48,257 nucleotides of DNA from positions 1 to 48,257 of the forward strand of contig VRUN01000005.1 in the NCBI GenBank assembly GCA_019456075.1. The letters are read 5' to 3'. Both the position numbers and the translations under genes were made by a program. This document shows positions 1-48,257 of the stretch, one piece after another. The notes under the pieces were generated by a model. That model worked only from the letters and a program-made list of their open reading frames with translations, was not told the DNA's origin and searched no databases. This DNA comes from Candidatus Methylomirabilota bacterium. Lineage in GTDB: Bacteria; Methylomirabilota; Methylomirabilia; Methylomirabilales; CSP1-5. Each line of letters opens with the position of its first letter. Within the stretch, counting starts at the first letter, position 1.

Positions 1-89
1 AGCTGCGGATCCATCTCGGCCGCAGCGATTGCGGCGCGGATTCCTGCTCCCCCACCCCCTACGATGACCACATCATGTGTGCGAACCAT
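1..89 (-). CDS. FAD flavoprotein, 5' end only (SdhA/FrdA-like succinate dehydrogenase/fumarate reductase flavoprotein; L-aspartate oxidase not excluded); continues past window start
   Basis: Minus-strand ATG at 89..87 preceded by GAGAGGGGAAAGT (SD-like). Translation MVRTHDVVIVGGGGAGIRAAIAAAEMDPQ is a GxGxxG dinucleotide-binding N-terminus typical of SdhA/FrdA/NadB. Adjacent to mdh and icd. Confidence 0.5.
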   Translation of the reverse strand, partial: MVRTHDVVIVGGGGAGIRAAIAAAEMDPQ

Positions 90-116
90 ACTTTCCCCTC
101 TCGAGACGGATAGTCT

Positions 117-1103
<987 letters not shown>

Positions 1104-1127
1104 TCAAACATCCGACCTGGGACCCTC

Positions 1128-2378
1128 TCAGCCCATATTTTCGATGATGGCGTCTCCGAAGTGGGAGCACTTTACTTCGGTCGCCCCTTCCATTAACCGG
1201 GCGAAGTCATAGGTCACCACCTTCTTCTGGATCGTCTGCTCCATCCCCCGGTAGATGCGATCGGCCGCCGGCTGCCAGCCCAGGTGCTCGAGCATCATCG
1301 CCCCGGCGAGGATGACCGCGCCCGGGTTGACCTTGTCCTGGCCTGCGTACTTCGGGGCCGTCCCATGCGTCGCCTCAAACAGCGCCGTCGGAATCCCAAT
1401 ATTCGCCCCCGGCGCGATCCCGAGCCCCCCCACCTGGGCGGCGCAGGCGTCGGAGAGGTAGTCGCCATTGAGGTTCGGAGTCGCGAGGATGTCATACTCA
1501 TCGGTCCGGGTGAGAATCTGCTGGAACATGCTGTCGGCGATCCGATCCTTGACCACTACCACCCCCTCCGGCGCCCGCCCCCTGTATTTGGCCCACACCT
1601 CGTCTTCGGAGATGGTGACGTTGGGGAATTCCTCCCGCGCCAGCTCATACCCCCAGTCCCGAAACGCCCCTTCGGTGTATTTCATGATATTGCCCTTGTG
1701 CACGAGGGTGACGCTCTGGCGCTTCCGGGCCAGGGCATATTGAATCGCCATCCGCACGAGCTGTTTGGTACCGGTCACACTGATCGGCTTGATCCCCACG
1801 CCGGAGTCCGGCCGAATGTTGGCCTTCATCTCTTTCGAGAGAAAGTCGATGACCTTCTTCGCCTCCGGCGAGCCCTGGGCCCACTCGATCCCGGCGTAGA
1901 CATCCTCGGTATTCTCCCGGAAGATGACCACGTCCATTTTTTCCGGGTGCTTCACCGGGCTCGGCGTCCCTTTGAAATAGCGCACCGGCCGGATGCAGGC
2001 AAACAGGTTGAGGATCTGCCGCAGCGCGACGTTGAGGCTGCGGATGCCGCCCCCCACGGGGGTGGTCAGCGGCCCCTTAATCGCCACGAGGTGGTCCCGG
2101 ATGCTCGTGATGGTCGCCTCGGGAAGCCACTCCCCGGTCTCCTTATGCGCCTTCTCGCCGGCGAGAATCTCGGTCCAGACGATGCGCTTGCGTCCCCCGA
2201 AGGCCTTGTCAACCGCGGCGTCGATGACCCGGACGCTGGCCGCCCAGATGTCCACCCCAATCCCATCCCCCTCGATAAAGGGGATGATGGGGTCGTCGGG
2301 CACCACAAACTGTCCATCCTTGAACTGGATTCGACGACCCGTCAGTCCCGCACTTACCACCATCGTCTCCTTGCTCAT
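1128..2378 (-). CDS. icd: isocitrate dehydrogenase (NADP-dependent, homodimeric Icd type)
   Basis: ORF 1128..2432. Similar along its length to E. coli-type Icd ([36 protein letters not shown]). The start is placed at ATG 2378 (MSKETMVV..., 416 aa) because this matches Icd length. The upstream 18 codons are probably not translated. Confidence 0.9.
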
Positions 2379-2463
2379 CCATGATGCGTTAAAAAAAGAT
2401 GAGTGGACCGCTGAACGAATGAGCAGTACCACTTGGGGATTTGTACGGCAGAATTTCTACACA

Positions 2464-2492
2464 GACATACCATGACGCGGTGCGACTGTCAA
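2464..2492 (-). promoter_or_regulatory. candidate sigma-70 promoter upstream of icd (TTGACA-N17-TATGTC)
   Basis: Minus strand reads CCTTGACAGTCGCACCGCGTCATGGTATGTC, 12 nt after the der stop. It has a perfect -35 hexamer. The same CCTTGACAGTCG 12-mer recurs at 15656..15667. Confidence 0.35.
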
Positions 2493-2503
2493 GGTTGGCC
2501 CGG

Positions 2504-3841
2504 TCAGTCACTTCCCGTGCGGGAGCGTCCTCCTCGAAACCGGAGGCGGATGGGGTTTCCCTCGAAGCCGTAGGTATCCCGAAACCGATTCACCAGGTAT
2601 CGAGCATAGGATGGGGAAATGCTTTGGGGGGCGTTCGTGAAGAGGCCAAAGGTGGGTGGCCGGCATCCCAGCTGGGTCGCGTAACGGATCTTGATCTGCC
2701 GCCCCTTGGGCGCCGAGGGCGGGTGTTCTGTCACTACCTTGTCGACGAATTGATTGAGCTCACTGGTCGGTATGCGGCGATCCCCCTCTTTCAGCACGCG
2801 CTCCACGGCACCGAAGATTTTCACTACGCGCTGCCCGGTGACAGCCGAGACGAACAGGACCGGTGCATAGTCGAGATGGCCCAGCTTTTCCCGAATACGC
2901 CCGATGTGCTGATCGCCCACTCGTCCGCTTTTCTCCACCAGATCCCATTTGTTCACTACCACGATGGAGGCACACCCCGCCTCGTGGGCAATCCCAGCAA
3001 TTCGGGCATCCTGACGTACCACATCATCTGTCGCATCGAGGAGAATAAGAGCCACATCGCAGCGCTCTACGCTCTTGATGGCCCGCAGGACGCTGTAGTA
3101 CTCGACCCGATAGCTGATTTGGCTCTTGGACCGAATCCCCGCGGTGTCGACCAAAACATACCGTTGTCCTTCGTAGGTAAAGGGCGTATCAATGGCATCT
3201 CGTGTGGTCCCGGGGTCGGGACTGACGATGACCCGGGACTCGCCCAGGATGCGGTTGACCAGCGAGGATTTCCCGACATTTGGTCGTCCGATCACGGCGA
3301 TCGTCACAGCCTTTACAGCCGCCTCCTCCTTCTCTGGCGGAGGGAGAAGGCCTAGCAGGTGATCGAGGAGCTCCCCAACTCCAGTCCCGTGCTCCGCCGA
3401 GGCGGGAAAGACATCGGAAAACCCGAGGCGGTAAAACTCAGCAGCATGGGGATCCCTCTTCGGCGTATCCACCTTGTTGGCAACGAGGACAACCCGTTTC
3501 TCTGTTTTTTGCCGCAGGAGAAGGGCGACCTCCTCATCTAAAGGGGTAAGCCCCTCCTGGGCGTCCAGGAGAAAAAGAATCAGGTCCGCGTCCTCCATCG
3601 CCAATTGGGCCTGCTCGACCACCCGCTCAACAATAGGGGTGGGCGTCCTGGGCTCAAAGCCACCGGTGTCTATGAGAAGAAAAGCCCGCCCCCGCCACTG
3701 AACCGTCCCGTAGTTACGGTCCCTGGTGACGCCGGGGGTCGCCTCGACGATTGCCCGGCGTCCCCCCACCATCCGGTTGAAGAGGGTCGATTTCCCGACA
3801 TTAGGACGCCCGACGATGGCGACAGTAGCCATCCTTTCCAT
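2504..3841 (-). CDS. der: ribosome-associated GTPase Der (EngA)
   Basis: Two tandem G domains (GRPNVGKSTLFN...DTGG...NKVD and GRPNVGKSSLVN...DTAG...NKWD) plus a KH-like C-terminus. Start chosen at ATG 3841 (MERMATVAIVG), preceded by AAGGGG 6 nt upstream. The ORF is open to 3895. Confidence 0.9.
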   Translation of the reverse strand: MERMATVAIVGRPNVGKSTLFNRMVGGRRAIVEATPGVTRDRNYGTVQWRGRAFLLIDTGGFEPRTPTPIVERVVEQAQLAMEDADLILFLLDAQEGLTPLDEEVALLLRQKTEKRVVLVANKVDTPKRDPHAAEFYRLGFSDVFPASAEHGTGVGELLDHLLGLLPPPEKEEAAVKAVTIAVIGRPNVGKSSLVNRILGESRVIVSPDPGTTRDAIDTPFTYEGQRYVLVDTAGIRSKSQISYRVEYYSVLRAIKSVERCDVALILLDATDDVVRQDARIAGIAHEAGCASIVVVNKWDLVEKSGRVGDQHIGRIREKLGHLDYAPVLFVSAVTGQRVVKIFGAVERVLKEGDRRIPTSELNQFVDKVVTEHPPSAPKGRQIKIRYATQLGCRPPTFGLFTNAPQSISPSYARYLVNRFRDTYGFEGNPIRLRFRGGRSRTGSD

Positions 3842-4009
3842 GCTTATCCCCTTCGATCCTCCGATCAACACATGATTAGCATACTGCATCGGCACAGACC
3901 ACGCAACGAAGAGGAAAGGACCCCAAACGCTATTCGCACACAGGCCTGGTGACGGACGGAGAAGGCTGAGAGAGCACGTGAAGCGATGAACAGACAGGCG
4001 TGTCGTCGT

Positions 4010-4558
4010 CTAGGCAGGGGAAGTGTTCCGGGACCGGGAAATTAACTCGACGGCCCCCCGGTAAACATAGTCCAGCCCTGACAGGATCGTCACGGCCCCA
4101 GTTGCCCAGATGACAGGAGAAAGGACCGCATCCCCTGCCACCATAGTCATGGCCGCCAGAACTGTGAGGATCTGTAGTCCCGTGGTCAGCTTCCCTATCG
4201 CCGACGGCGGATAGCCCAGACGACCGTTTGTGAAGTAAAGGATGCAGGACCCCACCATCAAAACGAGGTCCCTCCCCACCGCAATCACTACAAGCCACAA
4301 GGGGAGTCGGCCTAGAAAGGCCAGGGTAAAAAACGCCGAGCCCAGCAGGATCTTATCCGCGACCGGGTCAAGGACCCTTCCGAACTCCGTCCGCTCGCGC
4401 CGGGACCGCGCCAAGAATCCGTCGAGCCCATCGGTGATCGCGGCCAAGAGAAAGAGCAGGAGTGCCCACGAAAACGCCCCATCGACGAGGAGCACGACGA
4501 TCAGCGGTGCCAGAATTAAACGCAGGAAGGTTAACCCATTGGGGAGATTGAAGATCAC
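4010..4558 (-). CDS. pgsA: CDP-diacylglycerol--glycerol-3-phosphate 3-phosphatidyltransferase (CDP-alcohol phosphatidyltransferase family)
   Basis: 182-aa polytopic protein with the family motif DGLDGFLARSRRERTEFGRVLDPVADK. Confidence 0.85.
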   Translation of the reverse strand: MIFNLPNGLTFLRLILAPLIVVLLVDGAFSWALLLFLLAAITDGLDGFLARSRRERTEFGRVLDPVADKILLGSAFFTLAFLGRLPLWLVVIAVGRDLVLMVGSCILYFTNGRLGYPPSAIGKLTTGLQILTVLAAMTMVAGDAVLSPVIWATGAVTILSGLDYVYRGAVELISRSRNTSPA

Positions 4559-4652
4559 GGTCTTTGCCCCTTATTCCCCAACGCCTGGCGTGAGGATTTC
4601 CAACTCGCCCCTAAACTTCCACCCCACACCATAGACATGACGGCGTGATGAT

Positions 4653-5789
4653 TCAGCCCCGACCGCGCGCCTCCGATCGAGCTCTTGCCTCGTCCAGCCC
4701 ATTTAAGGTCTCTCCAATAGCAGTCTTGATCTCGGCAAGCCCTGCACCAGTCTTCGCCGAGGTCACCACGGACCGGGGCCTCCGGGTCAGAAAAGTAACC
4801 GCCTCGGGATGCGGGAGTTTATCCACCTTGTTGTAAACGTTGATCAGCGGCTTTGCGGCAACCCCCAGTTCTTCCAAAACCGCAATCACCCCTTGTTCCT
4901 GCCTTTGCCAATGGTGATGGGAAATATCGATCACGTGGAGCAGGAGATCTGCGGTCCGCACTTCCTCCAGGGTGGCTTTGAAAGATGCCACCAGTTGGTG
5001 CGGAAGTTTTCTGATGAATCCCACGGTATCGGACAGGAGGACTGCCCGGCCGTCAGGCAAGATCACCTTCCGCAACGTAGGATCCAGGGTGGCGAAGAAC
5101 TTATCGGCAACCGGGAGTTCGGCGTGGGTCAGCGCATTCAAGAGAGAGGACTTCCCCGCATTGGTGTATCCGACCAGGGCTGCCGTTGGGAGGCCCTGTT
5201 TGTGCCGGCGTCGGCGCAAGAGTGCCCGATGGCGTTGGACTTTCTCTAGCTCCCCCTCGATCTTGACGATGCGGCGCCGAATCCGCCGACGGTCTACCTC
5301 GAGTTGGGTCTCACCTGGGCCCCGCGTTCCGATTCCACCTCCCAGCCGGGAGAGTTCGGCGCCATGCCCGGTGAGGCGCGGGAGCAAATATTTGAGCTGG
5401 GCCAGCTCGACTTGAAGTTTTCCCTCTTTTGACCGGGCCCGCTGCGCAAAGATATCCAGGATAAGCCCGGTCCGGTCGATCACCCTCCGTCCGAGCGTCG
5501 ATTCGAGATTCCGCTGCTGGGAGCCCGTGAGGTCATCGTCGAAGATGACGAGGTCCACCCCCTCTTCACAGATCCCTCTGACCTCCTGGGCTTTCCCCGG
5601 ACCGATCAGCATGCGGGGATTAAGTAGGGCTCGCTCTTGGAAGACGCGGAAAGCGGGCTCGGCCCCTGCCGAGACCGCCAGTTGCACCAACTCGTCTAGG
5701 GAGTCCTCAGCCTCCCAGCGGGGCTGACGAGGCCGCCTGAGCCCGATCAGGAGCGCCACTTCACGTTGTAGAAAGGCCATCGTTTTCAC
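4653..5789 (-). CDS. hflX: GTPase HflX
   Basis: HflX N-terminal domain, coiled linker and G domain (GYTNAGKSSLLNAL, DTVGF, NKVD). The start overlaps the tyrA stop by 4 nt. Confidence 0.9.
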   Translation of the reverse strand: MKTMAFLQREVALLIGLRRPRQPRWEAEDSLDELVQLAVSAGAEPAFRVFQERALLNPRMLIGPGKAQEVRGICEEGVDLVIFDDDLTGSQQRNLESTLGRRVIDRTGLILDIFAQRARSKEGKLQVELAQLKYLLPRLTGHGAELSRLGGGIGTRGPGETQLEVDRRRIRRRIVKIEGELEKVQRHRALLRRRRHKQGLPTAALVGYTNAGKSSLLNALTHAELPVADKFFATLDPTLRKVILPDGRAVLLSDTVGFIRKLPHQLVASFKATLEEVRTADLLLHVIDISHHHWQRQEQGVIAVLEELGVAAKPLINVYNKVDKLPHPEAVTFLTRRPRSVVTSAKTGAGLAEIKTAIGETLNGLDEARARSEARGRG

Positions 5790-6649
5790 CGAAGTTGCTC
5801 ACGCACTTCCTTGGCCCGCTGAAACTCTTGAATCAAGCGGGCGGCATCCTCCGTCCGAATCATCTCTTCAATCTGCTCAAGCACCTCCCGGAATTTGGCA
5901 ATGGACTCCAGGACCTCCCCGCGATTTTGGATCAAAATATCACGCCACATCACTGGATGAGAGGCCGCAATCCGCGTAAAATCCCGAAGTCCGCCAGCAC
6001 TGAAATGCAGAAGGTCCTCCCCCCCGTCCGCATGGTTCAGGATGGTTCCGATCAGCGCGTAGGCCACCACATGCGGCAGGTGGCTCATGAGGGCGAAAAT
6101 CTGATCATGTCGAAACGGGTCCATCAGGACCACGTGAGACCCCGCTCTTTCCCACAGGTGAATCACCTTCTTGAGCGCCTCCTCGGAAGTCCGGGAACTC
6201 GGCGTGATTACGCACAGGCTCCCCTCAAAAAGTGCGGGTGAGGCAGCTTCGGGTCCAGACCGTTCAGTCCCGGCAATCGGATGACCCGGGACGTAGTGTC
6301 GGCCTGGAGGTATTTCTGCCTCCACCGCCGCGACGAGATCACCCTTCACGCTCCCCACATCGGTCACAATGCATCCCGGCGCGAGATAGGGCGCAACAGC
6401 ATGGACCACCTGCAGGACGACCCCAACCGGGACCGCCACCACGACGAGGTCGGCCCCCTCGACTCCCGTGGGAAAATCTGCCACCTGGTCCACGAGGCCC
6501 AGGGTGACTGCCTCTTTCAGATGGGCCCGGTCAGTATCCAGCCCAACCACGCACCGAGCAATCCTGGCGCGGCAGGACTGAGCCAGGCTGCCACCGATTA
6601 GCCCCACGCCGATCACGGCCATCCGCTCAAAGATCGGTTCACGGTTCAT
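5786..6649 (-). CDS. tyrA: prephenate (or arogenate) dehydrogenase
   Basis: MAVIGVGLIGGSLA NAD-binding fold, HPIAGTE motif and a PDH C-terminal domain. The start is either ATG 6649 (inside the heptad repeat) or ATG 6622. Confidence 0.85.
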   Translation of the reverse strand: MNREPIFERMAVIGVGLIGGSLAQSCRARIARCVVGLDTDRAHLKEAVTLGLVDQVADFPTGVEGADLVVVAVPVGVVLQVVHAVAPYLAPGCIVTDVGSVKGDLVAAVEAEIPPGRHYVPGHPIAGTERSGPEAASPALFEGSLCVITPSSRTSEEALKKVIHLWERAGSHVVLMDPFRHDQIFALMSHLPHVVAYALIGTILNHADGGEDLLHFSAGGLRDFTRIAASHPVMWRDILIQNRGEVLESIAKFREVLEQIEEMIRTEDAARLIQEFQRAKEVREQLR

Positions 6650-6729
6650 AGTTCACCGTTCACAGTTCGCTGACCGTTGACCGATGACGGTCTGAATTCG
6701 ATGGCCGGTCGTCGGTGGTCGGTCATCGT
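6637..6729. repeat. heptad-periodic repeat block: (GTTCACN)x5, then (TGACCGN)x3, then GGTCGTC/GGTGGTC/GGTCATC
   Basis: Read directly: GTTCACG GTTCATA GTTCACC GTTCACA GTTCGCT (6637..6671), then TGACCGT TGACCGA TGACGGT (6671..6691), then GGTCGTC GGTGGTC GGTCATC (6706..6726). This fills the aroF-tyrA spacer. The left part is about 28/32 identical to 43859..43890. Confidence 0.8.
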
Positions 6730-6731
6730 CT

Positions 6732-7745
6732 TTAGAGTGCCCGACCCACGATGGGTGCCAAAGCCCGGATCTGTTCCATCAGTGTCGCAAACCGGTCGGG
6801 GACCAGAGCTTGGGGTCCATCGGATAAGGCCACTTCTGGTTGGGGATGGACCTCGACCATGACCCCATCTGCACCCGCGGCGATGGCACCCAAGGCCAGA
6901 GGGGAAACCAGATCCCATCTCCCGGCTGCGTGACTCGGATCGACGATCACGGGGAGGTGAGAAAGCTGCTTGAGGGATGGAACCGCCGAAAGGTCCAGTG
7001 TGTTGCGCGTATACTCCTCAAAGGTCCGGATGCCACGTTCGCAGAGGATAATATTATAGTTCCCCTCGGACATGATGTATTCGGCCGACATGAGGAGCTC
7101 CGTGATCGTGGAGCTCATTCCCCGTTTCAGGAGGACCGGCTTGCGATAGACGCCGACCTCTTTGAGGAGTCGAAAGTTCTGCATGTTCCTGGCCCCGATT
7201 TGGACCAAGTCGGCATACTTCATGACGAGGTCCGCATCCCGAGGGTCCATAAGCTCGGTCACCACCGGCAGTCCGGTGATCTCCCGAGCTTCGGCCAAAT
7301 ACCTCAGCGCTTCCTCCCCCAACCCCTGGAATGAATAAGGGGAGGTTCTCGGCTTAAATGCCCCGCCTCTCAGCAGCGTCCCTCCCCATTTCTTAACCTC
7401 CCCGGCAGTATCCAAGAGCATCTGGCGCCCCTCCACCGAGCAGGGGCCGGCAATTACGGCCAATCGCTTTCCTCCCACCGCCACACCGTTGACCTCCACC
7501 ACACTTGGCTCGGTCTTGAAATCCCGGCTGGCAAGTTTGAAGGGCTTCAAAATCGGGAGAACTTCCTCGACGCCTGGCAAGGCCTGGAAAGGGACATTCC
7601 GAAGGATCCGTTCGTCTCCGATGGCTCCGATGATGGTTCGCTCCACTCCTGTGGAGATATGGGGCTTGAGTCCGTGCTGGGAAATTCGCTCCACCACCTG
7701 GTCGATGTCTGCCTGGGTGGCGGAGGATCGCATCACGATGATCAT
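6732..7745 (-). CDS. aroF: 3-deoxy-7-phosphoheptulonate (DAHP) synthase, type I-beta with N-terminal ferredoxin-like regulatory domain
   Basis: 337 aa, Thermotoga-type architecture. An N-terminal domain of about 65 aa ([21 protein letters not shown]) is followed by a KDO8P-synthase-like TIM barrel ([21 protein letters not shown]). Overlaps hisC by 4 nt. Confidence 0.88.
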
Positions 7746-8908
7746 TGGTCACTCCTCCCACCTGTGGAATCTGAGGATCTCACCGCTGCCTCCACCTCGT
7801 CGAGAACATCGCCCAGGCCCTTGAGGGCCCGGGCGTTCTCTTGCGGTGTCCCTATCGTTACGCGAATATGTGTCGGGAGACCATACACTTCCATCGACCG
7901 AACGATGATCCCCTTCCGAAGAAGGGCGTGGGCGACGGCTCTCCCCTCAACTCCGACGTCGACTAAAATGAAGTTCGTTACACTCGGAGTATAGGAAAGT
8001 CCCATCTCGCCTAGGCGGGCCTGTAGGCTCCGACGTCCCCCCTCGGTGATCCGAACCGTCTCTTTGAGGTGAGCCGTATCATCAAGCGCGGCCGCGGCCG
8101 CCTTCTGGGCCAGCGTGTTTACGTTGAAAGGCTGCCGCACTCGATTCAGAATATTCGCCATCGCGGCCGGGGCCACTCCGTACCCAATCCGCAGTCCCGC
8201 GAGGCCGTACGCCTTCGAAAAGGTCCTGAGAGCCAAAACATAGCGCCCATCCCGGATAGGCCTGAGGAGGTCCGGCTGAAGATCCCGGGGGACATACTCC
8301 CGGTATGCTTCATCCACAACCAGGATGACATTCTCAGGAAGCTCCTGCAAAAAATCGTGCACGTCCGTCGGGGAAACGCATGTCCCAGTCGGATTATTCG
8401 GGTTGCCAAGAAAGACCAGCTTGGTCCGAGCGGTCACCGCCTGCAGCATTCGGGGCAGATCGTGAGTAAAATCCTTGAGGGGGACCTCTCGGATGTCGCA
8501 TCCCACCGCCTGACAGACGCTCCGATACACGACAAAGGCCGGATGGCCCATGATGGCTTCATCCCCTGGTCCCAAAAAGGCCCGGGTGACTAGCTCCAGT
8601 AGTTCATTGCTTCCGTTCCCGAAGCAGAGCTCCTCCGGACTCATGCCCAGATGTTGGCTCAGCCGCTGGCGCAAGCTGTGACAACCCCCATCGGGATACC
8701 GGTGAATCTCTTGAAGCGTCTCACGAATGGCCTGCAGGGCCGAAGGCGAGGGACCCAGGGGATTCTCGTTGGAGGCAAGCTTGAGCACTTCATCGAGGCC
8801 GAGCTCCCGCTCCACCTCTTCCATCGGTCTTCCCGGGCTGTACGGGATCAGCCCAAGAACCTGAGGCCGTGCCAACTCCTCAAGCGATTTACCGCCTCGT
8901 TTCATCAT
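7742..8908 (-). CDS. hisC: histidinol-phosphate / aromatic aminotransferase (class II PLP aminotransferase, HisC family)
   Basis: LASNENPLGPSP, VVDEAYREY and the SKAYGLAGLRIGY PLP-lysine motif. Embedded in the aromatic amino-acid operon. Confidence 0.85.
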   Translation of the reverse strand: MMKRGGKSLEELARPQVLGLIPYSPGRPMEEVERELGLDEVLKLASNENPLGPSPSALQAIRETLQEIHRYPDGGCHSLRQRLSQHLGMSPEELCFGNGSNELLELVTRAFLGPGDEAIMGHPAFVVYRSVCQAVGCDIREVPLKDFTHDLPRMLQAVTARTKLVFLGNPNNPTGTCVSPTDVHDFLQELPENVILVVDEAYREYVPRDLQPDLLRPIRDGRYVLALRTFSKAYGLAGLRIGYGVAPAAMANILNRVRQPFNVNTLAQKAAAAALDDTAHLKETVRITEGGRRSLQARLGEMGLSYTPSVTNFILVDVGVEGRAVAHALLRKGIIVRSMEVYGLPTHIRVTIGTPQENARALKGLGDVLDEVEAAVRSSDSTGGRSDQ

Positions 8909-8985
8909 TCATTCTTCCCAAACGACAATATCACGCCCGCCGCCAAGCACCATCCCGAGGCAACCCCACCCGTCGTTTCGATCCT

Positions 8986-10098
8986 TCAGCTTTTGGCCCG
9001 GAGTGGCTCTTTGGGATACGATCCCAAGACTTTCAGGAAAAGGCACTCCTCCCGAAGCCCCTCTAGCGCCGCCTTCACCCGCGTATCCTCGTCATGACCC
9101 TCGAAATCCACATAAAAGATATACTCCCAGACCCGGTAGCGGGAGGGCCGCGACTCGATCTTTGTTAAGTTGATCTGGTTGCGGGCGAACGGCTCCAGCA
9201 TCCGATAGAGCGCCCCGACCCGGTCCCGGATCGTGAACAGGATGGACGTCTTGTCATTCCCGGTGATGGGACACGGCACCTGTCCGATGATGAGAAACCG
9301 CGTGAAATTATACGGACTGTCTTCAATCCGAGACGCCACCACTTTGAGATCGTAGAAGCGGCTCGCCAGCTCAGAAGCAATGGCCCCTGCCGTCTCATCC
9401 TGCGAAGCGAGTTCCGCTGCAACCGCGGTGGAGGCAACCTCGAAGAGCGCAACCTTCGGCATATTCGCCTCCAGCCACTTTCGAGATTGGGCGATGGCAT
9501 GAGGATGGGAGTAGATCTTGACAATCCGTCCCTTCTCTCCGTCCTTGGAGAGGAGGTGATGGGAAACCTCCATGAGGATCTCGCCACAAATCTTGAGGTC
9601 GGAATCAACGAACACGTCGAGGGTATGACTGACGACTCCCTCGGTCGAGTTTTCGACCGGCACGACCCCATAGTCCGCTTTCCCCTTCTCCACCTCGTTG
9701 AAGACTTCCCCAATCCCGCGAAGCGGGATGTATTCCGCCAGCTGGCCATAGCGCTTCATACAGGCCATATGGGTAAAGGTCGCCTGGGGCCCGAGGTAGC
9801 CCACTTTGAGGGCCTGTTCCAGAGAGAGACACGCCGAGAGAATCTCCCGGTACACTCCTGTGACTGCCCTGTCAGGGAAAGGTCCCCGGTTCTCCCGGGT
9901 GAGGCGATCGATAATTTCTTCCTCCCGTTGCGGAGAGTGGTATGCAATATCCCCCTTGGCCTTCTCCTCGCCCACCCGTACTACGATCTCGGCTCGACGA
10001 TTTAAGAGCTCAAGGATCTGGCTGTCAATAGCATCGATCTGCTGTCGAAACTCGTCGATTCCCATGTTTTCTCTATCTTCATTCACCACAGTCTGCAC
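8986..10098 (-). CDS. pheA: bifunctional chorismate mutase / prephenate dehydratase (P-protein)
   Basis: N-terminal CM_2 domain (IDAIDSQILELLNRRAEIV), PDT domain (VGYLGPQATFTH, TRFLIIG) and a C-terminal ACT domain (TKIESRPS). Confidence 0.92.
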   Translation of the reverse strand: MQTVVNEDRENMGIDEFRQQIDAIDSQILELLNRRAEIVVRVGEEKAKGDIAYHSPQREEEIIDRLTRENRGPFPDRAVTGVYREILSACLSLEQALKVGYLGPQATFTHMACMKRYGQLAEYIPLRGIGEVFNEVEKGKADYGVVPVENSTEGVVSHTLDVFVDSDLKICGEILMEVSHHLLSKDGEKGRIVKIYSHPHAIAQSRKWLEANMPKVALFEVASTAVAAELASQDETAGAIASELASRFYDLKVVASRIEDSPYNFTRFLIIGQVPCPITGNDKTSILFTIRDRVGALYRMLEPFARNQINLTKIESRPSRYRVWEYIFYVDFEGHDEDTRVKAALEGLREECLFLKVLGSYPKEPLRAKS

Positions 10099-10138
10099 CC
10101 GAAGACCGCGGCATTATAGTGAAGAGTCGGAACCCGAA

Positions 10139-10711
10139 TCAAGAATTTTCTCCCTCGCTCTTCACGGTTTCACCGGCATCCTGCCTGAGAGGGGTAAGGG
10201 CTTCGATCTCCTGAGGTGACGGGAGCTCCGTGATGTCTTGGAAGCCAAAGTATTCCAAAAACTTCCGGGTGGATCCGTAAAGAAGGGGTCTCCCTACCTC
10301 ACGCTTTCGCCCCAGAACCCGGATGAGATCTCGTTCCATCAGGGTCTTCAGCACACCGTCCACCAACACGCCCCGGATTGCCTCCATTTCTGCCTTCGTG
10401 ATCGGTTGTCGGTAAGCGATGATGGATAACGTCTCGAGTGCTGGGCGGGAAAGCCTCGTCGGTCGTGTACTGGCGAGCCGGCTCAGCCACGGGTGTAGAT
10501 CCGGTCGCGTCGACATCCGAAAGCCACCGGCAATCTGAACGATGGTCAGTCCCGAACCGTTTTTTTCATACGTCTCCCTTAGAAGGTTCAGGTTCTCCAC
10601 TATCCTGTCTCTTTCCACGTCGCCCAGCACCGTGTGAAGCTGCTCGATGGAAAGAGGATCAGGTGACGCGAACAGGAGTGCCTCCAAAATGGCGAGGTCA
10701 TCCTGACTCAT
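10139..10711 (-). CDS. scpB: segregation and condensation protein B
   Basis: 190 aa with tandem winged-helix ScpB signature (LEALLFAS..PLS, GLTIVQIAGGFRMST, LETLSIIAYRQPITKAEMEAIRGV). Overlaps scpA by 4 nt. Confidence 0.9.
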   Translation of the reverse strand: MSQDDLAILEALLFASPDPLSIEQLHTVLGDVERDRIVENLNLLRETYEKNGSGLTIVQIAGGFRMSTRPDLHPWLSRLASTRPTRLSRPALETLSIIAYRQPITKAEMEAIRGVLVDGVLKTLMERDLIRVLGRKREVGRPLLYGSTRKFLEYFGFQDITELPSPQEIEALTPLRQDAGETVKSEGENS

Positions 10712-11415
10712 GCCACGGCCCGCGCAATCACAATATCGCCGAAGTCAACTTGTTGCTGCACCCGAACTGATCCCTGTCGAAGGAGTTCTAAGAGGGCGAG
10801 AAATGTCACAACCACGACCCAGCGATCCGCGGCCGGAGGAAACAATGATTCAAAGCTGACGGCCGCCTGTGTCGCGACCCTATCGAGGATTGCTACCATC
10901 CGCTCTCCCGTAGTCACCGGTCGGGTAACAAAGTCGAGCACCGGTTGATCCGCGGCACGTGCCAGGACACCCTGAAAGGCCGCCAGCAGGTCGAAAAGGC
11001 TGACCTCAAGCGTCCCTCCGTCGGCGGGAACCTCGAGCGGGGTGGAGCGGAAGAAAAACTGTCGCTGCTGATCTTCCCGACCCGCCAACGCTTCGGCCGA
11101 AGCCCGGAATCGTTGGTACTCCAAAAGCATGTCAACCAGGGGGGTCCGGGGATCCTCTTCGACCGGCTCCCCGGTGGCGGAAGGCTCGGCCGGTAACAGC
11201 ATCCTGGATTTAATATAGACCAAGGTCGCCGCCATGACGAGAAACTCCCCGGCCACCTCGAGGTCCAGCTCCTGGAGTAAGCTGAGGTATTGGAAGTATT
11301 CCTCGGTGATCTGTGCAATCGGAATATTGTATATGTCGACTTCGTTGACGCGGATAAGATGCAGCAGCAAGTCTAACGGCCCTTCAAATGCCGGAAGTTT
11401 TACTTGGTAGACCAT
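10708..11415 (-). CDS. scpA: segregation and condensation protein A (kleisin)
   Basis: 235 aa with FEGPLDLLLHLIRVNEVDIYNIPIAQIT, typical of the ScpA N-terminus. Paired with scpB. Confidence 0.9.
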   Translation of the reverse strand: MVYQVKLPAFEGPLDLLLHLIRVNEVDIYNIPIAQITEEYFQYLSLLQELDLEVAGEFLVMAATLVYIKSRMLLPAEPSATGEPVEEDPRTPLVDMLLEYQRFRASAEALAGREDQQRQFFFRSTPLEVPADGGTLEVSLFDLLAAFQGVLARAADQPVLDFVTRPVTTGERMVAILDRVATQAAVSFESLFPPAADRWVVVVTFLALLELLRQGSVRVQQQVDFGDIVIARAVA

Positions 11416-11801
11416 GCCGCCTCCTCCTCCTCCAGGGTCAGATACGGAACCATTTTTTGCAGGCGTTTGCTGCCAATCCCCGGGACCCCCTCCAGATCGG
11501 ATAGGTGCTGGAAGGGCCCGTGCACTTCCCGAAACCGCACAATCGCTTTGGCCAGAGCGGTCCCCACTCCGGGCACAGTGGTCAAAGTCCGCGCATCCGC
11601 CAGATTGGGATTCAGCCGCAACTGCGCCGCGAGAGAGGATCCTTCACCTTTCAGGTCTGGTCGAGCCTGCCCTTTCGATCGGAGGACAAAACCTGACCCC
11701 TTGTCCACCGTCGGGAGCCCTCGGGACGCGAAAAGGGCCAGGACAAGTAAGAGCAGCGTGGCGAAAGCGGCATCAGCGAGCGTAAAGGCACGAAATCTCA
11801 T
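11400..11801 (-). CDS. comEA: ComEA-family helix-hairpin-helix DNA-binding protein
   Basis: N-terminal membrane anchor plus C-terminal tandem HhH ([16 protein letters not shown]...[15 protein letters not shown]). Confidence 0.8.
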
Positions 11802-13036
11802 CGCTCCTCCGCCGGAGGGTCCCCGAGCTGAAAGGTATCATGGAGGACCCGGACCGCCAGCTCCGCGTACTGTTCCTCGATCACGCAAGAAACTTTAATC
11901 TCCGAAGTGCTGATCATCATGATATTGACTTTCTCTGCCGCCAGGGCGGCAAACATCTTGGCCGCCACGCCGGAGTGCGTACGTATTCCCACCCCCACGA
12001 TGGATACCTTAGCAATCCGATCGTCGCCCAAGATCTGGTTTGCCCCGATCTCTCTCGCAACCCCCTCGACAAGCTCTTTGGCCTTGTGAAAATCACTCCT
12101 CGGGACGGTGAAGGAAATATCGGTGTGCCCATCCTGGCTAATGTTTTGCACGATCATGTCCACGACGATTCCCGATTCCGCCACCCGGCCGAAGAGTTTG
12201 GCGGCAATGCCCGGACGATCGACCACTCCGGTAATGGTGATCTTTGCCTCGTTCTTGTCATAGGCAATCCCCGAGACCGCAACCCTCTCCATGTCTCGAT
12301 CCTCCTGGACCACCATGGTTCCTGGATTTCTCGTGAAGCTCGAGCGCACGTGAATAGACACATTATAATTCTTCGCGTACTCGACCGCGCGTGCCTGGAG
12401 CACCCTTGCCCCCAGGCTGGCGACCTCGATCATCTCCTCGTACGCGACCCGGGGAAGCTTCCGAGCCGTGGAGACGAGATCAGGATCAGCCGTGTACACC
12501 CCCTCCACATCGGTATAGATCTCACAGATGTCGGCGTCCAACGCAGCGGCCAAGGCGACGGCGGTGAGGTCCGAGCCACCACGGCCCAGCGTGGTGACTT
12601 CTTCCTCGACGTTTACCCCTTGAAATCCGGCCACGATGGCGATTTCGCCCTCCCGTAGCGCTTGCCGGACCCGCTCAACGTCAATGTTGAGAATCCGTGC
12701 TCTGGTGTGAACGTTATCCGTCAGAATGCGCACCTGCGTCCCCGTGAAGGAGCGAGCCTTGGAGCCACAGGCTTGGATCGCCAAGGAGAGTAGGCCGATG
12801 GCCACCTGTTCTCCTGTGGCTAGAATGACGTCGAGCTCCCGTGCGTTCGGCGTCTCAGTGATCTGATGCGCGAGTTGGAGGAGCCGGTCGGTCTCTCCGG
12901 CGATAGCCGAAACCACCACGACAATCTCATTCCCCTCCTCCTTCACCTCGACGATCCGTCTGGCAACATGCTGCAGCCGCCCGACGTCTCCCACCGAGGT
13001 TCCCCCAAACTTCTGGACAAGCAGAGCCAAACTCAC
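11798..13036 (-). CDS. lysC: aspartate kinase (monofunctional, two C-terminal ACT domains)
   Basis: [29 protein letters not shown] and ACT repeats. The start is set at GTG 13036, which overlaps the TGA of the upstream pgsA paralogue (GTGA). The ORF is open to 13081. Confidence 0.9.
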
Positions 13037-13602
13037 TCCCCCTTGGACTGCACTGTTACCCCAAGGCCGAGCTGCCGCCAAAACCGGAGAAAGTAGTCGA
13101 TGCCCGAAACCACGCTCAGGATCACGGCCACCCCTACTGCAAACGCTCCGAGGCTGAGGGGCAGCCCGGGAAGCCGCCAGACCCCCGAATCAAGAATGAG
13201 GAAGGTCACCGCAACCACCTCTGCTACCATTTTGTATTTCCCCAACTGTGACGCGGCGATGATAAGTCCCTGGGACGCCGCAATCCCCCTCAGCCCCGTA
13301 ACGGCGATATCTCGCCCGATGATAACTGTCGCCACCCAGGCCGCCACTCGCCGTATTTCCACGAGCGAGATAAGTGCCGCAGCAATTAACAGTTTGTCCG
13401 CAATGGGGTCTAAGAGCTGCCCCAGCGTGGTGACCTGTCTGCGGCTCCGGGCAATTCGACCGTCCAGCCAGTCGGTAAGGACCGCCGCGAGAAAGGTGAT
13501 TGCCGCAAGATAATTACGGGGTTCAGCGGTGGCGATCAGGAAAACGACAAGGAAGGGGACGAGGAAGATTCGAACTAGGCTAAGCGTATTCGGCAGATTC
13601 AC
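13033..13602 (-). CDS. second CDP-alcohol phosphatidyltransferase (PgsA-like paralogue)
   Basis: Motif [27 protein letters not shown] with multiple TM segments. Start proposed at GTG 13602 ([13 protein letters not shown]..., matching the NLPN start of the first pgsA). The ORF is open to 13713. Confidence 0.8.
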
Positions 13603-13741
13603 TGGAGGCCACCTGGCATCATGCGACTGAGCGGACCACGTCCTTAACCGAGGGCACTCCCCGAAACTGCACCTCCCCTCCAATGAAGGAAATCCGGCAC
13701 CCGGGGAGCCCATTCCGATCCATGCTCATCATCCCTCATCC

Positions 13742-15577
13742 TTATCTCGAGGACCCTCGGCCGGTTTCGAGCCGTGCCCGCAGGTCCCGGACCCGTACGC
13801 GAACGTCCCGAAACTTCGGCACCTCGCTGTGAATGGTTCGCAGCGTCTCGAGCGCCTTTGTAGCGTCCCCGAATGCCTCATAGGCAGTTGCGAGGTCGTA
13901 CAGAATCCCCCATCGCTCCTCAGTGCCCGTCTTTGTCGCGGACAGACCCTTAAGCAGCTCCTCTACCGACCGTTCTGGATCCCCCTTGGCCAAGTAACAA
14001 AGGCCCAGAAGACTTGCACATCGCACGCGATAGGCGGCGTCATTGGCGGCGAGTCGAAACTCTTCAATGGCCTTTTCGTGTAACTCCAAGTCCTTATAGG
14101 CGATCCCCAGATTGTAATGGGTCTCATAGTCAGCAACATCCAACTGATCACGGATCCCTTGATCGAACTGGTGGAGCATTTGCTGCACTTCAGGCTGCAG
14201 ATCTGCCGCCAAGGCGGCCCCTACCTGGCTCAACTCCGCACTGAGCTCACGTGCAAGGTCCACAAACTCTCCCTGCGGAGTTTCCACGTCAGTCACCCGG
14301 AACACTGAGGGGCTCTTCGCGTCTGGTGGAAGAAGCTCTTCGTTCTGAGGCGTTCCCACCGACTGCTCGATTAAGGCCATATACTGATTAGCCACCGGTT
14401 GTTCCGGATCGCGGATGAGAATCCGCTGGAGGATGGCTTGGGCCTCCTGGTGCATCCCTTGTTCGAGGAGAAACCGTGTTTCCTGGAGCTCATCTTCGAG
14501 TGTCTGCGACCCGACGAGTTCCACAGGTGCTGAAGGCTCCTCTGTCAGTGTGACGAACTCCTCAGATCCCGCGGTCAGATCCAGTTCGATGGCTGTCGGC
14601 TCTCTCTCCTCCACGGATTCGACCTCTTCACCGAGAGAGACATCGACGTCCAGCATCTCCCCTGCGGCCACGTGTATATCGCCCGCTTCGACGGTTCCTT
14701 TCTCGGAGAGCCCTTCATCAGGAGGGAGTATGAGTTCTTCGAACCCTACCCCGATCTTTTCGGGCAACTCGAGGTCCGGTACCCCTTTCTGTTCCGCGGA
14801 AGACCCTGGCAGGATCTCAAGGGACATCGTTTGCTCCATGACTATCTCTGCCGCATCCAGATGACCGCCGTCCCCGGGGAAAGCCGCCGCCAACGCTTCC
14901 TCGACCCTCGCCTCCGCGTCAGCAGGATGGAGGGAGTTGAGCCCATCAGCGAAGCTTGCCGCATCGGCCTCCCGCCCCTGAGACTTCAACAGCTCCACTG
15001 CTTTTTGGTAAATGTGTTGGGCGTCCTCGGCCTGTCCGGCCTCGACAAGGCGCACCCCCAGAGCATTGAGCTTGGCCAGGGCCTCACCGACCCCCCCGGG
15101 CCTTACCAGGATCCCCGCAAGCTTGGACAGGGTCGAGTGATGTCCCGGATCCATTCGGATCATCTTTTCATACATCTCCACGGCACTGCCGATGTCCCCT
15201 CTTTTCAGGTAGTAGTCGGCAAGTCCCTGGAACTGAAGCTTGGCTTCGGCGATCAGCCCTTGCTCGGCGTACAGCTCGCCACACGCCACCGAGGCCTCGA
15301 CATGCAATGGGTCAAGTTTGAGCATTTTCTTAAAGACTGCAACCGCCCGCACATACAAGCCATCAAGCCGATAGGCCTCCGCGAGGCGCATGAAATATCC
15401 GATGGCCTCCGTCTTTTTTCCCGTTCGAGCGCAGACGTCCCCTAGGGCGTTCAGCACATTACAGTCGCTCGGATCGGTTAGCAGGATGGCTTCGTACTCA
15501 GCGATAGCCCGATCCAGCTTTCCTTGCTGAATATAGGTCAAAGCGGTCTGCAGTTGGTGTCGTTTGCCCTTCTCCAT
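13742..15577 (-). CDS. tetratricopeptide-repeat protein with acidic central region
   Basis: 611 aa. TPR-like helical repeats at both ends (e.g. AIAEYEAILLTDPSDCNVLNALGDV, YNLGIAYKDLELHEKAIEEFRLA) flank an E/D-rich low-complexity middle. Confidence 0.75.
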   Translation of the reverse strand: MEKGKRHQLQTALTYIQQGKLDRAIAEYEAILLTDPSDCNVLNALGDVCARTGKKTEAIGYFMRLAEAYRLDGLYVRAVAVFKKMLKLDPLHVEASVACGELYAEQGLIAEAKLQFQGLADYYLKRGDIGSAVEMYEKMIRMDPGHHSTLSKLAGILVRPGGVGEALAKLNALGVRLVEAGQAEDAQHIYQKAVELLKSQGREADAASFADGLNSLHPADAEARVEEALAAAFPGDGGHLDAAEIVMEQTMSLEILPGSSAEQKGVPDLELPEKIGVGFEELILPPDEGLSEKGTVEAGDIHVAAGEMLDVDVSLGEEVESVEEREPTAIELDLTAGSEEFVTLTEEPSAPVELVGSQTLEDELQETRFLLEQGMHQEAQAILQRILIRDPEQPVANQYMALIEQSVGTPQNEELLPPDAKSPSVFRVTDVETPQGEFVDLARELSAELSQVGAALAADLQPEVQQMLHQFDQGIRDQLDVADYETHYNLGIAYKDLELHEKAIEEFRLAANDAAYRVRCASLLGLCYLAKGDPERSVEELLKGLSATKTGTEERWGILYDLATAYEAFGDATKALETLRTIHSEVPKFRDVRVRVRDLRARLETGRGSSR

Positions 15578-15638
15578 GCTGAAATGACTCTTCGTGAGGG
15601 GCTTTTAAGCCCCGAAAATCAAACACTTCCCCATGGTC

Positions 15639-15667
15639 ATGGTATCAGAGCCTTTTTCGACTGTCAA
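15639..15667 (-). promoter_or_regulatory. candidate sigma-70 promoter (TTGACA-N17-TACCAT) upstream of TPR gene
   Basis: Minus strand reads CCTTGACAGTCGAAAAAGGCTCTGATACCAT, about 60 nt upstream of ATG 15577. Confidence 0.35.
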
Positions 15668-15669
15668 GG

Positions 15670-15685
15670 TGCCAACTTTGTGCCA
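15670..15685 (-). promoter_or_regulatory. candidate sigma-54 (-24/-12) promoter TGGCACAAAGTTGGCA
   Basis: Minus strand reads TGGCAC-AAAGT-TGGCA, against the consensus TGGCAC-N5-TTGCA. The GG-N10-GC spacing is exact and there is one mismatch in the -12 element. Lies in the lplA-like/TPR spacer. rpoN is encoded 2.5 kb away. Confidence 0.4.
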
Positions 15686-15718
15686 ACCGCACCTTGGAAA
15701 CCCCCTGAAGACGGACTC

Positions 15719-16537
15719 TTATCGGCGGAGGGTCCATTCGTGGGTTCCGTACCGCTTTGCCACCAGTTCCTGCACCAATGTTTGCTCACGCACCATCAGT
15801 CCTCCGGGCTCCAACTGGACCCTCGCTCCTTCTTCAAATCCCGCGCGCATGGCCTCAACCAACTCCTCCCAGGAGGGGGATCGTCCGAGTAGGCACTTGA
15901 GCGTGGTCACCCGCGCTTCGAGCCCCCTCGCCTTCGGGAAGAGCGTATTCCACGCGGAGTGATCTATCTCAACCAAGAGTGACCCATGCTGAAGGAGCGC
16001 ACCGTGTAACCGCCGTTGCGCCGATCCGACGAGCTTTCGTCCATTAACGGTCAGCTCATACCGGGACGCAGAGAGAAAACACAAACCCCCTCCCTCCTCC
16101 TTCGTGCGATCCCCATGGCTCAAAATCCCCGTCACGCCTAACTTCCTCAAAGCGAGGAGGAGGCAGTGGCTGATCCACTGGTAATCTTCAAGGACGCTCC
16201 GGCTCCCGAGCGGGATCGGAAGGGCAAGGCTGTAAGTCAGTTCCTGGTCGTGGAGTAGCGCCCGACCGCCTGTCGGCCGACGGACCGCCGGAACCCCCTG
16301 TTGACGGCAGGTGGCGAGGTCCACGTCTCCGTGAATGGGTTGGTTGCAGCCCAGCGAAACGGTGGGGACGGTCCAACGGTATAGACGGAGGCTGGGGGGA
16401 CTCCAGTCTTGAGCGCAGCCAAGCGCCAGCACTTCATCGATGGCCATGTTGGTTGGCCCATCTCGCGGCCCATCGAGAATAAAGCGCCAGCGACCCCTGT
16501 GCTTCCGACTCTGTGGGATGTTTGGGATCTCGGACAT
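15719..16537 (-). CDS. lipoate-protein ligase / octanoyltransferase family protein (BPL/LPL catalytic domain)
   Basis: 272 aa with NMAIDEVL, SLRLYRW..PTVSLGCNQ, VRRPTGGRALLHD and GRKLVGSAQRR (LplA/LipM-type catalytic-domain motifs). Confidence 0.8.
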   Translation of the reverse strand: MSEIPNIPQSRKHRGRWRFILDGPRDGPTNMAIDEVLALGCAQDWSPPSLRLYRWTVPTVSLGCNQPIHGDVDLATCRQQGVPAVRRPTGGRALLHDQELTYSLALPIPLGSRSVLEDYQWISHCLLLALRKLGVTGILSHGDRTKEEGGGLCFLSASRYELTVNGRKLVGSAQRRLHGALLQHGSLLVEIDHSAWNTLFPKARGLEARVTTLKCLLGRSPSWEELVEAMRAGFEEGARVQLEPGGLMVREQTLVQELVAKRYGTHEWTLRR

Positions 16538-16541
16538 CGAA

Positions 16542-17399
16542 TTATACTTTCTCGATGTCTCGATGCAGAACCCCCACCTCCTGCCCCTCCGCGTGAAACT
16601 GCCGGACCAGATACTCGGCAGCGGTCACCGACCGGTGCCGTCCACCCGTGCAGCCGAGGGCGATGGTCAGATAGGCCCTCCCCTCTTGGAGGTAGTGGGG
16701 AAACGCAAAACGAAGAAATCCCCACACCTGCTCTAGATAGGAGCGAGCCTGGGGATCCTCCAAGAGGAACTTATAGACCGCCGGATGATGCCCCGTAAGC
16801 GGTCGCAGCTCCTCCTGAAAATGAGGATTAGGAAGGCAGCGGAGGTCGAAGACGAGGTCGGCATCGGGAGGGAGGCCATGCCGGTATCCGAAGGAAACAA
16901 GCGTGATCGTCGTTTTGCCACCCGGTCGATGGTCGCGGAAGGTACTGACCAACAGCTTCCGAAGATCATGGATGGTAAGGCCGCTCGTATCGATGACCCT
17001 TTCCGCCTCAGTCCTCAGGTGAGCCATCCGCTGCCGCTCCAGACTGATCCCCTCGAGGATCGAGCCCTGGGGGGCAAGGGGATGGGGTCGACGGCTCTCG
17101 CTGAACCGCCGGAGCAGAACTTGGTCATCCGCGTCCAGGAAGATTACGCGGACGGGATGTCCACCCTCCCGTAGCGTAGCCAAGACCTCCTCAAGCGAGC
17201 CAAGAAACTCCCCCTCCCGAACGTCGATTACGAAGGCCACACGGTCGATGCGCTGTTCCGAGTGGGCGCAGAGATCCGCCACCGTGGGGATCAACGAAGC
17301 CGGAAGATTGTCAATGCAAAAAACGCCCAGATCTTCCAGGGTCTTGATCGCCTGGCTCTTGCCAGCCCCTGACATCCCCGTGACGATGATGAACTCCAT
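16542..17399 (-). CDS. rapZ: RNase adapter protein RapZ (P-loop NTPase)
   Basis: MEFIIVTGMSGAGKSQAIKTLEDLGVFCIDNLP aligns with the E. coli RapZ N-terminus. C-terminal GCTGGRHRSV motif. Lies in the conserved rpoN-hpf-rapZ context. The ORF is open to 17423. Confidence 0.9.
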   Translation of the reverse strand: MEFIIVTGMSGAGKSQAIKTLEDLGVFCIDNLPASLIPTVADLCAHSEQRIDRVAFVIDVREGEFLGSLEEVLATLREGGHPVRVIFLDADDQVLLRRFSESRRPHPLAPQGSILEGISLERQRMAHLRTEAERVIDTSGLTIHDLRKLLVSTFRDHRPGGKTTITLVSFGYRHGLPPDADLVFDLRCLPNPHFQEELRPLTGHHPAVYKFLLEDPQARSYLEQVWGFLRFAFPHYLQEGRAYLTIALGCTGGRHRSVTAAEYLVRQFHAEGQEVGVLHRDIEKV

Positions 17400-17423
17400 A
17401 GCATTCACAGCGTGACGGATCAT

Positions 17424-17476
17424 GGTTCACAGACGCACAAGGGACGATATGAACGGGAATCGTCAACCCTGAACCG
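17424..17476. repeat. degenerate third copy (inverted orientation) of the GTTCAC-heptad palindromic element
   Basis: GGTTCAC at 17424..17430. The reverse complement of 17450..17476 is CGGTTCAGGGTTGACGATTCCCGTTCA, about 22/28 identical to CGGTTCAGGGTTCACAGTTCACGGTTCA at 43859... Fills the hpf-rapZ spacer. Confidence 0.55.
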
Positions 17477-17479
17477 TCG

Positions 17480-18000
17480 TTAGGTCTCGGGTTCAATCAG
17501 ACCATAGTTGTCCTCATGGCGTCGGTACACCACATTGACCTCATCGGTCTGTGCGTTGCGGAAGACATAAAATGTGTGCCCCAACAAGTCCATTTGTAGA
17601 ATTGCTTCATCAAGGGACATCGGTTTGACAGCAAAGCGTTTGGTTTTCACAATCCGGGACCCGTCGTCCTCTTCCAAGGATGCCATCGCGCCCTCAGACC
17701 TTCCACCCCGACTGGCGTGGTGCCAGATCTTTCCTCTGTCCCTTTACAATTGACGCTCAAGTTTCTCCACCACCAAGTCAATAGAGGAATACACATCAGC
17801 GGTGCTCTCTTCCCCGCGGATGGTGAGGTCTCTCACCCGCAGCGTCACCTCTGCGATTTGACGATATTTCTGGATAGAAAGGACGATGTGGGCCGATGTG
17901 ATCTTTTCCAGATACTTTTGAAGTCTCCCCACCTTTCTTCCGCGTAACGCCGGAGGGCTTCCGTAACTTCCAGATTGCGCCGCGTGAGAGAGATCTGCAT
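17480..18000 (-). pseudogene. hpf: ribosome hibernation promoting factor, long form, interrupted by one frameshift and one in-frame TAA (or split into separately translated pieces)
   Basis: ATG 18000 has GGAGG 6 nt upstream and gives MQISLTRRNLEVTEALRRYAEE. The HPF sequence then continues in the -1 frame (VGRLQKYLEKITSAHIVLSIQKYRQIAEVTLRVRDLTIRGEESTADVYSSIDLVVEKLERQL). TAA follows at 17746..17744. The same frame then continues through a linker into the dimerisation domain (IVKTKRFAVKPMSLDEAILQMDLLGHTFYVFRNAQTDEVNVVYRRHEDNYGLIEP). Confidence 0.8.
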
Positions 18001-18157
18001 ATCGAACCTCCTCAGGAAGGGGGACGGGGGGGGGGAGGAAACCGGAGCGAGACTCGTGCCGTTCCAACTTAATGAGCTTAATCCCAACGGCACGCCTTGC
18101 AGCAACGGTCGCCACCGTGTACAGCGAGTCAGGTTGGCGCACCGCATTGGAACGGCA

Positions 18158-19567
18158 CTAGTATTTCCGGCGTCGGCTGGAGGAGGGGATCTTAAGCTGT
18201 CCCCGATACTTGGCAACGGTCCGACGGGCGATATCAATGCCTTGCTGCTTTAAAATCTCTACAATCTTCTGGTCTGAAAGAGGTTTACCTGTGTCTTCCG
18301 TCGTGAGGTGCCTTCGGACGAACTCTTTGACGGTGAGGGAGGAAACCGCCGCGCCATCCACGGCCTGAACTCCCCGATGGAAAAAATACTTGAGCTCGAA
18401 GAGGCCCTCGGGGGTGTGCACGTACTTGTTCGTGGTGACCCGGCTCACGGTCGACTCATGCATGCTAATGTCTTCTGCCACCTCCTTGAGGGTCAGCGGC
18501 CGCATCTGGGTAATTCCTCTCTCCAGAAACTCCCGTTGAAACTTGACAATTGATTCACTCACCTTGAACAGCGTGCGCTGGCGCTGCTCAATTGAACGGA
18601 TCAGCCAGAGAGCAGATCGCATCTTCCCTTCGACGTACTCCCGGGTCTCCTTGGAACTCGATCGCCCTTTGCCCAATAGCCCTCGATAATAGGCGCTGAT
18701 CCGCAGCCGCGGAAGACCATCCTCGTTGAGGACCACGACAAACCGATCATCGACCTTGAGGATATAGACGTCCGGGGTAATATAGCGCGGCTCCTCGGTG
18801 GTAAAAGTGCGCCCAGGCTTCGGCTCGAGAGAACAGATGAGGAGAAGTGCATCTTGAATCACCTTGATGGAGACTTTCAGTCTTTCGGCAATCCTCGTGA
18901 GATAGCGCCCCTCCAGCTCCGCCAGGTGGTCACCAACAAGCGTGCGCGCCATTGTGACCTGTTCCCCATCCCTCAAGCTATTCAGCTGAAGGAGGAGGCA
19001 CTCCCGGAGGTCTCGCGCAGCAACCCCGGGGGGATCGAAGCTCTGGACCAACTCGAGCGCCTTCTCAATGGCGGCCTGGTCCGCGGATGTCTTCCCCCGG
19101 AGTTCTCCCGGCTCCAAATCCAGATACCCGTTCTCATCCAAATTCCCAATGATTTCGGTTGCCCAATGAATGAGATCGGGATCCGACGTGGAAAGATGTA
19201 GCTGGAAAAGAAGGTGGTCCGCCAGGGAGCGCGGTCGGGTCAGGCGTTCCTCGGGGGACCAGCGCTCAACTTCTTCCCGCGGAAACTCCCGACGATAGTC
19301 TGAGGCATCCTCGAGATAGCTTTCCCAGTCAAAATCGGAGAGAGGGTCCTCTCCCGGTTTTTCCTCGTCGTCCCCAGACGCTTCCTCCGTAACTTGCGCC
19401 TCCTCCGGAACCTCTTCATCGAGGAGTGGATTTTCCTCTAACTCTTGCCGAACCGCCTGGATCAGCTCCAATCGAGAGAGCTGCAGCAGGCCGATGGCCT
19501 GTTGCAGCGATTGGGTCATGATCATCCGCTGGGTCTGGCGAAGTTGGAGGCGCAGTTCCATGGACAT
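18158..19567 (-). CDS. rpoN: RNA polymerase sigma-54 factor
   Basis: 469 aa with a Q/L-rich region I, acidic region II, core-binding domain and a C-terminal HTH plus RpoN box (ARRTVAKYR). Confidence 0.95.
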   Translation of the reverse strand: MSMELRLQLRQTQRMIMTQSLQQAIGLLQLSRLELIQAVRQELEENPLLDEEVPEEAQVTEEASGDDEEKPGEDPLSDFDWESYLEDASDYRREFPREEVERWSPEERLTRPRSLADHLLFQLHLSTSDPDLIHWATEIIGNLDENGYLDLEPGELRGKTSADQAAIEKALELVQSFDPPGVAARDLRECLLLQLNSLRDGEQVTMARTLVGDHLAELEGRYLTRIAERLKVSIKVIQDALLLICSLEPKPGRTFTTEEPRYITPDVYILKVDDRFVVVLNEDGLPRLRISAYYRGLLGKGRSSSKETREYVEGKMRSALWLIRSIEQRQRTLFKVSESIVKFQREFLERGITQMRPLTLKEVAEDISMHESTVSRVTTNKYVHTPEGLFELKYFFHRGVQAVDGAAVSSLTVKEFVRRHLTTEDTGKPLSDQKIVEILKQQGIDIARRTVAKYRGQLKIPSSSRRRKY

Positions 19568-19667
19568 GGCTGATCAGCTCACGGTTGGCGGCTTTCGCAC
19601 GCCCAAGCACCCAAGGACATTATCACTAGTTCGTGTCGAAATTGCTCTCCTGTCCTATGTCACCACC

Positions 19668-20432
19668 CTACAAGGTAAAACGCTCCCCCAGGTAGATCTC
19701 CCGGGCCTTTTGGTCGGCGGCCAGCTCAGCCGCCGTCCCCGCTAACAGAACCTCCCCCTTATGCAAGATATAGGCCCGATCCACAACTTGCAAGGTTTCT
19801 CGCACATTGTGATCGGTCATCAGGAGACCGATCCCCTTGCTCTTCAACTGCATGAGCATGGCCTGGATATCGTACACCGCGATGGGATCGATCCCTGAAA
19901 AAGGCTCGTCCAAGAGGATAAATGCGGGTGACGTCGCCAGAGAGCGGGCGATCTCGGTGCGCCGCCGCTCCCCCCCAGAGAGGGTATAGGCCGGTGCCCT
20001 CGCGAGGTGGGCAATGTTCAGTTCGTGGAGGAGGTCATCCAACCGTTTCCTCCGTTCCGCCTCGCTCAGGGGGAGGGTTTCCAGGACAGCCATCAAATTC
20101 TCTTTGACCGTCAGCCGGCGGAAGACCGACGCTTCCTGGGGGAGAAATCCTATTCCACGCCGCGCGCGCTGGTAGACCGGGAGAGTGGTAATTTCCTCGC
20201 CATTCAAGAAGACACGACCACCGTCTGCTTGTATAAGGCCAAGGATCATATAAAACGTGGTCGTCTTCCCTGCGCCGTTCGGTCCCAGGAGCCCTACCAC
20301 CTCCCCCGGCCGAACCGTGAGACTTACCCCGGAAACGACCTTTCTTCCCTGGAAGGCCTTTACCAACTCCTCGGCACGAAGACCCTCCTCCGGACCGTCC
20401 TCCCCCGACCTGATGGCACGCTCTTGACTCAC
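19668..20432 (-). CDS. lptB: LPS export ABC transporter ATP-binding protein
   Basis: Walker A GPNGAGKTT, signature LSGGERRR, Walker B ILLDEPFSGIDP. Sits between lptA and rpoN. Confidence 0.92.
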   Translation of the reverse strand: MSQERAIRSGEDGPEEGLRAEELVKAFQGRKVVSGVSLTVRPGEVVGLLGPNGAGKTTTFYMILGLIQADGGRVFLNGEEITTLPVYQRARRGIGFLPQEASVFRRLTVKENLMAVLETLPLSEAERRKRLDDLLHELNIAHLARAPAYTLSGGERRRTEIARSLATSPAFILLDEPFSGIDPIAVYDIQAMLMQLKSKGIGLLMTDHNVRETLQVVDRAYILHKGEVLLAGTAAELAADQKAREIYLGERFTL

Positions 20433-20977
20433 CTGCGCAAGTTTACCTCGCCTGCCTTGACTTCCGCTTTGGGGTAGATGACCGCGGTTACCCGCTCACT
20501 CTCATTCCCCTCGACCACTTGACGGTTCTCCTGAATATACAGGGTCATCCGCGCCCCGCTCACCATGTTTCCCTCGTGCCAGACCCTCGGGTGCCCCTCC
20601 AAGAGCACCCTCTCCTGCGCAATGGAGTACGTTGCTCGCTCAGAGACGGCGGTAGTCCCCTCCCCCTGGGAGATATGGACATTGCCAAGCGCTACCATGC
20701 GTTCGACTGCTTCCATTTTCTCATCAAATTCGAGCTCCATCCGATCGGCAGTAACCGTTAGGTCAGGCGTCTTGGCCACCACATTGCCGGTGTAGATCGC
20801 CCGGCGCTCCTTCCAGCTCACCTCCAGGTGATCGGCGGTGATGGTCGTGGGCCGTTGCGGCTCTGTCGCTCCAGACGGTGGACTCTGGGCTGCCCATGCG
20901 GATGTTCCGACGAGGATGAACAACGCACATCCTACCCCTACCCCTCGCCGCAAAAAGCTCATTGCGCTTGCTCCCAT
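20429..20977 (-). CDS. lptA: LPS transport periplasmic protein LptA (OstA-like)
   Basis: Signal peptide plus an OstA_N beta-jellyroll pattern (ITADHLEV...RAIYTGNVV...GNVHISQGE...V.GARMTLY). 4-nt overlap with lptB. Confidence 0.8.
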   Translation of the reverse strand: MGASAMSFLRRGVGVGCALFILVGTSAWAAQSPPSGATEPQRPTTITADHLEVSWKERRAIYTGNVVAKTPDLTVTADRMELEFDEKMEAVERMVALGNVHISQGEGTTAVSERATYSIAQERVLLEGHPRVWHEGNMVSGARMTLYIQENRQVVEGNESERVTAVIYPKAEVKAGEVNLRR

Positions 20978-21543
20978 TTTCCGGATAACGTGATCTGGGA
21001 ATAGATCGGCCCGTGGAAGGTTACCCGCTCCTGGATTGTGTCGGCCACCATTCCCTTCCCCCGAATCTGCAATCCCTTCTTCTCAATCACCACCGGGGCA
21101 TCGGTGCTGATCTGGCGCTTTTCCGCAACCCAAGTGAAGTCCTTGCCGAAAATTCTTGTTCCCTCGCTGGACTCCGATCGGACCTGACCGATGAGCTGGA
21201 GGTCCTTCGTCTTGAGGTTCACAACCACTTTTTCAGCGAATGAAGTCAACGTCTCCTCACCGTGGTACATCACGATCCGCACGGGGTGGACCACCTGGAC
21301 GAGAATAGCTAGCCCTTGTTCCTCAAAAACCTCCGCCCTGTCTGCTTCGACTTTCCATATCCGTTTACCTTTCCGCGTCTCTGTCATCCGAAAATGCTCG
21401 ATGGTGGCATCGGGCTGCACGTTAGAGGAAAGAGGGAGGGTAGGGCCAGCCTCTCCTTTTCCCGCCATCGGAGTCTGGGGTCCGAGGACATGGATGCCGG
21501 CGAGCACGATTGTTATCATCATGACGCGGAACGGGACTCGCAT
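20959..21543 (-). CDS. lptC: LPS export system protein LptC
   Basis: 194 aa with an N-terminal membrane anchor and an LptC-like beta-rich domain. Position upstream of lptA-lptB. Confidence 0.7.
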   Translation of the reverse strand: MRVPFRVMMITIVLAGIHVLGPQTPMAGKGEAGPTLPLSSNVQPDATIEHFRMTETRKGKRIWKVEADRAEVFEEQGLAILVQVVHPVRIVMYHGEETLTSFAEKVVVNLKTKDLQLIGQVRSESSEGTRIFGKDFTWVAEKRQISTDAPVVIEKKGLQIRGKGMVADTIQERVTFHGPIYSQITLSGKWEQAQ

Positions 21544-21657
21544 AGGGGCTTTTCATACCATACCCCTGGGACAAAGTAAAGGGGGGGGGAAGCCAGGCAA
21601 CGGGCATGACGTCCGGGCTTATGAAACTCGTGACGACGAGGAAAAAGGGGGAAGAAA

Positions 21658-22878
21658 TCAGGCAAAGGCGCTCAGGTCTGTGATGTCTTGACCTAAGACG
21701 AGGGTGTGAATATCGTGCGTCCCCTCGTAGGTGTAGAGGGTCTCCAGATTCAGCATGTGACGAATGACCGGATACTCGTCCACAATGCCAGCGGCTCCTA
21801 AGATTTCCCGGGCAAGCCTGGCGATTTCTCTGGCCTTGTCCACATTGTTCATCTTCGCCAGCGAGACCTGGGTGTGGTGGACGTGCTCCGCCTGCTTGAG
21901 TTGGCCCAGTCGGAGACAAAGGAGTTGGGCCTTGGTGATTTCGGTAAGCATATAGACCAGCTTCTGTTGCACAAGTTGGAATCCCGCGATGGGTCGGCCA
22001 AATTGAACCCTCGTCTTGGCATATTTGAGTGCAACGTCGTAGCACGTCATGGCCGCGCCTACAGCTCCCCAGGCAATGCCATACCTCGCCTGATTCAGGC
22101 ATGCGAAGGCTGCCTTGAGTCCCTGCGCGGTCCCGGGCAGTAGGTTCTCCCTCGGTATACGGCAATCTTGAAAGATAAGCTCGGACGTGACAGACGCGCG
22201 AAGGGAGAACTTTCCCTCGATCTCCCTCGCGGTAAATCCTGGCATCCCCTTCTCCACTAAGAAGCCGCGAATCCCTTCGTCGGTCCGAGCCCAGACCACC
22301 GCAACATCCGAAATCGTCCCATTGGTAATCCACAACTTACTGCCATTCAGAATGTAGTGATCTCCCCGGCGCACGGCCTTGGTCACCATCCCTCCAGGGT
22401 CAGATCCGTAATCCGGCTCGGTGAGTCCAAAGCAACCGACTTTTTCGCCCCTGGCGAGCCGAGGGAGCCACCCGATCTTTTGTGCCTCCGTCCCAAAGGC
22501 GCGGATCGGGAACATAACCAGGGCCCCTTGAACCGAGGCAAAGCTCCTGAGCCCGCTATCTCCGCGCTCAAGTTCCTGCATGATAAGCCCGTAGGCAACC
22601 TCGGTAATCCCGGGACACCCGTACCCTTGAAGATTCGCCCCCAGAACTCCCAACTCCCCAAGCCGCGGGATAAGGGCTAAAGGGAAGGTCCCCTGCCGAT
22701 GATGTGCCTCGATGATTGGAAGCACTTCGGCATCGACGAAGTCTCGGACCGTGTTTCGGACCAAGCGCTCTTCATCCGTATAGAGCTCATCTACCCGATA
22801 GTAGTCGAGGCCAGTGAATCGCTCCATTTCGATCTCTGCGAAAAAGGGGACAGATGTCTTGGGAGTGAAAGATACCAT
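21658..22878 (-). CDS. gcdH: glutaryl-CoA dehydrogenase (acyl-CoA dehydrogenase family)
   Basis: Collinear with human and Pseudomonas GCDH: GELGVLG...GYGC.G...VAYGL...ELER.DSG.RS..SVQ..LVM.PI, GCFGLTEP..GSDP, IRGF..EKG, GKFSLRAS, CLN.ARYGIAWG, NLE...TYEGTHDIH.L.LG. An alternative start at ATG 22827 (MERFTG...) would give a 389-aa product closer to bacterial GcdH length. Confidence 0.9.
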   Translation of the reverse strand: MVSFTPKTSVPFFAEIEMERFTGLDYYRVDELYTDEERLVRNTVRDFVDAEVLPIIEAHHRQGTFPLALIPRLGELGVLGANLQGYGCPGITEVAYGLIMQELERGDSGLRSFASVQGALVMFPIRAFGTEAQKIGWLPRLARGEKVGCFGLTEPDYGSDPGGMVTKAVRRGDHYILNGSKLWITNGTISDVAVVWARTDEGIRGFLVEKGMPGFTAREIEGKFSLRASVTSELIFQDCRIPRENLLPGTAQGLKAAFACLNQARYGIAWGAVGAAMTCYDVALKYAKTRVQFGRPIAGFQLVQQKLVYMLTEITKAQLLCLRLGQLKQAEHVHHTQVSLAKMNNVDKAREIARLAREILGAAGIVDEYPVIRHMLNLETLYTYEGTHDIHTLVLGQDITDLSAFA

Positions 22879-22883
22879 GACCG

Positions 22884-22917
22884 CTCAGGGAAGACAAGGA
22901 CAGGCTCATTCCCTGAG
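22884..22917 (-). promoter_or_regulatory. 9-bp stem hairpin ending 5 nt before the upstream gcdH ATG
   Basis: mRNA sense reads CTCAGGGAA-(16 nt)-TTCCCTGAG-CGGTC-ATG. It occupies the position where an SD for ATG 22878 would be expected. Confidence 0.4.
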
Positions 22918-23054
22918 GGAGGGGGAAAAACACACCGTGCGTGATCGTCAGGGTGCCAGCAACTCTGCCCCCCTCATCCCGTACCACTTACCGGGTGACG
23001 ACTCTCGATGTTTGCACCTCCGTCGAATCCAATATGATCCCAATATAATTACAG

Positions 23055-23073
23055 CTGGGGGAAGGTCCCCCAG
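23055..23073 (-). terminator. GC-rich hairpin (possible intrinsic terminator/attenuator) after micro-ORF 1
   Basis: CTGGGGG-ACCTT-CCCCCAG (7-bp perfect stem) lies 13 nt after TAG 23087 and is followed by CTGTAATTATATT (moderately U-rich). Confidence 0.5.
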
Positions 23074-23086
23074 CCAGGCAGTACTT

Positions 23087-23152
23087 CTATTTCTTCTTTT
23101 TGCCTTTTTTCTTCGCCGGCTTAGCTGCCTTCTTCTTCGCCTTTTTACCCAT
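23087..23152 (-). CDS. micro-ORF 1, 21-aa lysine-rich peptide MGKKAKKKAAKPAKKKGKKKK
   Basis: Hand-translated, ATG 23152 to TAG 23087. Preceded by GACGAAAGGGGGTGAGAC (extended SD AAGGGGGTGA, 6 nt spacing). Paralogue 123 nt upstream. Confidence 0.6.
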   Translation of the reverse strand: MGKKAKKKAAKPAKKKGKKKK

Positions 23153-23209
23153 TCAGTCTCACCCCCTTTCGTCACAGATTACCGTTCGCGACCCAGTAAG
23201 GCACCACTC

Positions 23210-23275
23210 CTATTTCTTCTTCTTGGGAGCTGCCTTCTTCGTGGTCTTTTTGGCTGCTTTCCTCTTCTTTGCCAT
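23210..23275 (-). CDS. micro-ORF 2, 21-aa lysine-rich peptide MAKKRKAAKKTTKKAAPKKKK
   Basis: Hand-translated, ATG 23275 to TAG 23210. Has the identical 18-nt leader GACGAAAGGGGGTGAGAC, the same length and the same KKKK-TAG ending as micro-ORF 1. Confidence 0.6.
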   Translation of the reverse strand: MAKKRKAAKKTTKKAAPKKKK

Positions 23276-23305
23276 CCCGTCTCACCCCCTTTCGTCGCAG
23301 GTCGT

Positions 23306-23327
23306 CCCCCTCGGCCTTGCCGGGGGG
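23306..23327 (-). terminator. strong GC hairpin 13 nt after the HEPN gene stop (no U-tail)
   Basis: Plus strand reads CCCCC-T-CGGC-CTT-GCCG-GGGGG, i.e. 9 bp with one bulge and a 3-nt loop. Confidence 0.3.
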
Positions 23328-23339
23328 ATTGGTCCCACG

Positions 23340-23789
23340 CTATAGCAAACGCGTCTGCAGGTCCTTGGCATAGACGCGCTTGGTCACGGCGCCCACCAGT
23401 TGCTCCGCGATGTTGAGCGTCGCTTCCAGCTCATACAGGGAAATTGGGCGGTCTGCTGCCTCCAAGAAATGCTGTCCCTTCTTTCGCACCTGCTCGAGAT
23501 CCTCCACCATAGAGACCTCCTCCTCACCGACGAGGTAGGCCGTCATCTGGAGGAGCGTCCGTGCCTGATCCCGTCCCCTGGGACGGAAACCTTCCGCCAG
23601 CGTCAGGGCCCGGGCCGCTCGCACGATGGCGTGCGCGGCGACGACGTACGCCCACTCGGAATCGGTCCCCACAATCGCCTGCGCCGTCTTGAGATCTTTT
23701 TGCGACCTCGCCATAAGACGATTCGCTCGGTGCAAGTCGGGTGCCACCACCTCCACCAAGCCTCTCGCCTTCAGCTGTTCAAAGATCAT
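23340..23789 (-). CDS. HEPN-domain protein (putative toxin/RNase partner of the upstream gene)
   Basis: 149 aa, all-helical. The layout is typical of HEPN, with AxxLxxAxxDLxxA and AAHAIVRAARALTLAEG helices and a candidate Rx4H motif (RKKGQH). The start overlaps the upstream gene by 11 nt. Confidence 0.6.
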   Translation of the reverse strand: MIFEQLKARGLVEVVAPDLHRANRLMARSQKDLKTAQAIVGTDSEWAYVVAAHAIVRAARALTLAEGFRPRGRDQARTLLQMTAYLVGEEEVSMVEDLEQVRKKGQHFLEAADRPISLYELEATLNIAEQLVGAVTKRVYAKDLQTRLL

Positions 23790-24339
23790 GGAATGACCCG
23801 ATCAAGGAGACCGTGCTTCCTTGCAAGACCTCCCGCAAGAAAGGATCTCCCTCCGCCTTCCGTCGCTGATACTCTCCCTCATCAAAAACCAGGTAATTGA
23901 TACTCCGTCCGATGCGCAGCTCCAGGTCCGCCACACCTCGATTCAATTGCGCCATGCGAGGCCGCCCCACCACCAACACATCAATCGCTTCTCGCTCCGC
24001 AGCGTCGGACTCCCCAAAGATGATAGCGACCCGGATTCCGGGAACACTCCGAAGCGTCTCGCCAATTGCCTGAGGCACCCCTCGCGTCTTGTCGATGATT
24101 GCCTTCAGTTCCGGATACAGGGGGAAGGTCTTGTCGACGGCGTAGTAACGAAGATTGCCAACCTTGCTGCTCGCCAGGAGGCCTGCCTTTTCCAAGTTAT
24201 CTAGCTCCCGTTTTATCCCCGAGATATCTCGATTGAGTTCCCGAACAATTTCCCTCACGTAGAAGCGTTCCTCTGCACGGCTCAAAAAGAGTTCCAGCAA
24301 GTCTACCCGGGTCTCAGACGAAAAGAACCTGTCCAGCAT
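23779..24339 (-). CDS. ArsR-like winged-helix regulator fused to a minimal nucleotidyltransferase-like domain (MNT-like antitoxin candidate)
   Basis: N-terminal wHTH (YVREIVRELNRDISGIKRELDNLEKAGLLASSKVGNLRYYAV). The C-terminal region VAIIFGESDAAEREAIDVLVVG resembles the MNT hG[GS]x9-13DxD core but has substitutions. Confidence 0.65.
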   Translation of the reverse strand: MLDRFFSSETRVDLLELFLSRAEERFYVREIVRELNRDISGIKRELDNLEKAGLLASSKVGNLRYYAVDKTFPLYPELKAIIDKTRGVPQAIGETLRSVPGIRVAIIFGESDAAEREAIDVLVVGRPRMAQLNRGVADLELRIGRSINYLVFDEGEYQRRKAEGDPFLREVLQGSTVSLIGSFHDL

Positions 24340-24357
24340 CTATATCTTCCCTCTGAT

Positions 24358-24391
24358 GAATTAAATACATCAAGGGATACTTTTTTGTCAA
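24358..24391 (-). promoter_or_regulatory. candidate sigma-70 promoter for the wHTH-NT/HEPN pair
   Basis: The only AT-rich stretch in the area. Minus strand reads GTGTTGACAAAAAAGTATCCCTTGATGTATTTAATTC, with a perfect TTGACA (24391..24386) and an A/T-rich -10 region TGTATTTAAT. A GAGGGAAG SD follows before ATG 24339. Confidence 0.45.
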
Positions 24392-24554
24392 CACTTTTTT
24401 TAGCCTCTGGCAAAAGAAGGGCTGGAGGAATCAAGGGATACCCCCCTTCGTGTGACAGACCTCTTCAAAGGAGGGGGCCAATCCTGTGGAGAGCAACTGA
24501 ACTGATCCGGCAGGAAGGGTTGGATCCGCGTCAAAGCCGGCCACGAAAGCCCCC

Positions 24555-25583
24555 TCACCCCTCCTCTGGCGGGACCCCGAGCGACCCCCCGGGGGATTCC
24601 GCGCCCCCAAAGAAGAGGGGCCGCTCGAAGCTGCGGTGGAACACGGTCCACCCCCCCCGATGAGGGTCCGGGTGCTGCTTGACCAGTTTCAGGAAGAGGT
24701 TGACCTTGCCGTCCAGGTTTTCCACCGCGTGGAGAATCAGGGCCTCCACAGTCTTCGGTCGCCGCGGCGAGCCCCACTCATACTGTCCGTGATGACTCAG
24801 GATGTTATGAAGCAGCTCCATCCGGAGTTGAGGCGGGAAATCCGGAATCTGCTCGATCTGTTCTTCAACAAACAAGACTCCCTGCGTGATATGACCGAGG
24901 AGTCGCCCCTCATCGGAGTAATCAAACCCGCGCTCCCACGTGAGCTCAAAGATCTTTCCCACATCATGAAGGATCGCGCTCGCCAGCAAGAGATCGCCAT
25001 CGACCGCCCCTCCGTAATGGGAGGCAATGGCCTTGCATAGCTTTACAACTGAAACGGTGTGCTCCAGCAGGCCTCCGAGGTACGCGTGGTGAAGCCCTTT
25101 GGCCGCCGGCGCAGCGGCAAAGGCCTCACGAAAGCCTTCCCGTTCTGAGATGCGAGAGAGGAGATGCTTGAGCGGGTCGCTGGTGAATGCGTGGATCGTC
25201 TCCTGAAGAAAGGCCAGCATCGAGGTCACATCAGCCTCGGTGGTGGGAAGAAAATCTCCAAGGGTTGCCTCACCTGTCTGAGCGAGCCGCAGTCGCTGAA
25301 TGGTAAGTTGCATCTCTCCCTGATAGCTCCCCACCACGCCTTGCACCTTCACAAGATCCCCTTCCCGGACCCGTTCTCCGATCCCCTCCAGGTCCTCCCA
25401 CATCACCGCGGGGAGCTCGCCTGTTTGATCGGCCAAAAGAAAGGTTAGGAAGGCCTCGCCGGTCTTCCGTAGGCGGAGTTGAGGATTTCTCACTAGAAAG
25501 AAGGAGGTAACGGTATCATGAAGTTTGAGGTCCTTCACGGCTACCCGCTCCGGTGCCACCTTACTCCTCTCCTCCATCCCCAT
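24555..25583 (-). CDS. YhaM-like 3'-5' exoribonuclease (OB-fold + HD domain)
   Basis: OB fold (FFLVRNPQLRLRKTGEAFLTFLLADQTGELPAVMWE...VKVQGVVGSYQGEMQL) followed by an HD domain (HHAYLGGLLEHT...ILHDVGK). Start set at ATG 25583, overlapping the fadD TAA by 1 nt (TAATG). The ORF is open to 25655. Confidence 0.75.
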   Translation of the reverse strand: MGMEERSKVAPERVAVKDLKLHDTVTSFFLVRNPQLRLRKTGEAFLTFLLADQTGELPAVMWEDLEGIGERVREGDLVKVQGVVGSYQGEMQLTIQRLRLAQTGEATLGDFLPTTEADVTSMLAFLQETIHAFTSDPLKHLLSRISEREGFREAFAAAPAAKGLHHAYLGGLLEHTVSVVKLCKAIASHYGGAVDGDLLLASAILHDVGKIFELTWERGFDYSDEGRLLGHITQGVLFVEEQIEQIPDFPPQLRMELLHNILSHHGQYEWGSPRRPKTVEALILHAVENLDGKVNLFLKLVKQHPDPHRGGWTVFHRSFERPLFFGGAESPGGSLGVPPEEG

Positions 25584-27094
25584 TACGTCTCGCCAGCGGG
25601 GCCAAGTTGTTGCCGCAGGATCTTCCCAGAGATGGTTCTGGGCAAGTACTCGCAAAACTCTACATCTCGAGGGACTTTAAAGGCGGCCAGGCGTTCCCGC
25701 ACAAAGCGCAGGAGCTCCCGCTTCGAGGCCGTCGCCCCAGCTCTCAAGACAATGTAGGCCTTGGGGACTTCTCCCCGGGTCACGTCTGGGAACCCGATGA
25801 CGGCCACTTCAGCCACCGCGGGATGGGCCGCCAATACCTCCTCGACCTCCCGAGGATACACGTTCATCCCCCCGACGATGATTAGGTCTTTCTTCCGGTC
25901 GACGATATAGAAATATCCATCCGTATCTTGGCGCCCGAGATCTCCGGAGTACAACCAGCCATCCCTCAAGACTTGCGCGGTCGCTTCAGGCCGATTGAGG
26001 TAGCCCTGCATAATATTGGGCCCTTTCGCCACGATCTCTCCAACCTCCCCCGGTGGCACGTCCTTTCCGCCTGCATCCACCACTCGGAGTTCCACCATCG
26101 GAAGAGGCTTCCCCACTGAACCCACTTTCCTGAGACCCAAGGGAGGATTTTCGGTCAGAACCGGGGAGGCCTCGGTGAGGCCGTAGCCTTCGTAGATTGG
26201 GATCCCGTACCGCGCTTCAAACCGATGAAGGACTTCCACAGGCAGGGGTGCCCCCCCGGAAATCCCAAACCGGATCGGGGACAGGTCGAGCTCAATGGGG
26301 GGAAGTTGCGTCCAGACGGCGTACATGGAGGGGACAGCAGCTAAAATCGTCACGTGCCTTTCCACCATGACCCGAAGAGCCTGTTCGGGAACGAATCGGG
26401 GCTCTAAGACGATTCCAGCCCCGATACTCATGGGGAAGAGCATGAGAACAGTAGCGGCGAAGGAGTGAAATAGGGGAAGAACGCAGAAGAAGAGATCTCG
26501 CTCATCACACGGGGCGATCTGGCGAAATGATTCGGTGTTACTTAGGAGATTCCTGTGGGTGAGCAGGGCTCCCTTTGGTTGCCCTGTCGTTCCCGAGGTG
26601 TATAGACACACGGCCGTCTCCTCTAGACTCACGTCTGCCAGTTGGTGTGCCGGTCCGCGGCCGTGTCTCGCACTCAGGACTTCAGATTCCAGCGCTCCGG
26701 GCGCTCCATCCAAGGGAATCGCATGCACGGCGCGGCCGAGCCGATCCGCGGCCGCGTGAAGGCCCGGCATGAACAGCTGGCTGGTCAGGACCCGCTGAAT
26801 CGATGCATCTTCGAGGAGGTAGCGGACCTCCTCGGGTTTATACATAGTGTTGAACGGAACTACCGTCCCCCCAGCCGCGAGGATACCGAAGTACGCCTGC
26901 ACGAAGGCCGGGACATTGGGCAACATCACACCAACCCTCTCTCCCGATTCAACCCCCAGATGGCGTAACGCCATGCCCAATCGGACAACGGACTCCCAGA
27001 GCTCACTGTACGTCGTCGTTCGATCGCCGGCGAGCAGGACAGTCTTATCGCCAAACTTTTCTGTGGAGCGTTGCAGGAGGCGCAGGAGGGTCAC
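25583..27094 (-). CDS. fadD: long-chain fatty-acid--CoA ligase (AMP-dependent synthetase/ligase)
   Basis: AMP-binding signature LYTSGTTGQPKGALLTH, YGLTE and GWLYSGDLG...DRKKDLII..G.NVYP. GTG start at 27094 with GAGG upstream. Confidence 0.85.
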   Translation of the reverse strand: MTLLRLLQRSTEKFGDKTVLLAGDRTTTYSELWESVVRLGMALRHLGVESGERVGVMLPNVPAFVQAYFGILAAGGTVVPFNTMYKPEEVRYLLEDASIQRVLTSQLFMPGLHAAADRLGRAVHAIPLDGAPGALESEVLSARHGRGPAHQLADVSLEETAVCLYTSGTTGQPKGALLTHRNLLSNTESFRQIAPCDERDLFFCVLPLFHSFAATVLMLFPMSIGAGIVLEPRFVPEQALRVMVERHVTILAAVPSMYAVWTQLPPIELDLSPIRFGISGGAPLPVEVLHRFEARYGIPIYEGYGLTEASPVLTENPPLGLRKVGSVGKPLPMVELRVVDAGGKDVPPGEVGEIVAKGPNIMQGYLNRPEATAQVLRDGWLYSGDLGRQDTDGYFYIVDRKKDLIIVGGMNVYPREVEEVLAAHPAVAEVAVIGFPDVTRGEVPKAYIVLRAGATASKRELLRFVRERLAAFKVPRDVEFCEYLPRTISGKILRQQLGPAGET

Positions 27095-27214
27095 GTCGTT
27101 CGACCTCGACGGAGGGTTGGCTCCGGATCACAGTAGAATGCTCACACCCAGTCAATCAAGCGGCCCGGAGAGGGAATTGTTGCGGCACAGACGCCTATTC
27201 GAGACGAAGGACCG

Positions 27215-28339
27215 CTACGACGGAAGCGTGCTGGAAGCGTCCATCGCTCCGGGCAGGCCAGGCTGTTCGCCCAGACCCTCAACCGTATCCAGCTTAGCCT
27301 CGACCCGGTTCAGCGCAGCGGCGGCATCCTCGTACTTGCTCCGGGCGTTCGTCAGGTGCTTGCCGAGGACGTCAAAGCCCTCGCGGAACTTTTCCAGATC
27401 TCCACGAAGATGGATGAGGCGCGCCTGAATCTCCCGGGCATCGCGCTCGATCTGGAACCCGCGAAGCCCCAGCACGATCACTCGCAGGTAGGCGTACAAG
27501 CTGTTGGGCGAAACAGGAATTACACGACGACCGACGGCGTAGTCCGCTGCGGACTCGTCCTCGGTGGCCTCGTCCTTCACGATGATCTCATAATAGACGT
27601 TTTCGGCGGGGATGTACATGAGAGCAAAGTCGAAGGTCCCCTCGTCGGGCAGGATGTATTTTTTGGCGATCTCATCCACTCTGGCCTTCACATCACGTCC
27701 AAAGGCCCGCCGTATCTGTCGGCGTTTTTCCTCCTCAGGTTCCTCGAGCAATCGACGGAAGTTCTCTAAGGGAAATTTGGCGTCCACCGGGGCTAGGCGT
27801 TCCCCAATCTTAACAACTGCATCCACACGGTCGCCAGTCGAGAAAGTGTATTGGAGCGCATAGTGTTCGCGTGGCAGCATCTGCGCCAAGAGATTTTCGA
27901 GAAAGATCTCCCCCAAGCCTCCCCGGATTTTGGGTGACTTGAGAATTTGCTCAAGCCCGGCGATGTCCTTGGCGACGTCGAACACCCGCTGCGTCACCTC
28001 GCCCAGCGTCCCGAGGCTGCCCTGCACCGTACCCACCACCTGCGTGACGTGGCGAAGCTGTTCTTGCACCCCACTCCCCATGGTGCCCATCTGGCCGGCC
28101 ATCTCCGTTCTAAACTGGTGCAGCTCCTGCCTGAGCGACCCCAGGGTCTCGGCCTGAATCTGTCGTACCTCCCCGCGGGATGCTTGGATCTCGCCCTGGA
28201 GCAGGAGCAGTGCGTGGTCCGGCTGCCCCTTGCCGGCCTCAAGCTCCTTGAGACGGCCGGCCATTCGCCCTAGCGCCCATGCCATGAGGGCCAAGACCGC
28301 CGCAAGCACGACGAGCACTACGAGAGTCCAAGTGGGCAC
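27215..28339 (-). CDS. rmuC: DNA recombination protein RmuC
   Basis: N-terminal TM, long coiled coil and a RmuC nuclease-like C-terminus (DAVVKIGERLAPVDAKFPLE, FALMYIPAENVYYE, VIPVSPNSLYAYL). GTG start with a GGAGGG SD. Confidence 0.85.
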   Translation of the reverse strand: MPTWTLVVLVVLAAVLALMAWALGRMAGRLKELEAGKGQPDHALLLLQGEIQASRGEVRQIQAETLGSLRQELHQFRTEMAGQMGTMGSGVQEQLRHVTQVVGTVQGSLGTLGEVTQRVFDVAKDIAGLEQILKSPKIRGGLGEIFLENLLAQMLPREHYALQYTFSTGDRVDAVVKIGERLAPVDAKFPLENFRRLLEEPEEEKRRQIRRAFGRDVKARVDEIAKKYILPDEGTFDFALMYIPAENVYYEIIVKDEATEDESAADYAVGRRVIPVSPNSLYAYLRVIVLGLRGFQIERDAREIQARLIHLRGDLEKFREGFDVLGKHLTNARSKYEDAAAALNRVEAKLDTVEGLGEQPGLPGAMDASSTLPS

Positions 28340-28349
28340 ATCGCCCTCC

Positions 28350-29219
28350 TCAGTTCAGATAGTCACGCAGATGCCGGGTCTTTGCCATAGCAAGGAGCCT
28401 CTTTCTTGCCTTTTCCTCAACCTGGCGGATCCGCTCCCGGGAAAGCCTGAATCGCTTACCGACCTCCTCAAGCGTCATGGGTTCCTCTCCTCGGAGACCA
28501 TACCGCAACTCGATGATGGCGCGCTCCCGGGGCGTCAGCTCCTCGAGCAAGCGCTCGATCTCTTCTTCAAAGGATTTGCGAACCAGCTCATCGTCGGCGA
28601 GAGGAACGGGTCCCATTCCGGGGCGGATGAGGCCCCGCTCTTCTTCCCGCCCCTGGATCTCCTCCAGAGACGCCTGAGGTAGATTGGTTTGCAGCAACTC
28701 CTCGACCTCGGTGAGAGTCAGGTTCAACTCCCTGGCCAGTTCCTCTTCCGTTGGCTCCTCGCCCTCTTGATACAATTTCTTTGCCCGGAGGCTCCGCAGT
28801 TTACTGGCCAAGCGGATCTTCCGAACCGGAAAGCGTAAGGCCCCGCTCGCCCGGGCCAGGGCTTGCATGATCGATTGACGAATCCACCAAACGGCGTACG
28901 TGATAAATTTGACATTGTATTCGGGGGAAAAGCGGCGGGCGGCTTCGAGGAGCCCCAGATTCCCCTCGTTGATTAGGTCCAACACGGAGAGACCATACCC
29001 TTGGTATTGCAAAGCGACCTTCACCGCAAATCGCAGGTTGGCCTCGACGAGTTTTTTCCGGGCCCTTTCGTCCCGCTTTTGAATCCGCCTGGCGAGGCGC
29101 AGTTCTTCAGCCTTATCGAGGAGCGGGATATTGACGATCCTCCGCAGGTAGGCAGAGAATGCCTCGTCGCTGATTTCCTCGTAAAACTGGGGTGTCCTTC
29201 GTGCCATAGACGTCGGCAC
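28350..29219 (-). CDS. RNA polymerase sigma factor, sigma-70 family (group 2/3, RpoS/RpoD-like, no region 1.1)
   Basis: Region 2 (LVEANLRFAVKVALQY...DLINEGNLGLLEAARRF...FITYAVWWIRQSI), region 3, and region 4.2 HTH (MTLEEVGKRFRLSRERIRQVEEKA). Confidence 0.85.
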   Translation of the reverse strand: MPTSMARRTPQFYEEISDEAFSAYLRRIVNIPLLDKAEELRLARRIQKRDERARKKLVEANLRFAVKVALQYQGYGLSVLDLINEGNLGLLEAARRFSPEYNVKFITYAVWWIRQSIMQALARASGALRFPVRKIRLASKLRSLRAKKLYQEGEEPTEEELARELNLTLTEVEELLQTNLPQASLEEIQGREEERGLIRPGMGPVPLADDELVRKSFEEEIERLLEELTPRERAIIELRYGLRGEEPMTLEEVGKRFRLSRERIRQVEEKARKRLLAMAKTRHLRDYLN

Positions 29220-29233
29220 CTATCATGGAGGGA

Positions 29234-30667
29234 TTAACCCTTTGCCGGAGGCACGACGATAAAGCGGGTGCTCTTCCCACGCTGAACCAACAGCAACAGA
29301 TCCGTCTCAGGGCGCGATGCTCGGAGAACTTCCAACAGATCCCCACGGCCCGCGACCGGCTGGCGGTTGACCTCTAGGATCACGTCCCCTCGCCGCAGCC
29401 CGCGGCGAAAAGCGGGCCCCCCTGGATCCACCGAGGAAACCAACACCCCACCCTCCTCGACCTGGAGTTTTTCCCGCAGGTCAGGTGTGAGGTCCTGAAC
29501 GGCAAAACCATACCGTTCTGGGGACTGTGGGCTAACGGCCACGGCCTCTTCGGTCGGCATCTGCCCGACGGCCACGCTAAGCGCAAGTTGCCTACCCTCC
29601 CGCCTGACGTTCACGGCGACTTCCTTCCCCGGTCTCACTTTAGCGACGAGGCGCTGAAGGTGACGGACGTCGGTGACTGGCTTCCCCGCAAACGCTTCCA
29701 CCACATCCCCGCTTTTCAGTCCCGCCTTCTCTGCGGGGCCCCCCTCAACTACATTGGCGATCAAGACACCCCCTCCTGGTTTGACTCCGAACTGCCGGGC
29801 CAGCTCCGGGGTCAGGGGTTGAATGACCACCCCGAGCCACCCTCGGGTGACCCGACCCTCCTTGATCAGCTGACCCATGATGTCTTTGGCCAAGTTAACC
29901 GGAATGGCAAAACCGATCCCCTGCCCGGTGGCCACAATGGCCGTGTTAATGCCAATGACTTCTGCATCAATGTTCAACAGGGGACCGCCACTATTACCCG
30001 GATTGATAGAGGCATCCGTCTGGATGAAGTCCTCGTAGGCAGTGATACCCACGCCAGCGCGGCCCGTCGCGCTGACGACACCGACCGTCACTGTGTGGCT
30101 CAGCCCGAAGGGGTTCCCGATGGCAATGACAAAGTCGCCGGTCCGCATCTTGTCGGAGTCCCCCAGGGGTGCGGGCCGAAGGTTGGTGGCCTCCTCGATC
30201 CGGATGACAGCAAGATCCGTTTTGGGGTCGGTCCCGACCACCTTGGCTTGAAACGTTCGCTCGTCCACCAGCGTCACCTGGATCTCATCCGCCTGCCCCA
30301 CCACATGATTATTGGTGAGGATGTAGCCCTTGGCGTCCACGATGACGCCGGATCCTAAACTCTGACGCTCAAATTCCTCTGGCAGCTTTAAAAATCGCTC
30401 GAAGAATTCCTCCAGCGGGCCGCGGAAGAAGGGTTCAACTTGCTGGCGACGGATCCGTACCTTCTGGGTCGTGCTGATATTCACCACTGAGGGCTTCAGC
30501 CGTTCCGCCACGTCCACGAACACCTGCTGCATGCGCTTCACCAGGGCCCTGGACCGCTCCTCTGCGTCGACAGGCGAGGCGACAAGGAGCACAAGAAGTA
30601 GGATCAGGGAAACCCCAATGATCTCCTGTGCCCCCCCCCGAAAACGACTTGCGCGCCACTGTCCCAT
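29234..30667 (-). CDS. degP: periplasmic serine endoprotease DegP/DegQ (HtrA family, two PDZ domains)
   Basis: Signal peptide, trypsin-like domain (ILTNNHVV...DLAVIRI...GNSGGPLLN) and two PDZ domains. Confidence 0.92.
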   Translation of the reverse strand: MGQWRASRFRGGAQEIIGVSLILLLVLLVASPVDAEERSRALVKRMQQVFVDVAERLKPSVVNISTTQKVRIRRQQVEPFFRGPLEEFFERFLKLPEEFERQSLGSGVIVDAKGYILTNNHVVGQADEIQVTLVDERTFQAKVVGTDPKTDLAVIRIEEATNLRPAPLGDSDKMRTGDFVIAIGNPFGLSHTVTVGVVSATGRAGVGITAYEDFIQTDASINPGNSGGPLLNIDAEVIGINTAIVATGQGIGFAIPVNLAKDIMGQLIKEGRVTRGWLGVVIQPLTPELARQFGVKPGGGVLIANVVEGGPAEKAGLKSGDVVEAFAGKPVTDVRHLQRLVAKVRPGKEVAVNVRREGRQLALSVAVGQMPTEEAVAVSPQSPERYGFAVQDLTPDLREKLQVEEGGVLVSSVDPGGPAFRRGLRRGDVILEVNRQPVAGRGDLLEVLRASRPETDLLLLVQRGKSTRFIVVPPAKG

Positions 30668-30728
30668 GGGTCACCAATCTGCTGTGAACCTGGTGAAACT
30701 TTTTTACGCTAGCATAGCGGATTCAGAC

Positions 30729-30734
30729 TGTCAA
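30729..30734 (-). promoter_or_regulatory. TTGACAGTC -35-like element upstream of degP
   Basis: Minus strand reads CATTGACAGTCTGAATCCGCTATGCTAGCGT in the 75-nt spacer before degP. This is the third occurrence of TTGACAGTC in an intergenic spacer. Confidence 0.3.
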
Positions 30735-30742
30735 TGAGAGCA

Positions 30743-31882
30743 CTACGAGGGAGCGATGTGGAGGTCGTCAGCGGTTCCGATCCGGCCGTCCGGGCCCCGG
30801 CTCGTCAACCGGTAAGTCGATTGCCGTTGCTCATAGACCCAGGGCCTCCCCCAAGGGTCTTGAAGCTGCCCGGTAAAAAGTCCCTCGGCCTGGAGTGTTG
30901 TGAGGTTATCCGGATATCGCCCACGGAGCAGGAGGTACATGTCCAATGCCCGAGGAAGCTCTCGTTCGACAACGCCGAGTCTCTGGCCCTGGATTGTGGC
31001 CTGCGCAGGAAGCCCATAGGAAGGTAGAAGGTAGAGAGGGTCATGTCCAATGGACAACTGAAAATGGAGAGAGACGATCGTGATCGCCACGACCGCGACC
31101 GAGAACAACCAGCCGGGGACCCTCCTGGGCGGCCGCACGGGCCGAATCGCCGCGTGTGGGCTCTCGGTCTCGGCCCGCTGCTCGAGCTGTAAGACTCCTG
31201 CCCCGAGCAGGTCGGCGATGCCCTTATAGGCATCGAACTCCCCGAAGTCGCATATTTCGGCGGTCTCGCGGGCAGTCCGCTTGCCGTCCACCAGTTCAAG
31301 GATGGCGAGCCCCTCAGAAGAGACCTTTTCGTGATAGACCGGCCGACTGGTTCGCCGAACGACCAGATCGAGCGATAGAATCCGCTTCTCAATCAGCGGC
31401 CATTCATCCATCTGACGGACGGCTTCCAGAAGAATAGTTTCCGTCCCGACAGGCGAGATCTGGCCTCGGCTCAAATCCACATGCTCCTGGGCAACAAAGG
31501 TGTATCTTCCCTCCCGCCACCGAAGGGCACCGTAGACCGCCTCGAGCACCTGGCGCTGTATCACTCGGTCGAGATCGCGAGGCGAAACCCATTGCCCCTC
31601 CAAAAGAGATGGGATCAAGCGTTGTCCCCTTCGTGCTCGGATGTTCCTCGCTTCCTCCCAGCGCGCCCGGCTGATCAGTTCCCGAGCAATCAGAATCTTG
31701 CCCAAGTTCGCGTCGAAACTCTCGTCCCCGGGGGTCGCCCAGACGACCATCCCATCCTGCACCATTACGGTGATCGTCTCCTCCCTCCGCGTCAGGGTGA
31801 GGCTCCCGGTCTTTCGCTGCATTCCGATCAGCTGTAGGATATCGACCAGGGCAAAATCTTGAAGTGTTCCTTCTAGCGCCAT
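30743..31882 (-). CDS. DUF4388-domain protein with single TM and C-terminal type II secretion GspG-like globular domain
   Basis: N-terminus GTLQDFALVDILQLIGMQRKTGSLTL (DUF4388 hallmark). TM segment WLFSVAVVAITIVSLHF. C-terminus LDMYLLLRGRYPDNLTTL...LQDPWGRPWVYEQ...YRLTSRGPDGRIGTADD (the GspG C-terminal pattern DPWG..Y.Y......S.G.DG..GT.DD). Confidence 0.7.
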   Translation of the reverse strand: MALEGTLQDFALVDILQLIGMQRKTGSLTLTRREETITVMVQDGMVVWATPGDESFDANLGKILIARELISRARWEEARNIRARRGQRLIPSLLEGQWVSPRDLDRVIQRQVLEAVYGALRWREGRYTFVAQEHVDLSRGQISPVGTETILLEAVRQMDEWPLIEKRILSLDLVVRRTSRPVYHEKVSSEGLAILELVDGKRTARETAEICDFGEFDAYKGIADLLGAGVLQLEQRAETESPHAAIRPVRPPRRVPGWLFSVAVVAITIVSLHFQLSIGHDPLYLLPSYGLPAQATIQGQRLGVVERELPRALDMYLLLRGRYPDNLTTLQAEGLFTGQLQDPWGRPWVYEQRQSTYRLTSRGPDGRIGTADDLHIAPS

Positions 31883-34131
31883 CGCGCCTCCTTAGCGCGC
31901 CGTCGGCGCCTCCCTGTGGTGGTCAAGGCAGTCAGCATGTAGAGGCAGACGAGCACGAGGATGCTCACAGAGACGTGGTAAGGTAGGGGCGCTCCTGGGA
32001 GATACGTGGCTGGGGCGAGGTGCGCTCCCAGGAGGGGGGAGATAACGAAGAGCGTAACCGTCAGGAGCAGAAAACCCCAGAGGATTCTTCCTCGGTAGAT
32101 CCCTTCAATCCCCGGAATGAGTGCAAGAGCCACCCCGAGCCATCGCGACTCTCGCTGGACCTCTTCAACGGGAACGCTCTTGACGGTAGGAGGGGCCTCC
32201 CCCGATCGCACCCTCTCAATGATCGCACAGCGGGTGCAGAGCCGGATCTCGCCCAGGAGCCGCTGACAACGAGGGCAAAAGGCTCTTCCGCATTCTTGGC
32301 ACGCCCGGGCAAATCTCCGCCGCTTCCGAAACCAGAAGATCCCCCCAAAAGCAATGAAGTATCCTCCGACCATCCAACGAAGTTGGGCGAGAGAGACGCC
32401 CAAAAATCTTCCGCCCCAGATGATCTCAGCCATCTCCGGAGAAGAAGAATCGAGGAAAGGGATCCGGTGCCAAAGCCCTGTGACCGGAAACGGCGCATCG
32501 ACGATAACCCGTTTTCTCCCGTCGGCTACGGCCTGTTTCATGCGGGCCTCCAGGGTCGGCATCTCACGGATAGCCTGGGCATATTCTTCTTGTGCCGGCT
32601 CTAAAAGGAGGCGTTCCGTCAGGAGCTGGCTCAGGTTGAAGCGCGGATAGGCCAGGTCAGGACTCAAAGCAATGGCCTTTTCGTAGGCCGACTGCGCTTC
32701 AGCCAAGTTGCCCGCCAGGAGGGCCAAGTTGCCTCGGTTGGTCCAGACCGCCGCTTCCGGCGATCCACTTGTTTGGACTTGGGAGTATGCCTTGATCCCC
32801 TTCTGAAGCTCGCCCCGGGAGCGAAGCACTTGTCCGAGGTAAAAGCGCGGAAGGGGATCGTGAGGAGCCTCGTTCGTCCACCGACGGAGCGCCGCTTCTG
32901 TCTCTTGTCCGCGACTGCCCTCCTCTACCCGCAACAACGCTACGAATCGAGGGGAGGTCGTGGTCGTAATCATCGTTGCAAGAAGACGATATCCTGACGG
33001 AAGCAGCAGGAGAGAAAGCACCAGACCCCCCCAGAGCAGGCGCTCTCGACCCTTCAAGTAGATCCCCAGGAGCAACAGCAAAAGCAACAGCGACGGGAGG
33101 AGTCCTAAACCGAGAAGGACGGGCAGCAGGTAGATAGGGATGGGGAGGAAGGCTTGAGCGGTAGGAGACAGTCTTTGCCGCTTTCTTTCTGCGAGGTCAT
33201 GTCCGAACAGGTGGGTCACCCGCACGATGAGCAGGAGTCCCACCAGCAGAAGAATCAAGGGAATAGCGAACAGAAAGGAAGCGAGGATATTGGCCCAATG
33301 GCTCAGCCCATAGGTGGGCGACGTCAGACTGATCCACCAGCCCTTCACCAAGGGGACGAGCCCTCGGGGCGAGCCGCGGCCTAGAAGGATCCGGGCCTGG
33401 GCGAAGAACACCTCAGGGAGAGCGGGGTCAAACTCCGCCGCTAGGGCTAACGCCTTTTCCGCCTCCTGAAAATTTTGGCGTGCGGCGAGAGTTTTGGCCG
33501 ATTGAGCTAGATACCACCCCAAATAGGTGATGCGATCTAGTCCCAACCGGTCTCGAATTTCCCGAATCCTCCGGAGCTCGCGATCCGCCGCCGCCTCCTG
33601 GCCCAGGTCGAGAAAGGCTTTGTATAACAACCATCGGACCGCTACGCGGTCCCCCGCCAGGCTCGACGCCTTGGCTGCCTGCCCTTTTACTGGTCCACTC
33701 TTTGTGAGGGTGAACAGGGCTCCCCGGGCGAGGGGGAGAAAGGGATTCGACGCTTCCTCCCGGCTGACCGCCTCCAAAGCCGCCCCCAGCTTCTCGACAT
33801 TCTGGACCCGGGGCGGCCTGCCCTCTTGAATAAATTGCTCGAGGGCCGGAAGCGTCCCAAAAACGCGATGCCAGAGAGCTACCGCATCTCGGATTTCGTT
33901 GAAGCCCACAGCCTCTCCTCGGCCCGGGATCACCACGAGGAGAAAGAGCAGCACCCCGATTCTCCTGAAATTCCGCACGAGTCTCCCCACCGCTGGGTAG
34001 CCTGAAATACGCCTGGTTACGCAAAGTTGCACGAACCATGCCAGGCCGGCAAAGGCGCTCACCGCAGCGGCCCCTGTGCTGTGATGCGCCTCCGCTACAG
34101 CAGCGCCGGGTCCTCGTGCGATTGCGCACAC
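31873..34131 (-). CDS. polytopic membrane protein with TPR repeats and a Cys-rich zinc-ribbon-like segment
   Basis: 752-aa ORF (GTG at 34131; true start uncertain). It has several hydrophobic segments, TPR-like repeats (NRGNLALLAGNLAEAQSAYEKAIALSPDLAYPRFNLSQLL) and CQECGRAFCPRCQRLLGEIRLCTRC. 10-nt overlap with the downstream DUF4388 gene. Confidence 0.6.
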   Translation of the reverse strand: MCAIARGPGAAVAEAHHSTGAAAVSAFAGLAWFVQLCVTRRISGYPAVGRLVRNFRRIGVLLFLLVVIPGRGEAVGFNEIRDAVALWHRVFGTLPALEQFIQEGRPPRVQNVEKLGAALEAVSREEASNPFLPLARGALFTLTKSGPVKGQAAKASSLAGDRVAVRWLLYKAFLDLGQEAAADRELRRIREIRDRLGLDRITYLGWYLAQSAKTLAARQNFQEAEKALALAAEFDPALPEVFFAQARILLGRGSPRGLVPLVKGWWISLTSPTYGLSHWANILASFLFAIPLILLLVGLLLIVRVTHLFGHDLAERKRQRLSPTAQAFLPIPIYLLPVLLGLGLLPSLLLLLLLLGIYLKGRERLLWGGLVLSLLLLPSGYRLLATMITTTTSPRFVALLRVEEGSRGQETEAALRRWTNEAPHDPLPRFYLGQVLRSRGELQKGIKAYSQVQTSGSPEAAVWTNRGNLALLAGNLAEAQSAYEKAIALSPDLAYPRFNLSQLLTERLLLEPAQEEYAQAIREMPTLEARMKQAVADGRKRVIVDAPFPVTGLWHRIPFLDSSSPEMAEIIWGGRFLGVSLAQLRWMVGGYFIAFGGIFWFRKRRRFARACQECGRAFCPRCQRLLGEIRLCTRCAIIERVRSGEAPPTVKSVPVEEVQRESRWLGVALALIPGIEGIYRGRILWGFLLLTVTLFVISPLLGAHLAPATYLPGAPLPYHVSVSILVLVCLYMLTALTTTGRRRRRAKEARWR

Positions 34132-34173
34132 GGCTCGCGTGTCTGTTGATCGGCATACTTAGGCTGACTGTGG

Positions 34174-34974
34174 TCACCTCTGCCTTTTCCCTCCTTCCAC
34201 GCGAACCGCTGCCCCCCGTTCGGCCTTCAGGGCGCGTGCCGCACTGCTGTGATTGGAGAAGATTTCGAGATACCCGGCACTCCCAAGGATGGCCCCCATC
34301 TCCCCTGTCTGGAGACTGTCATAGCTCTCCGCCAGGGCATGGATCCTTCTCCCTTTGATCGAGATCTTGATCCCCTTCTCCGGGCGAAGAGCTGAGATCT
34401 CACGCGCATGGATATTGGTAATGAGATTCCCGAATCGGTCCACATGAAGGACGGAGCCCTCGATAATTGATTCGCCCTTTTTCCGCGACGCGGGCAAGGC
34501 CAGGCTCGTACAAGTCTTCGTGCGTCTCCCGAACCGCTCAATCCCGCCCCCACGCGATAGATGTGCTGCCACCGGAGCGAACATATCGCGCCCATGAAAG
34601 GTCTGGCTCACCGGACGGAGGAAGTACGTGTCCGCGGTGAGTTCTACGACCCGTCGGATCTCACCGGAGGCAAAGAGATAGCTCAACACGCCGTTGTCTG
34701 GGGCAATGTAGTACCCGTGGGCTCCCTTGGCCAAGAGGGGCCTGCGCCCTCCCCCGACGCCAGGATCGACGACCACCACGTGAATAGTATTCTTGGGAAA
34801 GTACCGGTACGAACAATGGAGGAGAAAGCCAGCCTCAAGAATATCCTGCGGGCTAACTCCGTGGCAGAGATCGACGATGTGTACACGGGGGTTGATCCCG
34901 AGGATGACCCCTTTCATGATCCCCACAAATGGATCGGCACTCCCAAAATCGGTCAGCAGCGTGATGATCCTCAA
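34174..34974 (-). CDS. SAM hydrolase / SAM hydroxide adenosyltransferase family protein (DUF62; fluorinase/chlorinase superfamily)
   Basis: MRIITLLTDFGSADPFVGIMKGVI, VVVDPGVGGGRRP, YIAPDNGVLS, TFHGRDMFAPVAAHL and VDRFGNLITNI. Confidence 0.85.
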   Translation of the reverse strand: MRIITLLTDFGSADPFVGIMKGVILGINPRVHIVDLCHGVSPQDILEAGFLLHCSYRYFPKNTIHVVVVDPGVGGGRRPLLAKGAHGYYIAPDNGVLSYLFASGEIRRVVELTADTYFLRPVSQTFHGRDMFAPVAAHLSRGGGIERFGRRTKTCTSLALPASRKKGESIIEGSVLHVDRFGNLITNIHAREISALRPEKGIKISIKGRRIHALAESYDSLQTGEMGAILGSAGYLEIFSNHSSAARALKAERGAAVRVEGGKRQR

Positions 34975-35369
34975 CGCCCTACCTTTACCAATAGTCCTCG
35001 GGCTTCAGCCACAATGACACCCTCGGCCGTGGCGGCCCAACTCTCCATTTCCACGGTCTTGTGCCCGTCCCGGAGCATTCTTCCGGCAAAATAAAGACGC
35101 TCCCCCACCCTGGCGGCCTGTTTAAGCCGAACTTCCAATTTTCCGGTGACCGCTCTCACCCCACGGAGCCACGCGCCGTTTACCATCACCTCATCGAGGA
35201 TGGTGGTGATGATGCCCCCGTGCACGATGTCCTGGAAGCCCTGAAACTGTTTCGTCGGGAGAAAGCTCGTTTGCACCTCCGCGTCCCCCACGAGCTCGAA
35301 GTCCAGTTGAAGCCCCGCGGGATTTTTCTTGCCGCACACAAAGCACATCTGATCATCCACGAGTTCCAT
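34971..35369 (-). CDS. PaaI-family hotdog-fold thioesterase
   Basis: MELVDDQMCFVCGKKNPAGLQLDF...GFQDIVHGGIITTILDEVM. AAGGGAGAG SD before ATG 35369. The longer track ORF (to 35549) is an artefact that runs antisense through the tRNA. 4-nt overlap with the DUF62 gene. Confidence 0.8.
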   Translation of the reverse strand: MELVDDQMCFVCGKKNPAGLQLDFELVGDAEVQTSFLPTKQFQGFQDIVHGGIITTILDEVMVNGAWLRGVRAVTGKLEVRLKQAARVGERLYFAGRMLRDGHKTVEMESWAATAEGVIVAEARGLLVKVGR

Positions 35370-35445
35370 GGTCTCTCCCTTCGACGCAGGGTCACTTTCC
35401 CGTTGACTTTTTCCGCCGCCCTCTTTATGTGTACAAGAGTTAGTT

Positions 35446-35532
35446 GCCGAAGTGGCGGAACTGGTAGACGCGCATGGTTCAGGACCATGAGGGCGTGAGC
35501 CCGTGGGGGTTCGAGTCCCCCCTTCGGCACCA
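35446..35532 (+). tRNA. tRNA-Leu (anticodon CAG), long variable arm, encoded CCA
   Basis: GCCGAAGTGGCGGAACTGGTAGACGCGCATGGTTCAGGACCATGAGGGCGTGAGCCCGTGGGGGTTCGAGTCCCCCCTTCGGCACCA. The acceptor stem GCCGAAG/CTTCGGC, anticodon stem CATGG/CCATG with loop TTCAGGA, T-arm GGGGG-TTCGAGT-CCCCC and the variable arm were all folded by eye. Confidence 0.93.
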
Positions 35533-35732
35533 CCTCTCCCCCTCCGCACCCCTGGACCTCCCTCAGTGCGACCGCCTCACGCCGGGGGTGCGTCCGACGT
35601 TGGCGAGCTTTCCCTCTCATCCTTTCCCTGGAATCAAGGCCCTTCCACTCCTCCCCTGACACCTCACCGACCCGGGCCGTCTCCGAAGGTCCTCCCGCCA
35701 ATCGTGCCAATCTTTCGCCCCGAACGTCGGAC

Positions 35733-36338
35733 TCAGGAAGCACGATCCCGAGCTACACGAGACCGTGAACAGGCCCGTCCGAACAAGGAGGCGAAGAAAA
35801 GATACATATAAAAACCGATAAAGGAGCCAAGGATCCAAAGTAGAGGAGGAGCCGCTTCGGACAGGACCACGGCAATAAGCAGGAGCACTCCGTACCAGAC
35901 GGTAAGCGCTGCAAGGTACTCGCCCAGGACCAGCTTGATTTCCGTCCAGACCCTGGGCAGGGTAAAGGCAAGCCAGACTCGGCCCGTACGGGCGAGATGC
36001 ACCTGAGCCATGGGTTCGAGGGCCGCGGAGCATAGTGCGGCGATGGAGAAGAGAAAGAGATTAATCCCCGCCGAGAGCAGCAGCAGGGGGAAGGCCATAT
36101 AGACAGAGCCCACCAGAAACACCTTCACCCCCCGCATGAACAGACCGGGAAAATCCGTCCACTCGGGCAGGCACGCCTCCTCGCCTTCCAGCACCTGCTC
36201 GAGGTGGCGTAAGGTATAGCCAATGGACAAGAGGTTTACAATGGGGAGCGTATTACAGGCGGCACCGACGAGAAGCTTTCGAACCGCCTGAGGATCCCGA
36301 AAGGGATGTTGAAAAGCATCTACGACCATCTGTCGCAT
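35733..36338 (-). CDS. DUF4013-family integral membrane protein
   Basis: MRQMVVDAFQHPFRDPQAVRKLLVGA...LSIGYTLRHLEQVLEGEE..LPEW is followed by four or five TM segments. AAGGGG SD 6 nt before ATG 36338. The ORF is open to GTG 36368. Confidence 0.6.
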   Translation of the reverse strand: MRQMVVDAFQHPFRDPQAVRKLLVGAACNTLPIVNLLSIGYTLRHLEQVLEGEEACLPEWTDFPGLFMRGVKVFLVGSVYMAFPLLLLSAGINLFLFSIAALCSAALEPMAQVHLARTGRVWLAFTLPRVWTEIKLVLGEYLAALTVWYGVLLLIAVVLSEAAPPLLWILGSFIGFYMYLFFASLFGRACSRSRVARDRAS

Positions 36339-36414
36339 GGACTGCCCCTTGAGGTTCCCCCTTGGCACATACCCTGCATGGTCTCACTCCAGGGCACCAC
36401 GAGGAGGGGCAAGG

Positions 36415-36675
36415 ATGGATCTTGATTTTCCGGGGGAAACCTCCGGAGCAAGTTTCTACTTCGCACCCGGATTCGCCTTAGGCTATGCCGCTCTTCTGGC
36501 AGATCTGTGGGGACCAGAAAAGGCGGAGGATGCCGTCCGCTTCTTCGCGGCCCACGACTTCACTGACACCATTGCCTTCGGCATTTGTCCCGACCACTGC
36601 CACCCCTGGCCCCCGGCCATCAGCCTCCCACGCACCCAACGGATTCAAGGCTGGAAGGACCCCTGCGCCAACTGA
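36415..36675 (+). CDS. hypothetical 86-aa protein (orphan, plus strand)
   Basis: ATG 36415 preceded by GAGGAGGGGCAAGG (a good SD). C-rich third codon positions like the neighbouring genes. It fills a gap with no minus-strand gene. The stop is followed by TTTTTT. No recognisable family. Confidence 0.4.
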   Translation: MDLDFPGETSGASFYFAPGFALGYAALLADLWGPEKAEDAVRFFAAHDFTDTIAFGICPDHCHPWPPAISLPRTQRIQGWKDPCAN

Positions 36676-36762
36676 TTTTTTCCCCATGGCTGATCCGCAT
36701 CCCGTGAGGAACCCCGCAAAAAGACTTCTCCTCCCATCCCCGCCCCAGCCCAGAGGGCAAAA

Positions 36763-37779
36763 TTATTCTGCGAAGATCTTCACGATCTCGTCCCGCTCAA
36801 AGGCGGGAAATGGTTTTACCCCCTGTGGACCGATCAGGACGACTCCCCGGGTCTGAGGCACAACGCGGCCGATTTTCCTGACGGGGACTCCTGCCGCTTG
36901 AATCGCCCTCAGCAGTTGACTGGTATCCCCCGGACGGCACGTGATCAGAAGGGCACCCGAGGCGATGAGTCCCAATGGGTCCAGACGAAACTCCTCGCAG
37001 AGACGGCGGGTATCGTCCAGGATCGAGATCTGGGCCTCTTCCACCTCCAGGCCGACGCCTGCCGCCTCGCTGAGCTCGTACAACCCCGCCGAAAGTCCCC
37101 CCTCGGTTGGGTCGTGCATCGCGCCCACCCGCGCCGTTTCGACCGCCACGAGTGCCTCCTTCACGACGCCGATGCCGGGATCATCGAGGTAGGCTTGAGC
37201 CCGCTGGATGGACTCTTCAGAGTAGCCCCGCGATCTGAGAAATGTTTCTCGCTCTCGGGCCAGAATGGCGGTTCCCTCCACAGCAATTCCCTTTGTCAGC
37301 AGGAGATCATCATCAACTTGCGCCCCGGAGGTCACGACGAGCCGGTCCTTCGCCACCTCTCCGATCATCGTTCCGATCAGCAGGGGGCGATCCAGTCCGG
37401 GGGTCACTTCGGTATGACCTCCGACGAGCCCCACCTCGAGCCCTCGGCAAGCCGCATGCACTTGTTGAAAGAGCCTCTCGACTTCGGCGTCGCTCGCCCC
37501 TTCGGGAAGGAGGAGATTCATGAGAAACCAGCGTGGTCTTGCCCCGCAGGTCACGACATCATTGGCATTGACTGTCACGGCGTAGTGCCCCATCTCCCGC
37601 GTAGCAAAGGTAATGGGGTCTGTCGACACGACGAGATACCTGTCAGGCATTTCTAAGACCGCCGCGTCCTCTCCAATCCGAGGCCCAAGGACCACCCCTG
37701 CTGTCAGGTTGGCGTACCGGTCGAGCAGCGAGGCCAACAGATGCCTCGGAAGCTTCCCAACCGGGAGGTAGGTCTCCAC
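36763..37779 (-). CDS. AIR synthase-related protein (PurM/HypE/ThiL superfamily)
   Basis: GEDAAVL...VVSTDPITF...YAVTVNANDVVTCGARP...VGGHTEV plus a C-terminal PurM_C-like domain. The specific function is not assignable. Confidence 0.65.
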   Translation of the reverse strand: METYLPVGKLPRHLLASLLDRYANLTAGVVLGPRIGEDAAVLEMPDRYLVVSTDPITFATREMGHYAVTVNANDVVTCGARPRWFLMNLLLPEGASDAEVERLFQQVHAACRGLEVGLVGGHTEVTPGLDRPLLIGTMIGEVAKDRLVVTSGAQVDDDLLLTKGIAVEGTAILARERETFLRSRGYSEESIQRAQAYLDDPGIGVVKEALVAVETARVGAMHDPTEGGLSAGLYELSEAAGVGLEVEEAQISILDDTRRLCEEFRLDPLGLIASGALLITCRPGDTSQLLRAIQAAGVPVRKIGRVVPQTRGVVLIGPQGVKPFPAFERDEIVKIFAE

Positions 37780-37791
37780 CGATCCCCCCCC

Positions 37792-38871
37792 TTAAAATTC
37801 CGGGGTCATGAATGGGACGGGGGTTATCAGACAAAGGAGGAGAAGAAGAGCACCGAGTGCCAAGAGACGCCGGCGAGGATCGAGGGGAGTCACATCGTTC
37901 ATCGGTGGAGGATGTTTGAACCCCAGCATGAAAGCGACAAAAGCCCAGAAAAGCCACCCCGGCCAAAAGGTGATCCCCAGGAAGGCGAGAATGATGGCAG
38001 TGAGAAACGCCAGCTTCTCGGACTGCCGACCGAGAAGAGCGTACGCAATATGCCCGCCATCCAGTTGCCCGAGAGGGAGAAGATTCAGCGCGGTGACAAA
38101 AAAGCCGATCCACCCGGCGAAAGCAACCGGATGCAGCAGGACATCCATCCCGTCAGGGATCGGGCCCAAGGTCATTTTCTGGAGCCACGTGAAAAGGAGC
38201 GGAGATCCCAGAGAGATCCCCTCGTGACCCTGTGCCGGGACAATTTCAGAAAGCGTGAGGCCGATTATCAAAACGGGGATGGCAAGGAACAGGCCGGCGA
38301 GCGGTCCGGCGATGCCAATGTCAAAGAGGCTTCGCCGGTCAATAACCGGGGATTTCAACTTGATGAAGGCCCCGAAGGTCCCGAGCCCGATCGGCGCGGG
38401 AATAAAATAGGGAAGCGTCACCTGTACACCGTACCATCTTGCCGTAAAGTAATGGCCCAGCTCGTGGAGCCCCAGGATCGAAAGGAGGCTAAAGGAAAAC
38501 GGAATGCCCGCCACAAGGGTTGTCGGATCGCCAAGCGGATCAACCCCCTGCCCCAGGGCCCCCACGAAAAGGGTGGTGAAGACGGTTGCAACGAAGAGAA
38601 GGATCTGAGGCCATGGCCGCCCGACCCCTCCACGCTTCGCCACCACGGGGGTCGGGAGAACGAGGATCTCTCGCTCACTCGAAAGGAGCGGCGAGAACCC
38701 ATACGGTTCCAGTCGGTGTCGTAAGATGTTGAGCGCCGTTTCAGGGCGGGCCAGCAAGACCCCCCGGAATCGAGCACCCGCACCCTGAACTTGCCACTCT
38801 TCGACCTCAAAGACGCCGGAGAGCTGTCGCGCCAAGAAAAACCCGATGCCTTCCGATTCCCACTCTCCCAT
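37792..38871 (-). CDS. site-2 protease family (peptidase M50) membrane metalloprotease
   Basis: Polytopic membrane protein with an HELGHY zinc motif (HExxH) and a downstream LLPLGQLDGGH motif. Confidence 0.8.
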   Translation of the reverse strand: MGEWESEGIGFFLARQLSGVFEVEEWQVQGAGARFRGVLLARPETALNILRHRLEPYGFSPLLSSEREILVLPTPVVAKRGGVGRPWPQILLFVATVFTTLFVGALGQGVDPLGDPTTLVAGIPFSFSLLSILGLHELGHYFTARWYGVQVTLPYFIPAPIGLGTFGAFIKLKSPVIDRRSLFDIGIAGPLAGLFLAIPVLIIGLTLSEIVPAQGHEGISLGSPLLFTWLQKMTLGPIPDGMDVLLHPVAFAGWIGFFVTALNLLPLGQLDGGHIAYALLGRQSEKLAFLTAIILAFLGITFWPGWLFWAFVAFMLGFKHPPPMNDVTPLDPRRRLLALGALLLLLCLITPVPFMTPEF

Positions 38872-38907
38872 AACCCGCTCGCCTTATACCATCTCTCTCT
38901 GAGTGAG

Positions 38908-41280
38908 TCAAAACCTTTCCCGGCCGCTTGGAAACAGCTCGAGCACGGCCGTGGCGACCTCCAAATTGGGCATCATCGGGAAATATCTCCCCTGCCGCCA
39001 GTCCGTAAGCTGGTCGCTGTAGTGGGGAGAAAGGGGGTCTCCTGAGCTTCCTCCCGGAACGACCCACAGGGATTCATGGAGGTTTCCCAAATTCACGATC
39101 TGCCGGTAGGTGGGTCCGACGACGGGTTCAAAGGGGTGCGAGAGGATATACGCGGCAACATTGACCGTCATCCCATCCCCTGCATGAGGAAAGGGCCCGC
39201 GATTGAGTCCAACAATGCGGTTTATGAAGTGGCTGGCCCGATCCCGGCCCTTACCCAACGGGTGTCGCAGGGTGAAGGAATGAAGCTTTCCCCAGCTCCA
39301 TTCCTCCTCTACCCCTAGCTCCTCCTCCAGAAACGCCACCGCTTCTTCAAGCGCCCGACTCACGACAAGGCCTTGCCCCCCCGGCATCCACGCAGGATTT
39401 CCACCCTTCAAGATCCGATCAACCGGCATCATGGGCAGATGGAGAAGCGAGAAGTAACCACGGTACAGCTCCGGGGCGACTTGGTTGAGACGGTCGGCAA
39501 ATACGAGGACCCGCAGTCGGTCGTAAAAGACATGATACAATGCGGCCTCTCCACTTTCCACCGCCATCCGGAAGTCCCAGTGAAGGAGCCGTTCTGCGGC
39601 CCGGCGCGCCTTCCCGGACAGTTCGCCGGCCACTGGAGCAACCACCTCTCTCACCACCCCCTGAGCCTGAAGCGACAGGACATCCCCCTGAATGGCTGCC
39701 ATGTCCCGCACGTCAAGTCCTCCCCGGTCCAAAAGCTCAACGATCCGCCTGGCCCGATGTGGAGGCTCCCAAAGATACGTCAACTCATGCGGATACGCGT
39801 CATCCACAATCCGGTTATTCGCGGTAACGATGACACCGGAGGGGGGATTGATCAAAGAGGGAAGTTCATCAAAGGGAACGTCCCCCTCCCACTCTGAGGT
39901 CCCCGACGCCCCGTTCAGGGGGAACGCACCCTCTCCTTTCCGGCGCCTCGGGAAACGTCCGGCACAGAAGTAGGCATAGTTCCCCTGGCGATCGGCATAC
40001 AGAAAGTTATGGGCAGGAACGGCAAAGTCTCTCAAACCCTCCTGAAATTCTTCGAGGCCACGTGCCCGACAGATCCTGAGGAGAGCATCTAGCTCTCGGG
40101 AGGGCTCTAGACCCGTCCAACGGAGGGAAAGCGGTGCACCGAGCGGAAGGATATCACTCAAGAGGGGACAATCGGCCTTCCCGTGCGGGACATACCGGAC
40201 GGCAATCCGGCGCGCGGGGCCCCCACGTATACCAATTTCTTCCACCCCCACTTTGAACCGTCGCCACTCCCCCTTGAAAGCGTACAGGTTCGGGTCGGAC
40301 GGATGAAGCGTTTCTCGGTACAAGTCGGCGTCATCGGGCATGACTGAGGTGATGCCCCACGAGACGTCGGCATTCGCCCCGATAAGGATGGCTGGAAGAC
40401 CCGGCATGGTCGCTCCACTGACATGGTATCCCGCCCCTCTCAAAGCAACCTGATAGAACATGCCGGGAAGGCCCATGGGGAGATGGGGATCGTTACAGAG
40501 GAGGGGATGGCCGCTCCGTGTGCGGTCTGGCCCGACCACCCAGCTATTGCTGCCGCCTCCTTCGCCGCCCAACAGTCCCTCACCTTGCACGATGACCGGC
40601 TCGCCGACCGGATACGCCGGCAAGAGGGCAGAAAGGTCCGGATGAGAGGCCATGGCTCCCAGCACGAGTTCGGCCCTGGCGGCAAAACATAGCATCCACG
40701 CGATCAGGCGCCCGATCGCCAGGCTGTCTTGCGGGCTCCAAGATTCCGGTTCATAGCCGAGCATGTAAAATTCTACAGGAAGGCATCGTTCCTGCCGCAT
40801 TGTTGCTATGGCTGCATTCACGCCGGCAGCATAGCGTTCCGAGGCTGACCTCGCCTCATGAGACATGATCTCCTGCGAGGCGTGGCCCGCCCGAGCGAGG
40901 CCCAAGGCCCGGTGCAAACAGTCCAGCTGGACGACCGAGGGGGGATCGAGGCCAGCTCCCGGCTTAACGGCGAGCGGCCGGTCCCCAAGGATCTCCGCCA
41001 GACGACCTCCGGCCAGCCGCCGATAGAGATCCATCTGCCACAGCCGGTCCTGGGTGATGGCGTAGCCAAAGCCGAAAAAGAGGTCAGAGGGTGTTTGCGC
41101 TCGAATGGTGGGTATTCCGAGCCGATCCCGACAAATGGTGAGCGGCCCTTCGATCCCCGCCACCGTTTCTTGGCCACTCCGCTTCAGGGCAAGGCGCGCT
41201 GGCAGGGCCGGGAAGAGGGGTGTGAGGAGACGGGCGGTAAGAAGAGCGAGGAGACGAAAGTAGCGGTCGATCGGCGTCAT
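38908..41280 (-). CDS. penicillin acylase family Ntn-hydrolase (peptidase S45; possible acyl-homoserine-lactone acylase)
   Basis: 790 aa with DRLWQMDLYRR in the alpha subunit, GGGSNSWVVGP (the Ntn serine of the beta subunit after autoprocessing) and NDPHL. Confidence 0.85.
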   Translation of the reverse strand: MTPIDRYFRLLALLTARLLTPLFPALPARLALKRSGQETVAGIEGPLTICRDRLGIPTIRAQTPSDLFFGFGYAITQDRLWQMDLYRRLAGGRLAEILGDRPLAVKPGAGLDPPSVVQLDCLHRALGLARAGHASQEIMSHEARSASERYAAGVNAAIATMRQERCLPVEFYMLGYEPESWSPQDSLAIGRLIAWMLCFAARAELVLGAMASHPDLSALLPAYPVGEPVIVQGEGLLGGEGGGSNSWVVGPDRTRSGHPLLCNDPHLPMGLPGMFYQVALRGAGYHVSGATMPGLPAILIGANADVSWGITSVMPDDADLYRETLHPSDPNLYAFKGEWRRFKVGVEEIGIRGGPARRIAVRYVPHGKADCPLLSDILPLGAPLSLRWTGLEPSRELDALLRICRARGLEEFQEGLRDFAVPAHNFLYADRQGNYAYFCAGRFPRRRKGEGAFPLNGASGTSEWEGDVPFDELPSLINPPSGVIVTANNRIVDDAYPHELTYLWEPPHRARRIVELLDRGGLDVRDMAAIQGDVLSLQAQGVVREVVAPVAGELSGKARRAAERLLHWDFRMAVESGEAALYHVFYDRLRVLVFADRLNQVAPELYRGYFSLLHLPMMPVDRILKGGNPAWMPGGQGLVVSRALEEAVAFLEEELGVEEEWSWGKLHSFTLRHPLGKGRDRASHFINRIVGLNRGPFPHAGDGMTVNVAAYILSHPFEPVVGPTYRQIVNLGNLHESLWVVPGGSSGDPLSPHYSDQLTDWRQGRYFPMMPNLEVATAVLELFPSGRERF

Positions 41281-41304
41281 CGCAGTCGCCCCGGGTTATT
41301 GCGA

Positions 41305-42111
41305 TTAGCGTACCGGGGCGGCCCTGGCCGTATACGCAAAGGCCGCAACGATGTTCAGCTTTCGAAAGGGGAACTTTGCTGGAAAGCGAGCATACGGCGC
41401 CCCGGCCTTGACCGCCTTGACCGCCGCCTCATCCAAGATCGAAACCCCGGAGCTTTCGGAAATCCGGACCTGGGCCAGATTCCCGTCTCTGGTGATGCTG
41501 AAAACGAGGACGAGCTCTCCCGCCAGACCGATGGTTCTTGCATAACGAGGATAAGACCACAGCCGGACGATCCTACGTTTTACCTCGGCGAGGTAGGGGG
41601 CATACTCCGAACTTTGGGTTTCCAGCGAAACGGTCCGTTCGTCGGTACCTGTCCCCCCATGCGGCCCCGTTTCCGAGGAGTCTTTCTCCCTGGATAGTCC
41701 CAGCCTCCCCAGGGCAGCGACCTGCTCTCGGAGCGAAGGGCGAGGGGATGTGAGGCGGTATGTCCCCGCCCCCTGCCGAGCCTTAGGAATGGCTGGAGAA
41801 CCCCGATCCTTTGGAGCCTGTAAGCCCTTGGGACCCGTTTCCGAACCCGGAACTGTCCCGCGACCCCTCGCCTCACTCGTGACCTGGGAAATGTCCTTGC
41901 TGTGCACCGGCCTGGTTGCTTTTGCAGCATCTGGCTGATCGATGAACTTGGGGATGTCACTCGTACGCAGGAGACGGATCATGAGCGGAGCGGAATCCTG
42001 GAGGCCAGGGGCTGGGACGTGGGTCTTCCAGAGAAAAACGGCACCGAGCAGGTGCAGAAGGATCGAGGCTCCTAATGACCGGAAAAGCAGAGGGCCAATC
42101 GGCTCCGTCAT
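41305..42111 (-). CDS. tonB: TonB-family energy transducer (C-terminal TonB domain)
   Basis: N-terminal anchor (ILLHLLGAVFLW), Pro/Ser-rich linker and a C-terminal domain (YPRYARTIGLAGELVLVFSITRDGNLAQVRISESSGVSILDEAAVKAV). Confidence 0.75.
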   Translation of the reverse strand: MTEPIGPLLFRSLGASILLHLLGAVFLWKTHVPAPGLQDSAPLMIRLLRTSDIPKFIDQPDAAKATRPVHSKDISQVTSEARGRGTVPGSETGPKGLQAPKDRGSPAIPKARQGAGTYRLTSPRPSLREQVAALGRLGLSREKDSSETGPHGGTGTDERTVSLETQSSEYAPYLAEVKRRIVRLWSYPRYARTIGLAGELVLVFSITRDGNLAQVRISESSGVSILDEAAVKAVKAGAPYARFPAKFPFRKLNIVAAFAYTARAAPVR

Positions 42112-42126
42112 CTCGAGCCCCCGGAC

Positions 42127-43848
42127 TTAACTCGCATTCTCCCCCCCTCCCTGCTGTTCCTTCCAACCCTGTGCAGCCTGAAACAATTCCCGGGCGTGCT
42201 TCAAAGCCGTCGCGGATCTTTCCGGCCCTCCGAGCATCCGACCCAGCTCCTCCACTCTTTCTTGCTTGGAAAGCGAGATCACCCGCGCCTCAGTCCGCCC
42301 TTTCTGCATCTCCTTTTCTACCCGAAGGTGAACATCGGCAAAGGCGGCAATCTGCGGGAGGTGAGTAATGCAGATCACCTGCCGCTCTCGACTCACTCGC
42401 CACAGCTTTCTCCCTACGACCTCAGCCATTCTCCCCCCGACTCCAGCATCCACCTCATCGAAGATCAGGGTGGGGGTTTGATCGGCCGAGGCGAGAATAT
42501 GTTTCAGCGCCAGCATGATCCGACTGAGTTCCCCACCCGAGGCGATCTTTCCGAGTGGCCTAAATCCCTCGCCTGGGTTCGGTGCAAAGAGGAACTCCGC
42601 CTCCTCCAAGCCGGTCAACCTGAGCGATCCTCGCGGTTCCTCTTCCACCTTCTTGATCTCCACGCGGAAATCTGCCCGTGTCATCCCGAGCTGGTTCAGC
42701 TCCCCCGTTACCTGTTGGGCGAGTTGCTTTGCCGCCTTCACTCTCCCCTTCGAAAGGTGACTCCCACGCTCCCAGAGGTCGGCTTCCACGGCGCGAATCT
42801 CCCCCTCGAGACCCACAAGCCGCTCCTCCGCCCCCTCTAGTTGCTTGAGTTCCAGAGCGGCCTGCTCTCGGTACCCCAGGATCTCGCCAGTAGTGGCTCC
42901 ATATTTTTTCTTCAGACGGCCGATGGTATGAAGACGTTCCTCAACGGTCTCCAGTCGATCGGGATCAAACTGAATCCGTTCCCGGTAGTCCCGAAGGGCA
43001 AGTACCACTTCCTGCAAAAGGGTCTTCCCCTCCTCGGCCATCCCCTCCACGGCGGCGAGGCGTGCATCGATTCGCCCCGCCTCTCTCAGTCGCGCCCCGA
43101 CACCGGAGAGGCCAGAAAGGATTCCTCCTTCATCCCCTTCCAAACGCACGTAGGCATCTTCGACCGCAAGGAGGAGTTTCTCATGGTGGGTCAGGATCGT
43201 GCGTTCCGCCTGCAGGGCCTCCTCTTCACCCTCTCCCAGATGTGCCGCATCAATCTCCCGGATCTGGTGCTCTAAGAGATCCTTACGCTGGGCCTTCTCC
43301 CGTTCGCCTCCCTCGAGGGTTTCTCGCTCTGCTTTCAAGGCTTGCCATCGGCGAAAGAGGGCCTGATACCCCTCGACCTGCTCCGTCAAGCCGCCAAAGG
43401 CATCTAACAGCTCGAGGTGTCGGCGGGGATTTTGCAGAAGAACACTCTCGTGTTGACCATGAATGTCGACCAGATGCTCCCCCAGCATCTTCAGTGTGGC
43501 CACACCCGTCATGGTCCCACTCACATAGGCCCGACTCCTTCCTCCTCTGGCCAGGTGCCGTCGGAGGAAGAGGTCCTCTCCCCTTTCCAACGGGATCCCC
43601 TGTGACGCGACCAGGTCCTCTACTGGACTTGCGCGCGGAATGGCAAAGGCGGCCTCTACCACTGCCTCTTCTGCCCCCGATCGGACCAGCTCCGCATCCG
43701 CTCGCGCCCCGAGGCTGATCGTCAGCGCACTGATGACAATCGATTTCCCCGCCCCCGTCTCTCCCGTCAGGACATTCAGGCCAGGTCCAAAACTCGCCCG
43801 AACGTGTTCAACGACGGTAAAGTGCCGGATGGCAATCTCCCGCAACAT
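42127..43848 (-). CDS. recN: DNA repair protein RecN
   Basis: SMC-like protein with N-terminal Walker A (LTGETGAGKS), coiled coils, a C-terminal signature (ASGGELSRIMLALK) and Walker B (LIFDEVDAGVGG). Confidence 0.95.
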   Translation of the reverse strand: MLREIAIRHFTVVEHVRASFGPGLNVLTGETGAGKSIVISALTISLGARADAELVRSGAEEAVVEAAFAIPRASPVEDLVASQGIPLERGEDLFLRRHLARGGRSRAYVSGTMTGVATLKMLGEHLVDIHGQHESVLLQNPRRHLELLDAFGGLTEQVEGYQALFRRWQALKAERETLEGGEREKAQRKDLLEHQIREIDAAHLGEGEEEALQAERTILTHHEKLLLAVEDAYVRLEGDEGGILSGLSGVGARLREAGRIDARLAAVEGMAEEGKTLLQEVVLALRDYRERIQFDPDRLETVEERLHTIGRLKKKYGATTGEILGYREQAALELKQLEGAEERLVGLEGEIRAVEADLWERGSHLSKGRVKAAKQLAQQVTGELNQLGMTRADFRVEIKKVEEEPRGSLRLTGLEEAEFLFAPNPGEGFRPLGKIASGGELSRIMLALKHILASADQTPTLIFDEVDAGVGGRMAEVVGRKLWRVSRERQVICITHLPQIAAFADVHLRVEKEMQKGRTEARVISLSKQERVEELGRMLGGPERSATALKHARELFQAAQGWKEQQGGGENAS

Positions 43849-43860
43849 CGCTTCATCTCG

Positions 43861-43938
43861 GTTCAGGGTTCACAGTTCACGGTTCACGGCAAAACCAGAA
43901 ATCTCAGGCTGTGAACTGACAACGGTGAACGGTGAACT
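43861..43938. repeat. 78-nt imperfect palindrome built from GTTCAC heptads (4 direct + 22-nt spacer + 3-4 inverted)
   Basis: GTTCAGG GTTCACA GTTCACG GTTCACG (43861..43888), spacer GCAAAACCAGAAATCTCAGGCT, then GTGAACT GACAACG GTGAACG GTGAACT (43911..43938). The arms match at about 24/32 positions. It occupies almost the whole nadK-recN spacer. Confidence 0.85.
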
Positions 43939-43941
43939 GGC

Positions 43942-44814
43942 TTAGCGTTCTCCCCACTTGAGTTTTGACCGAAGGATCTCGTAGTAACTTTTCTTTGGGG
44001 ACGCGATGAGGGTAATCTCTCGGTCGGCGCGACGGACCTCCACCAGATCCCGATGTCGGAGGGGGAAGCCCACCTGCCCGTCCAGGGTGAGATACACATC
44101 CTCATCCTGCGATTCGAGGACCACCTGGACATTGACCTCTTCCGGCAGGACCAAGGGGCGGTTGGTCAACGTATGTGGACAGATTGGGACCAGGATGACA
44201 GCATGCATACTGGGAAAGAGGATTGGACCCCCGGCGGAGAGGCCGTAGGCCGTGGAACCAGTCGGGGTACAGATGATGAGACCATCGGCGCGATAGGTGG
44301 TGACGTATTCCTGTTCGACCAAGACCTCAAGCTCAATGATACGCGCCAACGCCCCCTTTGTCATCACTGCATCGTTCAAGACGACGTACTCAGCAACCGG
44401 CTCCCCCTGTCGGTGGACTGTCACCTGGAGAAGCATGCGCCGGCTCGCTCGATATTTTCCGTCCAGTACCGTCCCCAACACCGGGTACAGCTCATCGAGC
44501 GTGATCTCAGTCAAGAAACCCAGTCCGCCAAGATTCACTCCGAGGATCGGAACCTCCTCGGACCCCACCAACCTGGCCACTGAAAGGAGGGTTCCATCCC
44601 CGCCCAGTACGATCACGAGATCTGCCGCCCGGGGGACATCCGCTTTTTCGATTCCTGCTTCGTCGGCTCCGGCAAGTGTCGCAGTGTCGAGGTCAAGGAC
44701 GACCTCTCGATCTTTCGCCCTGAGCCAGGCGATGAGCTGGCGGACTGCCTCCTGGGCCTCAGGCCGATGTGACTTCGCCACGATGCCAATACACGTAAAT
44801 GGCCCTGGTCCCAT
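43942..44814 (-). CDS. nadK: NAD kinase
   Basis: LVIVLGGDGTLLS, NLGGLGFLTE and TPTGSTAYGLSAGGPI. Confidence 0.93.
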   Translation of the reverse strand: MGPGPFTCIGIVAKSHRPEAQEAVRQLIAWLRAKDREVVLDLDTATLAGADEAGIEKADVPRAADLVIVLGGDGTLLSVARLVGSEEVPILGVNLGGLGFLTEITLDELYPVLGTVLDGKYRASRRMLLQVTVHRQGEPVAEYVVLNDAVMTKGALARIIELEVLVEQEYVTTYRADGLIICTPTGSTAYGLSAGGPILFPSMHAVILVPICPHTLTNRPLVLPEEVNVQVVLESQDEDVYLTLDGQVGFPLRHRDLVEVRRADREITLIASPKKSYYEILRSKLKWGER

Positions 44815-44823
44815 TTTCAGGCC

Positions 44824-45651
44824 TCAGCGACCCTTCTCCCCTTGGAACCTTGCGCCAAGGGAGTCGACCGTCTCCTCGATCCACCGCTGGATGTCTCCAG
44901 CATCGTCGAGGACCGTCCCGCGCCGCGCCAGGAGAACGAAGAACTCACAATTTCCCTTTGTCCCCGTGATCGGCGATACACAGAGACCCTTGACCGCCAT
45001 ACCTAACCTCTCCGCTGCGGCGGCCACCTTGCGAATCGCCTCGCCATGCTTTCGGGGATCTCGAACCACTCCCCCTCTCCCGACTTCCCTCTTCCCTACC
45101 TCAAACTGCGGTTTGATCAGGGCAACGATCTCGCCGTGTGAGGCGAGGAGATCTCTCATAACGGGAAACACAAGCGTGAGAGAGATGAAGGCGACATCGA
45201 TCACCACGAGATCAGGTAGGGCAGGAAGGTGACTACGCGTGAGGTGCCGGACATTCACCCGTTCCAGGCAGATAACTCGGGGATCGCTGCGGAGACGCTG
45301 GTGCAAGTGGCCATGGCCCACGTCCAGGGCGATAACCCGCGCCGCGCCAGCCTGAAGGAGACAATCGGTAAACCCGCCTGTTCCCGCCCCGACGTCGATA
45401 CAGACCTTATCCATGACAGAGATGCCAAAGGTGTCGAGGGCGCCCTGAAGCTTGACACCCCCCCGGCTGACGAATGGGTGTTCCGGACCCACGACGGCGA
45501 CCGTCGCTTCCGGCGCGATGAGGGTCCCCGCTTTGTCGACCCGTCGGCCATCCACTCGCACCTGCCCAGCAAGGATTAATCTTCGTGCGCGTTCTTGGCT
45601 TTCAACCAGCCCCGCTTCCAACACGCGCTGATCCAAACGCTTCCGCACCAT
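44824..45651 (-). CDS. tlyA: TlyA-family 16S/23S rRNA (cytidine-2'-O)-methyltransferase
   Basis: N-terminal S4 domain (RLDQRVLEAGLVESQERARRLILAGQVRVDG) plus an FtsJ-like methyltransferase domain (IDVGAGTGGFTDCLLQAGA, DVAFISL). Confidence 0.9.
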   Translation of the reverse strand: MVRKRLDQRVLEAGLVESQERARRLILAGQVRVDGRRVDKAGTLIAPEATVAVVGPEHPFVSRGGVKLQGALDTFGISVMDKVCIDVGAGTGGFTDCLLQAGAARVIALDVGHGHLHQRLRSDPRVICLERVNVRHLTRSHLPALPDLVVIDVAFISLTLVFPVMRDLLASHGEIVALIKPQFEVGKREVGRGGVVRDPRKHGEAIRKVAAAAERLGMAVKGLCVSPITGTKGNCEFFVLLARRGTVLDDAGDIQRWIEETVDSLGARFQGEKGR

Positions 45652-45739
45652 CGTCTTGCCGTCAGCAGCCGGGTATCAGGTGCCAGGCTGTAAAAAGGCC
45701 ATCCTTATCGCTCACCACTGACAGCAGACCCCCTCGCGT

Positions 45740-45979
45740 TTAGCCCTTGTCCCCCTCGAACGGTGCCTCTTGGTACTCGCCTCGCTCGTTCTTCAAGAGG
45801 ATTGTGATTCGCCGCTCTGCCTCCTCCAGGCGGTGGGTGCACACCTTCGTCAGATGAACCCCCTCCTCGAAGAGACGGAGAGACTCTTCTAAAGGAAGCT
45901 CACCCGATTCCAAACGGTTCACCACCGCTTCAAGTCTGGTTAGCGCCTCCTCAAATTTGATCTCTGTGTCGTCCGCCAT
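45740..45979 (-). CDS. xseB: exodeoxyribonuclease VII small subunit
   Basis: 79 aa with FEEALTRLEAVVNRLESGELPLEESLRLFEEGVHL. Confidence 0.92.
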   Translation of the reverse strand: MADDTEIKFEEALTRLEAVVNRLESGELPLEESLRLFEEGVHLTKVCTHRLEEAERRITILLKNERGEYQEAPFEGDKG

Positions 45980-46039
45980 CGTTCCGCTGCTCTCCTCCTC
46001 GTCCTTCGTCTCCGATGAACGGAATATGCCCTCTTGAGC

Positions 46040-47248
46040 CTATTGTCGCCGCTCTTCGACGCGACAGATGAGTCCCCCCTGCGCCAAGAGCACCTCTACT
46101 TGCCCCCCCTCCACCACGGAGGCTGCACGCGTTACGATCTCGAGGTCGGGAACCTGCCGGCACACGCTGTACCCTCGAGCCAGAATCGCCAGTGGGCTCA
46201 GCGAATCGAGCTTGGCCGCCATCGTCCTAAGATCCCCCCGCCAGAGGGCAAGACGATGGCTCATGACCGACTGAAACGCCAGTATTCCATCCCTAAGCTG
46301 CTCCCGCTGCCGCTTGATCCGCTCCAAAGGGCTCAGAAGCCGCAGGTGGCGCTCAAGACTCCGCAACCGTTCCCCGCTCCTCTCCGTCCGGTACCGCATG
46401 TGACTCACCAGGCGACTCGTGAGATCGTCCACCCGCTGGGTGAGCTCGGCCTTACGCGAGATGACGATCTCGGCGGCTGCCGAAGGGGTCGGAGCCCGGA
46501 CATCGGCGACGAAGTCGGCAATGGTGAGGTCAGTCTCATGCCCCACAGCAGAGATAACCGGCGTTTGGGAGGTATAAATTGCACGTGCAACCTGCTCCTC
46601 GTTAAATGCCCAGAGATCTTCGATAGACCCTCCCCCCCGAGCCACGATGAGCACATCCAGGCCCCCTCGTTTGTTCAGGACCTCGATCCCTTCCACGATC
46701 TCTCTCGCGGCACCCTCCCCCTGCACCCTGACAGGGAGAATCATGATCTCCACATTGGCGAACCGTCGGTGGATGATCTGGAGCATATCCCGGATCGCCG
46801 CACCGGTCGGCGACGTTACAATACCGATTCGTTCGGGGAGGAGTGGGATGGGTCGCTTCCGAGCGGGGTCGAAAAGACCTTCTGTCTCGAGACGAGTCTT
46901 GAGTTGCTCAAAGGCAAGCTGGAGCGCGCCGCGCCCCTTCGGCTCCATGTATTCCGCATAGATTTGGTATTCCCCGCGAGGCTCGTAGATGGTGACGTTG
47001 CCAAAGACGACGACCGCCAGCCCATCCTCCGGCCGAAACTGGAGCCCTCGGTTGCTCCCTCGGAACATCACCGCGCGGAGCTGCCCACGGTCGTCCTTGA
47101 GGGTAAAGTACATATGGCCCGAGGTGTGGTGTTTAAAGTTGGAGATCTCTCCTTCGACCCACACCCCGGTGAAGGTATCCTCGATGAGGACCTTGAGCTC
47201 GGAGGTTAGCTCAGTAACGCTGTAGATACGCGGCGTTTGCAATTCCAC
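46040..47248 (-). CDS. xseA: exodeoxyribonuclease VII large subunit
   Basis: N-terminal OB fold (IYSVTELTSELKVLIEDTFTGVWVEGEISNFKHHTSGHMYFTLKD), catalytic domain (RIGIVTSPTGAAIRD, ARGGGSIEDLWAFN, SAVGHETD). Start is GTG 47248, or TTG 47242, which has AGGGG 8 nt upstream. Confidence 0.92.
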   Translation of the reverse strand: MELQTPRIYSVTELTSELKVLIEDTFTGVWVEGEISNFKHHTSGHMYFTLKDDRGQLRAVMFRGSNRGLQFRPEDGLAVVVFGNVTIYEPRGEYQIYAEYMEPKGRGALQLAFEQLKTRLETEGLFDPARKRPIPLLPERIGIVTSPTGAAIRDMLQIIHRRFANVEIMILPVRVQGEGAAREIVEGIEVLNKRGGLDVLIVARGGGSIEDLWAFNEEQVARAIYTSQTPVISAVGHETDLTIADFVADVRAPTPSAAAEIVISRKAELTQRVDDLTSRLVSHMRYRTERSGERLRSLERHLRLLSPLERIKRQREQLRDGILAFQSVMSHRLALWRGDLRTMAAKLDSLSPLAILARGYSVCRQVPDLEIVTRAASVVEGGQVEVLLAQGGLICRVEERRQ

Positions 47249-47304
47249 AGCCCCTACTTAACATACCCCCCCTTTCTTGTCAAACCCTTCGCCGATCCAT
47301 GAAG

Positions 47305-48257
47305 TCACCCCGAATCCCCCGCCCAGACTCCAAGCTCCTGCCGATAAGTCTTCTGCGTTACCACCCCGTTGCGAAATTCAAAGGTGACCGCCCCATCTCG
47401 GTCCGTCCGAAAGATCTCGACTCCCTGGGCAGCGTATCGAGTGAGGGATTCGGGATGCGGATGGTTATAGCGGTTCCGGTCACCTGCCTGAACCACCGCC
47501 CAACGGGGTTTCACGCGCCGCAGAAAAGAGGCCGAGCTACTCCGCCGGCTTCCGTGGTGAGGAACTTTGAGCAGGTCCGCATGGAGCATCACGTGAGCAT
47601 CGAGGAGAGATACCTCACCTTCCTTCTCGATGTCACCTGTGAGGAGGAGACGGAACGGTTGGTGATCGATAGCGAGGACGAGGGAATTGTTATTGACAAT
47701 CGCCGAGGCGCGCCCTTTCGGGCGGATCAAGAATGATTTGGGCGGGTGAAGAACCGTTACCGTCACCTCGGCGCCCATGGGGATGCGCTCTCCTCGCGTG
47801 ATCCGCCGCAGGGGGATCCCCTGCTTTCGCACAAAATCTTGAAGCCAGCCGTACGTGGGAGCCGTGGAGGGGTACCCAGATTCCCACACTTCCCCCACCG
47901 GAAAGTTTTCGAGGACTGCCCGCAGCCCGCGTATGTGGTCAGGTTGTGGATGAGAGAGCACAACCACATCGAGATGTCGCACCCACCGATGCCAAAGGTA
48001 AGGTGCGACGACCCGTTCACCTATGTCGAACCGATCATCGAGGCTCCCGCCGCCATCCACCAACATAGTCCGCCGGCCCGGCAGCTCTAAGAAGATCGCA
48101 TCCCCCTGCCCGACATCGAGAAAGGTGGCTTCCATTCCCGATCGTTCGGGAGGAAAAAGCTTCCAGCCGACCTGCCCCAGAAGGAGGAGGGTGGTCACGC
48201 CAACCAGAAGCATCCTTCGCCGCACTGTCGGAAAGAGAATGAGACCCAAAAGGCCAT
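47305..48257 (-). CDS. comEC: ComEC/Rec2 DNA internalisation protein, C-terminal part (last TM + metallo-beta-lactamase domain); 5' end outside window
   Basis: MEATFLDVGQGDAIFLE...TMLVDGGG, VVLSHPQPDHIRGL and LKVPHHGS are MBL-fold motifs typical of the ComEC C-terminus. The reading frame stays open to the window edge; the track start at 48249 is a TTG. Confidence 0.85.
   Translation of the reverse strand, partial: GLLGLILFPTVRRRMLLVGVTTLLLLGQVGWKLFPPERSGMEATFLDVGQGDAIFLELPGRRTMLVDGGGSLDDRFDIGERVVAPYLWHRWVRHLDVVVLSHPQPDHIRGLRAVLENFPVGEVWESGYPSTAPTYGWLQDFVRKQGIPLRRITRGERIPMGAEVTVTVLHPPKSFLIRPKGRASAIVNNNSLVLAIDHQPFRLLLTGDIEKEGEVSLLDAHVMLHADLLKVPHHGSRRSSSASFLRRVKPRWAVVQAGDRNRYNHPHPESLTRYAAQGVEIFRTDRDGAVTFEFRNGVVTQKTYRQELGVWAGDSG

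Follow-up and report, generated by a model that had tools for sequence, protein, structure and literature searches.

Lys/Ala/Pro-rich tails resembling histone H1, with (S/T)PKK motifs, are known from mycobacterial HupB, Pseudomonas AlgP and chlamydial Hc1/Hc2, where they are domains of 100–300-aa proteins. The small ribosomal proteins Thx (Thermus), bS22 and bL37 (Actinobacteria and Bacteroidota) and eL41 (archaea and eukaryotes) are 24–33 residues long and 55–65% basic; bS22 is 37–85% identical across phyla, and hydrophobic residues give bS22 and eL41 an amphipathic helix (PMC10085706). Attenuation leaders such as hisL, pheL, thrL and leuL are 14–32-codon ORFs rich in the codons of one amino acid. 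STAB-SD elements, as described for B. thuringiensis cryIIIA and B. subtilis hbs (PMC5737220), carry a Shine–Dalgarno (SD) sequence, GAAAGGAGG/GAAAGGGGG, that pairs with the 16S rRNA 3' end beyond the SD core. PDC-M05, a candidate system in PADLOC, is a gene pair of the HEPN/MNT type. Genes shorter than about 30 codons escape standard gene callers. Here we describe, from a 48,257-nt stretch of NC10 (Methylomirabilis-type) DNA (the window), a micro-gene family that is missing from annotations and family libraries.

Two tandem lysine-rich ORFs in the window

Two 21-codon ORFs lie behind an HTH–nucleotidyltransferase (HTH–NTase) gene and a HEPN-like gene, in the following order along the minus strand:

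23779–24339, minus strand: HTH–NTase gene of PDC-M05A type, 186 aa, winged HTH plus degenerate nucleotidyltransferase
23340–23789, minus strand: HEPN-like gene of PDC-M05B type, 149 aa
23306–23327, minus strand: G+C-rich hairpin CCCCCCGG-CAAGG-CCGAGGGGG, between the HEPN stop and leader 1, no U-tract after it
23279–23296, minus strand: leader 1, 18-mer GACGAAAGGGGGTGAGAC, core GAAAGGGGGTGA at 23282–23293
23210–23275, minus strand: micro-ORF 1, ATG 23275 to TAG 23210, MAKKRKAAKKTTKKAAPKKKK, 21 aa
23156–23173, minus strand: leader 2, 18-mer identical to leader 1, extended SD core at 23159–23170
23087–23152, minus strand: micro-ORF 2, ATG 23152 to TAG 23087, MGKKAKKKAAKPAKKKGKKKK, 21 aa
23042–23076, minus strand: terminator-like hairpin TGGCTGGGGGA-CCT-TCCCCCAGCTG, A/U-rich tail TAATTATATT
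22869–22897, minus strand: promoter-like block of gcdH, TTGTCT, 17-nt spacer, TGG-TATCTT (extended -10)

A sequence-only reading had proposed the two unannotated minus-strand ORFs, their identical 18-mer leaders with an SD 6 nt 5' of the ATG, and a 123-nt register shared by leader, start and stop. We reproduced every coordinate: AAGGGGGTGA ends 6 nt before the ATG of both micro-ORFs, the two units are offset by 123 nt at leader, start and stop alike, and no gene is annotated at the site in six public copies of the locus. The same reading held that the flanks are still alignable, which is so for about 20 nt after the stops (TAG.AGT..TGCCT..CTGGG) but not further on, where they diverge. The 18-mer occurs exactly twice in the window, at the two minus-strand positions listed, and none of 100 shuffles reached as many matches with up to three mismatches allowed. 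Lys takes 52–62% of the codons in the two micro-ORFs, and no other small ORF in the 48-kb window is Lys-rich. If Lys codons arise in random sequence with a probability of 0.021, a window is expected to hold about 4e-9 ORFs with 11 or more Lys among 20 codons. No exact match to the window peptides was found in a collection of some 15 billion proteins. Pfam and NCBIfam gave zero matches to five micro-ORF peptides even at E ≤ 10, in keeping with the earlier failure to recognise a described family, and an Rfam scan of the micro-ORF region returned nothing at the gathering threshold nor at E ≤ 5.

The leader core is a 12-nt complement, with one G·U pair, of the generic 16S rRNA 3' tail UCACCUCCUUUC. 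Scored against this generic bacterial tail, which may not be NC10's own, the predicted duplex (12 pairs, -20.8 kcal/mol) ranks second to third among all window positions. One SD-like site (+9546) is stronger than any other in the window, but we set it aside, as it apparently falls inside antisense coding sequence and no Lys ORF goes with it.

Conservation across NC10 lineages

Conservation of the reading frames in relatives, a check that the sequence-only reading had proposed, was found throughout: one or two micro-ORFs are present at 34 of 34 related NC10 loci, defined as those holding an NC10-type HEPN 3' end plus downstream DNA, with HEPN identity as low as 46%. These loci yielded 31 distinct peptides, which begin M-A/G-. 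Micro-ORF 1 has orthologues in all relatives; its KKAAPKKKK end recurs in many lineages, and the form K-K-[AT]-A-P-[KR]-[KR]-K is found again in deep ones. Most NC10 lineages carry the ORFs as tandem pairs, among them lineages whose HEPN protein is only 46–48% identical, as befits the old tandem duplication originally suggested. The supposed retention of length did not survive comparison, since peptides range from 12 to 25 aa among relatives, and the 123-nt register likewise gives way to a unit spacing of roughly 85–134 nt. Copy number switches between one and two across relatives, and paralogous units are sometimes near-identical (96% in locus L120), which together points to re-duplication or gene conversion of the units. 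The ORF body changes fast between strains with identical HEPN genes; the micro-ORF 2 variants MAKAKKKKAAKPAKKKGKKKK and MAKAKKKKAAVKKKGGKKKKK, for example, adjoin HEPN genes that are 99–100% identical.

In the leaders, GAAAGG[G/A]GGTGA is unchanged in almost all units of all lineages, and about 20 nt 5' of each SD (GGGGRATGACCTGCGAGG) are kept at the nucleotide level. A start codon follows the SD core of every unit at a short distance, typically 6 nt; it alternates among ATG, GTG and TTG and is never lost. We discarded a leader-like 21-mer in L082, L086 and L095–L097 as a chance match, because it comes from an unrelated organism and no Lys ORF follows it.

An SD that is invariant, and far beyond the length that initiation needs, could mean that the units are cis-acting ribosome-loading sites, in which a maximal SD and a short unstructured purine-rich ORF sit at the 3' end of the HTH–NTase/HEPN mRNA and the peptides are by-products. 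Loaded ribosomes might make the transcript more stable or lead to its processing, adjust termination at the neighbouring hairpin or tie up 30S subunits. The nucleotide conservation that reaches about 20 nt 5' of the SD and into the hairpins fits this explanation, as does the rapid evolution of ORF bodies beside identical HEPN genes. mRNA-stabilising strong SDs have precedents in STAB-SD and B. subtilis hbs (PMC5737220), and phage analogues, described below, also link a tiny ORF to a maximal SD and a hairpin. A ribosome at the 3' end of an operon, however, would not shield upstream cistrons from 5'-to-3' decay, and we consider ribosome loading unlikely in view of this and of the coding signature that follows.

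Selection on the lysine reading frame

We tallied 45 substitutions, which fall 5, 10 and 30 on codon positions 1, 2 and 3 (p = 5e-6). The ratio of synonymous to non-synonymous changes is 30:15 in the Lys frame, compared with 5:37 and 6:36 in the other two, and all indels in the micro-ORFs are multiples of 3. The proposal that selection acts on the peptides rather than on the DNA is thereby strengthened, and the synonymous/non-synonymous comparison suggested alongside it favours the minus-strand Lys frame. Judged by these substitutions, the micro-ORFs are shown to evolve under purifying selection in that frame. From the position-3 bias, the 30:15 ratio, the in-frame indels and the switching of start codons, we infer that they are translated genes.

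The same pattern bears on a non-functional origin, in which (AAG)n-type purine microsatellites happen to lie beside chance SD-like motifs. AAG repeats grow and shrink by threes, which alone would keep the frame open. Substitutions nevertheless cluster at position 3 of the Lys frame and not on any purine, and GCN, GGN, CCN and ACN codons are interspersed among the Lys codons and held in frame. One syntenic site, moreover, is conserved throughout a phylum-level clade, an invariant 12-nt SD stands at a fixed spacing from a start codon, and the chance expectation is only about 4e-9 per window. Substitution pattern, SD–start spacing and clade-wide synteny effectively refute a microsatellite origin, to which we give almost no credence.

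The family consists of K (61%), A (23%), G (6%), R (4%), P (3%) and T (2%), and net charges run from +8 to +14; Lys, by comparison, makes up 3.3% of the window's proteome. D, E, L, I, F, M, W, Y, C, H, N and Q, which account for 46% of that proteome, are entirely absent from 128 non-Lys residues. Third positions are free to change, even from purine to pyrimidine in Ala, Gly and Pro codons, yet the class of amino acid is preserved, which is the signature of selection on the product. On this codon-level evidence, the constraint is on the peptide and not only on its Lys codons. Both features weigh against ribosome loading: free third positions with stable amino-acid classes indicate that the product is selected, and the acidic, amide and hydrophobic residues that never appear include several that are one mutation from AAG.

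Peptides of this kind could instead be lineage-specific ribosomal proteins like Thx, bS22, bL37 or eL41, each seated in a defined rRNA pocket. Their size of 2–3 kDa and their basic fraction match bS22 and eL41 (55–65%; PMC10085706), and a very strong SD with frequent duplication would suit a highly expressed product. We regard this as quite improbable: the NC10 peptides have 12–25 residues and turn over rapidly between strains, whereas bS22 and bL37 keep their length and 37–85% identity across phyla; there are no hydrophobic residues for an amphipathic helix in the style of bS22 and eL41; no Pfam or NCBIfam model matches; and the genes lie outside any ribosomal-protein context.

Genomic context and flanking hairpins

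The HTH–NTase and HEPN-like genes overlap by 11 nt. The first matches PDC-M05A of PADLOC (E = 2e-38), with weak HTH/ArsR matches in Pfam and NCBIfam, and its plasmid homologues, at about 30% identity, are annotated 'nucleotidyltransferase domain-containing protein'. The second matches PDC-M05B (E = 3e-6) and, below threshold, Pfam HEPN (E = 0.0075). The HEPN-like family is confined to NC10/Methylomirabilales and has a conserved R-x4-Y-E but no conserved Rx4-6H; the His of RKKGQH is not conserved. The pair is always adjacent to the micro-ORFs, while the genes upstream of it vary and those downstream differ by lineage (gcdH; OCD-ALDH-ACAD; ALDH-lptC; or ALDH alone). The first extended SD (GAAAGG...) begins 47 nt after the HEPN-like stop in the window, and the units lie 30–56 nt behind the HEPN-like gene. 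Between the HEPN stop and leader 1, neither a scan nor inspection of alignments turned up a promoter of the sigma-70 or sigma-54 type. Because a gap of 30–56 nt leaves no room for a promoter, the units are most likely distal cistrons of the HTH–nucleotidyltransferase/HEPN-like operon and would be co-transcribed with it.

Two broader associations were rejected. gcdH is not a conserved partner, as 80 gcdH loci of other phyla have neither such ORFs nor synteny and an ALDH or OCD gene takes its place in deep NC10 lineages. Nor are the micro-ORFs a general component of PDC-M05, for they accompany the pair at 34 of 34 NC10 loci but at none of four loci on proteobacterial plasmids; a functional tie to the HEPN pair would accordingly not be a general one.

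Hairpins flank the micro-ORFs on both sides. The one between the HEPN stop and leader 1 is present in the MFE and centroid folds, and a hairpin occupies this place in every lineage with differing stems (CCGGA/TCCGG, CCCCGGAC/GTCGCGGGG, CCCCCGCGCGGGGG); at two loci with insertions at the HEPN stop it remains joined to the leader. The terminator-like hairpin (11 pairs in the scan, 7 of them G–C) begins 10 nt past the stop of micro-ORF 2. Every lineage keeps its stem, GCTGGGGG/CCCCCAGC, behind the last micro-ORF, but the loops vary; the hairpin, with an A/U-rich tail, starts 10–12 nt from the last stop in most lineages and 19–22 nt in one clade. Folding predictions for many units show a further hairpin that takes in the stop and the Lys codons just before it (GGCAGCTCC ... 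GGAGTGGTGCC); we do not claim it, since RNAalifold retains only five mostly invariant pairs with no useful covariation. We also rejected a third micro-ORF past the terminator (GAAGGAGGT-N7-ATC ... TGA, 10–11 codons), which lacks both a canonical start codon and statistical significance and is gone in deep lineages.

Further downstream, the promoter-like block of gcdH keeps its hexamers and TG with a variable spacer (TTGTCT-17-TGCTATCTT and TTGTTC-18-TGCTATTGT in deep lineages); it falls under the scan's 9/12 threshold, and the call rests on conservation. This block probably marks the downstream boundary and would lie outside the micro-gene unit.

With a hairpin behind them and catabolic genes beyond, the micro-ORFs could be Lys-sensing leader peptides, the supply of Lys-tRNA(Lys) setting ribosome speed and hence read-through of the hairpin. 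The targets would be glutaryl-CoA dehydrogenase here and, in other lineages, aldehyde dehydrogenase alone or together with an OCD-family enzyme, all plausible steps of lysine degradation. Lys codons at 52–62% are comparable to His and Phe in hisL and pheL, the terminator-like hairpin stands 10–12 nt past the stop, and fast evolution outside regulatory codons is typical of leader peptides. The window's downstream gene is a bona fide glutaryl-CoA dehydrogenase (PDB matches at E = 1e-133), and OCD/mu-crystallin and ALDH genes occupy the same position in deep lineages, although their NCBIfam assignments are under cut-off and not lysine-specific. Set against this are the conserved sigma-70-like promoter block that separates the hairpin from the downstream genes, the variable 200–900 nt between micro-ORFs and downstream gene, and the widening of the stop-to-hairpin gap to 19–22 nt in one clade. 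Only the terminator-like hairpin is predicted, with no alternative antiterminator pairing, because the purine-only ORF contains no stretch complementary to either arm of the hairpin and cannot pair with the 5' one. The invariably tight attachment is to the upstream HEPN gene, and non-Lys positions are compositionally constrained. Taken as a whole, the leader-peptide explanation seems to us improbable.

Similar units in phages

Phage contigs carry K/G-rich micro-ORFs of 8–23 aa, such as MAGKKKGGGKKC and MATKKGKGGKGGGKKC, in units that resemble those of NC10 in architecture: a 12–14-nt SD complement, a start, a Lys-rich ORF of 8–23 codons and a hairpin. Phage SDs are even longer than the NC10 ones. 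The phage peptides are Gly-rich and usually end in Cys, whereas the NC10 peptides are Ala-rich, and they occur in varied contexts without a HEPN pair. In the flanks of extended SDs, micro-ORFs are over-represented relative to long ORFs (p = 1e-6). By analogy, these units suggest that the combination of SD, Lys micro-ORF and hairpin may be a general design, one that a simple search rule could find by asking for 12 nt or more of SD complementarity, a Lys-rich ORF no longer than 30 codons, and a hairpin.

Discussion

The micro-ORFs are kept in every relative examined and always behind the HEPN/nucleotidyltransferase pair, which argues for an undescribed family of tiny polycationic proteins. We put at about even the chance that the two ORFs are genuine micro-genes of such an NC10-specific family, whose products are abundant polycations made from distal operon cistrons and acting in trans. 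Each unit has an SD that can pair over ~12 nt with the 16S 3' tail and stands 6 nt from the start codon, and expression would presumably be high; the transcript would stop at the conserved hairpin directly 3' of the last micro-ORF. The products would be small, flexible and Met-processed (Ala or Gly at position 2), resembling histone-H1-tail or (S/T/A)PKK segments. They may bind polyanions such as RNA, ribosomes or DNA electrostatically, possibly acting together with the HEPN/NTase pair.

Some observations count against this peptide model. Peptides of 12 residues may be unstable, a specific binding site is hard to reconcile with such wide differences in length and sequence, and a Lys-sensing leader peptide would equally show purifying selection on Lys codons. 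Nucleotide-level conservation upstream of the SD and in both hairpins hints at RNA-level functions outside the peptide model. In a more speculative version, which we doubt, the maximal SD, polylysine-type micro-ORF and hairpin would be a widespread unannotated class of module on chromosomes and phages; in NC10 the micro-ORFs would be cistrons 3–4 of a domesticated HTH–nucleotidyltransferase/HEPN system, and either the peptides or the ribosomes held on them would control RNA or translation with the pair.

What stands out is a clade-wide family of 12–25-codon genes that combines purifying selection, ribosome-binding sites among the strongest possible and a constant neighbour in the genome. Should the peptides accumulate, few known bacterial gene products would be as small or as highly charged, and the peptides would be candidates for a factor that binds the nucleoid, RNA or ribosomes in nitrite-dependent methane oxidisers. 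Should they work with the HEPN/nucleotidyltransferase pair, the large family of toxin–antitoxin or defence-like modules to which it belongs would gain a new type of component.

Comparison with known systems

The upstream genes match PDC-M05 A and B and are adjacent and overlapping as in such pairs, though the catalytic Rx4-6H of HEPN is not conserved. Lys-rich micro-ORFs are absent from the PDC-M05-like plasmid pairs but accompany the NC10 pair, whose place on the chromosome is fixed at a single site. STAB-SD elements pair with the 16S 3' end beyond the SD core, as the NC10 leaders do, but lie in a 5' UTR with no start codon after them; every NC10 unit has a start at initiation distance, with fixed spacing, followed by a selected ORF at the 3' end of an operon.

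Attenuation leaders share with the NC10 units a terminator hairpin after the ORF, fast evolution outside key codons and a run of codons for one amino acid (Lys, 61% family-wide). The NC10 units differ in having no exclusive antiterminator/terminator alternative, a promoter-like block downstream, and linkage to an upstream gene pair that stays constant while downstream genes differ. They also differ in their constrained non-Lys residues, one maximal SD per ORF and tandem occurrence. Literature searches found no Lys-codon attenuator, and nothing relevant on Lys-rich sORFs or Methylomirabilis small proteins.

Small ribosomal proteins, which bind rRNA electrostatically, are as easily missed by annotation as the NC10 peptides (PMC10085706). 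The latter nonetheless vary in length (12–25 aa), consist only of Lys, Ala, Gly and Pro, evolve fast and are encoded behind a HEPN gene rather than with translation genes. The sequence-only reading had likened them both to ribosome-bound peptides and to H1-like tails; composition fits AKKA/SPKK-like tails, helices of the bS22/eL41 type fit less well, and the likeness stays an analogy. Like H1-type tails, the NC10 peptides are rich in K, A, P and T and have no acidic or hydrophobic residues, and AAPKKKK, TAPKKKK, KKPAKK and ATKK recur in them. In NC10, by contrast, the whole product is a single segment of 12–25 residues, encoded by tandem micro-genes with maximal SDs.

Two lysine-rich micro-genes downstream of an HTH-NTase/HEPN pair

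The window has a G+C content of 59% and its genes match those of NC10/Candidatus Methylomirabilis-type MAGs; GCA_044232185.1, GCA_036448175.1 and GCA_044230885.1 each contain the locus in identical form. On the minus strand, a gene for a YhaM-like HD/OB exoribonuclease is followed by genes for a winged-HTH protein (186 aa) and a HEPN-like protein (149 aa; 11-nt overlap with the HTH gene), two micro-ORFs, gcdH, whose glutaryl-CoA dehydrogenase product has PDB matches down to E = 1e-133, and lptC. Translation of the two micro-ORFs returned exactly the peptides described by the sequence-only reading. The 18-mer reported before each ORF occurs in exactly two copies, a count reached in 0 of 100 shuffles, and leader, start and stop are all offset by the claimed 123 nt. 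Flanks 3' of the stops also align, over ~20 nt.

Features of the micro-ORF region
23297-23316 and 23174-23193, minus: GGGGRATGACCTGCGAGG-type blocks (equivalent positions in L083, L112 and L114)
23279-23296 and 23156-23173, minus: leader 18-mer GACGAAAGGGGGTGAGAC
ATG 23275 to TAG 23210, minus: micro-ORF 1, peptide MAKKRKAAKKTTKKAAPKKKK
ATG 23152 to TAG 23087, minus: micro-ORF 2, peptide MGKKAKKKAAKPAKKKGKKKK
23225-23197, minus, and equivalents in many units: possible hairpin GGCAGCTCC ... GGAGTGGTGCC, last Lys codons and stop codon in the loop
23076-23052, minus: terminator-like hairpin 10 nt past the micro-ORF 2 stop; 11 pairs, 7 of them G-C; tail TAATTATATT
22974-23024, minus: third strong SD-like motif past the terminator, GACGGAGGT in the window and GAAGGAGGT in most relatives
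22869-22925, minus: promoter-like block TTGTCT-17-TGGTATCTT upstream of gcdH, overlapping the inverted repeat CTCAGGGA ... TCCCTGAG

The window holds no further Lys-rich small ORF, and the chance expectation for such ORFs is ~4e-9 per window. We regard a non-functional repeat as highly improbable. Annotation pipelines call no gene at the micro-ORFs and no Rfam family matches the region. That the peptides belong to no described family was borne out in Pfam and NCBIfam, where no family matches; the exact peptides are missing from a 15-billion-protein collection, and such ORFs did not turn up in literature searches.

The generic bacterial 16S 3' tail is UCACCUCCUUUC. The motif GAAAGG[G/A]GGTGA, unchanged in nearly all units, complements this tail, taken here to stand for that of NC10; the predicted duplex with the generic tail reaches -20.8 kcal/mol over 12 contiguous pairs. 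Ranked by 16S-tail pairing against every position of the window, both strands included, the two leaders come 2nd and 3rd. Upstream of the SD, several lineages repeat a ~20-nt block (consensus GGGGRATGACCTGCGAGG) ahead of each of the two units. This block, conserved and duplicated with each unit, exceeds what an SD needs, and we identified no promoter or structure in it. Separately, a 21-nt leader-like sequence, TGCGAGGAAAGGGGGTGAGAC, lies in an intergenic region of an unrelated organism (L082, L086, L095, L096 and L097; for example L097 6709-6729). There it is followed by ATGCAAGAC... with no Lys-rich ORF, and we discarded it as a further micro-gene; it is probably a chance match.

Conservation across NC10 relatives

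We gathered loci through a gcdH-anchored genome scan, a metagenome scan that used the leader sequence as query, stepwise more distant HEPN homologues, and HTH homologues. One or two Lys-rich micro-ORFs are present in 34/34 loci that have an NC10-type HEPN 3' end and at least 150 nt downstream. These loci encode 31 distinct peptides of 12-25 residues, such as MAKKKKAGKKKR and MAKKKKAGKKKK, MAKKKKKAAGKKR and MAKKKAAKKKSKKRK, MAKKKAKGKKKK and MAKKKAKKARPKKK, MAAKKKGGKKKKAAPKRK, and, in two copies each, (GTG)ATKKPAKKAAKKKK and MAAKKKAAKKAKKK. The SD begins 30-56 nt from the HEPN stop in all but two loci, where an insertion directly at the stop codon extends this distance to 159 and 246 nt.

The micro-ORFs are kept even where HEPN identity to the window's protein is only 46-48%. 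In these lineages, and in L115, L118 and L120, the genes both up- and downstream are unlike the window's, and gcdH is replaced downstream by an aldehyde dehydrogenase gene with or without an OCD-family gene (L104 4939-7432; L107 2531-5024; L115 4522-5973; L118 4651-6129; L120 2315-3799). Among 80 gcdH loci of other phyla, neither synteny nor micro-ORFs were found. The aldehyde dehydrogenase best matches alpha-ketoglutaric semialdehyde DH, below cut-off, and the OCD/mu-crystallin enzyme of some deep lineages best matches Pyr2C/Pip2C reductase; these enzymes and gcdH could be parts of one set for amino-acid catabolism (lysine or proline-type). Two independent insertions, one of ~190-260 nt (L104 ~4272-4533) and a MITE-like one of ~110 nt bounded by the terminal inverted repeats GTGCCGTTCCAAC/GTTGGAACGGCAC (L111 ~2951-3060), lie precisely at the HEPN stop codon without disrupting the hairpin-leader-ORF block.

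Selection acts on the lysine frame

Selection on the peptides had been proposed from divergence between the two copies, with scoring of synonymous and non-synonymous change as its check. We aligned related units in ten pairs at the nucleotide level, using no codon model. Over codon positions 1/2/3, the 45 mismatches are distributed 5/10/30 (binomial p = 5e-6), a count to be read knowing that the pairs lack full independence and that gene conversion occurs between the two units (ORF identity between paralogues, 67% to 96%). In the Lys frame, 30 changes are synonymous and 15 non-synonymous; the other frames give 5:37 and 6:36. Gaps also respect this frame, with lengths of 3, 3, 3, 3, 3, 6, 3, 3, 3 and 3 plus one 1+2 pair. 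Codons for Ala, Gly, Pro and Thr show purine-to-pyrimidine changes at their third positions, so a pure purine-tract constraint is insufficient for the pattern.

Start codons vary between ATG, GTG (L113, L114, L118) and TTG (L115 unit 2) but are never lost, and SD-to-start spacing is kept despite these switches. Stops are TAG (17) or TAA (5) and no other; since these lie one mutation from AAG and AAA, length drifts, and one stop-to-Lys change lengthens an ORF up to the next TAG. Family composition is K 61%, A 23%, G 6%, R 4%, P 3% and T 2%. The 128 non-Lys residues include no D, E, L, I, F, M, W, Y, C, H, N or Q, twelve residue types that make up 46% of the window's proteome; codons for E, Q, N and M are a single step from AAG, yet these residues are missing. 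The ending K-K-[AT]-A-P-[KR]-[KR]-K is repeated among deep lineages. Together, these data support a real finding with the peptides under selection, and demonstrate micro-ORF translation and selection indirectly. An over-long SD, together with conservation of the non-coding flanks, would suit a cis-acting ribosome-loading or mRNA element with the peptides as by-products, but constraint at the amino-acid level makes this unlikely.

Transcript architecture

Between the HEPN stop and leader 1 there is a G+C-rich hairpin that has no U-tract and differs in stem sequence from lineage to lineage. It travels with the micro-ORFs where insertions interrupt at the HEPN stop; in the most distant lineages the stem spans the HEPN stop codon, and the first micro-ORF starts ~45 nt from that stop. 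Scanning found no promoter that would fit between the HEPN stop and the first micro-ORF. Given this short gap without a fitting promoter, the units are most simply distal cistrons of the HTH/HEPN operon, with which we infer co-transcription.

Beyond the last ORF, a stem GCTGGGGG/CCCCCAGC is kept across lineages, with varying loops and an A/U-rich tail. Between the terminator-like hairpin and the downstream genes lies a minus-strand promoter-like block, TTGTCT-17-TG.TATCTT, whose hexamers are conserved, deep lineages included, while its spacer varies; the downstream genes therefore appear to form a separate unit. Abundant Lys codons, a hairpin and glutaryl-CoA dehydrogenase downstream would be expected of a Lys-sensing leader controlling downstream catabolic genes. 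This reading seems quite improbable, however: the promoter-like block intervenes, there is no antiterminator, the downstream genes vary and the upstream linkage is constant.

Further observations concern this region. ATG 22878, which opens a 406-aa gcdH ORF, falls within the promoter-like block at 22869-22925; the true gcdH start is probably the internal ATG 22827 of the NCBI annotation. ATCGAG stands ~6-7 nt beyond the third SD-like motif, and a frame there stays open for 10-11 codons up to a conserved TGA. This frame has no canonical start codon; it is kept in closer lineages, through one 3-nt indel, and gone in deep ones. In the possible hairpin around the micro-ORF stops, GGTGCC past the stop is conserved, with no covariation support for the pairing.

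The partner pair and a putative mechanism

PADLOC assigns the HTH-NTase/HEPN pair to candidate system PDC-M05 (A at E = 2e-38, B at E = 3e-6), and homologues of its A protein on plasmids (~30% identity) carry a nucleotidyltransferase-domain annotation. Four proteobacterial plasmid PDC-M05-type loci have no Lys-rich micro-ORF; thus the micro-ORFs are an addition peculiar to NC10, where the pair is fixed at a single chromosomal site. In our alignment of the HEPN-like family (23340-23789, minus), Rx4-6H is not conserved, nor is the His of the window's RKKGQH; R-x4-Y-E is kept instead (DRPISLYELE in the window, RNLAEYEG in plasmid homologues). The protein may therefore not be a canonical HEPN RNase.

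In the best-supported reading, which we hold with as much doubt as confidence, the micro-ORF products are trans-acting small polycations made from maximal SDs, possibly with the HTH-NTase/HEPN pair. Translation driven by maximal SDs would yield flexible small polycations whose second residue, Ala or Gly, favours Met removal. The peptides would bind polyanions (RNA, ribosomes or DNA) in trans, possibly in concert with the pair. We infer the abundance and targets of the peptides.

Similar units in phages

We searched viral contigs for a 10-nt SD with M-A-x-K-K after it and obtained 90 loci, 14 of which are K/G-rich micro-ORFs of 8-28 aa (for example MAGKKKGGGKKC, MARKKKGGGKKC, MAKKKAGSGGKKKAK and MACKKKSKKKPKKK), most followed by a hairpin. 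Judged from the predicted proteins' sequences, they follow terminase-like, DNA polymerase A, RecA-like or NrdD genes. Compared with long ORFs of the same scan, these micro-ORFs have SDs that are specifically extended.

Extension of the SD in phage micro-ORFs and long ORFs
3' flank TC: micro-ORFs 9/14, long ORFs 3/68, p = 1e-6
5' flank GA: micro-ORFs 8/14, long ORFs 5/68, p = 7e-5
GGGGG variant: micro-ORFs 7/14, long ORFs 5/68, p = 5e-4

A less biased scan (14-nt SD plus start codon) gave 118 matches, ~8 of them K/G-rich micro-ORFs that mostly end in KKC or KGC. Loci with unannotated K/G-rich micro-ORFs of 8-23 aa, many of them with a KKC or KGC end, include L139, L142, L148, L150, L151, L195, L196, L198, L199 and L214 from the first scan and L218, L227, L235, L238, L260, L269 and L276 from the second. 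Phage micro-ORFs have a 12-14-nt 16S-tail complement, GAAAGGRGGTGATC, upstream and usually a hairpin or terminator downstream. They share the architecture of the NC10 units in varying genomic contexts, which suggests a recurrent design by shared architecture rather than demonstrated homology.

Comparison with known systems

The peptides resemble bS22/eL41, bL37 and Thx in size and charge (PMC10085706), as a dedicated ribosomal protein would. Those proteins have conserved length and sequence and a hydrophobic helix, whereas the NC10 peptides turn over in both and have no hydrophobic residues; we consider a ribosomal protein very unlikely. Composition and motifs recall histone-H1-like tails and (S/T)PKK motifs, but here one such segment is the whole gene product. 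Attenuation leaders share the codon enrichment, although the micro-ORFs fail two of their defining features, and the leader is similar to STAB-SD but always followed by a start codon. The micro-genes are an undescribed family, best filed among the known 'very small basic proteins' and marked by its unusual expression signal and its unexpected fixed partner.
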